Below are positions 1 to 64,000 of a stretch of 64,000 nucleotides of DNA, piece after piece. The notes under the pieces are model-generated. The model searched no databases and had not been told where the DNA came from. It saw nothing but the letters and a program-made list of their open reading frames with translations. A program made the translations under genes and the position numbers. Source of the stretch: an uncultured Campylobacter sp. (lineage in GTDB: Bacteria; Campylobacterota; Campylobacteria; Campylobacterales; Campylobacteraceae); the NCBI GenBank assembly GCA_963528285.1, contig CAURVK010000002.1, forward strand, positions 2,326 to 66,325. The letters run 5' to 3'. Position 1 is the stretch's first letter; the number at the start of each line of letters is the position of its first letter.

Positions 1-84
1 CCTTTTTTCGCCCCCTTTTTTACGATAGCATTATCAGTATGAAATCTTTTTGATTTTAGATCCAAAATTTATAAGGAGGGCGCA

Positions 85-2151
85 ATGAGGAATTTAAGTA
101 AAACCTTATTAGGTTTGCTTATGGGCGTTAGCGTCTTCGCATCGCAAGCCTGTTGCGAAGAACACAACATGCAGATGTCTCAACAAGCGCGAGACGTCAT
201 AGCAAACCCAAAAGGTACGCTTCAAAGTAGAGGCGTAATATCCTTGCAAGACTACATCGTAGAAGAGCAAGAGATGTATGAGTGGCTGTTTAAAAACCAC
301 CCGATTTTCACAAAATACGGCGGTAAAACAGTCGGTAAATTAGACGTTCACGACCGTGGACTTGAGTGGCTTGCCGAAGGTCACGGCTTTGACATGTCAA
401 AAGCTAGTAAAAGAGACGGCGGTAAAGGCTACAGCTCTATGATGTATAGGATACCTGCGGGTTCGTCTTTGCAGTTTCCTAACAAATTCGTAGGATCCGA
501 AAAGTGCGGCGAGTGCCACCCTGCGCAGTACGAGGTATGGAGCAGATCGCGCCACGCTACTACTATCCGCTTCCCTGGCGAGCACCCTGAGGTTAACAAC
601 AACCTAACCGATCCGGTATTTAGCCCGGATACGGCGTCTATCTTGCCTCAAGGTATTACTCCGGACGTTATTTACGCGACAGTCGGACACCTAAGAACCA
701 AATTTGGCTTCGTCGATGCGTGGCTACTACGCGGTACTTACCATATCGAAGGCGGTAACCTAAAAGACGGCACGGGTCAAGTCGTAGCCGGCGGTAACCA
801 ATTCCAAAGAACTTGGGCGTTAAATTTAACTCCTGAAACGGTTAAGAAAATCAAAGATTTTGTTCCTGATTTTCCGGAAACTCTAGCTGATTACGGCGAT
901 AACGGCGGATACGTCAGAGGTCTAGCCTCATATGCCGCTAAATACAAAAAGTCAATGTTCTTCCAAGCAAACGGTTCTTACTGCGAAGTTTGCCACCCGT
1001 TCAAATTTGACTTTAAAACTAAGAAAGAGTTCTATGCGGCTCTTGGTAATGCCAAAGAGCTTCAAAAACACACTATCTCTAAAGGCGTAAGCTGCGAGGA
1101 GTGTCACGGAGCCGGCGGTCACCTTGACGGAGCTACAAACTTTAGAACATCAAACTGCGAACGCTGTCACCAAAGATTTAACTATAGCCCAGACCTAGCT
1201 AGAGCCAATCCTCTAAACCAAGGCAAGCTTGACCTATCTCTAAGCTCTAAATTTAAATCAATGGGACCAGGATGCGGATCTGAGGGTTCACAATCATACT
1301 TTACCGCTCACTACGATAAAGGTATGCGCTGCACCACTTGCCACGATCCTCACGATAACACAGGTCCGGTTGTAGGCGATAAGACTATCAAAGGCGTAAA
1401 CTATAACTCAGAGCAAGGCTACCTAAGTGCGCTTTACACTAAACCAAAAATCAGAAAAGATTGTCAAGATTGCCACAAAGAGCAAGCATACATCGCTTCT
1501 AGAGCCGATACGCACAAAGATAACACTTGCGCATCTTGCCACATGCCGTTCATGATGAGCTGCGAGAACTTCTACGCTATCCAGTTCCAAGACAACGCTG
1601 GATTTGATACTCAAAGAAGATCTCACATCTGGAAGATCGACGTAGATCCTGCTAGAAAATCTCTAGTTGCGGGCGACGCGGCTAAAGGACCGAGAGACAC
1701 TAAAGATTGGCACTTCCAAAGAGATAAAAACGGACATAACTTCGTTGACCTTATGTGGGCGTGCGCTAGAACGTCTTGGGCGGATAAAGATATGCAAGAT
1801 ACTAAAGGTTGCCACAGCCCTGTTTTATCTGAGCTAAAACCTACCCTACACTTCAAGAACCAAAAACAGGTTTATGACGAAGTAATGGGATGGCAAACTC
1901 CTGTTAAAAACGACTTCTCTCAAGTCAAAATCGGTATTGAGGGACTTTATGCTATCTTAGAAACTAAGAAACTAAGCCCTAGCGATAAGACGAGAGTTTA
2001 TGAGCTAATCGAAAAAGCGCAAGACACTGTCGACTTGCTACAAAAAGACGGCTCATGGGGTATGCACGGCTTTAAATATACAAAACAAAGACTCGACGCT
2101 TCTAAAGAGTACATCAAAGAAGCCCAAAGAATCATAAACAACAATTTATGA
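85..2151 (+). CDS. mccA: Octaheme cytochrome c sulfite reductase MccA/SirA
   Basis: Signal peptide; seven CxxCH motifs (CGECH, CEVCH, CEECH, CERCH, CTTCH, CQDCH, CASCH) plus CX15CH (C-ARTSWADKDMQDTKG-CH); GPGCGS and MMSCEN cysteines resemble the Cu ligands; AAGGAGG RBS. Confidence 0.95.
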   Translation: MRNLSKTLLGLLMGVSVFASQACCEEHNMQMSQQARDVIANPKGTLQSRGVISLQDYIVEEQEMYEWLFKNHPIFTKYGGKTVGKLDVHDRGLEWLAEGHGFDMSKASKRDGGKGYSSMMYRIPAGSSLQFPNKFVGSEKCGECHPAQYEVWSRSRHATTIRFPGEHPEVNNNLTDPVFSPDTASILPQGITPDVIYATVGHLRTKFGFVDAWLLRGTYHIEGGNLKDGTGQVVAGGNQFQRTWALNLTPETVKKIKDFVPDFPETLADYGDNGGYVRGLASYAAKYKKSMFFQANGSYCEVCHPFKFDFKTKKEFYAALGNAKELQKHTISKGVSCEECHGAGGHLDGATNFRTSNCERCHQRFNYSPDLARANPLNQGKLDLSLSSKFKSMGPGCGSEGSQSYFTAHYDKGMRCTTCHDPHDNTGPVVGDKTIKGVNYNSEQGYLSALYTKPKIRKDCQDCHKEQAYIASRADTHKDNTCASCHMPFMMSCENFYAIQFQDNAGFDTQRRSHIWKIDVDPARKSLVAGDAAKGPRDTKDWHFQRDKNGHNFVDLMWACARTSWADKDMQDTKGCHSPVLSELKPTLHFKNQKQVYDEVMGWQTPVKNDFSQVKIGIEGLYAILETKKLSPSDKTRVYELIEKAQDTVDLLQKDGSWGMHGFKYTKQRLDASKEYIKEAQRIINNNL

Positions 2152-2160
2152 TGCGATTAC

Positions 2161-2184
2161 GGACGCCGCGCTTTTGCGGCGTCC
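2161..2184 (+). terminator. GC-rich stem-loop after mccA (terminator or mRNA-stabilising hairpin)
   Basis: GGACGCCGC-GCTTTT-GCGGCGTCC perfect 9-bp inverted repeat. Confidence 0.65.
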
Positions 2185-2205
2185 AAATTTAATAAGGTAA
2201 AATTT

Positions 2206-3018
2206 ATGCGTTTTAAACTTAGCAAAAACCCGCTTTTAGCTCTTTGCCTAACGGCCGGCTGCGTTTTGTGCGCAAGCGCGGCAGATAAAGAGGCGATGAC
2301 GCAAGAGCAAAAAGAATCATACAGTATCGGAATTTCAACCGGAACCTATATCTCCGAACAACTAAAAAAACAAGAAAGCCTAGGCGTTAAATTTGACAGC
2401 AAGTCCATTTTAGACGGCTTTGCCGACGCCTTTAAAAAAGAACAAAAACTAACGGACGAAGAAATAATCTCCCTACTTAATCAAAAGGATGAAAAATTAA
2501 ATAAGCTAACCCAAAACGCGCTAAAAAAAGCGCTTGAAAAAAATTTAAAAGAGGGCGAAGAATTTATGGCGAAAAACGCCAAAAACAAAAAGGTCAAAAC
2601 GACTAAATCAGGGCTTCAGTACGAAGTCATAGCCGTCGGCGACGGCGACAAGCCAAGGCCTGAGAGCGTAGTCGCGCTAAACTATAAAGCCTACCTCATA
2701 AACGGCAAAGTTTTTGACGACACGTACTCTAGAAACGAGCCTGCGATCCTTTCTATGGTAAATTTGATAGACGGCTTGCAAGAGGGCCTCATGATGATGA
2801 ACGGTAACTCAAAATATAAATTCGTCATCCCGTCTCACCTAGCTTACGGAGATGAGGGCGCAGACGAGATACCAGGCGGCTCGACGCTGATTTTTGAAGT
2901 CGAGTTAGTAAAGGCGCTAAAACCTGGCGAGCTAGCCGGCGCAGCCAAAAAACTAAGCGAAACTCAGCCGCGAAATTTCCATGGCGCGCATAGCCACGGA
3001 AGTAGCGTTGGTAGATAA
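2206..3018 (+). CDS. mccB: FKBP-type peptidyl-prolyl isomerase (FkpA-like, MccB)
   Basis: Signal peptide; SYSIG N-domain; TKSGLQYEV, YKAYLINGKVFD, IPSHLAYG, TLIFEVEL FKBP motifs; position after mccA. Confidence 0.88.
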   Translation: MRFKLSKNPLLALCLTAGCVLCASAADKEAMTQEQKESYSIGISTGTYISEQLKKQESLGVKFDSKSILDGFADAFKKEQKLTDEEIISLLNQKDEKLNKLTQNALKKALEKNLKEGEEFMAKNAKNKKVKTTKSGLQYEVIAVGDGDKPRPESVVALNYKAYLINGKVFDDTYSRNEPAILSMVNLIDGLQEGLMMMNGNSKYKFVIPSHLAYGDEGADEIPGGSTLIFEVELVKALKPGELAGAAKKLSETQPRNFHGAHSHGSSVGR

Positions 3019-3054
3019 ATTTAGGATATTTAATCCATACGGATGGAGAAGAAT

Positions 3055-3738
3055 ATGAAAGAGCAAAATACAAGAAGGACGTTTTTTAAATTCCTTGCTT
3101 CGGGCGCGGCGGTTGCGGGAGCGACTAGCGTACTGGGCAAGAGTATAAATTTAGACGCCCCTACGGAAAACGGCAAAAAGCCGCACTACGGCATGATCTT
3201 TGATCAGAACAAATGCGTCGGCTGTACCGACTGCGAGGTCGCCTGCCAAAAGATAAATTTGGTCCCAAAAGGCCAGATGAGGCTTTTTATCCAGGATAAA
3301 ACCGATCCGCTAAATTTGAAAGAAAAGCGCTATGTCAGAGTTTCCTGCCAGCAGTGCGAGGATGCGCCGTGCGTGACCGTATGTCCTACAAAAGCCTGTC
3401 ACAAGGACGAAAAAACAGGTATCACGACGATGAACACCGACGACTGTATCGCCTGTAAATACTGCATCGTAGCCTGTCCTTACGACGTGCGCTTCATAAA
3501 CCACGAAACAAGAGCCGCAGAGAGCTGCAACTTCTGCTTGGATACGAATTTAAAAGACGGCCACGAGCCGGCCTGCATCGAGGCGTGCAGATACGAGGCG
3601 ATCGTATTTGGCGATCTAAACGACGAAAACTCGCACATCAGCCAGCTACTTCGCGTAAAAGACAGCCTGCGCATGCATCCTGAGTGCGGCACGAAGCCGA
3701 GCCTGCGCTATATTCCTGCGGTTAAATTGGGGGTGTGA
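3055..3738 (+). CDS. mccC: Tat-exported 4Fe-4S ferredoxin MccC (NrfC/PsrB family)
   Basis: RRTFFK twin-arginine signal; CVGCTDC, CQQCEDAPC, CIACKYC, CNFC clusters; ATG 3055 follows GGAG. Confidence 0.9.
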   Translation: MKEQNTRRTFFKFLASGAAVAGATSVLGKSINLDAPTENGKKPHYGMIFDQNKCVGCTDCEVACQKINLVPKGQMRLFIQDKTDPLNLKEKRYVRVSCQQCEDAPCVTVCPTKACHKDEKTGITTMNTDDCIACKYCIVACPYDVRFINHETRAAESCNFCLDTNLKDGHEPACIEACRYEAIVFGDLNDENSHISQLLRVKDSLRMHPECGTKPSLRYIPAVKLGV

Positions 3739-3739
3739 T

Positions 3740-4711
3740 ATGAACGGAGCTATAAATTTCACTGCGACCTTCTCGCACGGCGTAGAGTGGGGCTGGCCAA
3801 TCGCGGTCTATCTTTTGCTAGCGGGTATGAGCGGCGGCGCTTTGATAGTCGCGATCCTCGTCAAATTTTACAAAAAACAGACCGAAAGCACGCCGCTATT
3901 TAAAGCTGCATCATTGCTATCTTTCGTCACGATTTTGCTCGGTATGGTCTGCCTGGTAGCCGATCTTGAGCGACCGCTACTTTTCTGGAAAATTTTGATC
4001 AACTACAACTTCACCTCGGTTATGTCCGTGGGCGTGGCGGCGCTTTGCGTCTATATCCCGCTTAGCTTTGTGGCTTGCCTTTATGCGTTTGAAGATTGCC
4101 TAAGAGAGTTTTTGACGCGCAATCTTAGCTTTCTAAAAGGCCTTTTCGAGCTTGTGATGAAAATCGTAAATGCGCTTCGTCCGCTGCTTCTTGCGCTCAC
4201 GCTTCTTTTTGCGGTTGCGATCTGCGCCTATACGGGCTTTTTGATCTCAATTTTAGTTAGATTTCCTATCCTTAATACCGCCGTTTTACCTGCGCTTTTC
4301 GTGGCGTCGGGCTTATCGGCTGGTATCGCAGGCTCAAGCCTGATAGCCGCGCTTTTCTTTAAAGCTGAGCTGCACGGAGGCGATCTAAAAACCCTACACG
4401 CAGTCGAGTGGCCGGTTTTAGCGATGGAAATTTTACTAATCGGCATGATTTTCGTCTCGCTCATCACCGGAAGCGACGTACAAAAAGCCGCGAGCGTCGC
4501 ATTTAGCGAGGGCGTTTACGCTCAGCTATTTTGGCTAGGCGTCGTGGGCGTAGGATTTTGCGTACCGCTAGTTTTAAATTTCGCACTGGGCAAAAAGATC
4601 GCTCACACCGCGTTTGCGTTCTACGTTAGCGCGCTTGCTAGCGTGGTCGGAGTATTACTTCTTAGAATGTTTATACTATACGCAGGTCAAACTTACGATA
4701 TAATAATGTAA
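3740..4711 (+). CDS. mccD: NrfD/PsrC-family quinol dehydrogenase membrane subunit MccD
   Basis: WGWPIAVYLLLAG, DLERP, YTGFL motifs; many TM helices. Confidence 0.9.
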   Translation: MNGAINFTATFSHGVEWGWPIAVYLLLAGMSGGALIVAILVKFYKKQTESTPLFKAASLLSFVTILLGMVCLVADLERPLLFWKILINYNFTSVMSVGVAALCVYIPLSFVACLYAFEDCLREFLTRNLSFLKGLFELVMKIVNALRPLLLALTLLFAVAICAYTGFLISILVRFPILNTAVLPALFVASGLSAGIAGSSLIAALFFKAELHGGDLKTLHAVEWPVLAMEILLIGMIFVSLITGSDVQKAASVAFSEGVYAQLFWLGVVGVGFCVPLVLNFALGKKIAHTAFAFYVSALASVVGVLLLRMFILYAGQTYDIIM

Positions 4712-4729
4712 AAAACTCGGAGAGCGATT

Positions 4730-7426
4730 TTGGGCGTAAATTTTTTTAGATTTTTAACTTCTTACAAATTTGCGCTCTGCCTCCTCTTTATCCTAGCCGC
4801 AGGCGCTGGCATCGCAACCTTTTTAGAGAGCATCTACGACACCCAAACGGCTAAAATTTTAGTCTATGAGGCGCGCTGGTACGAGTGCGTCATGGGCGCT
4901 GCGACGCTGAGCCTGCTAGGAATAATCATAAAAACCAAAATGTGGCGCCGCTTTGGCTCCTTCGTCCTTCACGCGGCATTTATCGTTATCTTTATCGGTG
5001 CGGCGCTGACGCGCTATTTCGGCACCGAGGGCGTACTGCACGTAAGGGCCGGCGAGAGCGGAAACGAGATGGTGAGCGTAAAACCGTTTTTGCAAATACG
5101 CACCAAAGACGCATTTTTCGAGTATCCGCTAAATTTAACCCAAATCGGCGATAATAATTTTAGCTTCACGCAAAGTATAAATTCCAAAAACTTCACCGTC
5201 AAATTTGACTCCTATAAACCTGCACCCAAAGGCGAGCGCGGCACTCTCGTAGTAAAAGCCGGTTTCGAAGGGCAGCGCGAACAAACAGCTAAAATCCACG
5301 GCGGCGTAGGCTGGCTTGGCGAGCCTAGTATGCTAAATTTTGACGGCGAGGAGATAATGCTAACCTGGGGCTCAAAGCTAGTTAGCTTGCCGTTTTCGAT
5401 AAAGCTTATTAAATTTGAGCTTGAGCGCTACCCCGGCTCGCAAAGCCCGTCCTCATACTCTAGCGAAGTAGAGGCGCTCTCTGACGCGGGCGAGATTTTG
5501 GCAAAGTATAAAATTTACATGAATCACCCGCTAAATTTGCAAGGTTTTAAGCTCTTTCAGTCCTCCTATGACACGGACGAGCAAGGCACGGTACTAGAGG
5601 TTAACCGCGACCCGGGCAAAATTCCGACCTATATCGGATATTTCTTGCTTTGCGTCGGAGTCATCGGCAACTTTTTTACTAAAAATAGCCGATTTTTAAA
5701 GCTCATAAATTTCATAAAAAACAGCCGTTTTTCTCTCGTCGTGGCGTTTATCGCGCTTGGTTTTTTAAATTTTAATACAAACGCGGCCGAGCAAAATGAG
5801 GGCGAGATTTTAAAAACTTTCGCCGCAAACACCGCCGCTCACGCTAACGGCGAATTTGCAAAGCTACTAGTGCAAGACTACGCGGGCAGGATAAAGCCGC
5901 TAAGCACCGAAGCGGGCGAGATCGTAAATAAAATCTCGGGCACAGACTCGCTTTATGGCCTAAGCGCCGAACAAATGGTGCTTGGGATGAATATAAACCC
6001 CGCGCTCTGGCAAGAGATCAAAATCGTCAAGATAAAAAACGGCGAAATCAAAAAAATGCTAAATTTGAGCGGAGATTACGCGAGTTTCAGAGATGCGTTT
6101 GATGCAAACGGCGAGTATAAACTAGCCGCGCAGGTCGAAGCCGCAAACGAAAAACCGCTCTCTAAACGAGGCACGCTCGATAACGACCTCATCAAATTTG
6201 ACGAGCGACTAAACATCGCGTATCTCACGTTTAAGGGCACGTTTTTTAAATTTATCCCGGCAGCAAACGACCCGCAACACGCTTGGCTCTCGCCAAACGA
6301 CGCATTTAGCGACGAGCGAGTCGCTCTGGACGCAAAAAACATGCTAAACGACTACCTCATGGGGCTGCAAGAGGGCATCGCGGATAACGACTGGAGTAAG
6401 GCCGACTCCACGCTAGCCGCGCTAAGAAACTACCAGCGAACGGCTTCGGCGAAAATTTTACCTAGCGTTAGCAGAGTCGATGCCGAGGTCTTTTATAACC
6501 GCGCTTCGGTGTTTAAAAAGCTGGTTTATTTCTACTGGATTTTGGGTTTTGCCGCGCTTGCGCTAGGACTTGCGTCCGTATTTTTATCAAGGCGAATTTT
6601 ACCGCTTGAGCGAGCGATTTTAGCGGCGTTTGCGCTAGGATTTGCCATGCATACGGCAGCTTTAGCTCTGCGTTGGTACGTCTCAGGACACGCGCCCTGG
6701 AGCGACTCGTACGAATCAATGATCTATATCGGCTGGTCCGGAGCGCTAGCGGGGATGATATTTTTTAGGCGTTCGCTGCTTGCGCTTGCGGCGGCTGCGC
6801 TGCTGGCCGGCATCGTGATGCTGGTGGCTCACATGAGCTTCGTAAATCCGCAGATTACCAACCTTGTGCCGGTACTAAAGTCATATTGGCTCAGTATCCA
6901 CGTATCGGTTATCACGGCTAGCTACGGATTTTTGGGCCTTGGTTGTGTACTGGGTCTTATCGCGCTAGGGCTTATGGCGTTTAAAAACAAAGCTAGCGAA
7001 GCTCGGTTAAACGAGCAGATCAGATATATCGCGGCGATCGATGAAGCAAGCCTCATCATCGGTCTTTGCTTACTAACGCTTGGAAATTTTTTCGGCGGAA
7101 TCTGGGCGAACGAGAGCTGGGGGCGCTACTGGGGCTGGGATAGCAAGGAGACTTGGTCGTACGTCTCGATCCTAGTTTACGCGATCGCGCTGCATCTGCG
7201 CTTTATACCGAAGCTAAATTCACTCTACGTATTTTTGATCGCATCGGTGTTTTCTTACGCTTCGATCGCGATGACTTATTTTGGCGTAAATTTTTACCTA
7301 ACAGGCATGCACTCTTACGCCAGCGGAGATTTGCCGCCGGTGCACATTAGCGTCTATATCGCGCTTGGCTGCATGCTTTTGATAACCGCGCTAGCCTTTA
7401 GAGGGCGCGACGTAAAAACGATTTAA
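4730..7426 (+). CDS. ccsA1: System II cytochrome c synthase (CcsBA fusion), probably dedicated to the CX15CH site
   Basis: ResB-like N-half; WGRYWGWDSKETW (WWD domain); YWLSIHV, GMHSYA; TTG start. Confidence 0.88.
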   Translation: MGVNFFRFLTSYKFALCLLFILAAGAGIATFLESIYDTQTAKILVYEARWYECVMGAATLSLLGIIIKTKMWRRFGSFVLHAAFIVIFIGAALTRYFGTEGVLHVRAGESGNEMVSVKPFLQIRTKDAFFEYPLNLTQIGDNNFSFTQSINSKNFTVKFDSYKPAPKGERGTLVVKAGFEGQREQTAKIHGGVGWLGEPSMLNFDGEEIMLTWGSKLVSLPFSIKLIKFELERYPGSQSPSSYSSEVEALSDAGEILAKYKIYMNHPLNLQGFKLFQSSYDTDEQGTVLEVNRDPGKIPTYIGYFLLCVGVIGNFFTKNSRFLKLINFIKNSRFSLVVAFIALGFLNFNTNAAEQNEGEILKTFAANTAAHANGEFAKLLVQDYAGRIKPLSTEAGEIVNKISGTDSLYGLSAEQMVLGMNINPALWQEIKIVKIKNGEIKKMLNLSGDYASFRDAFDANGEYKLAAQVEAANEKPLSKRGTLDNDLIKFDERLNIAYLTFKGTFFKFIPAANDPQHAWLSPNDAFSDERVALDAKNMLNDYLMGLQEGIADNDWSKADSTLAALRNYQRTASAKILPSVSRVDAEVFYNRASVFKKLVYFYWILGFAALALGLASVFLSRRILPLERAILAAFALGFAMHTAALALRWYVSGHAPWSDSYESMIYIGWSGALAGMIFFRRSLLALAAAALLAGIVMLVAHMSFVNPQITNLVPVLKSYWLSIHVSVITASYGFLGLGCVLGLIALGLMAFKNKASEARLNEQIRYIAAIDEASLIIGLCLLTLGNFFGGIWANESWGRYWGWDSKETWSYVSILVYAIALHLRFIPKLNSLYVFLIASVFSYASIAMTYFGVNFYLTGMHSYASGDLPPVHISVYIALGCMLLITALAFRGRDVKTI

Positions 7427-7437
7427 AAGGAGAAAAA

Positions 7438-8283
7438 ATGTATAAAAAACTACTAATGGCGGCGGTTTTATGCGCTAGCGCAAACGCAGGCTTTATCCAG
7501 GAGGGCATGCAAGCTCAGCAAAGCGGCGACCATAAAAAACTCATCGAAATCTACGAAAAAGCCTGCCACGAGGAAAACAAGGCTTCTGGTTGCTATAACC
7601 TTGCAGTGGTGTATTTCGAAGGCACTGGCGGCGTGGAGAAAAACTACGAAAAGGCGATAAATTTATACCAAAAAGCTTGCAACGCCAAATTTGCGCTTGC
7701 CTGCAATAACCTAGGCTACATCTACGAAAGTGGCAACGGAGCGACTCAGGACTTTGCTAAAGCAGCCGCATACTACGAAAAAGCCTGCCAAGATGACGAA
7801 GGCTGCACCGCGCTAGGACTTCTTTACGCAAACGGAGCGGGCGTCAAAACCGATATCAAAAAGGCGATCTCGCTCTATACCAAAGCCTGCAACTACGGCG
7901 ATATGATGGGCTGCAATAACCTAGGCTACCTGCACCTTGAGGGCATGGGCGTAGAAAAAGACTACGCTAAAGCAAAATCATTTTACGAAAAAGCCTGCGC
8001 GGGTGGCGTCGGTATCGGCTGCGACAACCTCGGCTTTTTATATGCATTCGGCCAAGGCACAGAGCAAGACTACGTCAAAGCTAAAGAATTTTACGAAAAA
8101 TCATGCGCCCTAAACTATGACAAAGGCTGCAACAACCTAGCTATAATGTACGCCGAGGGCAAAGGCGTCGCGGCCGATGTCGCTAAGGCTAAAGAGCTCT
8201 TTGACAAAAGCTGCGCAAAAGGCCTAAAAGTCGCGTGCGAGAATGCGGAGTTTTTAAAACCGGAAACAAATAAAACTAAATAG
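7438..8283 (+). CDS. Secreted Sel1-repeat cysteine-rich protein (Hcp-like)
   Basis: Signal peptide; repeated KAC...GCNNLG..Y..G.GV units. Confidence 0.9.
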   Translation: MYKKLLMAAVLCASANAGFIQEGMQAQQSGDHKKLIEIYEKACHEENKASGCYNLAVVYFEGTGGVEKNYEKAINLYQKACNAKFALACNNLGYIYESGNGATQDFAKAAAYYEKACQDDEGCTALGLLYANGAGVKTDIKKAISLYTKACNYGDMMGCNNLGYLHLEGMGVEKDYAKAKSFYEKACAGGVGIGCDNLGFLYAFGQGTEQDYVKAKEFYEKSCALNYDKGCNNLAIMYAEGKGVAADVAKAKELFDKSCAKGLKVACENAEFLKPETNKTK

Positions 8284-8297
8284 TTTAAGGAGATAAT

Positions 8298-9434
8298 ATG
8301 ATTTTACGTTCTATTTTGGGTTCGGCGCTACTGGCGGCGCTACTTTTCGGCGCCGAAGCAAACGAGCAAGCAGGCAAGATGAAGCCGATGTTTCAAAGCG
8401 TGGATCCAAGCAAAGCTACGCTAGTAGGAAGCGGCGAGGATAAAGAGTACTGCGCCGTTTGCGGGATGAATTTGGTTAAATTTTACAAAACAAACCACGT
8501 TTATAACGGCAAGCAAGTAGCATCACTACACTGCCTATACGAACTAACGGAGGGAAAAATCCCAAGCGACGCGCAGGTCGTGGATACGAAAAATCTAAAT
8601 TTGATCGATGCAAATAAAGCCTTTTACGTCGTCGGCAGCAAAATCGGCGGCACGATGACTAGAAATAGCAAATACGCCTTTTCAACCGAGGCCGACGCAA
8701 AAGAGTTCCAAGCCGAAAACGGCGGCGAGATAATGGACTTTGCCAAAGCATACGAGATCGCGGGACAGGACTTTGAGGGCGATAACAAGATGATCAAAGC
8801 TAAACGCGAGGGCGGCGTTTACGCACACGGTAAGGAATTTTACGAAGCAAACTGCGAGAAAGTCGATCCAAAAAGCTTCAAAGCCATCTCAGAGCTAAAA
8901 GCTCATCTCAAAAAAACATGCGACGCAAAGGGTGCCGGCAAAGCACCTGAATACGACAAACACCTGCAAGCTGCGGCACTTTACCTATGGGACGCTCCGG
9001 CAAATTTAGGCACTAGCGATCAAGCCTCAAAGTCTAAACAAAAAACGCAAAAAGCCGAGAGAATCGTCGTGCCAAAAGGCGCTCGCTGCCCTGTTTGCGG
9101 TATGCTGATCGGCAAAAACCCGCAGTGGGCGACGATGATGAAAACAAGCAAAGAGGAGCTTTACTTTGACGGCGTCAAGGACATGATGAAGTATTATTTT
9201 GAAAAAGGCAAAAAAGACGATCAAATTTATGTTAGCGACTACTACAAGCTAAACAAAATCGACGCCAGAACCGCCTACTACGTAACCGGTTCAAACGTAC
9301 TCGGACCTATGGGCAACGAGCTTATACCGTTTGCTAGCGAAGAGGACGCTAAGACCTTTGCCAAAGATCATGGCGGCAAACAGATCGTCAAATTTGACGA
9401 GATCACGACTCTTTTAGTAGAGAGGCTGATGTGA
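8298..9434 (+). CDS. Tandem NosL-domain copper chaperone (MccL-like)
   Basis: Signal peptide; CAVCGM and CPVCGM motifs; YYVTGSNVLGPMG and DAKTFAKDHGG. Confidence 0.82.
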   Translation: MILRSILGSALLAALLFGAEANEQAGKMKPMFQSVDPSKATLVGSGEDKEYCAVCGMNLVKFYKTNHVYNGKQVASLHCLYELTEGKIPSDAQVVDTKNLNLIDANKAFYVVGSKIGGTMTRNSKYAFSTEADAKEFQAENGGEIMDFAKAYEIAGQDFEGDNKMIKAKREGGVYAHGKEFYEANCEKVDPKSFKAISELKAHLKKTCDAKGAGKAPEYDKHLQAAALYLWDAPANLGTSDQASKSKQKTQKAERIVVPKGARCPVCGMLIGKNPQWATMMKTSKEELYFDGVKDMMKYYFEKGKKDDQIYVSDYYKLNKIDARTAYYVTGSNVLGPMGNELIPFASEEDAKTFAKDHGGKQIVKFDEITTLLVERLM

Positions 9435-9619
9435 GACTCATCTGCGTTTTAGCGGGCTTTTTTGCGATTCTTTACGTTTGTATCGGAGCGCATTACCTTG
9501 GCTTTGATAGAGCAGGCAAGGAAGCCCAGCTAAATTTGATCCAAAAATCCGTCAAAGACGCGCAAATTTCGACGAATTTTATTTCAAAAGAGTATGGGAA
9601 GTTTGTCTATGCCGAGTAA
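9431..9619 (+). CDS. Small membrane-anchored hypothetical protein
   Basis: GTGA overlap with upstream stop; hydrophobic N-terminus; in operon. Confidence 0.65.
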   Translation: MRLICVLAGFFAILYVCIGAHYLGFDRAGKEAQLNLIQKSVKDAQISTNFISKEYGKFVYAE

Positions 9620-10718
9620 AAATTTTATCGATTACGCCGTTACGCTGCTCTATAAAGACCGCGCCGATCACGCTTTTAGCTTTTTTATCTTCGCTTTTAT
9701 CGTGTTTATCTTAAGCGCGGTTCTTTTTGTCTCAAGCTCTATCCAAAGCGACCTTACAAATTTGATCCGCTCAAAGCCAGAAGTCGTCGTCGAGGCTCTG
9801 CGCGCGGGCAAACGCGACCTGATACACGACGGCTACATCTATGACGTCTCAAAGATCCCAGGCGTTGCTAGCGTCGAGGGAGCGGTCGAGGGAGAGTATT
9901 ATTTCGCGCAAAAAAGAGTCTGGTTTCGCATCGTCGGCGATGAAAATTTGGACGAAAACGAGATGATCGTTGGCGAAGGCGTAAAAAAAGAGATGGCGGA
10001 GCTTTATTACGAGGATGTTTTTAACTTTTTAACCGAAGAAAAAATGATCCCGATAAAGATCAACAAAACCGCACCGCATGAAACAGGCATCGTCTCAAAC
10101 GACGTTATCTATATGAATCCAGCTACCGCGCGCGAGGTACTAAGTCTAAAGGAGGGCGAATACACGAGGCTCTACGTCGAGGTGCCAAACGTCAACGAGA
10201 TCAGTGAAGTGGCTCTAAAGATCCAAAACGTCTATCCGAACACCGAGGTTACGAGCATCGAGGACGGAGTAGCCAAAATAAGGCACCTTTACTACTACAA
10301 AGGCGGCATTTTCATGGTGCTTTACGTCGTGGCGATGGTTTCGTTTTTCATCCTGCTGAAAAATCAAATTTCGCTCGCTTACGGCGAGAAGAAAAAGGAG
10401 ATCGCGATATTGCGCAGTATCGGCTTTAGCGTGAGAAATATCATCGCGCTTAAATTTATCCAAAACATCGTCGTTTCTTTTAGCGCCTATTTGCTAGGCG
10501 TTGCGGGAGCGTATCTATACGTGTTTTTGTTCGGCGCGCCGTTTTTACGCGATATATTTTTGGGCAGCGAGGTGGCAAATTTTACGGATTTCACGCCGAT
10601 AATAGACTTTAATATGCTATTTTTGATCTTTGTTTTTAGCGTGATTCCGTTTTTGGCATTCGTCATCATCCCGTCGTGGCGTATCGCCGTTAGCGACATG
10701 AGCGAGGCTGTAAAATGA
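9609..10718 (+). CDS. FtsX/MacB/LolE-family ABC transporter permease
   Basis: 1+3 TM layout with periplasmic loop; EKKKEIAILRSIG motif; start may be 9594 or 9609. Confidence 0.85.
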   Translation: MPSKNFIDYAVTLLYKDRADHAFSFFIFAFIVFILSAVLFVSSSIQSDLTNLIRSKPEVVVEALRAGKRDLIHDGYIYDVSKIPGVASVEGAVEGEYYFAQKRVWFRIVGDENLDENEMIVGEGVKKEMAELYYEDVFNFLTEEKMIPIKINKTAPHETGIVSNDVIYMNPATAREVLSLKEGEYTRLYVEVPNVNEISEVALKIQNVYPNTEVTSIEDGVAKIRHLYYYKGGIFMVLYVVAMVSFFILLKNQISLAYGEKKKEIAILRSIGFSVRNIIALKFIQNIVVSFSAYLLGVAGAYLYVFLFGAPFLRDIFLGSEVANFTDFTPIIDFNMLFLIFVFSVIPFLAFVIIPSWRIAVSDMSEAVK

Positions 10719-11389
10719 ACGCGATAGAAGTAAAAAATCTCTGCAAAATTTACAATCAAAACAAACCCAACGAATTTCACGCGCTGAAAAATATAAATTT
10801 GACGGTAAAAAGCGGCGATCTAGTCATCCTAAAAGGCGTCAGCGGTAGCGGTAAAAGCACGCTATTAGGAATACTCGGCGCACTTAGCAAACCAAGCAGC
10901 GGCGAAGCGCTAATCAACGGTTGCAACGTCTCAAAACTACCCGACATCATGAGCTCAAATTTTAGGCACAGCGAGGTCGGGTTTATATTTCAGTCCTTTA
11001 ACCTGATCGAGGGCCTTAGCGTCTATCAAAACGTGCTAGCGCCGCTAAGCCTAACTAGCCTAAAAAAAGCTGAGCTAAATTCGCAAATCGAGCGCGCGCT
11101 AAATCTCGCTAACATCGCGCACAAAAAAGATCAAATCATCTCAAAGTTAAGCGGCGGCGAAAAGCAGAGATGCGCGATAGCAAGGGCCCTGGCGATGGAT
11201 CCTAGCGTCATACTAGCCGACGAGCCGACGGCAAATTTGGACAAACAAAACTCGCTCATCTTCATCGAAATGCTGAAAAAATTCAAAGAGCTAAAAAAGA
11301 CCGTCGTCGTCGCCACGCACGACATTTTGTTTGACGATCTGGACTTCGTGGACGGCTACGTGAGGATGCAGGACGGAGAGATGCTGTGA
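10715..11389 (+). CDS. LolD/MacB-type ABC ATP-binding protein
   Basis: GVSGSGKS Walker A, GFIFQSFNL, LSGGEKQR, ILADEPTANLD, VATHD. Confidence 0.93.
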   Translation: MNAIEVKNLCKIYNQNKPNEFHALKNINLTVKSGDLVILKGVSGSGKSTLLGILGALSKPSSGEALINGCNVSKLPDIMSSNFRHSEVGFIFQSFNLIEGLSVYQNVLAPLSLTSLKKAELNSQIERALNLANIAHKKDQIISKLSGGEKQRCAIARALAMDPSVILADEPTANLDKQNSLIFIEMLKKFKELKKTVVVATHDILFDDLDFVDGYVRMQDGEML

Positions 11390-12339
11390 GCGTATTTTTA
11401 TCCGACGAAGTTATCGCGTTTTTACTGATCGAGCTCATCATCATCGTATTGATGGGCATTTCGCAGTATTTCGTCGTGCGCATCATGCGCCTGTGGGACT
11501 TTAACTCGACGTCAAATTTACAATACGATCTTGAAAAACGCAACTACCTCGTAAATACGATTTTGTTTTTCGCCGTAGTTTGCAAGATCGTTTTGTTCGT
11601 ATTTTTCGCGCTATCTCTAAACGAGCTAGCAGACGTAGTGCCGGGAGCCATGTGCTCGGCGGGCGTCATCGGATCAAACGAATTCGGCGGCATTTTGCTA
11701 CTGCTGAAACTGCTGCTCATCTTTGGCTTTGGGTTGTGGCTCATCATAAATTCGCTTGATTTAAAGGCGACGAATTTTCCGTATTTAAAGCGAAAATACG
11801 TCATTTTCACGATACTTTTTATCGCCGTTTTGATCGAATTTGCCGCCGAGATCTTGTTTTTTAGCAACGTGCCTTTAAAAGTACCCGTCTTTTGCTGCTC
11901 GGTCGTGTTTCAGGCGCCAAAGCTACCGTTTGGCTACACGAAGTTAAATTTAGTCATATTTTACTACGCTATTTTTGCGGTTATTTTGACGCTAAATTTG
12001 CTCAAACAAACGATGGCGAGCTTTGTTTGCAACCTGCTGTTTTTATTTATCGCATACTACGCGATTACTTATTTTTTCGGGCTTTACGTCTACGAGCAAC
12101 CAAATCACAAATGCCCGTACTGCATGCTAAAAGGCGAGTATTTTTACGTCGGCTACCTCATCTGGGGTTCGCTGTTTTTAGGCATTTTCTACGGCATATC
12201 GGCGTTTTTGGTCGAGCTAATCGTGAAAAAACCTTACGAACATTTGCTCAAAATTTCATCTTTTTGGCTAATCGTAAACGCTCTTGTTTGCAGCTTTTTC
12301 GTCGCTAAATACTACCTTTTGCGAGGAGTTTTATTATGA
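11386..12339 (+). CDS. Cys-rich integral membrane protein of unknown function
   Basis: Multiple TM helices; PGAMCSAG, FCCS and HKCPYC motifs; GTGA coupling. Confidence 0.75.
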   Translation: MSVFLSDEVIAFLLIELIIIVLMGISQYFVVRIMRLWDFNSTSNLQYDLEKRNYLVNTILFFAVVCKIVLFVFFALSLNELADVVPGAMCSAGVIGSNEFGGILLLLKLLLIFGFGLWLIINSLDLKATNFPYLKRKYVIFTILFIAVLIEFAAEILFFSNVPLKVPVFCCSVVFQAPKLPFGYTKLNLVIFYYAIFAVILTLNLLKQTMASFVCNLLFLFIAYYAITYFFGLYVYEQPNHKCPYCMLKGEYFYVGYLIWGSLFLGIFYGISAFLVELIVKKPYEHLLKISSFWLIVNALVCSFFVAKYYLLRGVLL

Positions 12340-12845
12340 TAAAGCAAATTTTCGCCGCCGTGCTACTCATCGGCGTGGTGGCGCTACTCGCGTTTTCGGT
12401 GGATACTAGCGAGGGTAAAATCGTAGTTCGCCACGGCAACGTAGAAAAAAAGCCGCTAGATATCGAGCTAAACAAATACCTCTGTTTTGAGAGCAAGGTT
12501 CTCATCAGCGACCTAAACAACACGGCTCAGGCGGTGATGCCAAACGGCGATACGTACTTTTTCTACGACATCTCAAACTCGTTTACGTGGCTCATGCGGC
12601 AAAAAAATAAAGACGACGTCGTGCTGTGGGTGTATTCGCAAGACACAAGCCGCTACATCCTAGCTAAAGATGCCTGGTATTCGCGCGTAGACATCACTCC
12701 GATGGGATACGGCATCGGCGCATACGAATACCACGTTTACGGCATTAACGACAACTATTTCGAGGACGTCATGCTCTATGCCGCACGCGGAGAAACGCTG
12801 ATAAATCCGCTCATTTTTATCTTACTTTCGGAGAATAAAATTTAG
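12336..12845 (+). CDS. Membrane-anchored degenerate NosL-like protein
   Basis: N-terminal TM; AQAVMPNGDTYFFYD, AKDAWY and TPMGYG resemble NosL; CxxC reduced to CFES. Confidence 0.6.
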   Translation: MIKQIFAAVLLIGVVALLAFSVDTSEGKIVVRHGNVEKKPLDIELNKYLCFESKVLISDLNNTAQAVMPNGDTYFFYDISNSFTWLMRQKNKDDVVLWVYSQDTSRYILAKDAWYSRVDITPMGYGIGAYEYHVYGINDNYFEDVMLYAARGETLINPLIFILLSENKI

Positions 12846-13213
12846 CTTTTAAAGCCTGTTTGTTTTTTATTCTCCTAAATTATCTCTACAAAGTAAAATA
12901 GTTAAATTTGACGGATTTAATTTTAAATTTGCCCACATTTTACGGCTAAAATTTAGTAAAAAACTTAATGAGCCTACTCATAGTTTGTAAATTTGACGTC
13001 CAAACAGGCGTTTAAATGTTAGTAAATTTGCTGCTGCCGGAGATGACTTATTAACGGTAAATGTTGAAATTTCATCTTTGTCGGTTAAATTTGCACGTAT
13101 TCCAAAAATTTGATCAATTTTTTTCGCCAGTTTGAAAATTCGATGAACTATTGGCTAACGTTAATTTTTAACTATAAATTTTACATAATTAACCGCTAAC
13201 GTTTTACAAAAGG

Positions 13214-13987
13214 TTAGTACCTAACGTTATTTACCTTCAAAAAATCCCTAAGTGCTTCATATTCACTGTTTTCAAAGTATCGCCATTTACCTGGCTTTAG
13301 CATACCAAGATCCACGCGGCCGAAACTAACTCGCTTTAGATCCATCACCTCAAGGTCGAAATATCCGAAAAACCGGCGTAGCTCGCGGTTTTGTCCTTCG
13401 TTTATCATGACTTTTAGCTTCGTGAAGCCGCCGCTGGAGCCAAAAATTTTATAGTCCAAAAATGGCTTAAATTCCATCGATTTTATCGCCGTTTTAGCAT
13501 GCGCGCCCTTGGTAGCGTCCGCAGCGAAAAAACCCTCATTCATCGCCGTTATTACCTCGGGCGTTATCTCACCTTTTACCTTAAGATAATATTCGCGCTC
13601 GACGTCACTGTTCATAAGCGCGGTTGCGATCGCAGGAGCGTCCGTTAGCAAAAGCAGCCCCTCGCTAGCGTAGTCAAGCCGCCCGATACTAACAAATTTA
13701 GCAAACTGACGATCCAAACTATCATAGATCGTTTTGCGTCCGCGGTCGTCTTTTTTGCTAACGAGTTCGCCTTTTTGTTTGTGATAAACGATCACGGTAA
13801 ATTCTTTTTTTAGCCTTACTATGCGGCCGTTTATCCTTACTTTATCCTCTTCGCTAACGCTAGTGGCTAGCTCGCTAACGACGCTGCCATTTACGCTAAC
13901 TTTGCCCTGTTTTATGAGCTCGTCGGCCTCTCTACGCGAATAACTCGTGTTATGCGATATAAATTTATTCAGTCTGCTTTTTTGCAT
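13214..13987 (-). CDS. rluB: RsuA/RluB-family 23S rRNA pseudouridine synthase
   Basis: S4 domain RLNKFI..SRREADELI; GRLDYASEGLLLLT; EGQNRELRR. Confidence 0.85.
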   Translation of the reverse strand: MQKSRLNKFISHNTSYSRREADELIKQGKVSVNGSVVSELATSVSEEDKVRINGRIVRLKKEFTVIVYHKQKGELVSKKDDRGRKTIYDSLDRQFAKFVSIGRLDYASEGLLLLTDAPAIATALMNSDVEREYYLKVKGEITPEVITAMNEGFFAADATKGAHAKTAIKSMEFKPFLDYKIFGSSGGFTKLKVMINEGQNRELRRFFGYFDLEVMDLKRVSFGRVDLGMLKPGKWRYFENSEYEALRDFLKVNNVRY

Positions 13988-13988
13988 T

Positions 13989-14948
13989 TTATAGTCCTAA
14001 ATTTGCAAGGTCGTGTATGTGTAAAACGCCGACCGGAACGCCGTTTTCCACGACGGCTAAGAGTTGGATCTTGTAGCGTTCGATGAGCGCTAACGCATCT
14101 ATCGCTAACATCTCTTTATCATTTAGCTCTTTTGGCTTTAGCGTCGCGTATTTGATAGCAGCGTCGTTTAGATCAAAGTCCTCTCTCATCAGCGCGCGCC
14201 TAAGGTCTCCGTCGCTTAAAATCGCATCTAAAACGCCGTCTTTATCAACGATAAGGACGGTGCCGAGTTTACCGTGCGTCATAGTGTCGATCGCCTGCTT
14301 TAGGCTCGCATTCCAGCGAACTATCGGCAAATTTTCGCTTCTCATCACGTCTTTTACTTTTAGAAATAGTCTCTTGCCAAGACTTCCGCCGGGGTGAAAA
14401 TTCGCAAAATCCTCTTTTTTAAATCCGCGCTTTTCCATTAGGCAAACGGCTAACGCATCACCTAGAGCTAACGTTAGCGTCGTCGAGCTAGTTGGCGCGG
14501 CATCTAGCGGGCAGGCCTCCTTGCTAACGTCAAGTTTCACAAATGCGTCGCTAAATTTACCGAGCGTGCTAAATTTATCCCTTGCCATCGCAACTATCGG
14601 TACGCCAAAACGCTGCACGTGAGGCAGGATTTTGATTAGCTCCTCGCTCTCGCCGCTAAAGCTGATAGCCAGTAGTGTATCGTCCTTGCCGATCATACCC
14701 AGATCGCCGTGCATCGCCTCGGTCGGATGCATGAAAAAGCTAGGCGTGCCCGTGCTAGCAAGCGTCGCGGCGATCTTTGCGCCGACGTGTCCGCTCTTGC
14801 CTACGCCCGTGACTACGACTTTGCCTTTGGTCTTGTATAAAACCTCAACCGCTTTTTCAAATTCGCCGTCTAAAATCTCGGCATTTCTCGTTAGTTCGTT
14901 AGCCTCCGTTTTTAGCACGTTAGCGGCTATTTTGATTGTATCGCTCAT
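13989..14948 (-). CDS. kdsD: Arabinose-5-phosphate isomerase (KpsF/GutQ)
   Basis: GVGKSGHVG, EAMHGDLG, HPGGSLG; two CBS domains. Confidence 0.92.
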   Translation of the reverse strand: MSDTIKIAANVLKTEANELTRNAEILDGEFEKAVEVLYKTKGKVVVTGVGKSGHVGAKIAATLASTGTPSFFMHPTEAMHGDLGMIGKDDTLLAISFSGESEELIKILPHVQRFGVPIVAMARDKFSTLGKFSDAFVKLDVSKEACPLDAAPTSSTTLTLALGDALAVCLMEKRGFKKEDFANFHPGGSLGKRLFLKVKDVMRSENLPIVRWNASLKQAIDTMTHGKLGTVLIVDKDGVLDAILSDGDLRRALMREDFDLNDAAIKYATLKPKELNDKEMLAIDALALIERYKIQLLAVVENGVPVGVLHIHDLANLGL

Positions 14949-14957
14949 TTTACGCCC

Positions 14958-17108
14958 TTACATCAGGTATATGATCGGCACGATGGTCGGATATTTTTTG
15001 ACTTTTCTAAAGATATGCTTACGGATGACCTGGCGCACTTGCCCCTCGAGTATCCTGCCGTCTTTTAAAAGCTCCTCTTTGACGTTGCTTAGATACTGCT
15101 CCAGCACACCCTCCATCTCTTTTCTAAACTCACCGTCTTGCTTATCGCCCACGAGCCCGTAGCTGATAACGCGAGGCTTGTTTATGAGCTTAGCGCCGTG
15201 ACGAGAGATTTGCGCGATGATCATCACGACGCCCGCTTCAGCCAAATTTTGCCTATCGATCACGACGTCGTCTGAAATTTGCTTGTTGATTTGATTGTCG
15301 ATAAAGACCTTGCCCGTTTTTACCGTCTTGGCGCGCTTCATGTACTTTTGGCAAATTTCCATCTGATCGCCGTCGCTCATCAGATAGATGTTTCGCTCGT
15401 CCACGCCGCAGGCTACGGCCGTTTCTTTGTGCTTTGCGATGTGGTTGTACTCGCCGTGAACCGGGAGGAAAAATTTAGGCTTTATTAGGCGCAGCATCAG
15501 CTTTTGCTCTTCCTGTGCCGCGTGACCGCTCACGTGTATCTCGCTAAAGTCCTGATACGCAACGCTAGCGCCTGATTTGATGAGGAAATTTAGCACCGTA
15601 GAGACGCTGCTTTCGTTGCCCGGGATCGCCTTTGAGCTGATGATGATCTGATCGGTCGGCTTTATTTTGATGTATTTGTGCTCGTCGGTAGCCATGCGGT
15701 ACAGCGCGCTCATCGTCTCACCCTGAGAGCCGGTAGTGACGATCAGCACTTCGTTATCTTTAAATTTACCGACTTCGTTAGCGTCGATAAAAATTTTCTT
15801 ATCGAGCTTGATATAGCCAAGTTCCATCGCCGTGTAGAGGTTGCGCTCCATGCTACGGCCGATGACGCAGACCTTGCGGTTATATTTTAGTCCCCAGTCG
15901 ATCGCCTGATAGACGCGGTGGATGTTGGAGCTAAACGTGCTCATTATCACGCGGCCTTTGGCTTTGGAAAATATCGCGTCAAAGGTCTTACCCACGCTGC
16001 TTTCGCTTTTAGTAAAGCCCTCGCGGTAGCTGTTCGTGCTATCGCTCATGAGGCACAGCACGCCGCGTTCGCCGTAGTAGGCTAGGCGTCCCAGATCAGT
16101 AGGGTAGCCGTCGATCGGCGTGTGGTCGATCTTAAAGTCGCCCGTGTGGATGATAGTGCCGGCCTTTGTCGTGATGGCAAGCGCGCTAGCGTCGATGATG
16201 GAGTGCGTGATATGTATCCACTCGACCTCGAAATCTCCTATCAAATACGGCTTTCGCTTTTCAACCGAGCGGAAAAGCGAACGCTCCTGTTTTAGTCCGT
16301 GCTCTTCAAATTTGTTATTTATCATACCAAGCGGTAACGGCGTGGCGTAAATCGGAAATTTAAATTCTTTATAAAAGTAGGGCACCGCGCCGATGTGGTC
16401 CTCGTGGGCGTGCGTGATGACGACGCCTTTTATCTTGTCTTTTATCTTACGCACGTAGTCAAAGTCGGGGATCAGGATATCCACGCCGTGCATGCTCTCG
16501 CTAGGAAAGCTCATGCCGATATCCACGATGATCGCGCTCGTGTCGGTCTCAAATACGGTCATATTTCCGCCTATCTCGCCCAACCCACCAAGAGGCGTGA
16601 CTCGAATCCTGTGATCGGTCGAGTTTAGGTATTTCATCGGTTCGAGGCGTAGTTCGTGGACGGCTTTGTTTGCCTCCATGGCGCTAGCTATATCTTGCTG
16701 CCACTGCTCGTTGCCGTTTAGCTTAGCGGGTAAATTTTTCTTCGGTTTTCGCTGTTTTTTCGGTTTAGCTTCGCCCGTTTGATTTTCGGCGTTAGCGGTT
16801 TGTTTGTTAGCGTTTTTATTATCGTTTTGCGCGCTATTTTGAGAGTTTTGTTTGTTGTTTTTACTACGATTTCTTTTACCGTTTTGTTTGTTAGCGTTAG
16901 GTTGTTCGCCGTTTTGCGCGTGCTGTTCGCCGCCGTCAAAAGGCTCTAAAAAGAAATTATCTATCACGCTTTGGCTAGCTTTTTGCTCGCCGTTTTGTAC
17001 GTTTTGGTCTAAATTTTCTTGTTTATTTTTATTTCTCGGGCGAAATCTGCGCTTTTTATTGCTCTTGCCCTGAGAAACTACCGCTTTTTCTTCGCTTTTG
17101 TCGTTCAT
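14958..17108 (-). CDS. rnj: Ribonuclease J with long low-complexity N-terminal extension
   Basis: PLGGLGEIGGN, THAHEDHIG, HVSGH, PVHGE. Confidence 0.95.
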   Translation of the reverse strand: MNDKSEEKAVVSQGKSNKKRRFRPRNKNKQENLDQNVQNGEQKASQSVIDNFFLEPFDGGEQHAQNGEQPNANKQNGKRNRSKNNKQNSQNSAQNDNKNANKQTANAENQTGEAKPKKQRKPKKNLPAKLNGNEQWQQDIASAMEANKAVHELRLEPMKYLNSTDHRIRVTPLGGLGEIGGNMTVFETDTSAIIVDIGMSFPSESMHGVDILIPDFDYVRKIKDKIKGVVITHAHEDHIGAVPYFYKEFKFPIYATPLPLGMINNKFEEHGLKQERSLFRSVEKRKPYLIGDFEVEWIHITHSIIDASALAITTKAGTIIHTGDFKIDHTPIDGYPTDLGRLAYYGERGVLCLMSDSTNSYREGFTKSESSVGKTFDAIFSKAKGRVIMSTFSSNIHRVYQAIDWGLKYNRKVCVIGRSMERNLYTAMELGYIKLDKKIFIDANEVGKFKDNEVLIVTTGSQGETMSALYRMATDEHKYIKIKPTDQIIISSKAIPGNESSVSTVLNFLIKSGASVAYQDFSEIHVSGHAAQEEQKLMLRLIKPKFFLPVHGEYNHIAKHKETAVACGVDERNIYLMSDGDQMEICQKYMKRAKTVKTGKVFIDNQINKQISDDVVIDRQNLAEAGVVMIIAQISRHGAKLINKPRVISYGLVGDKQDGEFRKEMEGVLEQYLSNVKEELLKDGRILEGQVRQVIRKHIFRKVKKYPTIVPIIYLM

Positions 17109-17919
17109 TATCTTCCTTTAAATTTCTAAAAACTTCTAGATAAAGATCGACATTTAGTTCGTGCGGACGGATACTTGCGCCCAAATTTAACATGCTAAAA
17201 ATTCGCTCGACTTCAGGCTTATTATAGCTTGAACTCAAATTTTTCATCAGCGTTTTTCTAGGCGCGCTAAAGGCGATTTTGAGGTAAGTTTTAAATTTTT
17301 CGTATTCAAATTTACTCTCAAATATACCCGTTTCACCTATTAAATTTTTACTTTTTTGCAGTTTTATAACCGAGGAAGTCACCTTGGGCGGCGGATTAAA
17401 GCAGCTCGCAGCCACGTCAAAAAGCAGCTCACAGCTACCTTGAAGCGAAGCCAAAATCGCCAAAGAGCTAAAATCTCTATCGCCGCTTTTCGCGCTAAAT
17501 TTGAGCGCGACTTCCTTTTGTATCATCACGACTAGGCCGCGACATTTTTCGTCTTCGATCGCATTTAGGATCATCTTCGTAGCGACGTAGTAGGGCAAGT
17601 TTGCTGCTAAAAAATACGGCTCATCGCTCAGGCTGTCTTCGCTCCATTGATCCAGCGCGTCTTTGCAAAAAAGTTTCAATCGTCCGTTTTGAATTTCGTT
17701 TGCGAATTTTTTCTGCAGCAACGCAAAAAGCTCGGTATCTATCTCGTAGCTAGTTACGTCGCAAATCCGCAAAATTCTAAATGTCAAATCACCTAAGCCA
17801 GGCCCAATTTCAACGATATTTTGCGTATCTTTGGGAATCGCTTGGATGATTTTGTTTAGCGTCGCTTCGTCGTGTAAAAAATTTTGTCCGAAGCATTTTT
17901 TTGCTTTAATATTTTCCAT
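17056..17919 (-). CDS. rsmA: 16S rRNA dimethyladenosine transferase
   Basis: KKCFGQNFL, EIGPGLG, ANLPYY, FNPPPKV. Confidence 0.95.
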   Translation of the reverse strand: MENIKAKKCFGQNFLHDEATLNKIIQAIPKDTQNIVEIGPGLGDLTFRILRICDVTSYEIDTELFALLQKKFANEIQNGRLKLFCKDALDQWSEDSLSDEPYFLAANLPYYVATKMILNAIEDEKCRGLVVMIQKEVALKFSAKSGDRDFSSLAILASLQGSCELLFDVAASCFNPPPKVTSSVIKLQKSKNLIGETGIFESKFEYEKFKTYLKIAFSAPRKTLMKNLSSSYNKPEVERIFSMLNLGASIRPHELNVDLYLEVFRNLKEDNERQKRRKSGSFSGQEQ

Positions 17920-18022
17920 TTTTTTCCTAAATTTCGCCGATTTTACCCAAAAATATCTTATGTAATGATTAGATAAGTCAAATTTAGCTAAAATAAAGCC
18001 AAATTTTAGCTAAAGAAGAGCG

Positions 18023-18778
18023 ATGAATCATTTTGCAAAACGCATAATCCCGTGCCTAGACGTCAAAGACGGACGCGTGGTAAAGGGCGTAAATTTCGTA
18101 GGTCTCGTGGACGCGGGCGATCCGGTCGAGATAGCCAAACGCTACAACGAGGAGGGTGCGGACGAGCTGTGCTTCCTCGATATCACGGCGTCGCACCTTG
18201 AGCGCGATACGATCGTGGACGTCGTGGAACGAGTCGCACGCGAGCTTTTTATCCCGCTAACAGTAGGCGGCGGTATCCGTACGATCGACGATATCTCGCG
18301 TCTGCTAAACGTCGGATGCGACAAGATCAGTCTCAACTCCGCCGCGATAAAAAATCCAAATTTGATAGACGAAGCGGCGAATAAATTCGGCTCGCAGTGC
18401 GTCGTGGTTGCAATCGATGCAAAGAGGACGGGCGAGAGTTATAGCGTTTTTATAAACGGCGGCAGGCTAGATACGGGCAAGGACGCTCTAGCGTGGGCGA
18501 AAGAGGCGCAGGAGCGCGGTGCGGGTGAAATTTTACTCACATCGATGGACTGCGACGGCGTTAAAAACGGCTTTGAGTTAAATTTGACGCGGATTTTCAG
18601 CGCGCTTGATATCCCCGTCATCGCAAGCGGCGGTGCGGGCAATATGGAGCACTTTAAGGACGCATTTTTAGCTGGCGCGGACGCGTGCTTGGCAGCCTCT
18701 ATCTTTCACTTTAGAGAGATCGAGATTAGGGCGCTTAAAACATACCTCAGACAAAACGGTATCGAGGTTAGGCTATGA
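18023..18778 (+). CDS. hisF: Imidazole glycerol phosphate synthase cyclase subunit
   Basis: [29 protein letters not shown]. Confidence 0.97.
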
Positions 18779-18815
18779 AATTTGAGCTCAAATTTAGCGC
18801 GCAAGAGGGCAGGGC

Positions 18816-19481
18816 GTGATTATTTCGGCGGGACGAAACGAGATATTTCCATTCGCACTACCCATGGGTGTGGGGCTAGTGGATATGAGCATAAATTTGA
18901 CAGCGCTTTTGCAAAAGCGAGCTATGGTCGATGGTTGCGTTAGATACGAGCAAATTTTGACGACTAACCGACAACTTGATGAGAGGCTAAATTTGATTGA
19001 TTCGCCTATTTTGCAAAGCGCGAAATCCGCACAAAATCCGGATAAAATTTTAAATGCGCTGCCGAGTGAAATCATTTTTATAGGCTCGGCAGGACTTTAC
19101 AAGGAAGGTGAAATTTTTGAAATTTACGAGAGCTCGTCTGTGGCAAATATCGAAATTTCAAGCCTAGAAAACAAGAGCTATTCGCCGATAGAGAGTGAAA
19201 TTACTTCTGTTGTTCCACGTGGAACATGCAAGGTAAACTCCTCAAATTTCATCACGACCGACCAAAATTTGGCTCACGAGCTTTTTGCGCGCGGATATTT
19301 TTTAGAAAATATGGAATTTTTTGCCGTCCTCAAAGTCGCGCAAAAACTTCAAATCCCCGCTTACGGCATATTCGTAGCAACGAATTTTTGCGATAAAAAC
19401 GCACATGCCGATTTTATAAAAAATCACGAGCAAGCTAAAAAAGAGCTCGAAAAATACTTAAAACAAAAGGAAATCATTTGA
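18816..19481 (+). CDS. Nucleoside phosphorylase-like protein
   Basis: [21 protein letters not shown] motifs of the PNP/MTAN fold; GTG start. Confidence 0.7.
19211..19226. promoter_or_regulatory. parS centromere site (ParB binding), intragenic
   Basis: Perfect 16-bp palindrome TGTTCCACGTGGAACA matching the canonical parS consensus. Confidence 0.9.
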
Positions 19482-20569
19482 AAAATTTGCTTGATTTTAC
19501 ATTAGATGAGCTAAAAGAGCAGCTCTCGCCGCCGTTTCGTGCGAAGCAAATTTTCGAGTGGCTATACAAGAAAAACGCAACTAGTTTTGATGAAATGCTG
19601 AATTTACCTAAAGATTTACGTGCAAATTTAGCGCAGGAGTTCTACCTCAATCCGCTAAAATGCGTCAAATTTGAGCAGAGCGCCGACGGCTCTATCAAAT
19701 ATCTTTTCGAGCTCAAAGACGGGCTGCGGATAGAAAGCGTACTACTGCCGATGAAAGAAGAGATCAGCAACGAAAACGGCGAGGTAGCGCGCCATACTCG
19801 TTATACCATCTGCGTTAGCTCGCAGGTGGGCTGCCGCATGGGCTGTTCGTTTTGTCTAACGGGCAAGAGCGGGCTAACGAGAAACCTAACGCCGGGCGAG
19901 ATCGTAGGGCAAATTTTATGGATAAAAAGAGAAAATAAAATCCCTTACGAACGCCGCGTAAACGTCGTATATATGGGCATGGGCGAGCCTCTGGACAACC
20001 TAGAAAACGTTAGTAAAGCCATAAAAATTTTAAAAGAAAACGATGGGTTAGCTATCGCACCGCGCCGCCAAACCGTTAGTACGAGCGGACTAGGCAGCCA
20101 GATAAAAAAGCTCGGTGAGATGGATCTGAGCGTGCTGTTAGCGATATCTTTGCACGCCGTTACTAACGAGCTTCGCAGCAAACTGATGCCTATAAATAAC
20201 GCCTACAAAATCGAGTCCGTTATGGAGGCGGTGAGGGGCTTTCCGATAGATATGCGCAAACGAGTGATGTTTGAGTATCTCGTCATAAAAGACATGAACG
20301 ACGGCATAAAAGACGCCAAAAAGCTCGTCTCACTACTGCACGGTATCAAGGCAAAGGTAAATTTGATCTACTTTAACCCGCACGAGGGCAGCGAATACGG
20401 TCGTCCGAACACAGCCGATATGGAGGCATTTCAGACGTATCTGCGCGATCACGGCGTAACCTGCACCATCAGGCAGAGCAAGGGGCTAGATATCAGCGCA
20501 GCGTGCGGACAGCTAAAAGAGCGCGACAATCAAACAAATGGCAGAACGCTAGCCAAGACGGCAAAATGA
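19478..20569 (+). CDS. rlmN: Dual-specificity RNA methyltransferase RlmN
   Basis: [15 protein letters not shown] radical SAM motif; [16 protein letters not shown]. Confidence 0.96.
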
Positions 20570-20670
20570 CTCTACTTGATATATCCCAGATAGTTTTCGT
20601 CTGCGTTGTGGTTTTTGCGGGACTCGGACTTATTATAAAGACGGCTTTTTATGACGAACGAAACCGATGA
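20566..20670 (+). CDS. 34-aa single-TM peptide ([34 protein letters not shown]), not in ORF track
   Basis: ATGA overlap with rlmN stop; one hydrophobic helix; overlaps next start. Confidence 0.55.
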
Positions 20671-20980
20671 TATAGCATTTTTAAGAGATCAAATAGACAG
20701 AAATAACGACGACTCGTTTTTCGTTTTGCTCTACGATTTTTGCTATTTTGATAAGAAAGTTTTTAAGAAAATCCTAAAAATCTGCCTAAAAACCGAGATA
20801 GAGGATAAAAATTTAAGGGCCGAAATTTTAGATATTTTGCATTTTACGACCTATTTGATACTCTGTCATCGCGATAAAAAGGATATGTATAAGATAAAAA
20901 ACTTCAAAAAAGTCGAGGAAAAATTCGGCGATTATTTTCAGATCATAAGGCAGATCAGTAGGAAATTTATAACGGAGTAA
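20651..20980 (+). CDS. Small hypothetical protein, resembles Imm41-type immunity proteins
   Basis: 109 aa, AT-rich; DSFFVLLYD..YFDKK pattern; family call from memory only. Confidence 0.5.
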   Translation: MTNETDDIAFLRDQIDRNNDDSFFVLLYDFCYFDKKVFKKILKICLKTEIEDKNLRAEILDILHFTTYLILCHRDKKDMYKIKNFKKVEEKFGDYFQIIRQISRKFITE

Positions 20981-20982
20981 CA

Positions 20983-21903
20983 ATGAATACGCAAAAAATA
21001 ATGGACGAAATCGACGTATTTTTAAGCAAATCGCTACTTAAAAAATCAAAGATAACCAAAGCGCAAATCGTGGATTTCATAGAAGCAAAATGGGTGGAAG
21101 CAGACGAGGAAAAGTACAAAATCTACGATGCGTACATCTACGCGCACCGCATGATAAGCGAATACGAAGAGCTGAAAGACTGTGCCAACGTCCTGCGCTG
21201 GATTGATGAGATGTATAAGTGCGATAAGGCAAAAGATAGACCGTCCTACGTGAAGGACTATTATAGAGGCGAGCGCTGTCTTGCCTGCGGTCAAAAAGAA
21301 GCGGCACTAAAATATCTGCAAAAAAGCTACGAAGCGGACAGGGATTATGTCTTTACCCGAGATGAACGAATCGCTAAATTTTTTAAAGATTATCTTGCAA
21401 ATCCTGAAATTTTGCCTGAATTTATAGAAGAAGAGTGCGATGAAGATGAATTTAACGATTTTGGGTTTGAGGTAGAACTCGAGCGTTTCGGCAAAATTTT
21501 AGAGCAAGAGGCAAAATTTTGTTGCACGTTTCTAAACAAAAAAGGCGATGAGGTATACGAACCAAGCCGCACGCACTCAAATGCAGTTTATTTTTTAAGG
21601 CAAAATCAGGAGGAAATTTTAAATGAAATTCTTACCGAGATTTTCAATAATTATCCAAAATGGCAAGAAATTTACGACTATCCGAGCGAGACAAAGAGTG
21701 ATTTTATGCCAAATATCTACGCGCCGCACGAGCTTGGTAGGCTTTTGGAGCTACAAAATATCTATATTTTACTTAGCGGTAAAACCGCAAAAATAGGCTT
21801 TGAATTTAGCTGCTCATGGGATATGGAGCACGGCCTAGGCGTGATGACGCAAAGCGGCAAAGTCGTAAAAATCGGCAGCGGCGAGACGGCATTTGGCTTT
21901 TAG
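20983..21903 (+). CDS. TPR-like plus DUF6985-like hypothetical (putative immunity) protein
   Basis: Helical repeat N-half; C-terminal GFEFSCSWDMEHGLGV....KVVKIG motif; GGAG RBS. Confidence 0.65.
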   Translation: MNTQKIMDEIDVFLSKSLLKKSKITKAQIVDFIEAKWVEADEEKYKIYDAYIYAHRMISEYEELKDCANVLRWIDEMYKCDKAKDRPSYVKDYYRGERCLACGQKEAALKYLQKSYEADRDYVFTRDERIAKFFKDYLANPEILPEFIEEECDEDEFNDFGFEVELERFGKILEQEAKFCCTFLNKKGDEVYEPSRTHSNAVYFLRQNQEEILNEILTEIFNNYPKWQEIYDYPSETKSDFMPNIYAPHELGRLLELQNIYILLSGKTAKIGFEFSCSWDMEHGLGVMTQSGKVVKIGSGETAFGF

Positions 21904-21950
21904 CCTTTGACTATAAATTTGCCCGGCCGCCGCGCACAAGTTGATTTTTA

Positions 21951-22250
21951 CTAGTCAAAGGTTTTGTTTTTCGTATGATAAAAGTATAAATACAAAAGTC
22001 CCAGCGGCGCGATAATAAAAGCAAAACCGTAACAAAGCAGCATAGTTATAAATTTTGTTACAAGTAAAAATAGCGCATTTACGAAAAATACGTTATCTCC
22101 ATGAAATCGATGACACTCTCATAAACAAAGCGAGAATATGGATACAAAAAGGTGTTTGCGATAAAGATAACATAGCTAAAAATTCGCTTATCGCCCCCGT
22201 TATACATAAGCGCTATAAACAAAGCCGTAAAGATAGCACCAAAAAATCGG
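21951..22250 (-). pseudogene. Frameshifted, 5'-truncated small membrane protein gene
   Basis: Frame 1 FFGAIFTALFIALMYNGGDKRIFSYVIFIANTFLYPYSRFVYESVIDFM; after a shift near 22100 GDNVFFVNALFLLVTKFITMLLCYGFAFIIAPLGLLYLYFYHTKNKTFD-stop; no start codon. Confidence 0.65.
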
Positions 22251-22597
22251 TGCTAAAGCCCGTTTCCAGCCGTCTAAATTTAACCGCGCGCTAACTAACA
22301 AGGCCAAATTTACTAACGAAATTACGTTAGTTTATCCCTTACATCTTTTACTAAAAGCGAAGTAGAGCAGGGTTACCAAGCAAACGAACAAGCGCGCAAT
22401 GCTGTATAGCCGAAATAAAAACGCTTTTTATGTGGGGCGCATCATGCCCAATAGTAGTTAAATTTTATGGCATCGTTTTGCATTTGACGCTATTACTAGC
22501 GGATGTTACATATCTAAAATTTACCGTCTTTATGCTGTCATATTTTATAAAGCTTCCTAATATAAATAAAAAATGGCCTAGCAAATCGGCTCAAAAT

Positions 22598-23506
22598 CTA
22601 TCCGTGCTTTACAAGTTTATAAAATTCATCTTTCGCATCAAATTTGGATTTTATTTTGTATTCTACGCCGTCGAATTTAAAGTAAATTTCATCCGAATGC
22701 AGCAGCAATCTCGGCGTGCCGGTTATCAAAATTCGCTCGGCTTCGCTCATCTCTTTATCTAAAATTTTCTCGATTTGCGGTCGCGCTAGACCGTAGAGCG
22801 GTTCGCCTAAAATCTTATGTTCCACGTGGAACAAATGTAAGCGAATTTGATGCTGCCTGCCCGTGAGCGGTACTGCTCGAACCAGCGTCGCATCGATATC
22901 GGCAAAATACTCTATCGGCAAAATCTCCGTAACAGCGCTTTTGCCGTCCTCGCAAATTCGCATTCGCATTTTTACGTCGTCATAGTCGTTTGCTAGATCC
23001 ATACTCGCTTCGATACGCAAATTTTCGCTTATTTTTCCGTGCACGAGCGCGACGTAACTTTTATAAACTTGCCTATTTTCAAAAAGTTTTTTCAAATTTA
23101 CGACTGCATTTTTATCTTTGCCCACGACGATGAGTCCGCTAGTTTCACAGTCCAAGCGATGTACGACTGAGGCCTCGCGGCCGTAGAGCGACCAAATTTC
23201 ATCATTTAGCGAGTACTCGCAGTGCCTGCCGTTTGGGTGACTGAGCACGCCGCTGGGTTTATCAAAAACCGCAAATTTATCGCACTCAAAAATCGGCTTT
23301 AGCCCGCGCGGATTCGTCTCGTACTCTATCAGACAAATTTCGCCGCTTAGCAATGCGTTTTTCTCGCTGACGACCGTGCCGTCGCAGATAAGTCTGCCTT
23401 TGTCGATTAGGCGCTGGGCTTCGCGCATTTTATAGCCGTTTTGCAGTAAAATTTCATACGCTTTTTGCCCTCTGGCATGCGCGATAAATTTATGAATATA
23501 AGGCAA
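22598..23506 (-). CDS. RluA/C/D-family pseudouridine synthase
   Basis: DKPSGVLSHP, VHRLDCETSG, TGRQHQIRLH. Confidence 0.92.
   Translation of the reverse strand: MPYIHKFIAHARGQKAYEILLQNGYKMREAQRLIDKGRLICDGTVVSEKNALLSGEICLIEYETNPRGLKPIFECDKFAVFDKPSGVLSHPNGRHCEYSLNDEIWSLYGREASVVHRLDCETSGLIVVGKDKNAVVNLKKLFENRQVYKSYVALVHGKISENLRIEASMDLANDYDDVKMRMRICEDGKSAVTEILPIEYFADIDATLVRAVPLTGRQHQIRLHLFHVEHKILGEPLYGLARPQIEKILDKEMSEAERILITGTPRLLLHSDEIYFKFDGVEYKIKSKFDAKDEFYKLVKHG
22818..22833. promoter_or_regulatory. parS centromere site, second copy, intragenic
   Basis: Identical palindrome TGTTCCACGTGGAACA. Confidence 0.9.
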
Positions 23507-23630
23507 TTTTCACTCTTTAAATCTAAAATTTAAGGGCAAATTTAGCGGATACTAACCGCCTTTTCAGCCCAGTTTTTATATAATCTTTCCTTAAAAAATT
23601 ATACAAAAATTCGCATAAAAAAGGCTAAAG

Positions 23631-24962
23631 ATGGTAGAGAGATATTCGCGCGAACAGATGGCGCAGAAGTGGAATACGCAGGCAAAATACAGTGCGTGGC
23701 TGGAGGTCGAAAAGGCCGCGGTCAAAGCGTGGAATAAACTAGGTTTTATCAGCGATACGGACTGCGATAAAATTTGCAAAAACGCTAAATTTGACGTAGC
23801 GCGCATCGACGAGATCGAAAAGACGACCAAGCACGACGTGATCGCGTTTCTAACGAGCGTGAGCGAGAGCCTGGGCGAGGAGAGCCGCTTCGTGCACTAC
23901 GGCATGACTAGCAGCGATTGCATCGATACCGCCGTCGCGCTTCAGATCAAAAGTAGCATGGAGCTCATCATAGAGGACGTAAGGGGCCTAATGAGCGCGG
24001 TCAAAACCAGAGCGCAGGAGCACAAAAATACGATGATGGTCGGCCGCAGCCACGGTATCCACGGCGAGCCTATCACCTTCGGGCTCGTGCTTGCAGTCTG
24101 GTACGACGAGGTCGCGCGCGCGCTAAAACTACTGCAGGACGCCAAAGAGGTCGCAGCCTACGGCAAACTAAGCGGCGCGATGGGAAATTTCGCTCACGCA
24201 CCGCTCGAGTTTGAGGAGCTAACCTGCGCCGAGCTTGGTCTAAAGCCCGCCCCAGCATCAAATCAGGTCATCCAGCGCGACCGCTACGCCCACGTCATCA
24301 GTGCGATCGCCGTCCTAGCCGCCACCTGCGAAAAGATCGCCGTAGCCGTGCGCCACTTCCAAAGGACGGAAGTTTACGAGGCTGAGGAGTACTTCAGCCC
24401 CGGCCAAAAGGGCTCCAGCGCGATGCCGCACAAGCGTAACCCCGTGCTTAGCGAAAACATCACCGGCCTTTGTAGGATGCTACGCTCATACGTGACGCCG
24501 GCGCTCGAAAACGTCGCACTCTGGCACGAACGCGATATCAGCCACAGCTCGGTCGAGCGATTTATCCTGCCGGATGCCTTTATCACGGCCGATTTTATGC
24601 TTGCGCGCATTACGAATTTGATCGCAAATTTAGTAGTTTATCCCGAAAATATGATGAAAAATCTAAATTTAACGGGCGGGCTCGTCTTTTCTCAGCGAGT
24701 GCTTTTACAACTTCCGCAGCGCGGGATCTCACGTGAGGATGCGTACAAGATCGTACAGCGCAACGCGATGAAGGTCTGGGCAGATCTACAAGAGGGCAAA
24801 AAAGCGATAAACGAAAACGGCGAGAGCCTATTTTTACAAAATTTGCTCGCCGACGAGGAGCTGCGCGCTAGCTTGGATGAGGCCGAGATCAAAGAGTGCT
24901 TTGATTATGCGTATTACGCCAGGCACGTGGACGGGATATTTGCGAGAGTATTCGGAAAGTAA
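23631..24962 (+). CDS. purB: Adenylosuccinate lyase
   Basis: TKHDV, GRSHG, GSSAMPHKRNP signature. Confidence 0.97.
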   Translation: MVERYSREQMAQKWNTQAKYSAWLEVEKAAVKAWNKLGFISDTDCDKICKNAKFDVARIDEIEKTTKHDVIAFLTSVSESLGEESRFVHYGMTSSDCIDTAVALQIKSSMELIIEDVRGLMSAVKTRAQEHKNTMMVGRSHGIHGEPITFGLVLAVWYDEVARALKLLQDAKEVAAYGKLSGAMGNFAHAPLEFEELTCAELGLKPAPASNQVIQRDRYAHVISAIAVLAATCEKIAVAVRHFQRTEVYEAEEYFSPGQKGSSAMPHKRNPVLSENITGLCRMLRSYVTPALENVALWHERDISHSSVERFILPDAFITADFMLARITNLIANLVVYPENMMKNLNLTGGLVFSQRVLLQLPQRGISREDAYKIVQRNAMKVWADLQEGKKAINENGESLFLQNLLADEELRASLDEAEIKECFDYAYYARHVDGIFARVFGK

Positions 24963-24979
24963 AAAACTTAGAGGTAAAA

Positions 24980-25555
24980 ATGGCAAATAAAAAACGGATA
25001 GAAATAATAGAAAAACATATTATAGAAGCAAAAAGCTATTTAAATAAAGAGCCTAAAGAAATTTATGTTTTTTTTAATCATTTAAATGCAACATATAAGA
25101 ATATAGAAGAAATCTATATTCCTGTCCGTCCAGCTGCAATCAGCCTTTACTATGATACTCCTATAGACTATAGTAAATACAAGGAATATCTTGAAAGGTT
25201 AATAAATAGATTAAATTTATATGTAGCCAAACTACAAGATGAGGATGAAAAAACAATGAGTTCAAATCAATCAAATTCAGTTACAATAAATAATAACAAT
25301 ACAAATACAACTAACGCCAATATAACTCAAAATATAAGTATCAAAAATACGATGGAAAAAATAAATCAAATTCCAGATGAAATTCTTGCTAAAAATTTAA
25401 AGTATGAATTAAAGGGAATGCTTAGCGAGCTTGAGGATTGCAAAGATAATCAAGAGAAAAAATCGAAGCTAATGGAAGTCGTTAAATGGCTTGGAGATAA
25501 AACTGCTGATGCTTTTATCGCTTGTTTGCCGTATTTTGCCGGACTTGGTTTATAA
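24980..25555 (+). CDS. AT-rich orphan hypothetical protein inserted between purB and nrdA
   Basis: GAGG RBS; abrupt AT-rich codon usage; Asn/Thr-rich linker. Confidence 0.75.
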   Translation: MANKKRIEIIEKHIIEAKSYLNKEPKEIYVFFNHLNATYKNIEEIYIPVRPAAISLYYDTPIDYSKYKEYLERLINRLNLYVAKLQDEDEKTMSSNQSNSVTINNNNTNTTNANITQNISIKNTMEKINQIPDEILAKNLKYELKGMLSELEDCKDNQEKKSKLMEVVKWLGDKTADAFIACLPYFAGLGL

Positions 25556-25576
25556 AATTATAGATAAGGAAAAAAT

Positions 25577-27952
25577 TTGAAAGTACTAAAACGAAACGGA
25601 CGCACGGAAGAGCTTGATGTAAGCAAGATCAAAAAATACACGAGCGAGGCGGTCGCTGGGCTAGCAAACGTGAGCCTAAGCGAGCTTGAGGTGGACGCGA
25701 AAATTCAATTTCGCGATATGATAACGACCGAGGAGATACAGCAAACCCTCATCAAAACGGCCGTCGAAAAGATCGACATCGACCGCCCAAACTGGACATT
25801 TGTTGCGGCGAGGCTATTTTTATACGACCTTTATCACAAGGTCACGGGCTTTAGCGGCTATAACCACCTACGCGACTACCTACAAAAGGGCGAAAAAGCG
25901 GGCCGTATCATCCCTGGGCTAAAAGAAAAATACGACCTGGACGACCTAAACGACTACATCAGGCCAGAGCGCGACTTGCAGTTTGCATATCTTGGCATCA
26001 AGACGCTATACGACCGCTACCTCATCAAAGACCGCAGCGGCGCGCCGATAGAGCTACCTCAGCAGATGTTTATGGCTATAGCGATGTTCCTCGCGCAAAA
26101 CGAACTAGACTGTCAAGGCTGGGCGAAGAAATTTTACGACCTCATATCTAAATTTGAAGTCATGCTAGCCACCCCTACGCTCTCAAACGCCCGCACAACG
26201 CGCCATCAGCTAAGCAGTTGCTACGTAGGAAGCACGCCGGATAATATCGAGGGAATTTTCGATAGTTACAAAGAGATGGCCTTACTTAGCAAATTTGGCG
26301 GCGGTATCGGCTGGGACTGGTGCAAAGTGCGCGCTATGGGCGGCAGCATCGACGGACATAAAAACGCGGCCGGCGGTATCATACCGTTTCTAAAAGTCAC
26401 GAACGACATCGCCGTCGCCGTCGATCAGCTAGGCACGAGAAAGGGCGCGATAGCCGTCTACGTCGAGCCGTGGCACATGGACGTGAGCGACTTCTTGGAT
26501 CTACGCAAAAACTCGGGCGAAGAACGCCGCAGAGCGCACGAGCTATTCCCGGCGCTTTGGATAAACGACCTTTTCATGAAACGCGTCAAAGAAAACGCGC
26601 GCTGGAGCCTCTTTGACCCCGCAGAGGTCGCCGATCTGTGCGATCTATACGGCGATGAGTTCGAGGCGCGCTACCTAGCATATGAAAACGACGAAAAGAT
26701 CCAAAAAAACGTCGTCATGGCAAAAGAGCTGTGGAAGAAAATTTTAACTAGCTATTTTGAATCGGGCATGCCGTTTTTGTGCTTTAAAGATAACGCAAAC
26801 AAAGCCAATCCAAACGACCACGACGGCATCATCAGAAGCTCAAATTTGTGCACCGAAATTTTCCAAAATACGCAACCAAACTACTACAAGATCAAGATCA
26901 CGTTTGATAACGGCTCCGAGCGGTTATTTGACGAGGAAGAAGACGTCACCGTCGATAGCGGCATAACCAAAAAAGCCAAAAAACTAAGCGCGCTAGATAG
27001 TATCGGCGGCGAGCAAATTTTCATCGTCGAAAAAGAAAGCGTCGAGGGCAAAACCGCCGTGTGCAACCTCGCGAGCATAAATTTAAGCAAAATCAACAAA
27101 AAAGAGGACATCGAGCGCGTCGTGCCGATCGCCGTACGCATGCTAGATAACGTCATCGATCTAAATTTTTACCCGCACAAAAAGGTCAAACACACCAACC
27201 TAGCCTCCCGTTCGATCGGCCTTGGCGTCATGGGCGAGGCGCAGATGTTAGCCGAGCGCGGCGTGAAATGGGGCAGCTACGAGCACCTAGCGCTGATCGA
27301 TAGCGTGATGGAAAACATAAGCTACAACGCCATCTATGCCAGCTCAAATTTGGCGGTAGAAAAGGGCGTTTATCCGCTCTTTGAAGGCTCAAAGTGGAGC
27401 AGAGGAGTGATGCCTATCGACACGGCAAATGCAAACGCCAAAGCGCTTCTAAACGACAGAGGAGGGCTATTTGACGAGAACGCCTGCGACTGGAGCAAAC
27501 TACGCGAAAAGGTCAAAAAAGACGGCATGCGAAACGGCTACCTGATGGCGATCGCACCGACGTCGAGCATCAGCATACTCGTGGGCACCACGCAGACGAT
27601 CGAGCCCGTGTATAAGCGCAAATGGTTCGAGCACAACCTAAGCGGCATGATACCAAACGTCGTGCCAAATCTCAGCCCTGAGACGTGGCAGTTCTACACA
27701 CCTGCCTACGAGCTAGATCAGCGCGTACTCGTGCGTGCCGGCGCCATCCGCCAAAAGTGGATCGACCAGGGCCAGAGCCTAAATATTTTCATGAGCCTAG
27801 ACAAAGCTAGCGGCGGATATCTGAGCGAAATTTACACGCTCGCGTGGGAGCTGGGACTAAAATCAACCTACTATCTACGCTCCGAAAGCCCTGATAGCGA
27901 AAAGCTAAACAACGTCGCCGATCGCTCGATCGAGTGCGAGGGGTGTCAGTAA
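25577..27952 (+). CDS. nrdA: Class Ia ribonucleotide reductase alpha subunit
   Basis: N-terminal ATP cone; ATPTL, LSSC, SNLCTE, IAPTSSIS, KSTYYLR, C-terminal CEGC. Confidence 0.97.
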   Translation: MKVLKRNGRTEELDVSKIKKYTSEAVAGLANVSLSELEVDAKIQFRDMITTEEIQQTLIKTAVEKIDIDRPNWTFVAARLFLYDLYHKVTGFSGYNHLRDYLQKGEKAGRIIPGLKEKYDLDDLNDYIRPERDLQFAYLGIKTLYDRYLIKDRSGAPIELPQQMFMAIAMFLAQNELDCQGWAKKFYDLISKFEVMLATPTLSNARTTRHQLSSCYVGSTPDNIEGIFDSYKEMALLSKFGGGIGWDWCKVRAMGGSIDGHKNAAGGIIPFLKVTNDIAVAVDQLGTRKGAIAVYVEPWHMDVSDFLDLRKNSGEERRRAHELFPALWINDLFMKRVKENARWSLFDPAEVADLCDLYGDEFEARYLAYENDEKIQKNVVMAKELWKKILTSYFESGMPFLCFKDNANKANPNDHDGIIRSSNLCTEIFQNTQPNYYKIKITFDNGSERLFDEEEDVTVDSGITKKAKKLSALDSIGGEQIFIVEKESVEGKTAVCNLASINLSKINKKEDIERVVPIAVRMLDNVIDLNFYPHKKVKHTNLASRSIGLGVMGEAQMLAERGVKWGSYEHLALIDSVMENISYNAIYASSNLAVEKGVYPLFEGSKWSRGVMPIDTANANAKALLNDRGGLFDENACDWSKLREKVKKDGMRNGYLMAIAPTSSISILVGTTQTIEPVYKRKWFEHNLSGMIPNVVPNLSPETWQFYTPAYELDQRVLVRAGAIRQKWIDQGQSLNIFMSLDKASGGYLSEIYTLAWELGLKSTYYLRSESPDSEKLNNVADRSIECEGCQ

Positions 27953-29315
27953 TGGAAAGTACTGGTGAAAATATAACTAGGGAGCAGCTGTTTCAAAAAA
28001 TAGCAGATGCTTCTTTATTCGGAAATTTAAATTTATTTATTGGTGCAGGATTTTCAATGTCTGTTTTTGAAAATTCTATAACAGAAAGGCCGCTGTCATG
28101 GATAGAATTATTGGATGAGGTATGTGAAAAGAAAAAAATTATATTAGATGACAAAGATAAGAAATATAGTTCATGTCCAGAAATAGCTTCAAAAATAAGT
28201 CAAAAAATTTTAGAAAACAATAGTAATAAATTAAAAACTTTAGAAGAAGCGAGTAATGAATTAAAAGCACAAATAAGTGTTTTAACAGCTTGGTATCCGA
28301 ATCAAGAACAAAGAGACGATTATTCTCAAATTTTAAAAAATTTGGAACCAAATTATATAATTACGACAAATTATGATTTAATACTAGAAAATTTATTACC
28401 CGAAAACTCAATTTCGCTAGGCCCAAATGATATATTAACGTCGCCAAAATTTGAAATTCCTATATATCACCTACATGGAATAAGAACGGATCCTAGTTCA
28501 ATCATTATAACAAAAGAGGATTATACAAAATTATTTAGACCAAATGAATATAGATTACAAAAGCTTTCTTTGCTCTTTAAAGAGTCTACCACATTAATTA
28601 TCGGGTATAGTCTCGGGGATACGAATGTTTTAACAGCATTAGACTGGTCAGAAAACATATACAAAGACAATAGTAGAAAATATTATCCAAATGGAATAAT
28701 ACAGTTATTGTACAAAAGAGACAATCCAAATCCTGAGCCTATAATTCAAGAAAATGGAATTATTACATTAGAAATTGACTCCATTCTTGACATAATGAAA
28801 GAGTTGAGTGATTTTATAGAAAGAAATAAAAAAAATACAGCAAAGAAAAACTTGAAATAAATAACTTTAGAAGCAAATTAATTAATGCTGATGATAATCT
28901 TATAAAATCTTTTATAGATGACAAAAATATAAGGACAGATTATATTAACAAAATTCAAGAAAATAGCAGATTTATAATAGAAGCATTTCTACAATTCTTA
29001 ACAAAAGTATTTGATGAATGCTGGGACAGGGCAAAAGAAAGAAATAATTTTGAAGCGTATAACGAATTTCTTTTGATTATACTAGATATATTGATTAAAA
29101 TTCCGTTTAGTAAAATGTCTCCAGCCTTATTTGAAAGCATGGCTTACAATCTGGGTACAGTTTCCAGTTATATTGGATCTAGTCTAGGACAAAGCTATGC
29201 CGCCAATAATACTTGGAATAAGAATAAAAGCAATATACAAAGTACTACAAAAAAAGAATTGCAGTTGTATTATAAGCAACGCAATCAATATAATATGTTA
29301 AAATTACTAAAATAA
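27952..29315 (+). pseudogene. SIR2-like (SIR2_2) NADase-domain gene, frameshifted at A8 tract 28828-28835
   Basis: FIGAGFS, ITTNYD, YHLHG, IIGYSLGD motifs; frame stops at 28860, but one extra A gives an open frame to TAA 29315 (454 aa); AT-rich; TAATG coupling to nrdA. Confidence 0.8.
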
Positions 29316-29356
29316 TTATTTTAAAGACCGCTCTTGCGGCCTTTAAACTTAGCGGC

Positions 29357-29881
29357 TTACATACAACCGCAACCGCAGCCTCCGCTTGATTTTATAGCGT
29401 CAAATACCGCGTCGTAGTTTGGCTCCTCCGTGATCTCAGCAACGATTTGCTTGTGGATGATGACGCCATCTTTGATAACGAAAACGGCTCTGGCTAAAAG
29501 CCCCGCAAGCGGCCCTTCGCCGATGATTATGCCGTATTTTTCGCCAAACTCTCTAGCTCTAAAGTCGCTACCGACTTTTAAATTTTTGATGCCCTCCGTG
29601 GAGCAAAATCTACCCATCGCAAACGGTAGATCCATCGAAATCACGCTTAGCTTGATCGCCTGTTTTGCTGCCATTTTTTCGTTAAATTTACGCGTCTCAG
29701 TCGCGCAAACGCCCGTATCTAGCGACGGAACGGCGACTAGGATCTCGATGCCGTTGTTGCCGCCGACCTTAAACTCGCCTAGATCCTGCCCGACTAGTGC
29801 GACCTCTGGCGCATACGAGCCTACGAATACCTCTTCGCCTTTTAGCGCGACGTCCGCGCCGTGAAATTTGACTTTTGCCAT
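29357..29881 (-). CDS. tpx: Thiol peroxidase
   Basis: PSLDTGVC, SMDLPFAMGRFC, LLARAVFV, EPNYD; ATG 29881 with AAGG RBS. Confidence 0.93.
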   Translation of the reverse strand: MAKVKFHGADVALKGEEVFVGSYAPEVALVGQDLGEFKVGGNNGIEILVAVPSLDTGVCATETRKFNEKMAAKQAIKLSVISMDLPFAMGRFCSTEGIKNLKVGSDFRAREFGEKYGIIIGEGPLAGLLARAVFVIKDGVIIHKQIVAEITEEPNYDAVFDAIKSSGGCGCGCM

Positions 29882-30029
29882 GTTTTTCCTTTGTTTTAAA
29901 TTTAATCGTAACGCGAATATTACCATACTTTTAACAATGGCTGAAAAACAAAAGCATACAGCGGAATTTAAGACGGTAGTTATCTACAAAGTGCTATACT
30001 ATTTGACATCAATTATCAAGGAGTGACAA

Positions 30030-30188
30030 ATGAGCGACAAAGAAATCCTAGCTTCGCTCGAAGCAAAGCGCACGAAATGCGTCGTCTACACCCGCGTAAT
30101 GGGCTACCACCGCCCTGTAGAGAGCTTTAACCTCGGCAAAAAAGGCGAGCACAAAGAGCGCGTCAAATTTTGCGAACGCAAAGCCTAA
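30030..30188 (+). CDS. 52-aa stand-alone NrdD C-terminal glycyl-radical peptide, not in ORF track
   Basis: MSDKEILASLEAKRTKCVVYTRVMGYHRPVESFNLGKKGEHKERVKFCERKA; RVMGY glycyl loop and FN.GK..E..ER tail; AAGGAG RBS; TGCTATACT extended -10 upstream. Confidence 0.88.
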   Translation: MSDKEILASLEAKRTKCVVYTRVMGYHRPVESFNLGKKGEHKERVKFCERKA

Positions 30189-30206
30189 CCTAACCGCGAG
30201 TAAAAC

Positions 30207-30893
30207 GTGAAAAACGACGATTTTCCGCTTTACTCGCTCACCCCCTTTACGACCCTTGACTACCCCGATAAAACGGCCTGCATAGCGTGGTTTGCGGGCT
30301 GCAATATGCGCTGCGCCTACTGCTACAACGTCCCTATCGTCACGGGCACGGGACAGATCAGCTGCGCCGAGTTTATCAAATTTTTAGACAAGCGCAAAGG
30401 CAAGCTTAGCGGTGTGGTTTTTAGCGGCGGCGAATGCACGCTTAGCCCAGCGTTTTTACCGCTAGCTAGCGAGGTAAAGTCTCGCGGATTTTCGCTCAAA
30501 GTTGATACTAACGGCTCAAATTTGAGCGTGCTTGGGCAGGCTATCTCGATAAATTTGATCGACTATATCGCGCTTGATTTTAAAGCGCCGAAAGAGAAAT
30601 TTCTCAAGGTTGCGGGCTCAAATTTGTATAAAAATTTCTTGCAAACGCTTGAGTTTTTGCTGCAAACCGACCTTAAATTTGAAGTTAGAACGACGGTACA
30701 CGTGGACTTGCTGGATGAGGGCGATATCTCGGCGATGAGCGAGATATTGTACGATCACGGATATAGAGGCGTTTATTACCTGCAAAATTTCCTAGACACG
30801 GGCGAAAATTTTGGAAATTTAGCGCAAGCAAAGGCTAAATTTGATCCAAATTTGATCCGTTCAAATTTAGAAATAGGGCTTAGGAATTTTTAG
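30207..30893 (+). CDS. nrdG: Anaerobic ribonucleotide reductase activase (radical SAM)
   Basis: TTLDYP, GCNMRCAYC, FSGGE, VDTNG, EVRTT. Confidence 0.9.
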   Translation: MKNDDFPLYSLTPFTTLDYPDKTACIAWFAGCNMRCAYCYNVPIVTGTGQISCAEFIKFLDKRKGKLSGVVFSGGECTLSPAFLPLASEVKSRGFSLKVDTNGSNLSVLGQAISINLIDYIALDFKAPKEKFLKVAGSNLYKNFLQTLEFLLQTDLKFEVRTTVHVDLLDEGDISAMSEILYDHGYRGVYYLQNFLDTGENFGNLAQAKAKFDPNLIRSNLEIGLRNF

Positions 30894-30931
30894 TACTTTT
30901 AGTCAAATTTGACTTGCAAAACGGTAAGTTT

Positions 30932-31455
30932 TTATTTCCAGTTGTGATATTTGATAATTTTAATAAATGTCACGATCTTCTTTAGCTCAGGCACGTCGCT
31001 TAGAGCCTGTACTTTTATGTTATATTCGCCTTTTTCAAGCTCTGCGCGGAGCAAAACTTTATCGTGCGCAAAGCCTCCATTTGGCGCGCTGTACCATGAA
31101 GTCGCGCCGTATTTTGACAGATCAAACGTTTCGGTTAGGGCGCTTAAATTTTGTTTTAGATCGTTTATTTCGCCGCTTTTTGCGTAGCTTATTTCACGGT
31201 TTTGCATGGATTTTAGCGCTACTTTTAGCAAGATTTTTTCGCCCGTACAGGCCGCTTTTCCTCTTGACTCGTGCCAATTGGCTCAGGGACGCCTTGCGTC
31301 GTATAACCATAATATCCAGCCAGCTTAGCAGCTGTAAACTTCTGGCAAAACCGCTTCGTAAACGCGTCGTCACCAAAAAAATCAAATCCATAATAAAAAG
31401 CCACATAAAAAACACCGCTAAAGAGCAGCAAAAATAGGCAAAATTTGATCTTCAA
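30932..31455 (-). pseudogene. Fragmented exported-protein gene (two overlapping pieces)
   Basis: Signal-like N-terminal ORF 31225-31455 overlaps a second frame 30932-31231 that looks like a beta-rich C-terminus. Confidence 0.5.
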
Positions 31456-31465
31456 ATTTGAGGTT

Positions 31466-31900
31466 TTATCTGTTTGGCGCGTAAGTTTTTACCTCATATA
31501 GCAAGAAATCATACACGCGCTGCTGCACGAGGCCTTCGTATTCGTCGGCGTCGATGAGTCTGCGTAGGTGCTCAAAGTCGATCTTTAGCGCATAGTTTTT
31601 GTTTGCTCTGATAGCCTGATCGATCGCTAAGAGCAAGCTATCAAGCGTCATCGGGTCTTTGCGTTTGATACGGGAAACATACTCTCTGGTGGTTTCGATA
31701 AGTACGCGTTTACGGTTCTCGTCGCCGCCGTAAATTTCGCTCGAGATATCGTATAAATTTGCAAAATCGTCCTCTTCGGGATTGAGTTTTGCCGAGATGA
31801 TAGCCGCAAATATCTTCGCGCGAAACTCCAGCGAGCGGTGGTGATAGACCAAAAACTCCCTAAACAACGACAAAAATTTACTTTTTATATCAAACCCCAT
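31466..31900 (-). CDS. Conserved hypothetical protein (TerB-like helical fold possible)
   Basis: 144-aa ORF with host-like codon usage; YHHRSLEFRAK motif. Confidence 0.75.
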   Translation of the reverse strand: MGFDIKSKFLSLFREFLVYHHRSLEFRAKIFAAIISAKLNPEEDDFANLYDISSEIYGGDENRKRVLIETTREYVSRIKRKDPMTLDSLLLAIDQAIRANKNYALKIDFEHLRRLIDADEYEGLVQQRVYDFLLYEVKTYAPNR

Positions 31901-31949
31901 GCTGCCGCCTAAAATATATTTAAGTAAAATTTGAGTAAAATCGCTCTTG

Positions 31950-32052
31950 CCCTTTCTTAGACCTGTGCAATGTCTCTTCTAGGCACCGCTTCAGGGTGGG
32001 AACACAGCAGAGCACTTAGGCTAGGCGTGTGCCGCAGTCATCTGAGAGAGGG
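31950..32052 (+). ncRNA. ffs: Signal recognition particle 4.5S RNA
   Basis: Domain IV motif TCAGG-GTG-GGAA-CAC-AGCAG; ends CCCTTTCTTAGA/TCTGAGAGAGGG pair and are followed by a T run; TAAAAT -10 at 31936-31941. Confidence 0.9.
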
Positions 32053-33287
32053 TTTTTTAAACCTGCAAAAGCGAAAAAATGCTCCTTAAAATCATCGCAG
32101 ATTTTTGAAAAATTCACTCCGTCCAAGCTCTGATTTTTCTGAAAAAATTTATCCATATTATTAAAGCCTTCGGTTAGTTCGTTTGACTTCACACCGTAGC
32201 TGATCGATATCCCGGCCTCGAAAAATGCAGCGAGCTTGTCGCAAAATTTAAGCGCTTTGCCGTCGATGGCGTTAAATTTATCCTCGTTTACGTTCTCCAT
32301 CGTGCCCTCGTGATGTAGAGGCTTTTTCTCGCAGATCCTGTTTTCAAACTCGTTTTTGATAAATTTGCCGCTTTCCATACGGATACCGAGGATATAGCTA
32401 AACTCGTCTCTAAAATTTTCAGGTACGAAAGGCAAAATTTTCTCGTCTATCAGGCGCATTTCGTATTCGCTGATTATCTCGTTTAGTCCTTCGATACCGT
32501 ATTTTACGGGGCTAATGATATCGCGCGTTAGCGACTCTGGCAGATCGTGAAAGAGCGCGCAAAAGAAGTTATTTTCTAGCCTCGTTTTGCAGGCCTTAAC
32601 CTCAAGCGAGTAAAAATAACTCAAAATCGCCACGACTAACATATGGCCTAAAACCGCCGTTTCAGGGATGCGAGGCGTCTGCGCCCAGCGCTTTTGAAAG
32701 CGCAGTCTGCCGGCTAGATCGACTAGCTTGGCCAGCTTTTGATTCATCACGATTTTGCGCACGCCTATTAGCTCGTAATAATCCTCCAGCTCCTCCTCCA
32801 CGCGCGCTTTTAGCTCGTCTATGTCGCTTAGAAATTTACTCGTTTGATAAACGATCGAAAACTCCCAGCGCGTCGCGAGATAACTAGCGGCCTTTAGGAT
32901 CAGGCGCTCTTTGGCGTGAGCCTTGTCCTTGTGCGTGAGGTAGCGGCGCATCCGCTCTAAGAATTTACCACCCTCGACGTCTTTTACGAGCCCTTCTAGG
33001 ATCGTTAGCACCCAAGCGTTTATCTGCTCGTTTTTGGTTTTTTGCATCTGATGAAACACATCGGGGCGTATATCCGTGACCACGACTCGCGCGAGAAACT
33101 CGAAAATGCCTGCCTCAATAATGTAGTTCATATCGGCGCTGTGCTCGAGCTTTGCTATAAAATACGCGATGATAAATTTATGCGCCTGCTTATCAAGCTC
33201 GACTAAATTCGTCATCTTCGGATAGTCGTTCCAGCGCGAGATGGACGCGGCTTTAAAGATGTGCTCGATGAGCTGCGCGCTTATCAT
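32016..33287 (-). CDS. Tandem HD-domain hydrolase (YfbR-like)
   Basis: LRFQKRWAQ, ETAVLGH, ALFHDLPE, DIISPVK, CDKL. Confidence 0.85.
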   Translation of the reverse strand: MISAQLIEHIFKAASISRWNDYPKMTNLVELDKQAHKFIIAYFIAKLEHSADMNYIIEAGIFEFLARVVVTDIRPDVFHQMQKTKNEQINAWVLTILEGLVKDVEGGKFLERMRRYLTHKDKAHAKERLILKAASYLATRWEFSIVYQTSKFLSDIDELKARVEEELEDYYELIGVRKIVMNQKLAKLVDLAGRLRFQKRWAQTPRIPETAVLGHMLVVAILSYFYSLEVKACKTRLENNFFCALFHDLPESLTRDIISPVKYGIEGLNEIISEYEMRLIDEKILPFVPENFRDEFSYILGIRMESGKFIKNEFENRICEKKPLHHEGTMENVNEDKFNAIDGKALKFCDKLAAFFEAGISISYGVKSNELTEGFNNMDKFFQKNQSLDGVNFSKICDDFKEHFFAFAGLKNPLSDDCGTRLA

Positions 33288-33994
33288 TTATCTTCCGATG
33301 ATTTTTTTACGACGCGGGCGCGTTTTTCGCCGGCGAATTCAGGCTTTTTAAAGCCCTCTTTGCTGCCAGTTCTTCGCGGTTTATCGTCAAATTTATCTTT
33401 ACTACTCGCGCGAGGTTTTCTATCGCCGCTTTTTGTATCTCTTCTATCGGCTCCGAAACTCTTACCGCGAGAGCCGTCTTTGCTAAATTTAGACTCGCGT
33501 CCGCCGTAACCGCCTCTATCAAAACTACGCTCGCTATCTCGCGAAAATTTCTCAAATTTTGGTGCTTCAAAGCTTTGTTCTTGCGTTTTTTTGATTATCT
33601 CGTCAGAGCAAATTTCGATCACCGTATGGACGTTGCCGCGCGGGTTAAAGTCTCCCGTGATTTTCATCCATTTTGGGGCTAGCTTTCGCTCTAAAACGTC
33701 GTAAATTTCGTTTATGCTATCTTCGTGGCTGATGTTGCGCGTCATGAAACTGTTGATGTAGAGTTTGATCGCTTTTAGCTCGACGACGAATTTAGCCGGC
33801 ACGTACTCAAGATATATCGTCGCAAAATCAGGATACCCCGAGCGCGGACATAAACAGCAAAACTCCGGTAGCGTTATTTTTATCTTGTAGTCGCGTTCAT
33901 ATTTGTTTTCCCAGATTTCCAGGTCTTTTTCTACGTCAAATTCGCTTATTATTTTCTCGCCGTATTTTGGCTCTACGACCTCGTTTTCTTGCAT
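33284..33994 (-). CDS. queF: preQ0 reductase QueF with long basic C-terminal tail
   Basis: PEFCCLCPRSGYPDF, VELKAIKLY, SHE, FNPRGN. Confidence 0.93.
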   Translation of the reverse strand: MQENEVVEPKYGEKIISEFDVEKDLEIWENKYERDYKIKITLPEFCCLCPRSGYPDFATIYLEYVPAKFVVELKAIKLYINSFMTRNISHEDSINEIYDVLERKLAPKWMKITGDFNPRGNVHTVIEICSDEIIKKTQEQSFEAPKFEKFSRDSERSFDRGGYGGRESKFSKDGSRGKSFGADRRDTKSGDRKPRASSKDKFDDKPRRTGSKEGFKKPEFAGEKRARVVKKSSEDK

Positions 33995-34003
33995 TTTTTT
34001 CCT

Positions 34004-35395
34004 TTAAATTTCTTTTGGCTTTTCTATGAAAAAGCCCTGCGCGAAGTCGGTTTGATAGCGCTCCGCGATATTGTAAAACTCGTCGTCCTCCACAAATCTC
34101 ACGATGGATTTTACGCCTACTCTTTTTGCGGTCAAATTTAGATTTTCTAACAGCGTTTTAAATTTGTCATTTTTGATATTTTTGTTAAATTCGATATCGT
34201 AGATAACGAAATCTATCGGCAAATATTTAAAATACTCAAAGCTCGCGTTGTTGCCGCCGAATTTATTAAGCGCAAAGCGGAAACCTAGATTTTTATACTC
34301 CGTTAAAATCTCTCTAAATCTATTTATCTCATCATATACTAGCTTCTCACTAAACTCGAAAATAACGCGATTTGGATCGATTTTGCCTAGCTGTACGAAC
34401 TCTTTTATAAAATTCGTAAATTTCAAATTTCTAATCGAAACCGACGAAATTTCGATCACGATCGGATCTTCGTCTTTAAATTTAAGCTCAGATAGCTTTT
34501 TGATGACGTTTATGTCAAAAAGAACCTCATAACCGTTTTTGTTCGCGATATTTTGTACTTTTGCCTTTGAGACGAGACCTTGCTTATCGGTGTAAACTTT
34601 TACGATGATATTTTTCAAATTTTGTCCGAAACGAAGGCTTTTAACAAGCTGAGTTTGGAAGATAAATCTTTGCATATCGATGCAGTTACAGACGTCTTTT
34701 TCAAGATCGTCGGTGATGTCCACTTTATCCTCGTTATCGCTCTCGTTTAGCTTTTGGATAAGATAAGAAACCGAGTTTTTGAGGCTTGCCGAGTGATTTA
34801 TATCGATAGCGTCAAATTTGATCTTTAGCTCGATATTGTAGATTCCGTCGCTTAAAATGCTTTTTTCAAAAACGTTTAAAAGATGGATTAGCTCTGTACT
34901 TTTACTCTCGCAAAAGATCAGAAAATACTCGTTTGAATATCTACCGATGAGAGTGTTTTTAGACACTTTTTCGTTTAAAAATTTCTCCAGTCTCTCGACT
35001 AGTCGTTTGAGCAAAATATCGGTGCTAACAAAACTATAACGCTCGTTTATATCGTTTAAATTTTCGATCTTTAACATTAGCATATTGCCACCGCTTTTGC
35101 CTTTAAATTTAGAAGCTTGCTTTGATAAAAGTCTTAAAATTTCGTCTCTATTATAGGCTTTTGTTACTTGATCGAGTACGCTCGTTTGAAAGCTCTGGTA
35201 AATTTTATAAGCCGTGAAATATACTTGACACAAAACCAAAATTGCAATCAGAATAATATCATCAGCGTCAAATTTTATATCGTCTTTTTTAACAAAAATA
35301 TAGACCAAAATGACAACGCTAAAAATAAATATCGAGGATACCTCGAGCGCGGTTTTAAACCTATTTGATCGTTCTTTTAGTTCTGATTTTAGCAT
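34004..35395 (-). CDS. Membrane-bound degenerate GGDEF-EAL protein
   Basis: Two TM; DQVTKAYNR, LNDINERY, GRYSNEYF in place of GGDEF; FALNKFGG and AQGFFIEKP EAL remnants. Confidence 0.8.
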   Translation of the reverse strand: MLKSELKERSNRFKTALEVSSIFIFSVVILVYIFVKKDDIKFDADDIILIAILVLCQVYFTAYKIYQSFQTSVLDQVTKAYNRDEILRLLSKQASKFKGKSGGNMLMLKIENLNDINERYSFVSTDILLKRLVERLEKFLNEKVSKNTLIGRYSNEYFLIFCESKSTELIHLLNVFEKSILSDGIYNIELKIKFDAIDINHSASLKNSVSYLIQKLNESDNEDKVDITDDLEKDVCNCIDMQRFIFQTQLVKSLRFGQNLKNIIVKVYTDKQGLVSKAKVQNIANKNGYEVLFDINVIKKLSELKFKDEDPIVIEISSVSIRNLKFTNFIKEFVQLGKIDPNRVIFEFSEKLVYDEINRFREILTEYKNLGFRFALNKFGGNNASFEYFKYLPIDFVIYDIEFNKNIKNDKFKTLLENLNLTAKRVGVKSIVRFVEDDEFYNIAERYQTDFAQGFFIEKPKEI

Positions 35396-37708
<2,313 letters not shown>

Positions 37709-37722
37709 TTACCTTTGTTATT

Positions 37723-38790
37723 TTATAAATTTATCGGCATGATTACCGTTTTTAGCTCGTTTGAGCTCACCGTAAAGGCTAAATTTGAGTCGTTAAACCC
37801 AAATTCGAAATGTTCCTCTTCGATGTTTTGTAGGAAATCAAGCAAGTATCTATTTTTCACGCCGACGTAGATTTCTTCTTCAAGTCCGGTTGCAAATTCT
37901 ATCGTCGTTTTAGCTTCCGAGTTATCTTCGACGATGCTTTCAAAGCTTATGGTTTGAGGAGCAAATACTATTTTCGTGCTCTCAGAGATGATTGAGACGG
38001 TTTTGATGCCTTCTATCATCTTATCTCTGCTTAGTCTTAGTCTTCGTTTGATTTCTTGCGGGATTACTCTGTTGTAGTCAGGAAATCTGCCGTTTATAAG
38101 CTTTGTAAAAAACTCGAAATTTGCGCTTTGTGCGATTAGAGTCGTATCGTCATAATAAATTTCAATCTTGTCAAAAAATAGCTTTTGTATCTCGCTAATA
38201 GCTTTTTTTGGGATTATTAGGGAAAATTCGCTCTGAGTCGGCGTTTCAAATCTAAATACGCTAAGCCTTTTCGTATCGGTGCCGACTATGTTTATGTAGT
38301 TTTGCTTAATGTCAATAAGAGCGCCGTTTAGCTCAAATTTAGGGTTATTATTATCTATGCTTGTAAAAATTTTCTTTAAACTTCGTCCAAGCATTACGGC
38401 GTCGACTTCAAATTTATTTTTATTTTCTACTGTCGGGAAATTTGGAAAATCCTCAAATTTGTACATCGGAAGCTTATATTTTGAGTTTTTTTGTTTTATA
38501 TAGAGGTAGTTATTTACTGTCTCTAGTGTGATTTCTTCGTCTTTTAGGCTTCTTATGATGTCAAGTAATTTCTTACCGTTTGCAGTAGCATTTCCCTCGT
38601 CCATGATTTTGATATTTGAGAGCTTATATGCTAGACCGATCTCGTGGTCTGTTGCTTTGATATTTAGGATACCATCTTTAGCTCCGATAAATATATGCGA
38701 AGTTATAGCGCTTAGATCTTTTTTCTCTAGGTAAGAATTGCTATTTGTTACGATGCTTTCTAAAGCGTTTTTATTAATCGCGACTTTCAT
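37723..38790 (-). CDS. dnaN: DNA polymerase III beta clamp
   Basis: ATDHEI, GTDTKRL, GRFPDY, VIMP; located between dnaA and gyrB. Confidence 0.97.
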   Translation of the reverse strand: MKVAINKNALESIVTNSNSYLEKKDLSAITSHIFIGAKDGILNIKATDHEIGLAYKLSNIKIMDEGNATANGKKLLDIIRSLKDEEITLETVNNYLYIKQKNSKYKLPMYKFEDFPNFPTVENKNKFEVDAVMLGRSLKKIFTSIDNNNPKFELNGALIDIKQNYINIVGTDTKRLSVFRFETPTQSEFSLIIPKKAISEIQKLFFDKIEIYYDDTTLIAQSANFEFFTKLINGRFPDYNRVIPQEIKRRLRLSRDKMIEGIKTVSIISESTKIVFAPQTISFESIVEDNSEAKTTIEFATGLEEEIYVGVKNRYLLDFLQNIEEEHFEFGFNDSNLAFTVSSNELKTVIMPINL

Positions 38791-38928
38791 TTTTTTCCTT
38801 TTGTTTTTAAATTTCTTTTAGTAGCATTAGTAGGGTGCGTGAAAAGTTTAAAACTGCTTTTATTTGCTTTAAATAGGGCATTTGTGGCGTTAAAAAAACT
38901 GCTTATTTTTTCACTTTTATTCACGTTT
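38791..38928. other. oriC2 (unwinding subregion of bipartite origin)
   Basis: AT-rich tract, TAG-TAG-CAT-TAG-TAG trios 38819-38833, GC clamp, GTGAAAA box 38839-38845, TTTTCAC and TTATTCAC boxes near 38907-38924. Confidence 0.85.
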
Positions 38929-40239
38929 TTACTCTTTGGTTAAAATTTTATTCTTTAGTTCTTCGACGCGGACTTTAAAATATTCGTTCGTTTCTATTAG
39001 CTCGTTTATCTTTTTTATGCTGTGACTTACGGCCGAGTGATCTTTCATGTTGAAAAACTGCGCGATCTGGGGCATCGAGTTTGGCGTCAAATTTTTAGCC
39101 AGATATATCACGATGCGCCTAGCTTCGACGATATTTTTTGAGCGTGATTTGCTTTTCATCTCGCTTGGTTTGACGTTTAGCTCTTTGCTTACGATTTCAA
39201 CAATATTTTCTAGATTTATATTTTCGCGCTTTTCTTTTATCTGATCGCGCAGGATATTTTTGGCAAATTCTAGCGTGATTTCTTGTCTCATGAGCCTTGC
39301 GTAAGCGTTTAAATTTATTATCGCGCTTTCGATTTCTCGGATGTTGTCGCCCATGTTTGTAGCGATGTAGTTTATGACGTCTTTATCGAGGTAAATTTTA
39401 TCAAACTCGCATTTTTTCTTGATGATTGCGATTTTAGTATCGAGCTCCGGCGGCGTGATATCGGCGATGATACCCCACTCAAAACGCGTTCTTAGCCTAT
39501 CTTCAAAGCCTTTTAGCAGCTTTGGTTGGCGGTCTGATGTCATTACGATCTGACCGTTTTTAGCGTGAAGTTCGTTAAACGTGTGGAAAAATTCTTCTTG
39601 AATTTTATCCGTTTTACCTAAAAACTGCACATCGTCGATGAGTAAAACGTCGCAGTTTCGGTACTTTTCGCGAAATCGCTCCATAGAGTGGTTGTTGAGG
39701 TTATACGTAAAATCCGTGATAAACTGCTCGCTCGTGACGCAAATAACCATTTTTCCGCCGTTTAGACAAAAATTTCCGACCGATTGTAAAAGATGAGTCT
39801 TGCCAAGTCCCGTCGGGCCGTAGATAAAAAGGGGATTGTAAATTTTACCCGGCTGTTCAGATACGGCTTTTGCGCTTAAAAAAGCAAATTGATTCGAGTC
39901 GCCGACGACGAAATTTTCAAACGTGTAGCTTGGATTTAGCAGGCTGCTTTGTGCTTTTATCTCTTTTACGTCCACTTTTTTAGCCGGTTTGCTTTGCGTT
40001 TTGGTCGCGGCTAGGACGTTGATCACGGGCTTTTGTCCGGTTTTTACTTCAAAAAGATGAGCGATTTTGGAGGCGTATTTGGTCTGGATAAATTTGGCGA
40101 TAATCTCATTTGGCGCGTTAAATACGACGTTCGTCGAATTTGAGCTTTTTTCATTAAATTTAAGCTGCTTGATGTAGCATTCAAATTCCGACGGTAAAAT
40201 TTCTTTGGAAAGTAGCTCCAAAACCTCGTTTGCGACCAA
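38929..40239 (-). CDS. dnaA: Chromosomal replication initiator
   Basis: YTFENFVVG, GPTGLGKTHL, LLIDDVQ, RLRTRF, KDHSAV. Confidence 0.98.
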   Translation of the reverse strand: MVANEVLELLSKEILPSEFECYIKQLKFNEKSSNSTNVVFNAPNEIIAKFIQTKYASKIAHLFEVKTGQKPVINVLAATKTQSKPAKKVDVKEIKAQSSLLNPSYTFENFVVGDSNQFAFLSAKAVSEQPGKIYNPLFIYGPTGLGKTHLLQSVGNFCLNGGKMVICVTSEQFITDFTYNLNNHSMERFREKYRNCDVLLIDDVQFLGKTDKIQEEFFHTFNELHAKNGQIVMTSDRQPKLLKGFEDRLRTRFEWGIIADITPPELDTKIAIIKKKCEFDKIYLDKDVINYIATNMGDNIREIESAIINLNAYARLMRQEITLEFAKNILRDQIKEKRENINLENIVEIVSKELNVKPSEMKSKSRSKNIVEARRIVIYLAKNLTPNSMPQIAQFFNMKDHSAVSHSIKKINELIETNEYFKVRVEELKNKILTKE

Positions 40240-40352
40240 ATTTTTGCCTTTAAGATTAATTCGCTAGATTTTATCTTAAATTTGTTAAAATGGCGTTGAA
40301 ATTCGTTTTTCACGCCGTGAAAAACGCGTGAAAAACCGTTGAAAAGGACGAG
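40240..40352. other. oriC1 / dnaA-ruvC divergent promoter with DnaA boxes
   Basis: TTTTCAC 40307-40313; GTGAAAA 40317-40323 and 40328-40334. Confidence 0.75.
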
Positions 40353-40826
40353 ATGAAAATTTTAGGAATCGATCCGGGATCGCGAAATTGCGGCTATGCG
40401 ATCGTCGAAAAGATGCCCGTGAAAACTGTTTTGATCGAGGCGGGACTAATCAAAATAAAACCGAATTCTTTGCAGTATCAAATCACCGAACTTTGCGAGG
40501 GACTTGACCTGATTTTTAAAAATCACAAATTTGACGAAGTGGCGATCGAGGACATATTTTTCGCGTATAATCCAAAAACGGTTTTGAAGCTCGCGCAGTT
40601 TCGGGGGGCACTTAGTCTTAAAATTTTGCAGTTGCACGGCGATTTTGCCGAGTATACGCCACTTCAGGTTAAAAAAACGGTAACGGGCAAAGCTAAGGCC
40701 GACAAAGAGCAGGTGGCCTTTATGGTTAAAAAAATTCTCGGTATAACAAAGGAGATCAAACCGCTTGATATCACCGACGCCATCGCCATCGCGCTAACGC
40801 ATGCGAATAATTTGCGCTTAAAATAA
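40353..40826 (+). CDS. ruvC: Holliday junction resolvase
   Basis: [25 protein letters not shown]. Confidence 0.96.
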
Positions 40827-40885
40827 GCTCAAATTTTGCCTTTTTTTAGCGCAAAATTTGATTGCTTGAAAAATTATCTCCGCGC

Positions 40886-41902
40886 TCAATCAACTACCGT
40901 AATCCCCGCATCTGCGCAGGTTTTTCGCGCCTTTTTAGATATGCCGATGCCGGTCGTCTCGATTTTTTTAAGATTAATAAATGGCGCAAGCTCGGCGGCG
41001 TCAATGTTTTTGATGTCGAAAAGATCGTCCTCGCCGTCCCAATCAGGTGCGATTTGCAGGTAAATTTCGTTCCCGCCGTCAAGATAGAGTTCGCTCACCT
41101 GCTCCGCCAAATCCGCAGGAACCGGATAGTCCTTAAACCACTTTTTGGCTTGCGGTAGCGCGCCAAAGTCCGCATACGGGTCGATGCCGCGCTCCTCGCA
41201 GTACTCAAACACGTCAAATTTGGGCTCCAGCAGGGCTTTTTCATACATCAGCTCGTTCATCACGGCGATTTTGAAATTGAAATTTTTAAACGCTAGCGTC
41301 TCGCCGGCTGCGCGCGGAAGCTTAAATTTATCGCTCGGCTTTCGCTTTACCTTTTTCTCTTTTTGATTGATGCATACGCGCCCTATCGGCATTTTCGCAG
41401 CTCGCACGATATCTGCGATCTCGTCGGTGTCCCGCTTAGCGAAGCGCTCGGCGAAGTCCATCGCGCCTATGCGCTCCTGCACGGCCTGCGCGAGAGCTAG
41501 CGAAACTTCAAATTTGCCCAGGCTAAGCTCCAAAAATATATATGCGCCGCGCAGCTCCTGCTCTGGCACGGCCTCAAGCGGCGGCCTGCCCTCAAGCATG
41601 AATGCGCCGCCGTAGAGCTTGTGCGGAACCTCGTGCTGCACGCCCTTTGCGACCTCAAGCATCAAAATCATCTCGGTAAGCTTAGGCTCTGCGAGCTCGC
41701 CTGCGCGCACGAAGGCGAAAATCCCCGCCTCATCCCAAAAATAGCGGCTTTTGCCCTCTCCGTCATCAATCACGCGCGGCTGGCCCAAGGCTTCGTTAAG
41801 TTTAGCTATATCAAACTCGCAGTTTACGCCGCCGATGAAAACGCCGTCCGGGCGCACGTCGACGTCAAATTTATCCTTTTTAAAAATGCCAAACAGTCCC
41901 AT
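40886..41902 (-). CDS. Two-domain hypothetical protein (DUF6892-like C-terminus; putative immunity protein)
   Basis: FKNFNFKIAVMNELMY...LYLDGGNEIYLQIAPDWDGED; AGGAG RBS. Confidence 0.65.
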   Translation of the reverse strand: MGLFGIFKKDKFDVDVRPDGVFIGGVNCEFDIAKLNEALGQPRVIDDGEGKSRYFWDEAGIFAFVRAGELAEPKLTEMILMLEVAKGVQHEVPHKLYGGAFMLEGRPPLEAVPEQELRGAYIFLELSLGKFEVSLALAQAVQERIGAMDFAERFAKRDTDEIADIVRAAKMPIGRVCINQKEKKVKRKPSDKFKLPRAAGETLAFKNFNFKIAVMNELMYEKALLEPKFDVFEYCEERGIDPYADFGALPQAKKWFKDYPVPADLAEQVSELYLDGGNEIYLQIAPDWDGEDDLFDIKNIDAAELAPFINLKKIETTGIGISKKARKTCADAGITVVD

Positions 41903-41997
41903 TTTATCGCTCCTGATTTTGCCTTAAATTTTCCAAAAACACGTAAAATTTACGCGCGACATTTGCTTGTAGCTTGTAGGTATCGCAAAGCGCTCTA

Positions 41998-42618
41998 TTA
42001 TTCCTGATTTACGTGATCCTCGAATATAAATTTATGCTCCTGAGGTAGCGACTCGTAAAGCTTTAGCGAGAGATTTCTGATCTCCCAAAGCGCTGATTTT
42101 GAGCTACGAAGCGAGAGGAAATTTTGCAAACTGCGCGCGTTTACGCTCCACGTTAGCTCGGTTTTGTAGCACTCTGGTAGGCAGTATTTGACGATGTCGA
42201 GGCTTTTTGTCGTGTTTGCGAGGATTTCGCGTAGGTTTTCCAGCGCTTTGATGCTTGCGTTATCGACCGTTTCGTCGCCCGTTAATACTATAAATCTCGC
42301 CGCTCGCTCAAAGTCGCCAAGCTCAAATTTGTCCTCTTTTTTTAGCTCTTTTAGGGTGTAGCGCGTTGATTTGACGCTGAGGCTTGCTACGCGGTGACGG
42401 GCTAGCTCTTGTAGCAGGGCGCGCGAGATGCCTTGGATATAGAAGTTGTATGAGAGGTGCTCGAGCGTGCTGGCGTGTTTAAATTTATTGCCGACGCGCT
42501 CGATGAGCTCGACGTCTTTTTCGCCGCCATTGTCGCCTTTTTCAAAGCTTTGCCAACACGTGCGGATAGCGTGCGAGCAGATGTTTAGCGGGGTGTAGTT
42601 TAGAAGCGTTACTTGCAT
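41998..42618 (-). CDS. thyX: FAD-dependent thymidylate synthase
   Basis: HASTLEH; RHRVASLSVKS (RHRx7S); NARSLQNFL. Confidence 0.95.
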   Translation of the reverse strand: MQVTLLNYTPLNICSHAIRTCWQSFEKGDNGGEKDVELIERVGNKFKHASTLEHLSYNFYIQGISRALLQELARHRVASLSVKSTRYTLKELKKEDKFELGDFERAARFIVLTGDETVDNASIKALENLREILANTTKSLDIVKYCLPECYKTELTWSVNARSLQNFLSLRSSKSALWEIRNLSLKLYESLPQEHKFIFEDHVNQE

Positions 42619-42701
42619 TTTTGACTCTTTTAGTTAAATTTAGCGGTAAATTTAGCTAAAAATCAATAAAAATTTGATTTTACCGAAATGGTTAAACGAA
42701 T

Positions 42702-42914
42702 TTACCCTTGTACGATTGCGATGTCGAGTTTTCTATTCATGCAGTCGGTTAAAAAAATATTGATGAGCGTTTGGTACGGTACGCCTTTTTTGTTTGCCAT
42801 ATTTTTAAAATATTCTATCGTGTCGGCATTTATATTTATCGAAATTTGCTTTTTTAACTGCTTGTCTACATACGGATTTTTTATCGCTTTTGAGAAGTCG
42901 TATTCTTTTTTCAT
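42702..42914 (-). CDS. brnA: BrnA-type (RHH) antitoxin
   Basis: MKKEYDFSKAIKNPY..KKQISINI..PYQTLIN; ATGA overlap with toxin stop. Confidence 0.85.
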   Translation of the reverse strand: MKKEYDFSKAIKNPYVDKQLKKQISININADTIEYFKNMANKKGVPYQTLINIFLTDCMNRKLDIAIVQG

Positions 42915-43189
42915 TTTCGCTCCTTGTATTGTTTGGCTTCGTTTTTCGTTGCTTTTCTTGAGGAGATTATTCTGATCGTATCGTTTTCGCGGTAACAATG
43001 TACGACGAGTAAAATTCTCTCCTTTTGACTCATGCCTAAAATTAAAAATCTTTCTTCATCGTTTGAATGATCTTTGTCAAAAAGCACTAACGCAAATTCG
43101 TCGGCAAATACGCTTTTAGCTTCTTCAAAATCAACCCCGTGCTTTGCGACATTTAGCCGTTCTTTGATCAAATTCCATTCGTAATTCAT
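42911..43189 (-). CDS. brnT: BrnT-type RNase toxin (DUF497)
   Basis: EWN..K...N.AKHGVDFEEA, EER, IRIISSRKA. Confidence 0.9.
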   Translation of the reverse strand: MNYEWNLIKERLNVAKHGVDFEEAKSVFADEFALVLFDKDHSNDEERFLILGMSQKERILLVVHCYRENDTIRIISSRKATKNEAKQYKERK

Positions 43190-43229
43190 AATGTGATTAT
43201 AATGATAGAATAATTATAAAAAGATAAAT

Positions 43230-43252
43230 TCGGCTCTCAAAAAGAGAGCCGA
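43230..43252 (-). terminator. Intrinsic terminator after flgE
   Basis: TCGGCTCTC-AAAAA-GAGAGCCGA. Confidence 0.7.
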
Positions 43253-43262
43253 TGAGGTAAAA

Positions 43263-45533
43263 TTATTTTAGTTGAAGCAGCGTGTTTAGCATTTCGTCGC
43301 TAGTCGTGATCGTTTTCGAGTTGGCTTGGAAGCCGCGCTGTACGACGATGAGCTGAGTTAGCGAGCGAGATAGATCAACGTTACTCATCTCGAGGCTTGA
43401 GGCTGAGATCTTACCGCGTCCGGCCGTCTGAGCTGCACCGATGATAGGATCGCCGGAGTTTGCCGTGCGTGAGAAGAGGTTTCCGCCTTCGCCGGCTAGG
43501 CCTTGATTGTTTGCAAATTTAGCTACGCCCACTTGCGCTAGTCCTAGGCTTCTGCCGTTCGTAAATGATCCTACTAGCGTTCCGCTTTGATCTATCCTGA
43601 TACCGTTTAGTTCGCCGCTAGCGTAGCCGTCTTGACTGATGTCTGCGGTGCTTGAGTTATTATCGGTGCTCGTTAGTCCGTCGGTGGTCTGCGTAGTACC
43701 GAATTTTAGCTCGATATTTTGACCGATAGCCGAGCCATTTTGCGCGCCGAAAGTGATACTGGCAGGACTATACGTCGCTAGCGAGCCGTCCGGGTTAAAT
43801 CTCACATAACCGGTTACTACGTTTCTAGGTTCTACGGTATTTATAGAGTTTGGCTCGGCTACTTGGATGACCATCGTCCACTCTGTTCCTCCGTTTTCTG
43901 TGTAGCCGCGTTTTATAAAATCCATTTTTACGTTATGTTTTGTGCCTAAGCTATCGTAAAGATCGGTACTTGAACTATGGGCAGCCATATTTAAGCTATC
44001 GGTTACCCTAGTTGCTCCGCCTGCGCTTAAAGATCCTGAAATAGGCGCCATAGATGCTGTAAATTTGACGTTTTCGGTTACGTTTTTAGTAGCGTTTGTT
44101 AAACCGGTTACGGCAATATTCATGTCTTTGGCGCCGGCAGCGCTAGGATTTTTAAATTGATATTGGCCGTGTTCGTTTACGATAACTTGTGCGCCGTTAT
44201 TTTGATTTGCTGCCGGTAATGGGTTAGTTCCGGTTACTGCTGGATTTTGCACATGATCATAGTTGGTAAATTCTCTTGCATCTCTTTGCATAGCTTCACG
44301 TAAATCCTCAGTAGTGGTTACTTCTCTTTCTTTTGTATCGTCGTAAGCATGCGTAGCAGATACGTGTGTTTTATTATATACGTATTGATACGCAGTTATA
44401 ATTTTTATATCGGTTAATCCTGTGTCATCTGCAGGAACTCCACCTGTATTTACGGTCATTTTTATATTTTTCATATTTGCCGTAGTGCCAAGATTATTTC
44501 TATTAGTTAGCACTAGTTTATTGCCGTTTACTACGCTAGCTTCTACGCCGGTTTCGCTATATTTACCGTTTATTATACCTGCTAATTGGCCGATAGTTAG
44601 TATATTTTCACCAGTTATATTTTTCCCATTTAGCGTTATATTGAGTTTTTTGCCAGGAGCAGCGAAAGACCCATCAGCTCCTACACCAGCTACGGTTAAT
44701 CCATCGGTTTTGGCGTCTGCATAGCTAGCCCATATACCTTGTCCGCCGGTTCCCTGAGCGTCTCTTAGGTTATATGCATCGCCGTTTCCGTTAAATAATA
44801 CTCCTAAATCGGCTCCGCGCTCCGTCATCCTTTGTTCGCCGTTTTTATTTACGTAGAATCTATTTGCACCGACGTTATTTTCGTCGTGCACTTCGCTACC
44901 GGCTATAGTTCCGTCGTTATCTAAATCTACGCCATTATGAAACTGGTCTAGTTTGTAGATAGGTATCTTTTTATTTCCTACGTCGTTACCGCTGTCTAAG
45001 TTTCCTTTTAGCGCTATGTTTGTCGTAGCGCGCGCAGGCACGGTTAGGCCGACTGGGATCTTTATATCGCCGATAGGTCTAGTTGGATCGATCTCTCCTG
45101 TTTCCTCGTCTCTCATCCAGCCTTGTACGATGTTACCGCCGTTATCGACAAAGTTACCTTCGCTATCTCTTGAAAAGTCGCCGTTTCTGGTGTAGTAGGT
45201 GGTTTTGCCGCCGTCGGAGCTCACCATGAAAAATCCGTCGCCTTGAAGCGCGATATCGGTTTGCTTGTCGGTGGTTTGCAGCGAGCCTTGCTTGAAAATC
45301 CTCGTAGTGGAGTTTATCTGCGTGCCGAGGCCAACTTCCATGTTATTTACGCCGCCGTGTTGATTTTGCGGTGCGGTGGCGATACGCGAAGTTTGGTAGA
45401 TAAGGTCGTCGAAATTTGCACGGTTGTATTTAAAACCGACTGTGTTGACGTTAGCGATGTTGTTACCCTCAACATCCATAGCGATCTGGTGAGCTTGTAG
45501 TCCCGTAACGCCCGACCAAAGTGATCTCATCAT
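43263..45533 (-). CDS. flgE: Flagellar hook protein (long epsilonproteobacterial form)
   Basis: GNNIANVNTVGFK, YTRNGDF, LEMSNVDL, QRGFQAN. Confidence 0.95.
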   Translation of the reverse strand: MMRSLWSGVTGLQAHQIAMDVEGNNIANVNTVGFKYNRANFDDLIYQTSRIATAPQNQHGGVNNMEVGLGTQINSTTRIFKQGSLQTTDKQTDIALQGDGFFMVSSDGGKTTYYTRNGDFSRDSEGNFVDNGGNIVQGWMRDEETGEIDPTRPIGDIKIPVGLTVPARATTNIALKGNLDSGNDVGNKKIPIYKLDQFHNGVDLDNDGTIAGSEVHDENNVGANRFYVNKNGEQRMTERGADLGVLFNGNGDAYNLRDAQGTGGQGIWASYADAKTDGLTVAGVGADGSFAAPGKKLNITLNGKNITGENILTIGQLAGIINGKYSETGVEASVVNGNKLVLTNRNNLGTTANMKNIKMTVNTGGVPADDTGLTDIKIITAYQYVYNKTHVSATHAYDDTKEREVTTTEDLREAMQRDAREFTNYDHVQNPAVTGTNPLPAANQNNGAQVIVNEHGQYQFKNPSAAGAKDMNIAVTGLTNATKNVTENVKFTASMAPISGSLSAGGATRVTDSLNMAAHSSSTDLYDSLGTKHNVKMDFIKRGYTENGGTEWTMVIQVAEPNSINTVEPRNVVTGYVRFNPDGSLATYSPASITFGAQNGSAIGQNIELKFGTTQTTDGLTSTDNNSSTADISQDGYASGELNGIRIDQSGTLVGSFTNGRSLGLAQVGVAKFANNQGLAGEGGNLFSRTANSGDPIIGAAQTAGRGKISASSLEMSNVDLSRSLTQLIVVQRGFQANSKTITTSDEMLNTLLQLK

Positions 45534-45572
45534 AGCTTTATCCTTTTTGAAAAGTGAATTTTAAGATGACTT

Positions 45573-45590
45573 AAGCAAAAGACGTTCCAA
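45573..45590 (-). promoter_or_regulatory. Sigma54 (-24/-12) promoter of flgE
   Basis: Minus strand TTGGAACGTCTTTTGCTT with GG-N10-GC spacing, about 40 nt upstream of ATG. Confidence 0.88.
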
Positions 45591-45750
45591 ATTTTAAATT
45601 TGATTTTAGTTTAGTATTTGTGAAGGTAGTAGCGAAAAAGAGTATATAAGCAAAGATTAATGGTTTTTAGAAATTTTAAGATGAGGGTCTCGGCAACTCA
45701 AATTTATAAATTTGACTTCAAATTTGAACGCAAAAAGCCAAGGCACCGTA

Positions 45751-45850
45751 TTTCTCCTTTAGACGAGGCGGAAATGAGCCGAGCGAGGGCGCATACAAGC
45801 AGTATGTAACCGAGCTTCGGCGAAATTTCTAACGAAGTATAAAGGAGAAA
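45751..45850. repeat. About 100-bp imperfect palindromic element (REP/MITE-like)
   Basis: Nested arms TTTCTCCTTTA/TAAAGGAGAAA, GAAAT/ATTTC, GCCGAGC/GCTTCGGC, CATAC/GTATG. Confidence 0.65.
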
Positions 45851-45865
45851 GACAAGCCGCCAAAT

Positions 45866-47206
45866 TTAGAGAATCATCGCGCCGATTACGCCGCCGATTA
45901 GTAGCGGTATATTAAAGAAGATGAACGTCGGCACGCACGTATCGTAGATGTGATTGTGCTGGCCGTCGGCATTTAGGCCGCTTGTTGGCCCTAGCGTGCT
46001 ATCGCTAGCGGGACTACCCGCATCGCCTAGAGCCGCCGCGATACCAACTAGCAATATAATGGTCGCCGGAGAAAATCCCAGCGATAGCGAAAACGGCACG
46101 TAAATCGCCGCGATGATCGGTATCGTGCCAAAGCTCGTGCCGATGCCCATGGTAACTAGCAAACCGATAGCTAGCATCAGTATCGCGCCGCCTATTTTGC
46201 CGCCCACCACCTCGCTAGCAAAGCCCACTAGCTGCTCGATACCGCCGCTCTCGCGCAAAACCGAGCCAAAGCCTGCGGCAACGAGCATGATAAATGCGAT
46301 AAAGCCCATCATCGCTAGGCCGCTGTCCATGATTTTGTCGATTTTACGGTACTCGATACCGCCCAAAACTATCATGACTAAAAGCCCAAGAAGCGCGCCA
46401 AGAGGCATGCTTTCGGTATAAATTTGCACTCCAAAGGCTACTACCGCGCCGCCTAGCACCGCCCACTCTTTTTTCGTCATTTTTAGACTTGCGGCCATCT
46501 GCGCCTCTTGCTCCTCGCTCGTTTCAAATTTGGTATGCGCGTAGTCGCGTCTTTTGTGGTAAAAGACGAAAACCGCTAAAAGCAAACCCACTAGCATAGA
46601 AAGGCCGCCGATCCACATCACGCTTGAGATCTCGCTCATCTGCACTTCTACGCCGTTGTTTGCGAGCTCTTTTTGTATGATACCGTGAAAGATAAGGCCA
46701 AAACCGACGCTAAGGCTAACGTAAGGCGCCTTTAGTCCAAAAGTTAGCGCGCACGCCACGGCTCGGCGGTCGATGCCTAGGCGGTTCATCAGCGGCAAAA
46801 GCGGCGGGATGAGAATCGGGATAAAAGCGATATGCACGGGAATTAAATTTTGCGACAAGCACGCGATCGCGGCGATTATCAAAGCAAAATAGGTGCTGGT
46901 TTTTGTTAGAGCCTTGCTAACGGCATTTATGAGGATCGCCGTTAGGTTTGTGTTAGCTATCGCGGCTGCAAGAGCGCCGAGCAGGATATAGCTGAGCGAG
47001 GTTTCTAGGTTGCCCTTCATGCCCGTTATCAGCGTAGAAGTGGTAGCCGTTAGAGCGTCAAAAAACGCCCCTACGCCAGCAAATCCGCCATGATAGATGA
47101 GACCCGCGACTAAGGCGGAGACGAGGATAGAAAGTAGGATGTTAAACCTTAGCAAACAAAGCGCGGTCATCACGACGATGCTGATAACGACGGGATTGGT
47201 TAGCAT
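45866..47206 (-). CDS. Na+/H+ antiporter-family (YuiF-like) permease
   Basis: NLIPVHIAFIP, TMGIGTSFGT, GDAGSPASDSTLGPT. Confidence 0.85.
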   Translation of the reverse strand: MLTNPVVISIVVMTALCLLRFNILLSILVSALVAGLIYHGGFAGVGAFFDALTATTSTLITGMKGNLETSLSYILLGALAAAIANTNLTAILINAVSKALTKTSTYFALIIAAIACLSQNLIPVHIAFIPILIPPLLPLMNRLGIDRRAVACALTFGLKAPYVSLSVGFGLIFHGIIQKELANNGVEVQMSEISSVMWIGGLSMLVGLLLAVFVFYHKRRDYAHTKFETSEEQEAQMAASLKMTKKEWAVLGGAVVAFGVQIYTESMPLGALLGLLVMIVLGGIEYRKIDKIMDSGLAMMGFIAFIMLVAAGFGSVLRESGGIEQLVGFASEVVGGKIGGAILMLAIGLLVTMGIGTSFGTIPIIAAIYVPFSLSLGFSPATIILLVGIAAALGDAGSPASDSTLGPTSGLNADGQHNHIYDTCVPTFIFFNIPLLIGGVIGAMIL

Positions 47207-47290
47207 TATTTTCCTTTTTATAAATAAAATTCGTAAATCAAATTTCGCCGCAGATCAAATTTGATGACTAGCGGCGAACGGGCGTCAAAT

Positions 47291-47686
47291 TTATCTAACG
47301 CGGATGCCCACTTGTGGGCGAGGCGAATAGTAATAATCGTCGCGTCTATCGCGGTATCCGTCATCGTATCCGTCGTCATAGCCTCTCTCGTAGCTTCGGT
47401 CGTCGGATTTGTTCGAACCGCCTTTTTTTATGTTATTGTTTTTTATGTACTGATCGACCAGTTTGTCGCGGTAGTCTCTGCCTCGGTCGGTTTGTCTGTA
47501 ACCGCCGTATGGAGGGTCCATATATATCACTACATCGTCGTCGTATCTATCTCGGTGGCGGCGTTTTTTGTATTTGTAGCTGTCATCAGGGATTATTATT
47601 AAAGATTCGTTTGAATAACGGTCGTAAGCGTTTGCCAAATTTAAACAAAGCGCTAAAAAAATAGCGATTAAAACAAGTTTTTTCAT
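47291..47686 (-). CDS. Secreted low-complexity Tyr/Asp/Arg-rich hypothetical protein
   Basis: Signal peptide; GYDDGYDDGYRD repeat; AAGGA RBS. Confidence 0.7.
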   Translation of the reverse strand: MKKLVLIAIFLALCLNLANAYDRYSNESLIIIPDDSYKYKKRRHRDRYDDDVVIYMDPPYGGYRQTDRGRDYRDKLVDQYIKNNNIKKGGSNKSDDRSYERGYDDGYDDGYRDRRDDYYYSPRPQVGIRVR

Positions 47687-47798
47687 GTCAAATCCTTTCT
47701 GGTTATTTCTAAATCATTTTATAACATCAAATTTAAAATAAAGTAAATTTTTAGCGCAAATATATTACAATTTTGTAAATTTATCTAAGGAGTTATAA

Positions 47799-48617
47799 AT
47801 GAAAAAATCGTTTTTTAACGCATCGAAGATTGCGACTTTGGCTTTGCCTTTTCTTTTGACGGGTTGTATGTCGTCGATGAGTATGGGATCGCCTGGGGCT
47901 AAAACGACGGCTACTGGCTCAGCTGCGGGTTCAAGCGCGCACAATACTAACTCTGGACTAACCAGATGTACCGAGTCTATGGGTACGGTTACGATTTATG
48001 AGGATAGAAATAGCGACTGGTACTCCGTCGTAACCGGGCAGTACAAACTAACATCTACTATCCCGGTTCTTAGGCTCCTAGCTCAGCAGTCAAACTGCTT
48101 CGTAGTCGTCGAGCGTAGCAAGGCATTTAACCAAATGTTAGAAGAGCGCGCGTTGATGGAGTCGGGCGAGCTTAGAAAGAACTCAAATTTCAAAAAAGGT
48201 CAGATGGTCGCCGCGGACTATACCTTAACTCCTACGATAACATTTAGCGAGAGCAATACTAGCGGACTAGGTGGCGTTGTCGGCGCATTTTTCGGCTCGG
48301 TTGCAGGTACCGTAGCCGGCGGGTTTAGCACGAGCGACGTAAGTACTGTTCTAACGCTAATCGAAAACCGATCGGGCGTACAGTTAGCGGCAGCCGAGGG
48401 AAGCGCTAGAAACACGGACTTTGCAGGACTTGGAGGCTTATTTGGTAGTAAGGTAGGCGGAGGACTTGGGGCCTATGCTAATACGCCTGAAGGTAAAGTC
48501 ATAGTAGCAGCCTTCACCGACTCGATGAATAACCTAATAGAAGCCGTCAGAAACTACAAAATGCAAACCGTAAAAGGCGGTTTGGGCGCGGGCGGCGCGA
48601 TGAAAGTAGCGGATTGA
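47799..48617 (+). CDS. CsgG/HfaB-family lipoprotein
   Basis: Lipobox LLTGC; QQSNCFVVVERS, ADY motifs; Gly-rich segments. Confidence 0.8.
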   Translation: MKKSFFNASKIATLALPFLLTGCMSSMSMGSPGAKTTATGSAAGSSAHNTNSGLTRCTESMGTVTIYEDRNSDWYSVVTGQYKLTSTIPVLRLLAQQSNCFVVVERSKAFNQMLEERALMESGELRKNSNFKKGQMVAADYTLTPTITFSESNTSGLGGVVGAFFGSVAGTVAGGFSTSDVSTVLTLIENRSGVQLAAAEGSARNTDFAGLGGLFGSKVGGGLGAYANTPEGKVIVAAFTDSMNNLIEAVRNYKMQTVKGGLGAGGAMKVAD

Positions 48618-48631
48618 TTTTATCTTCGTTA

Positions 48632-48664
48632 GGCTAGAGTGACCAGAATCGCTCTAGCCTTTTA
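48632..48664 (+). terminator. Intrinsic terminator
   Basis: GGCTAGAGTGA-loop-TCGCTCTAGCC followed by TTTTT. Confidence 0.75.
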
Positions 48665-48884
48665 TAAGCGCAAAGCAATCTCTGCATTGAGCTTAAATTT
48701 GAGCTTTCGGGCTCAAATTTACATATTTTTCTACGTCAAATTTGGGTTTCCTATTTCAAAAACCTGTGTTAAATTTACTTTAAATTCTAGTTCGAAAAAT
48801 TATAGCGGTGAGTAAAAATTACTCAAATTTGATCTAGCCATAAACCAAAAACTCAAATTTACGCTCGCTAGCAAATATTAAATT

Positions 48885-49922
48885 TTACTTCGCGTGTAGC
48901 TCTTTTGCGTATTTTGACTTTTCGAGATTTTCGATTAGCTTTTGCGTGCGCATGTCCCTAGCCTCGGGCACTAGATGAAACCACGTGTCGTGCAGAAATT
49001 TACGCGGAAAATAGCTATCTTTATAATCGCCGATCATCTCAAAGCCGTTATCTTCGATGAGCTTTTTTACGTCTTTTAGAAATTTTTGATTATCTGCGGC
49101 GTGCGGGTAGTTTAGGTCGTAGCAGTCGTCGCCTGCGACGGCCGGGTAGGTAAAGATAAATTTGATCCCCTTTTCGCGCTCGAGTTTTTTCATAAAATTT
49201 AAATTTTCTTTGAAAATATCGCTTATACCGATTTTGCTACCCGAAAAATCGGTGAAAAATATGTATTTTTGGCACGGCATCTGCGTGTCTTTGGCTTCTT
49301 CTACTTTGCCGATGTATTTATAATCGCCGCGTTCGCCGTTTCTAAAATCCGGCGAAAAATCGTGCACGGCTTGAGGCTTTTTGTTGATAAAGTTATCGAA
49401 ATTTATCTCAAATGCCGCTATTTCTTTATAGTCTCTTATTAGCGCGTTTATAAATGCTTGAAACGGGATTTGCGATATAGTTTTTAGCTTTTCAAAAAAC
49501 GGTAAATAGTCGTAAAAATGGTGAATCTCAAAAAAAAGTCCGTAGTAATAAGTATCGGGCGGAACATCGTTGATGTAGTACCTGTACTCCAAAGGTAGGA
49601 TAAAAATATCTCCTTTATGCGCTAGCTTGGCCGCTCGGTAGAGTCTGTGGCGTAGCGGATAGCCGCCGTGATCGGCTAAATTTATAACCAGCTTGCCAAA
49701 GTGATTTTCAAGCATCTGGGAGTTGATACCGTGATAGGAGTTTGAGCCGCTTTCGACGATGATACGGTTTTGTTCGGTTGTGTTTGAGATGAGGTAGTTT
49801 TTATACGCGTAGTGATGAGCCGACGAAACCCTGATGAGAAACATCGCAAACGCCATATAAAACGCGATCATAACTAGCGTCAAAATAGGAAGCGTCAAAA
49901 GAAAAATTTTATATTTTTTCAA
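48885..49922 (-). CDS. Membrane-anchored SGNH-like protein (AlgJ/DltD/PatB-like partner)
   Basis: N-terminal TM; ESGSNS block; DTWFH (DxxxH-like) near C-terminus; follows MBOAT gene. Confidence 0.65.
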   Translation of the reverse strand: MKKYKIFLLTLPILTLVMIAFYMAFAMFLIRVSSAHHYAYKNYLISNTTEQNRIIVESGSNSYHGINSQMLENHFGKLVINLADHGGYPLRHRLYRAAKLAHKGDIFILPLEYRYYINDVPPDTYYYGLFFEIHHFYDYLPFFEKLKTISQIPFQAFINALIRDYKEIAAFEINFDNFINKKPQAVHDFSPDFRNGERGDYKYIGKVEEAKDTQMPCQKYIFFTDFSGSKIGISDIFKENLNFMKKLEREKGIKFIFTYPAVAGDDCYDLNYPHAADNQKFLKDVKKLIEDNGFEMIGDYKDSYFPRKFLHDTWFHLVPEARDMRTQKLIENLEKSKYAKELHAK

Positions 49923-49930
49923 ATTTAATC

Positions 49931-51382
49931 CTAAAAGTTAAAGTATAAAAACGGTGACTCCTGCGCACCGGAGCTAAAAGCAAAAACCAAAGCCAACAAA
50001 AACGCCGTAAAAAGTGCGGTAAGAAAGCCAAATTTTGCTCTAGCGGCCATTTCATTCGAGTTTCGTCCAAAAATCGTAACCAAAAGCGTAATACCCATAA
50101 TAGCGCAGAACGTACCCATGGCTATTTGCGGTGTTTCCATAAAATTTATTTGATTGTATCCCAGAGAGTTGCTTATGTACTCTAAGTAGTTAAAATTTAT
50201 CTTAACCGAGCTAAAATCAAACATGCCTTTTAGCACTTTCATCGCGCTATCTAGGTCTCTGGCGCGGAAAAATATCCAAGTGATATTTATAAAGTTAAAC
50301 GTTATAAACCAGGCTAGAAATTTATTCATCGGGCGAAAATGCGCGCCATAAAATCTACAAACCATCATCGCTAGTCCGTGCAGCGCGCCCCAGATGATAA
50401 ACATCCAACCTGCTCCGTGCCAAAGTCCGCCTAGCAAAAATACTACAAAAATGTTGGCGTAAGTGCGGTATTCGCCTCTGCGGTTGCCGCCTAGCGGGAT
50501 ATAGATGTAGTCGCGCAAAAATCTCGAAAGCGTCATATGCCATCTGTGCCAAAAGTCTTGGATATTTAGCGCTTTGTAGGGGGAGTTGAAATTTAACGGC
50601 AAGATAATGTTAAACATATATGAAATGCCGATCGCCATATCGGTGTAACCGCTAAAGTCAAAATATAGCTGAAAAGTGTAGCTAAGGCTCGTGATCCATG
50701 CCTCGCTCATGCTAAGAGTCGTATACACGTCAAAACCATGAAGGGCAAATCTAGCGAAAAAATCCGCAACTACGACCTTTTTAAAAAGCCCGATCGAAAA
50801 TAAAAAAAGTCCGATGCTTAAATTTTTATAGTTTATGCGCTTTAAACGTAAATTTGCAAACTGCGGCATCATCTCGGCGTGGTGGATGATAGGACCGGCT
50901 AAAAGATGCGGAAAATACGTCACGAAAAGAGCGTAGCGAAGGAAGCTGGGCTCTTTTACTTTTTCGTGATAACAGTCTACTAGAAATGCTATTTGCGTAA
51001 ATGTAAAAAAGCTGATGCCAAGAGGTAAAATAACGTGGTGGAGCGGTACGTCGGAGCCGAAAATTCCGTTAAAATTTTCTATCAAAAAGTCGGTGTATTT
51101 ATAGTAGGCCAATAGGGCTAAATTTGCCGCGACGCCCGCCCATAAAATAAGTTTTTTGCGAGATGGGTGAGCACAGAGCAGATGACCGACGTAGAAGTTA
51201 AACGTAATCGAACCTAAAATAAGCGGGATATAAATAAAATTCCAATATCCATAAAAAAATAGCGAAGCGGCCGTGAGCCAAAGAATACTGAGTTGAACGA
51301 ATTTGAGTTTATTTAAAACAAAATAAACTCCAAAAGTAATCGGTAAGAAAAAAACTATAAACGCAAATGAGTTAAAAAGCAT
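49931..51382 (-). CDS. MBOAT O-acyltransferase (AlgI/PatA/DltB family)
   Basis: LPLGISFFTF, YFDFSGYTD, FWHRWHMTLS, GLWHGA, FLYFNF. Confidence 0.93.
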   Translation of the reverse strand: MLFNSFAFIVFFLPITFGVYFVLNKLKFVQLSILWLTAASLFFYGYWNFIYIPLILGSITFNFYVGHLLCAHPSRKKLILWAGVAANLALLAYYKYTDFLIENFNGIFGSDVPLHHVILPLGISFFTFTQIAFLVDCYHEKVKEPSFLRYALFVTYFPHLLAGPIIHHAEMMPQFANLRLKRINYKNLSIGLFLFSIGLFKKVVVADFFARFALHGFDVYTTLSMSEAWITSLSYTFQLYFDFSGYTDMAIGISYMFNIILPLNFNSPYKALNIQDFWHRWHMTLSRFLRDYIYIPLGGNRRGEYRTYANIFVVFLLGGLWHGAGWMFIIWGALHGLAMMVCRFYGAHFRPMNKFLAWFITFNFINITWIFFRARDLDSAMKVLKGMFDFSSVKINFNYLEYISNSLGYNQINFMETPQIAMGTFCAIMGITLLVTIFGRNSNEMAARAKFGFLTALFTAFLLALVFAFSSGAQESPFLYFNF

Positions 51383-51490
51383 TTTTACCCTTATTTTAAA
51401 AGAGTTTAAATATACTCAAATTTGATTTAAATTAAGCTTTTTAAAGCTAAATTCGATAAAATCGCCCAAATTCCACTAAAAGGATCAAAT

Positions 51491-53164
51491 TTGAGAAGTG
51501 ACATCATCAAAAAAGGCTATACGCGCGCGCCGCACAGAAGCTTGCTAAGAGCGACCGGGCTAAAAGACGAGGACTTTGAAAAGCCCTTTATCGGCGTAGC
51601 AAATAGCTTCATAGAGATCATCCCGGGGCACTTTTTCCTCAACAAATACTCTGAAATTTTAAAAGACGAGATCCGTAAAAACGGCTGCGTGCCGTTTGAG
51701 TTTAACTGCATAGGCGTGGACGACGGCATCGCGATGGGGCATGCCGGGATGCTTTATAGCCTGCCTAGCCGCGAGCTGATCGCAAACTCGATCGAAACGG
51801 TGATGAACGCGCATGCTCTAGACGCGCTCGTGTGCATGCCAAACTGCGATAAAATCGTGCCGGGCATGCTTATGGGCGCGCTTCGCGTAAACGTGCCGAC
51901 GGTATTCGTCAGCGGCGGCCCGATGAAAAAGGGCTATACCAAAAAAGGCGAGCCGATCGACCTATCCACGGCGTTTGAGGCGGTGGGTAAATTTGAAACC
52001 AAAGAGATCAGCGCCGAGGAACTAAAAGATATCGAGTGCAATGCCTGTCCAAGCGGGGGCAGCTGCAGCGGGATGTTTACGGCAAACTCGATGAATACGC
52101 TGTGCGAAGCGATGGGTATCGCGCTAAAAGGCAACGGCACGGTACCCGCGCTTACGCCTGAGCGCGAGGAGCTTATCCGCGAGGCTGGACGCCGTATCTG
52201 CCAGATCGCGCTCGATGAAAAATACAAAATCCGAAATATCGTGAACGAAAAATCGATCCAAAACGCCCTGGTAGTCGATATGGCGATGGGCGGCAGCAGC
52301 AACACCGTGCTACATATCCTGGCTATCGCGCGCGAAGCGGGGGTAAATTTACAGATCGCGGGGCTCAACGAGATCAGCCGAAAGATCGCGCACATCGCCA
52401 AAATCAGCCCGAGCCTGCCAAACGTGCATATGGAAGACATCGACCGTGCGGGCGGCCTAAGCGCCGTGATAAATGAAATTTCGCGCCGCGATAACGGGCT
52501 GCTAGACCTTGGCGCGCCGACAGTCACGGGCGAGAGCCTAGGCGAGCGCGTGGGCGCTAGCGTCATAAAAGACGAAGAGGTCATCCATAAGGTCGAAAAC
52601 GCCTATTCGGACGTGGGCGGACTGGCGATTTTGTTTGGAAATTTAGCCGAGCAAGGCTGCGTCATCAAGACCGCGGGCATCATCGGCGAGCGCAAATTTA
52701 GCGGCAAGGCAGTTTGCTTTAATAGCCAAGACGAGGCGATAGAGGGCATCTCAAATGGCAAAGTCGGCAAAGGCGACGTGGTCGTTATCCGCTACGAAGG
52801 GCCGCGCGGAGGCCCGGGCATGCAGGAGATGCTAAGCCCAACGAGCCTAATCATGGGGCGAGGTCTCGGCGCGGACGTGGCGCTAATCACGGACGGACGT
52901 TTTAGCGGTGCTACGAGAGGGCTAAGCGTCGGACATGTGAGCCCGGAGGCCGCCGAGGGCGGCATGATCGGACTGCTAGAGGACGGCGACATCATCGACA
53001 TCGACGTGGATACGTATGCGATCAGCGTGCGCCTAAGCGAGGCTGAGATCGCTGCTCGCAGGGCTAAATTTAAGCCGATAGAAAAACCGCTACCGTACCG
53101 CTGGCTGCGGATGTACCGCAAGCTGGTAACGAACGCTAGCAACGGAGCGATTTTGGAGGCGTAG
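51491..53164 (+). CDS. ilvD: Dihydroxy-acid dehydratase
   Basis: [33 protein letters not shown]. Confidence 0.97.
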
Positions 53165-53546
53165 GACTTTATATCTAAGATATTTTGGTCAAAACGCTAG
53201 GTTCTCTTTGGTCTAAATACACGCAAAGCGGTAGCAACTAAAGAGAACCGCTTAAAACATCCTCGAAAAAGCAAAATTAGGCGGTAGATGCCGGCCGAAA
53301 GTCGCGGTAAAAGATCTAAACGAAAACAAAAAAGATGGTTATAGATTTTATATTTTAGATAAAAATATCGCAAATTAATCTAGCTAAATTTTAATTTTAT
53401 TTAATAATATCTTAGCTACAATTCTTATTTTTTAGCGTCAAGTTTGACGACCACGTTTTAGGATACCTAGATGACTACCTCATAGATACGTGTTTAATCT
53501 CAAATTTTAGTCTCGCGGGGCGAGAAAATTAATACAAAGAAAATTT

Positions 53547-54755
53547 ATGTTTAAAGAATTTAGAACGAAATATCTAACGAATTTCTGGAACGTCGGGCAG
53601 GCGATGATTATCCTAGCCATCGTCGCGACCGTGTATTTCGGGATTTTTGGCGGCGGATGGGCGGTGACCGGCGAGATGACGCGCTGGGGCGGCGAGTTTT
53701 TGGAGCTTTTCGGGATGGATCTTAGCGGCTACTCCTACTACAAGATCACAAACCTTGACGGCAATCCGCTCACACGCTTTGAGGGGCTTATGCTAATAGG
53801 CATGTTCGTGGGCGCTACGATCGCGGCCTTTATGGCAAATAAAGTCAAATTTCGCCTACCCGCAAGCAAAATTCGCGTTTTTCAAGCTATCGTCGGCGGC
53901 TTGCTTTCGGGATTTGGCGCGCGTCTGGCCTTTGGCTGCAACTTGCTTGATTTTTTCACAGGACTGCCGTATTTTTCGCTGCATACGTGGCTTTTTGCCG
54001 TGTTTATGGTGCTTGGCATCTACGTCGCCGTCAAGGTCGGCAAGCTGCCTATCTTTATGCCTAAAACCGAACTTAAAAACTTCGGCTCAAAAGGCAAAGG
54101 CACGACGCACGACAAAGGACGCGCCGACCGAAATTTCGCCGTCGGCGTGATTATCGCGATTTTAGCGATTATCTGGTTTGCGTATCTTTTGATGCAAGCG
54201 CCGGCGCTCGATCTAAAAGTCAAAGCTAGCATCCTGCCGCTTGGACTGCTTTTTGGACTGGTTTTCGGTTTTATTATCTCAAAGGGTCAAATTTGCTTTA
54301 CTTCGTGCTTTCGCGACCTGTTTTTATTCGGCAGGGACGTCGCGACGAAGGGCGCTTTTTACGGCATGATAATCGCCACGCTCATCGTTTTCGTGCTGAT
54401 GCTAAACGGCTACGTCGGCAAGGTTACGAATTTCTCGCCGGCGGTTGCGATCGGAGCGTTTTTATTCGGCTTTGGTATCGTATTTGCGGGCGGATGCGAG
54501 TGCGGCTGGACGTATAGAGCCACCGAGGGGCAGCTACACTTTATGATCGTGGGCGTCGCAAACGTCGTAGGAACCATGGTGCTAGCCCTTAGCTACGATC
54601 TCATCCCGGCATGGATCAAAGACGGCCCGAAAATCCAGCTTTTAGAGGTATTCGGTCCGCTGGGCGGCTTAGCGGTAAATTTATGTTTATTCGTTTCGGC
54701 GCTGCTACTGGTGTTTATCTATAAACGAAATTTCTTTGCCAAAGGAGGCTACTAA
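53547..54755 (+). CDS. yedE: YeeE/YedE-family selenium/sulfur transporter (FdhT)
   Basis: WAVTGEMTRWGG, GARLAFGC, ICFTSCFRD, AGGCECG. Confidence 0.88.
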   Translation: MFKEFRTKYLTNFWNVGQAMIILAIVATVYFGIFGGGWAVTGEMTRWGGEFLELFGMDLSGYSYYKITNLDGNPLTRFEGLMLIGMFVGATIAAFMANKVKFRLPASKIRVFQAIVGGLLSGFGARLAFGCNLLDFFTGLPYFSLHTWLFAVFMVLGIYVAVKVGKLPIFMPKTELKNFGSKGKGTTHDKGRADRNFAVGVIIAILAIIWFAYLLMQAPALDLKVKASILPLGLLFGLVFGFIISKGQICFTSCFRDLFLFGRDVATKGAFYGMIIATLIVFVLMLNGYVGKVTNFSPAVAIGAFLFGFGIVFAGGCECGWTYRATEGQLHFMIVGVANVVGTMVLALSYDLIPAWIKDGPKIQLLEVFGPLGGLAVNLCLFVSALLLVFIYKRNFFAKGGY

Positions 54756-54756
54756 G

Positions 54757-54999
54757 ATGCATGAAGACGATTTTGAAATAAGCTATACGCTCGATATCCT
54801 GGGCGAGGCTTGCCCTATGCCCGCCGTCGCGACGCTAGAAATCCTACCGAAAATGAAAAGCGGCGAGGTGCTAGAAGTGCTTTGCGACTGCCCGCAGGCG
54901 ATAAACTCGATCCCTTACGACGCGAGAAATAGGGGCTTTGAAGTGCTTAAAATCGAGCAAGACGGTCCGACGCTTAGATTTATCATCAAAAAGCCTTAG
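54757..54999 (+). CDS. yedF: TusA/SirA-family protein YedF (FdhU)
   Basis: LDILGEACPMP, DCPQ; AAGGAGG RBS before ATG 54757. Confidence 0.88.
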   Translation: MHEDDFEISYTLDILGEACPMPAVATLEILPKMKSGEVLEVLCDCPQAINSIPYDARNRGFEVLKIEQDGPTLRFIIKKP

Positions 55000-55376
55000 T
55001 TTAAATTTAGGCGCAGAGCAGGGTTTAGGCGCGCCCTGCTCTATTTTGCTACGGCGGGTGGGTAAGTTTGCCGATTGCAAAGTAAATTTTGTTCGCCCGG
55101 CCGCGTTTTGCTTATCTTGCGCGCTTAAATTTATGATTCGTGCGGTTTTCGTGATACCGAAAATTTACCCGCCGCGCGCGTATTTCGTACTTTTGCGTTT
55201 AAATTCGCAACCCGGAAAAACTCGGAGCAAATTTAAAGCGCGAAATTTGAAACCTAAACCCGACTCCGCTTTGCCAAAGCGCCGAAATTTCCCAATTTAT
55301 CTTGCGGCGGTTAAATTTAAACCGACGCATTTTCGTATCTTGCTAGCGCTAAATTTAGCTGCAAATTTACTCAAAT

Positions 55377-56522
55377 CTACTTCGCCAGCTCAAAAATCTC
55401 TTTGATATTTTCTTTCGTGTAGAGCTTGTCTTTGCGCCAGTTTACCGCGTAGTCATAGGCTAAATTTACGACTTCGTCCAGCGTTTCGCCCTCTATGCCG
55501 ACGGCTTTTAGGCTAACTGGAGCTCCGATTTTAATAAGCCACGCTTTAAATGCTGCGATGCCTTCGTCGGCTGATTTTACGCCGAAAATTTCCCGCGCAA
55601 AACGCTCGAAAGCACTCAAATTTCGGCTCTTGTACCACTTCATCCACGCAGGCATTATGACCGCTAGACCCGCTCCGTGCGCGCAGTTTACGACAGCGCT
55701 CATGGCGTGCTCTAGCATGTGGTTTGGGTAGGAGTAGCCGTGCGTACCGACGTATGTTAGGCCGTTTAGCGCCATCGTCGCCGCCCAGGCAAACTCGGCT
55801 CTAGCATCGTAGTTGTCGGGACCAGCTAGTAAAATTTCAGTCGTTTTCATCACGGTTTTGATGTTGGCTTCGATGTAGAGGTTGATGGTATCAGGCTGTA
55901 CTTTAGCCGTGAAGTATCCCTCGATGCTGTGCGCGATGATATCTGCGGCGGAGTAGACTAGATACTCGCGGCTAACGCTTGCTTGTAGCTGCGGATTTAC
56001 GACTGAGACTAGCGGATATAGGACGTCGCCGTGGATGGAGAATTTTTGTTTTGTAGCTTCGTTTGTCACGACTGCGCCTGAGTTCATCTCGCTGCCCGTC
56101 GCCGCAAGGGTTATGACGTCAAAAATTTTTAGCGCGCGGCTTGGGTCTTTGCCTGTGAAAAAATCCCACACGTCGCCATCATATAGCGCGCCCGCAGCGA
56201 TGGCTTTGGCGCTATCTAGACAGGAGCCTCCGCCTACGCTTAGCACGCTGTCGGCGTTAAATTTCCTAGCTAGCTCGATGCCTTCGTAAACTTTGCTTAG
56301 CACGGGGTTGCTAACTACGCCACCAAGCTCTATAAACTCTATGCCGTTTTCTTTTAGGCTCGCTGCGACCGTATCGAAGAGTCCATCTTTTTTGACGCGT
56401 TCGCTGCCGTAGATCAGTAGGGTTCTTTTAGCGTCAAATTCGCGCATATAAAGCCCGATATTTCGCTCTTTGCCTCTGCCGAATTCTATTTTTGTGGGGT
56501 TGTGAAAAGTGAAGTCAAACAT
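55377..56522 (-). CDS. Iron-containing alcohol (butanol-type) dehydrogenase
   Basis: NPTKIEFG, VGGGSCLD, TGSEMN, HMLEH, HGAGL. Confidence 0.92.
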   Translation of the reverse strand: MFDFTFHNPTKIEFGRGKERNIGLYMREFDAKRTLLIYGSERVKKDGLFDTVAASLKENGIEFIELGGVVSNPVLSKVYEGIELARKFNADSVLSVGGGSCLDSAKAIAAGALYDGDVWDFFTGKDPSRALKIFDVITLAATGSEMNSGAVVTNEATKQKFSIHGDVLYPLVSVVNPQLQASVSREYLVYSAADIIAHSIEGYFTAKVQPDTINLYIEANIKTVMKTTEILLAGPDNYDARAEFAWAATMALNGLTYVGTHGYSYPNHMLEHAMSAVVNCAHGAGLAVIMPAWMKWYKSRNLSAFERFAREIFGVKSADEGIAAFKAWLIKIGAPVSLKAVGIEGETLDEVVNLAYDYAVNWRKDKLYTKENIKEIFELAK

Positions 56523-56601
56523 CTCGTTCTCCTTAAAATTTTAGCCTCATTATAGCGATAAAAGCTAAAATTTAAGTAGAACGAGATTTACGGATCAGCG
56601 C

Positions 56602-56730
56602 TTATTCGCGCAAATTTCCAAAGTATTTGTCGTCGTTTTTCTCGACGTGCTTGATGTTAAAATGGACGAATTTATATCCGCCAAAAAGCGCCAAAACCCA
56701 AAGAAAAAGAAAAACTATCGCTTCTATCAT
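56602..56730 (-). CDS. 42-aa single-TM protein after cydB (CydX/CydY-like small subunit), not in ORF track
   Basis: MIEAIVFLFLWVLALFGGYKFVHFNIKHVEKNDDKYFGNLRE; AAGGA RBS 8 nt after cydB stop. Confidence 0.75.
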   Translation of the reverse strand: MIEAIVFLFLWVLALFGGYKFVHFNIKHVEKNDDKYFGNLRE

Positions 56731-56738
56731 TTTTATCC

Positions 56739-57857
56739 TTAATACGCGTGATGATCGCGCTCTATCTCGTCGGCCGTGATCTTTTTGCTATCCATCGCGC
56801 GCCAGACCGCGACGATATAGCCCAAAACTACGGGTACCAAAAAGCTTACGTAAAACATTACGTTTAGCGTGTAGTGGCTAGAGCTTGCGTTTTTGATAGT
56901 TAGCGAGCTTTGCAAATTTGAAAACGACGGATAAAACGCCGTATCTGCAAGGCCTGCTATCAAAAATAGCCCAGTAACCGTTAGTACTACACCCACGCCG
57001 TAAGGCACTACGCCGTAGATGCTTGTCGTAAACGCACCCTTAAATATACCAAAAAGCACGAGTCCGACGCCTATAACTATCATCGCTGCAACAAGCGGCA
57101 TCTGGAGTAAATTTAGAGCGTATTTAAAGCCAACTAAGCTCACTACGCCGCTCTCGTCGTATGCAAAACCGGTCTTTGTAAATATCCAAGCGATGAATAT
57201 CAAAAAGAACGGCAAAAATAAAATAGTATTTTTTAGCGCCGCTTTTCTGGCGTTGGCTCTTATCTCCGCATCGTCGATGTTATTGATGAGGTAGAGCGCT
57301 CCGCCCACGCGAGCTAGGAAAAACATCGCGATGCCTAGCGGATAGAGCATGATGTTGCCAAGCGCCTCAAGACCGCGAAACGGCGTTTGCCACTGTACGA
57401 AGTTGTGTTCGTTTAGTAAAAAGTCGCTTCCCGAAAAAAACGTGCTAACTGCCATGCCGATCAAAATAACGCCCAAAGAGCCGTTTATGAAAAGGAAAAT
57501 TTCATAGGTTTTTTGACCTAGGAAGTTGTCCGGTTTTTTGCGGTATTCGTAGCTTACGGCTTGGAGGATAAAGCAAAACAAAATCGCCAGCCACACCCAG
57601 TACGCGCCGCCGAAGCTTGTCGCGTAAAACAGCGGAAACGCCGCAAAGCACGCGCCGCCAAACATTACGAGCGTAGTAAACGTAAGCTCCCATTTGCGCC
57701 CGATAGAATTTATCACCATGTCCTTTTGCAGCTCGTTTTTGCAAAGCCCAAAAAGCAGCGTCTGCCCTCCCTGAACGAACATCATAAACACCAGCAAACC
57801 GCCTAGCAAGCTAACTACGCACCACCAGTAAATTTGTAAAAATTCTAAACTAAGCAT
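56739..57857 (-). CDS. cydB: Cytochrome bd-type oxidase subunit II
   Basis: GRKWELTFTTLV, FAAFP, YEYR, SLTIKNASSS. Confidence 0.93.
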   Translation of the reverse strand: MLSLEFLQIYWWCVVSLLGGLLVFMMFVQGGQTLLFGLCKNELQKDMVINSIGRKWELTFTTLVMFGGACFAAFPLFYATSFGGAYWVWLAILFCFILQAVSYEYRKKPDNFLGQKTYEIFLFINGSLGVILIGMAVSTFFSGSDFLLNEHNFVQWQTPFRGLEALGNIMLYPLGIAMFFLARVGGALYLINNIDDAEIRANARKAALKNTILFLPFFLIFIAWIFTKTGFAYDESGVVSLVGFKYALNLLQMPLVAAMIVIGVGLVLFGIFKGAFTTSIYGVVPYGVGVVLTVTGLFLIAGLADTAFYPSFSNLQSSLTIKNASSSHYTLNVMFYVSFLVPVVLGYIVAVWRAMDSKKITADEIERDHHAY

Positions 57858-59379
57858 GGTTTTCAAATCCTATTTTTATCTGTTTTAGCATGATTTTTAT
57901 CTCGGCTATCAAAAGCGCCGTAAATAAAACGGCAAATAGCCAGAACGAAATTTTGATGTTGGTGTCGGCTAAATTCGTCGCTCCCACGCCCACGGTCATG
58001 AGGTCTTGCACGACCCACGGCTGGCGCCCTACTTCGGCTACTATCCAGCCCGCCTCGATCGCCACTAGTCCTAGCGGGATACTAAATACGCACGCCCACA
58101 GTAGCTTTTTGAAATTTTCGATATCGTTTGCCATCGTAAGATACGTAACGACCAAAAATAAAGCCAAAAAGTAAGTACCAAGAGCCACCATCAAGTGAAA
58201 GCTATAAAACGTAATGCCGACCGGCGGTACTGCGCTTTCCGGGGATTTTAGGTATCCGTAGCCTAGAAATTTCATATTTTGAGCCAGAGTTTGCTCGGCT
58301 TGCTCCATCGCGGCTTTATCGCCCGATTTTTTAGCGGCGTTATAGCTAGCTAGCGCGCTAACGGCTAGCGAGCCTTTAGCCATCTTGCTTGCGACGCTCT
58401 CTATATTTTTCGCTTCGTTGCCGTAGACTAAATCCTCGATGCCCGGAGTAAAGCTATCAAATTTTCTAGTAGCCATGATTCCAAGCGCGTAAGGCACTTT
58501 TAGTTCGAGTAAAAACGCGTCCTTGCCGTCGCCCGGTTTTTTAGACGGATCTAGCACGCCCATCGCGACTAAGCCGGCGTTTTGCTCACCTTTATAAAGG
58601 CCTTCCATCGCGGCTAGTTTCATCGGCTGAGTACGAGCGACCTGATATGCGCTCTCGTCGCCGCTAAACATCAAAAATAGCGACGTAACGAGTCCAAAGC
58701 TTGCCGCTACGACGATGGATTTTTTAGCCATGACTAGGTGGCGTCCTTTTAGGATAAACCACGCTGAAATTCCTATCACGAAAAGCGCGCTAGCGACGTA
58801 GCCGCTAGTTACGGTGTGTAAAAATTTGATGATACCTACCGGGCTAAGTGCCACCTCGAAGAAATTCTCCATTTCCATTCTAGCCGTCGCAGGGTTAAAT
58901 TTCATACCCACCGGATACTGCATCCAGCCGTTTGCGATGAGGATCCAAAGCGCGCTCAAATTTGAACCGATAGCCACGAGCCAGGTCGAGATGAGGTGAA
59001 ATTTCTTGCTAACTTTGTCCCAGCCAAAAAACATAACGGCAAAAAACGTCGCCTCCATAAAAAATGCGAGCAAGCCCTCGATAGCTAGCGGCGCGCCGAA
59101 GATGTCGCCGACAAACCAGCTGTAGTTCGCCCAGTTGGTGCCAAACTCAAATTCCATTATGATGCCCGTAGCTACGCCGATGGCGAAGTTTATACCGAAG
59201 AGTTTGAGCCAAAATTTGGTGATTTTTAGCCACTGCTCGCTGCCGGTTTTGACGTAGATGCTCTCCATAATGGCGATGATAAAACTAAGTCCCAGCGTGA
59301 GCGGAACAAACAAAAAGTGGTAAATCGCGGTGAGCGCAAACTGCGCCCTAGACCAATCGACCGAAGCGATTTCAGACAT
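57850..59379 (-). CDS. cydA: Cytochrome bd-type oxidase subunit I
   Basis: RAQFALTAIYHFLF, FGTNW, QPMKLAAME, EVGRQPW. Confidence 0.96.
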   Translation of the reverse strand: MSEIASVDWSRAQFALTAIYHFLFVPLTLGLSFIIAIMESIYVKTGSEQWLKITKFWLKLFGINFAIGVATGIIMEFEFGTNWANYSWFVGDIFGAPLAIEGLLAFFMEATFFAVMFFGWDKVSKKFHLISTWLVAIGSNLSALWILIANGWMQYPVGMKFNPATARMEMENFFEVALSPVGIIKFLHTVTSGYVASALFVIGISAWFILKGRHLVMAKKSIVVAASFGLVTSLFLMFSGDESAYQVARTQPMKLAAMEGLYKGEQNAGLVAMGVLDPSKKPGDGKDAFLLELKVPYALGIMATRKFDSFTPGIEDLVYGNEAKNIESVASKMAKGSLAVSALASYNAAKKSGDKAAMEQAEQTLAQNMKFLGYGYLKSPESAVPPVGITFYSFHLMVALGTYFLALFLVVTYLTMANDIENFKKLLWACVFSIPLGLVAIEAGWIVAEVGRQPWVVQDLMTVGVGATNLADTNIKISFWLFAVLFTALLIAEIKIMLKQIKIGFENHA

Positions 59380-59380
59380 T

Positions 59381-59596
59381 TTATTCCTTTGTCAAATTTG
59401 AAATTACGAAGTCGGCTTTAGCCTCGTCGCTTTCAAATTTAGAATTTAAACTTTCATCAAAGATAAATACTTTTAAAATCCCGAACATTATAAGCAGCTT
59501 GATGGCTATGACGAGCCACAGGCTCTTTCCGAGTTTCATGTTCCTAAAGCCGTCTATATACAAAGACGAGATATTTTTAATATATTTTTTAATCAT
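59381..59596 (-). CDS. DUF4492-like small membrane protein upstream of cydA
   Basis: YIDGFRNMKLGKSLW..I.IKL.IMF motif; position upstream of cydA. Confidence 0.8.
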   Translation of the reverse strand: MIKKYIKNISSLYIDGFRNMKLGKSLWLVIAIKLLIMFGILKVFIFDESLNSKFESDEAKADFVISNLTKE

Positions 59597-59710
59597 AACT
59601 TAACATATTACAGAAATTTAACTTAAAATATAATTTTAAAGTTTTGATTTTATAAAATTATTTATGCTCTCAAGCGTTTATAAATTTTAAATAAGGTATA
59701 ATCTCGCTAA

Positions 59711-61393
<1,683 letters not shown>

Positions 61394-61614
61394 TCAAATT
61401 TAGAGCTGCTCGGCTCTAAATTTCTTTCCTTTAAATTTAAAAATTTACGCCGCGTTTATTATTTTAAAACGTTAAATTTGTAAAGAGTATCAATTCTGTA
61501 AAGCTCTTAAACCCGCATCAGACCCGTAATTTCGCCGCTTTGTTTACAATTATAAGAAATTAAATTTCAAAAAGCTATAATTTGTGCATTAGAAAATAAA
61601 AAAGAAGGAAAAAG

Positions 61615-61767
61615 ATGAAATTTGAACCAAAATTTAGCCTTTTTTGCGGCGCGATAGGGGTAAATTTGACCCCCGAGGCGAGCGAAAATTTAGGCAAAAA
61701 CGGTAGCAAGGCGGCGAAATTTGACGGCGAGGCTTACGCAAAAGCCCGTCAAAACGATGTTAAATAA
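61615..61767 (+). CDS. Possible 50-aa leader ORF overlapping the recJ start
   Basis: AAGGAA RBS; MKFEPKFSLF...NDVK; stop overlaps recJ codons 3-4. Confidence 0.35.
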   Translation: MKFEPKFSLFCGAIGVNLTPEASENLGKNGSKAAKFDGEAYAKARQNDVK

Positions 61768-63328
61768 GGAAAAGATAAAGGAATTACTGAACCAGAGATT
61801 TGAAAAGGACATTCACAAAAAACTTTCAGAAATTCCTACGCCTGATGCATTAAAGGACGTATTTAAAGGTGCCGAGCGCATAAAGCGTGCAATCGAGCGA
61901 AACGAAAAGATTGTCATCGTAGGCGACTACGACGTGGACGGCGTGATCGCTAGCGTCATAATGGCCGAGTTTTTCGATGATTTGGGCGTTAGCGAGTATT
62001 TCGTGCGTATCCCAAATCGCTTTAGCGACGGCTATGGGCTAAATCCGCAAATCGTCGAGGAGATCGCGGACGCAGGGCTCATCGTGACCGTAGATAACGG
62101 CATCTCGGCAAACGACGCGGCTCAAATTTGCAAGCAAAAAGGCATCGATCTCATCATCACCGATCATCACATGCCGCCCGACGTCCTGCCCGAGGCCTAT
62201 GCGATCATAAACCCGAAGCAAAAGGATTGCCACTTTCCAAACGTCGAAATCTGCGGCGCTCAGGTCGCGTGGTATCTAGTGGGCGCACTAAAAGACGTGT
62301 GCCGCATCAACTACGATATGGGTAAATTTCTCGATCTCCTCGCCATCGCGATAATAGCCGATATGATGGAGCTTCGCGACCTAAACCGCATCCTGGTTAA
62401 GCTTGGCGTAAACCGCCTAAACAGCTCGCGCAGGCCCGCATTTACGGCGATAAAACAGCTTTACGGCAAGGATAAATTTGAGTGCGACGACATCAGCTTT
62501 CTCATCGCGCCGCTCATCAACTCCTCGGGCCGTATGGACGATGCGAGCGTGTCTTTTGAGTTTTTGCGTGCTAAAAACTTAGACCGCGCCTGCGAATGCC
62601 TCGACACCATCGTGAGCTTTAACAACTCGCGCAAGGAGGAGGAGCGCACGCTTTTTGAGTGCTCGCTAAAGGACGTGCGCGAGGATGAGCACATCATCGT
62701 GACGTGGGGCAGGGGCTGGCACGAGGGTGTCATCGGTATCGTCGCATCGCGTCTTGCAAAGCAGTTTAAAAAGCCCGCCATCGTCTTTAGCATAGACGAA
62801 AACCGCGCCAAAGGCAGCGCTAGAAGCGTGGGTAAGCTAGACATCCTCTCGCTCATCGCTAGCCACGAAAATTTACTCGCGGGCTACGGCGGACACAAGG
62901 GGGCGGCCGGCATCGTGATAGATCCGGCAAATTTAGAAGCGTTTAAAAACGCTATAAATAGCTCGTGTATGCTGATGGATTTGCACGAATTTAGCGCGTT
63001 TGACGAGCCTCTGGGCGAGATAGAAGCCGGCGAAGTGGACTTCGAGCTACTTGAAATTTTGGAGCATTTCGAGCCATACGGACAGAAAAATCCGCGCCCG
63101 CTCTTTGAGATAAAATCCGCCGTCGTCAAAAACAAAAAGCTAATCGGCAGGGAGCAAAATCACCTAAAACTCATCCTGCAAAAAGACGGCAAATGCCTCG
63201 AGGCGCTGTTTTTTAACTTCACTCGCGAGCCGCATGCCGGCGAGAGCATAGACCTCGTTTTTTCGGTATCGAAAAACTCGTTTCGAGGACTCGTTACGCC
63301 GCAGCTGCTGGTAAAAGAGATTTTGTAA
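61757..63328 (+). CDS. recJ: Single-stranded DNA exonuclease RecJ
   Basis: GDYDVDG, TVDNG, TDHH, GSARS, GGHKGAAG. Confidence 0.96.
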   Translation: MLNKEKIKELLNQRFEKDIHKKLSEIPTPDALKDVFKGAERIKRAIERNEKIVIVGDYDVDGVIASVIMAEFFDDLGVSEYFVRIPNRFSDGYGLNPQIVEEIADAGLIVTVDNGISANDAAQICKQKGIDLIITDHHMPPDVLPEAYAIINPKQKDCHFPNVEICGAQVAWYLVGALKDVCRINYDMGKFLDLLAIAIIADMMELRDLNRILVKLGVNRLNSSRRPAFTAIKQLYGKDKFECDDISFLIAPLINSSGRMDDASVSFEFLRAKNLDRACECLDTIVSFNNSRKEEERTLFECSLKDVREDEHIIVTWGRGWHEGVIGIVASRLAKQFKKPAIVFSIDENRAKGSARSVGKLDILSLIASHENLLAGYGGHKGAAGIVIDPANLEAFKNAINSSCMLMDLHEFSAFDEPLGEIEAGEVDFELLEILEHFEPYGQKNPRPLFEIKSAVVKNKKLIGREQNHLKLILQKDGKCLEALFFNFTREPHAGESIDLVFSVSKNSFRGLVTPQLLVKEIL

Positions 63329-63331
63329 ATT

Positions 63332-63375
63332 TAATCTCGGTTTCGTTTAGCTCAAATTTGATGAAACCGAGATTA
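63332..63375 (+). terminator. Hairpin after recJ
   Basis: TAATCTCGGTTTC...GAAACCGAGATTA 13-bp inverted repeat. Confidence 0.65.
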
Positions 63376-63558
63376 CTTAAATTTATAATTCTAATCCGTT
63401 AAAGTTACTTTCCTACACACTTAACGCAAACGACCGAAATATCAGGGTTTGAGCTAAATTTCACACAAAATAATTAACATTACATAAATATTCATACTTT
63501 ATTTAAGTTTATTTTTGCTTCAATTTCAATATTAAATATTAATTTTGCAGGAGCGAAA

Positions 63559-64000
63559 ATGAAAATTTCTTACGTTTTGGCACTGGCCATGGCGTCAAAT
63601 TTGATGCTTAGCGCCGAGGAGACGATAAGCCTGAGTCCCGTTACCGTCTCGTCAAAAATGCAAAAATCAGCTCTAGACGAGCCTACAAACGCCCAAATAG
63701 CCGGAAAAGACGCGATACTGGAAAACAGCGACATCGCCAAATCGCTTTCAAATTTGAACGGCTTTACGATGGAGCGCAAAGGCGGAGGCGGCAGCGAGGT
63801 TTATTATCGCTCGCAAACGGCGGCTAGGCTGCCCGTACTTATCGACGGTAGCACGCTAAACGGCGGCTGCGGCATGCGCATGGATACGCCCATCACCTAC
63901 ATCTCGGCGCAAAACTACAGCTCGGTTCGTATCGTAAAAGGCCCGCAAGACGTCAGATACGGTGCGCTCATTAGCGGCGGTATATTTTTCGATAGGGAGA
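63559..64000 (+). CDS. TonB-dependent receptor, OprC/NosA copper-receptor type (partial, runs off window)
   Basis: AGGAG RBS; signal peptide MKISYVLALAM; plug motifs RKGGGG, GGCGMRMDTP, IVKGPQDVRYG. Confidence 0.8.
   Translation, partial: MKISYVLALAMASNLMLSAEETISLSPVTVSSKMQKSALDEPTNAQIAGKDAILENSDIAKSLSNLNGFTMERKGGGGSEVYYRSQTAARLPVLIDGSTLNGGCGMRMDTPITYISAQNYSSVRIVKGPQDVRYGALISGGIFFDRE

Follow-up and report, generated by a model that had tools for sequence, protein, structure and literature searches.

Here we report that an uncultured oral Campylobacter species encodes a class III ribonucleotide reductase (RNR) NrdD in two separate genes, one for a catalytic body of 701 amino acids that stops before the glycyl radical loop, and one for a peptide of 52 amino acids that carries this loop and lies beside nrdG, the gene of the radical-SAM activase. 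Both genes are intact and under selection, together they make up one complete NrdD of the PRK08270 type, and the genome holds no other source of the loop. It is very probable from the sequences that body and peptide form a class III RNR in which the peptide would be an obligatory subunit acting in trans, with the radical at Gly25. Oxygen destroys glycyl radical enzymes at a single glycine, and a detachable replacement is known for pyruvate formate-lyase only, according to the accessible text of a review (PMC13450708).

Peptide and NrdD body

The peptide gene was found in a window of 64,000 nt, which is the whole stretch of DNA that was analysed (Table 1). A Pfam profile search matched the peptide to PF13597 solely at positions 531-562 of 562 (30.3 bits, cut-off 26.2), and its loop motif occurs a single time in all six frames of the whole 2.05-Mb genome. 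An initial annotation of the window had described the open reading frame (ORF) with an extended -10 element and an AAGGAG site, nrdG 18 nt later, nrdA about 2 kb away, a divergent tpx and no NrdD barrel. All of this agrees with the coordinates: the gap between the peptide stop and the nrdG start measures 18 nt, nrdA ends 2077 nt upstream of the peptide ORF, and the only NrdD body of the genome lies outside the window. The annotation had also suspected that similar short ORFs might be annotated in relatives; RefSeq indeed lists the short peptide ORF for close relatives and annotates both genes. The nearest sequence clusters of the peptide bear Campylobacter rectus/showae names, and the PDB contained no sequence match to it.

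AAGGAG-like sites lie 5' of nearly all homologous peptide genes. The extended -10 element is kept in 9 of the 12 usable upstream regions of relatives with separated genes (a 13th region was masked), and CTATACT, which resembles it, is retained upstream of the NrdD body gene. A consensus promoter scanner was silent on the element because it requires a -35 box. Two low-share sequencing runs of uncertain kind yielded scattered contigs only, which speak neither for nor against expression of the locus. Directly 3' of the element lies an inverted repeat, TTGACATCAA (window 30003-30012), which is kept in seven of the nine close relatives having that promoter and is possibly a regulator site.

Table 1. 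Positions of the features discussed (plain numbers refer to the window; other positions carry genome, contig or locus labels).
Feature	Position	Strand	Basis or remark
Glycyl-radical-loop peptide ORF, 52 aa, ATG to TAA	30030..30188	+	PF13597 match and dN/dS
Gly25 codon within RVMGY, predicted radical site	30102..30104	+	sequence
Putative promoter of the peptide-nrdG operon, extended -10 TGCTATACT	29992..30000	+	conserved in relatives
Shine-Dalgarno AAGGAG, 6 nt 5' of the peptide ATG	30018..30023	+	
nrdG, radical-SAM activase, NrdG2 type, GTG start at 30207	30207..30893	+	TIGR02495 181 bits, cut-off 131; CxxxCxxC in sequence
tpx, thiol peroxidase, divergent	29357..29881	-	context; occupies body-gene position of relatives
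nrdA, class Ia large subunit	25577..27952	+	context; ancestral neighbour of nrdD-peptide-nrdG operon
NrdD body, 701 aa, MCCR type, outside the window	G000:C2:167821-169926		PF13597 2-529
CRISPR array, 28 repeats, 27 spacers, next to a cas1-like ORF, outside the window	G000:C2:104385-106165		label by sequence resemblance
7-nt insert in phage-like peptide gene	L395:2501-2522		
7-nt insert in phage-like peptide gene	L396:2501-2522		
7-nt insert in phage-like peptide gene	L399:2501-2522		
7-nt insert in phage-like peptide gene	L403:323-344		
7-nt insert in phage-like peptide gene, L492	G205:C20:17867-17890		

The body gene lies on the same contig as the peptide gene, 135,308 nt away and with no N in between. 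Its product stops a few residues past the Zn ribbon and before the RxxGY loop. The two pieces tile PF13597 (body 2-529, peptide 531-562) as well as the PRK08270 model (body 3-656, peptide 649-682), and the body scores 1090 bits on NF006126 (PRK08270; cut-off 548). It carries the ATP cone, the NxN flap, HxHD, the MCCR finger loop, E564, E569 and the Zn ligands, all of which, the ATP cone excepted, are invariant or nearly so in 29 bodies. The ribbon ligands C670, H673, C683 and C686 are invariant in these 29, the second ligand position being His and not Cys. By alignment, with a four-residue tag offset allowed, E569 is likely the counterpart of Glu581 of the P. copri enzyme, which binds the tyrosine following the radical glycine (PMC11226230, accessible text). 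An AlphaFold model of the body, predicted with intermediate confidence (mean pLDDT 68.6, below 50 in the finger-loop region), has a terminal helix at 684-699; in fold comparisons it matched class III RNRs best.

No glycine loop was present 3' of the body gene in any frame over the next 5 kb, and a sequence check of the body revealed no other glycine loop. Neither a class II RNR nor a match to PF01228, the PFL-type glycyl radical domain, was detected in the genome, in which body and peptide are the sole oxygen-independent RNR detected. The system thus has the RxxGY loop, but on a separate peptide, and a cognate activase NrdG that scores above its cut-off; since the loop is not at the C-terminus of the catalytic chain, which ends after the Zn ribbon, we regard it as a variant and not as a canonical one-chain NrdD. 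The initial annotation had proposed a split enzyme with a loop-less barrel encoded elsewhere and had advised a search of the genome for the large NrdD. The search returned one body, 135 kb away and without the loop, and no full-length NrdD, as the proposal had foreseen.

Two slots near nrdA are variable. Window positions 27934-28860, together with the nrdA-tpx interval of relatives (L041, L043), form a variable defence hotspot, occupied in this genome by a SIR2-like gene (PDC-S25 being its best PADLOC match), in G004 by a TIR/ThsB-like gene and in G011 by Hachiman hamA-hamB. Between purB and nrdA, an ORF of 191 aa (window 24980-25555) without a Pfam or PADLOC match occupies a slot that contains different genes or none in relatives.

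Distribution and history

The split is the rule in Campylobacterota and is found in Bacteroidota and Proteobacteria as well. An NRDD match was present in 135 of 251 Campylobacterota genomes, which comprise 15 one-chain forms of another type (two of them checked, both MGCR), two one-chain MCCR forms, one fragment and, by subtraction, 117 loop-less bodies. Within the genus, 123 of 125 genomes have the peptide, 30 of them in at least two copies; the two without a match are a genome that lacks any NrdD and G354 (92% complete, 190 contigs), which has a body. The peptide is absent from all 58 genomes of a sister genus having a one-chain MGCR NrdD or none. A query with the endolysin also had no match in these 58 genomes, so the absence of the peptide there is uninformative about the phages of that genus.

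Among the best 80 of at least 601 genome loci, which include Flavobacterium, Sphingobacterium, Algoriphagus and Akkermansia, none is one-chain: body, peptide and nrdG occur together in 69, peptide and nrdG in eight and body and peptide in one, and two are lysis cassettes. Cupriavidus necator pHG1 and Paracoccus have the split layout, and Actinomyces oris has a one-chain form. In the accessible text of PMC2864759, nrdDG of C. metallidurans is given as Rmet_5137 and Rmet_5139, with the intervening gene omitted, and NrdDG of strain H16 (C. necator pHG1) is cited as essential for complete denitrification. Short homologues of the peptide number 5162. One supposed one-chain form (G039) was dropped when its locus proved to be split, and G179 contains a second, isolated C-terminal fragment of a body (L136, G179:C7:35149-35301), which is 96-100% like the body reported here and lies away from G179's own operon.

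The usual gene order in relatives is nrdA, body, peptide and nrdG, close to queF and gyrB. The body gene of one clade was relocated to the dctP-sodB locus, the peptide gene and nrdG stayed, and tpx took the upstream slot. The initial annotation was right about the location of tpx, but its value as evidence for a link to oxygen is weak, since tpx is found there only in the clade whose body gene moved away. The halves are also apart in six other genomes, on one and the same contig in G004, G006, G011 (a closed chromosome), G143 and G105 and on different contigs in G035.

Selection was estimated from pooled pairwise counts, in which kin are not independent. The dN/dS of the 34-codon peptide core was 0.012 in nine hosts with the separated layout and 0.060 in 38 distinct hosts with the adjacent layout, and that of the body was 0.064 in seven genomes with the separated layout. 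Gly25 is invariant in 47/47 distinct host and 65/65 distinct phage DNA cores, and all four Gly codons are used. Missing purifying selection on this glycine, which the initial annotation had named as evidence against its own reading, was not what we found.

Three one-chain MCCR forms, in G220 (L126), G127 (L127) and G338 (L289; without an ATP cone), are nested at separate places among split forms. Their monophyly was rejected (p-AU 4.9e-6) with a tree that used 26 of 48 aligned rows and is not firmly rooted. Because split forms stand on both sides of the deepest branches, the simplest reading is that three lineages re-joined the pieces independently. All three lack the terminal helix of the body and the leader of the peptide; in 86 of 86 split bodies an acidic helix start follows the last cysteine. 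The presence of both ends in split forms and their loss in re-joined ones suggest that the Zn ribbon and C-terminal helix of the body would dock with the N-terminal leader of the peptide. These natural one-chain MCCR NrdDs are useful as controls for biochemistry.

Phage copies and CRISPR

Extra copies of the peptide gene are located between holin and endolysin in five prophage loci of four genomes. On viral contigs, the matches listed comprise 77 distinct sites whose loop motif is intact; 66 lie within 1.5 kb of a lysis gene, two near the gene for the terminase small subunit and nine elsewhere, and no body or nrdG was present in the fetched flanks of the 77. These sites come from three scans of viral contigs, the first of which covered the best 80 of 267, and they are a biased sample, since a lysis cassette supplied the first query and the lysins used as references were taken from these same loci. 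A lysis-linked member is present in 12 of the 17 sequence clusters of viral copies. The neighbouring lysins are of eight kinds (GH108, GH24, SLT, Amidase_2, Amidase_3, CHAP, phrog_465 and a putative DUF5675), and 44 of 45 measured copies overlap a holin gene. The dN/dS of the phage peptides is 0.044-0.074. In L295, L296, L324 and L395 the peptide gene lies directly 5' of the gene for the terminase small subunit, which is likewise a position in a late operon. A tree of the 102-nt peptide sequences intermixes phage and host copies and is too short to trust; the INPHARED phage collection contained no sequence match to the peptide.

The peptide gene of the phages is accessory. The 41 loci that were fetched by the endolysin consist of 22 with a peptide ORF (one frameshifted), eight with a remnant, one with a disrupted gene, five without a trace, one that is cut off and four from distant phages without the peptide; a second set fetched in this way has the peptide in 9 of 11 loci. 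Lysis cassettes that retain just the first codons of the gene are found in L146, L152, L155, L156, L158, L160, L162 and L163, and in the three that were read at the DNA level (L146, L162 and L163) a short GC-rich repeat follows the remnant. In L175 the gene is disrupted by a different repeat. The copies of the phages probably work on the body of the host during late infection, and the simplest role for them would be an extra supply of the radical carrier.

The CRISPR array of the genome provides a further connection to phages. Its spacer 18 differs from the peptide gene on viral contig L054 at two of 37 nt (35/37 identical) and from the host gene at 14; spacers 3 and 4 are identical to each other. 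A tblastn match at C2:105543-105584 was rejected as a peptide gene, being a CRISPR spacer.

An identical insert of 7 nt that begins with a TAG stop is located between the codons for Met24 and Gly25 in five phage-like lineages (L395; L396/L402; L399/L404; L403; L492 in G205). It folds into a hairpin of 5 bp with a four-base loop holding the stop, and a gene for an HNH/NUMOD4 endonuclease lies just 5' in three of the five. No Rfam match was obtained around the insert. Other matches to the insert pattern (four, and all but two of a further 80 that were fetched) were dismissed as chance. The frame past the insert has a pN/pS of 0.14, which may merely reflect the past of these genes. Translational bypassing in gene 60 of phage T4 is linked to a homing endonuclease. 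Its elements are a take-off codon, a UAG and a small hairpin whose loop has four bases (PMC5462505, accessible text). By analogy, the insert is a candidate for a short translational bypass tied to a homing endonuclease; a 7-nt hop would restore the native loop, and plain inactivation is equally possible.

Function of the split

In the mechanism that we propose, the peptide would bind the body as an obligatory subunit, NrdG would install the glycyl radical on Gly25, the loop would enter the barrel and pass the radical to the finger-loop cysteine, and a peptide cleaved by oxygen would be swapped for a fresh one. The radical chemistry of these steps is established for class III RNRs. Because the genome has no full-length partner, the peptide would be an obligatory subunit and not a spare of the GrcA type. 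Several observations count against this explanation: G354 has a body and no peptide match, the three re-joinings show that the split is dispensable, the body model is of middling quality, and the phage copies are often lost.

As to purpose, the split may make oxygen damage cheap to repair; if the loop is exchangeable, 52 residues and not 750 would be lost on exposure to air. The lone phage copies, being under selection, speak for such an exchange of the peptide, and the three re-joinings indicate that cells can do without it. The inference of the initial annotation that the split exists for cheap replacement is weakened by the three re-joined lineages and by a sister genus with a one-chain enzyme or none. 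The annotation had added that the design suits a microaerophile; the split is not special to microaerophilic Campylobacter and occurs in Cupriavidus, Paracoccus, Flavobacterium and others.

It is possible, although rather unlikely, that the peptide carries the radical in trans with no repair benefit and remains attached for as long as the enzyme lasts. This would fit the three independent re-joinings, a microaerobic sister genus that manages with a one-chain NrdD or none, and the fully buried radical glycine of the P. copri NrdD (accessible text of PMC11226230). The split is, however, kept across several phyla, with all 80 of the best loci among at least 601 being split or peptide-only, and the lone phage copies are under selection, which would be puzzling if the peptide could not be supplied or exchanged on its own. 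Such a neutral fission shares its core with the trans-subunit mechanism, from which it differs in purpose alone.

We consider it improbable that the peptide has another job, as a regulator or decoy of NrdG or as an oxygen sensor, with the body receiving its radical from elsewhere and the phage copies inhibiting the host enzyme or timing lysis. The peptide gene did remain with nrdG when the body gene moved, and overlap with holin genes beside so many kinds of lysin is an odd site for a DNA-precursor gene. However, the body has no glycine loop of its own, and the phage cores keep Gly25 and all loop residues in 65 of 65 cases, whereas a dominant-negative decoy could lose the glycine.

That frameshifting, readthrough, RNA splicing or protein trans-splicing unites the pieces in the cell is very improbable, even though the ORFs of body and peptide touch or overlap in most relatives and natural one-chain forms are known. 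With 135 kb between the halves, a single transcript, frameshifting or readthrough cannot join them, and the separation in the six other genomes is comparable. Across 86 distinct operons with adjacent genes, the loop is spread over all three frames (22/38/26) at distances of 31-915 nt past the body stop; the peptide has its own ribosome-binding site; and the body tail past the last CxxC (7-39 residues) and the peptide leader (about 13) are too short for intein halves. As its halves are unable to share a transcript, this genome is a clean test case. A broken gene with neither half functional in a decaying system is scarcely credible, because, although the phage copies do decay, the host genes have a dN/dS of 0.012-0.064, the peptide is present in nearly the whole genus and across phyla, and the system is the only oxygen-independent RNR detected in the genome.

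Beyond the obligatory trans subunit, a wider picture can be drawn tentatively. There may be a widespread subclass of class III RNRs whose loop is a consumable, exchangeable peptide cofactor; phages might repeatedly have taken this peptide into their late lysis operons for use on the enzyme of the host, hosts might target the gene by CRISPR, and some copies might carry a 7-nt stop hairpin that needs a ribosomal hop.

A natural two-chain class III RNR, if true, would open three questions to direct tests: by what route NrdG gains access to a loop that the active enzyme buries, whether the free peptide can be loaded with a radical, and by what means an oxygen-sensitive RNR is kept working in microaerophiles. 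Past knockouts or purifications of 'NrdD' in such organisms would have missed an essential part, thousands of 'nrdD fragments' of 50-70 aa may be real genes, and phages with the peptide alone would possess either an auxiliary metabolic gene of unusually small size or a new effector of late infection.

Comparison with known systems

In the accessible text of the literature searched (including PMC4493059, PMC2795772, PMC12288474, PMC4390871 and PMC4009431) we found no description of a two-gene NrdD, although older work on nrdDG of pHG1 (Siedow 1999) and on NrdD of N. bacilliformis (Wei 2014) could mention one. New here are the distance of 135 kb between two halves that are both under selection, the test for re-joining, the broad extent of the link to lysis, the CRISPR spacer and the insert.

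Phage nrdD genes that are split by an intron or intein have more than one coding piece (PMC3653736, accessible text). They are spliced back to one chain, whereas the genes reported here have no intervening element or intein-sized extension. The split class II RNR of Pseudomonas aeruginosa, NrdJa/NrdJb, resembles the present system in that one RNR is made from two genes. Both of its parts are needed, and the accessible text of PMC4520616 terms it a unique split RNR of a free-living organism; it differs in being B12-dependent and without a glycyl radical.

GrcA (YfiD) is a small free glycine-loop protein that is activated by the activase of its partner, completes the PFL barrel in trans and binds PFL before activation (PMC8683613, accessible text). 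A review of June 2026, which does not cover class III RNRs in depth, states that among glycyl radical enzymes spare parts have been identified for the formate lyases alone (PMC13450708, accessible text). The peptide is proposed to be a similar small free carrier of a glycine loop that completes a barrel in trans. GrcA, however, rescues a damaged full-length PFL, whereas there is no full-length partner here but one loop-less body; moreover, the peptide matches NRDD, and PF01228 is missing from the genome.

The one-chain class III NrdD with NrdG (MCCR, NF006126/PRK08270) has the barrel, the finger loop, the Zn ribbon, the RxxGY loop and the radical-SAM activase in common with the system reported here. 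Solved one-chain relatives are those of T. maritima (4COI/4U3E), P. copri (8P23), S. thermophilus (9D3X) and phage T4 (1H78). In class III RNRs the loop is described as the C-terminus of a single chain (PMC9669993 and PMC11226230, accessible text), whereas in this Campylobacter two genes 135 kb apart encode the glycyl radical domain, the break falling between Zn ribbon and glycine loop.
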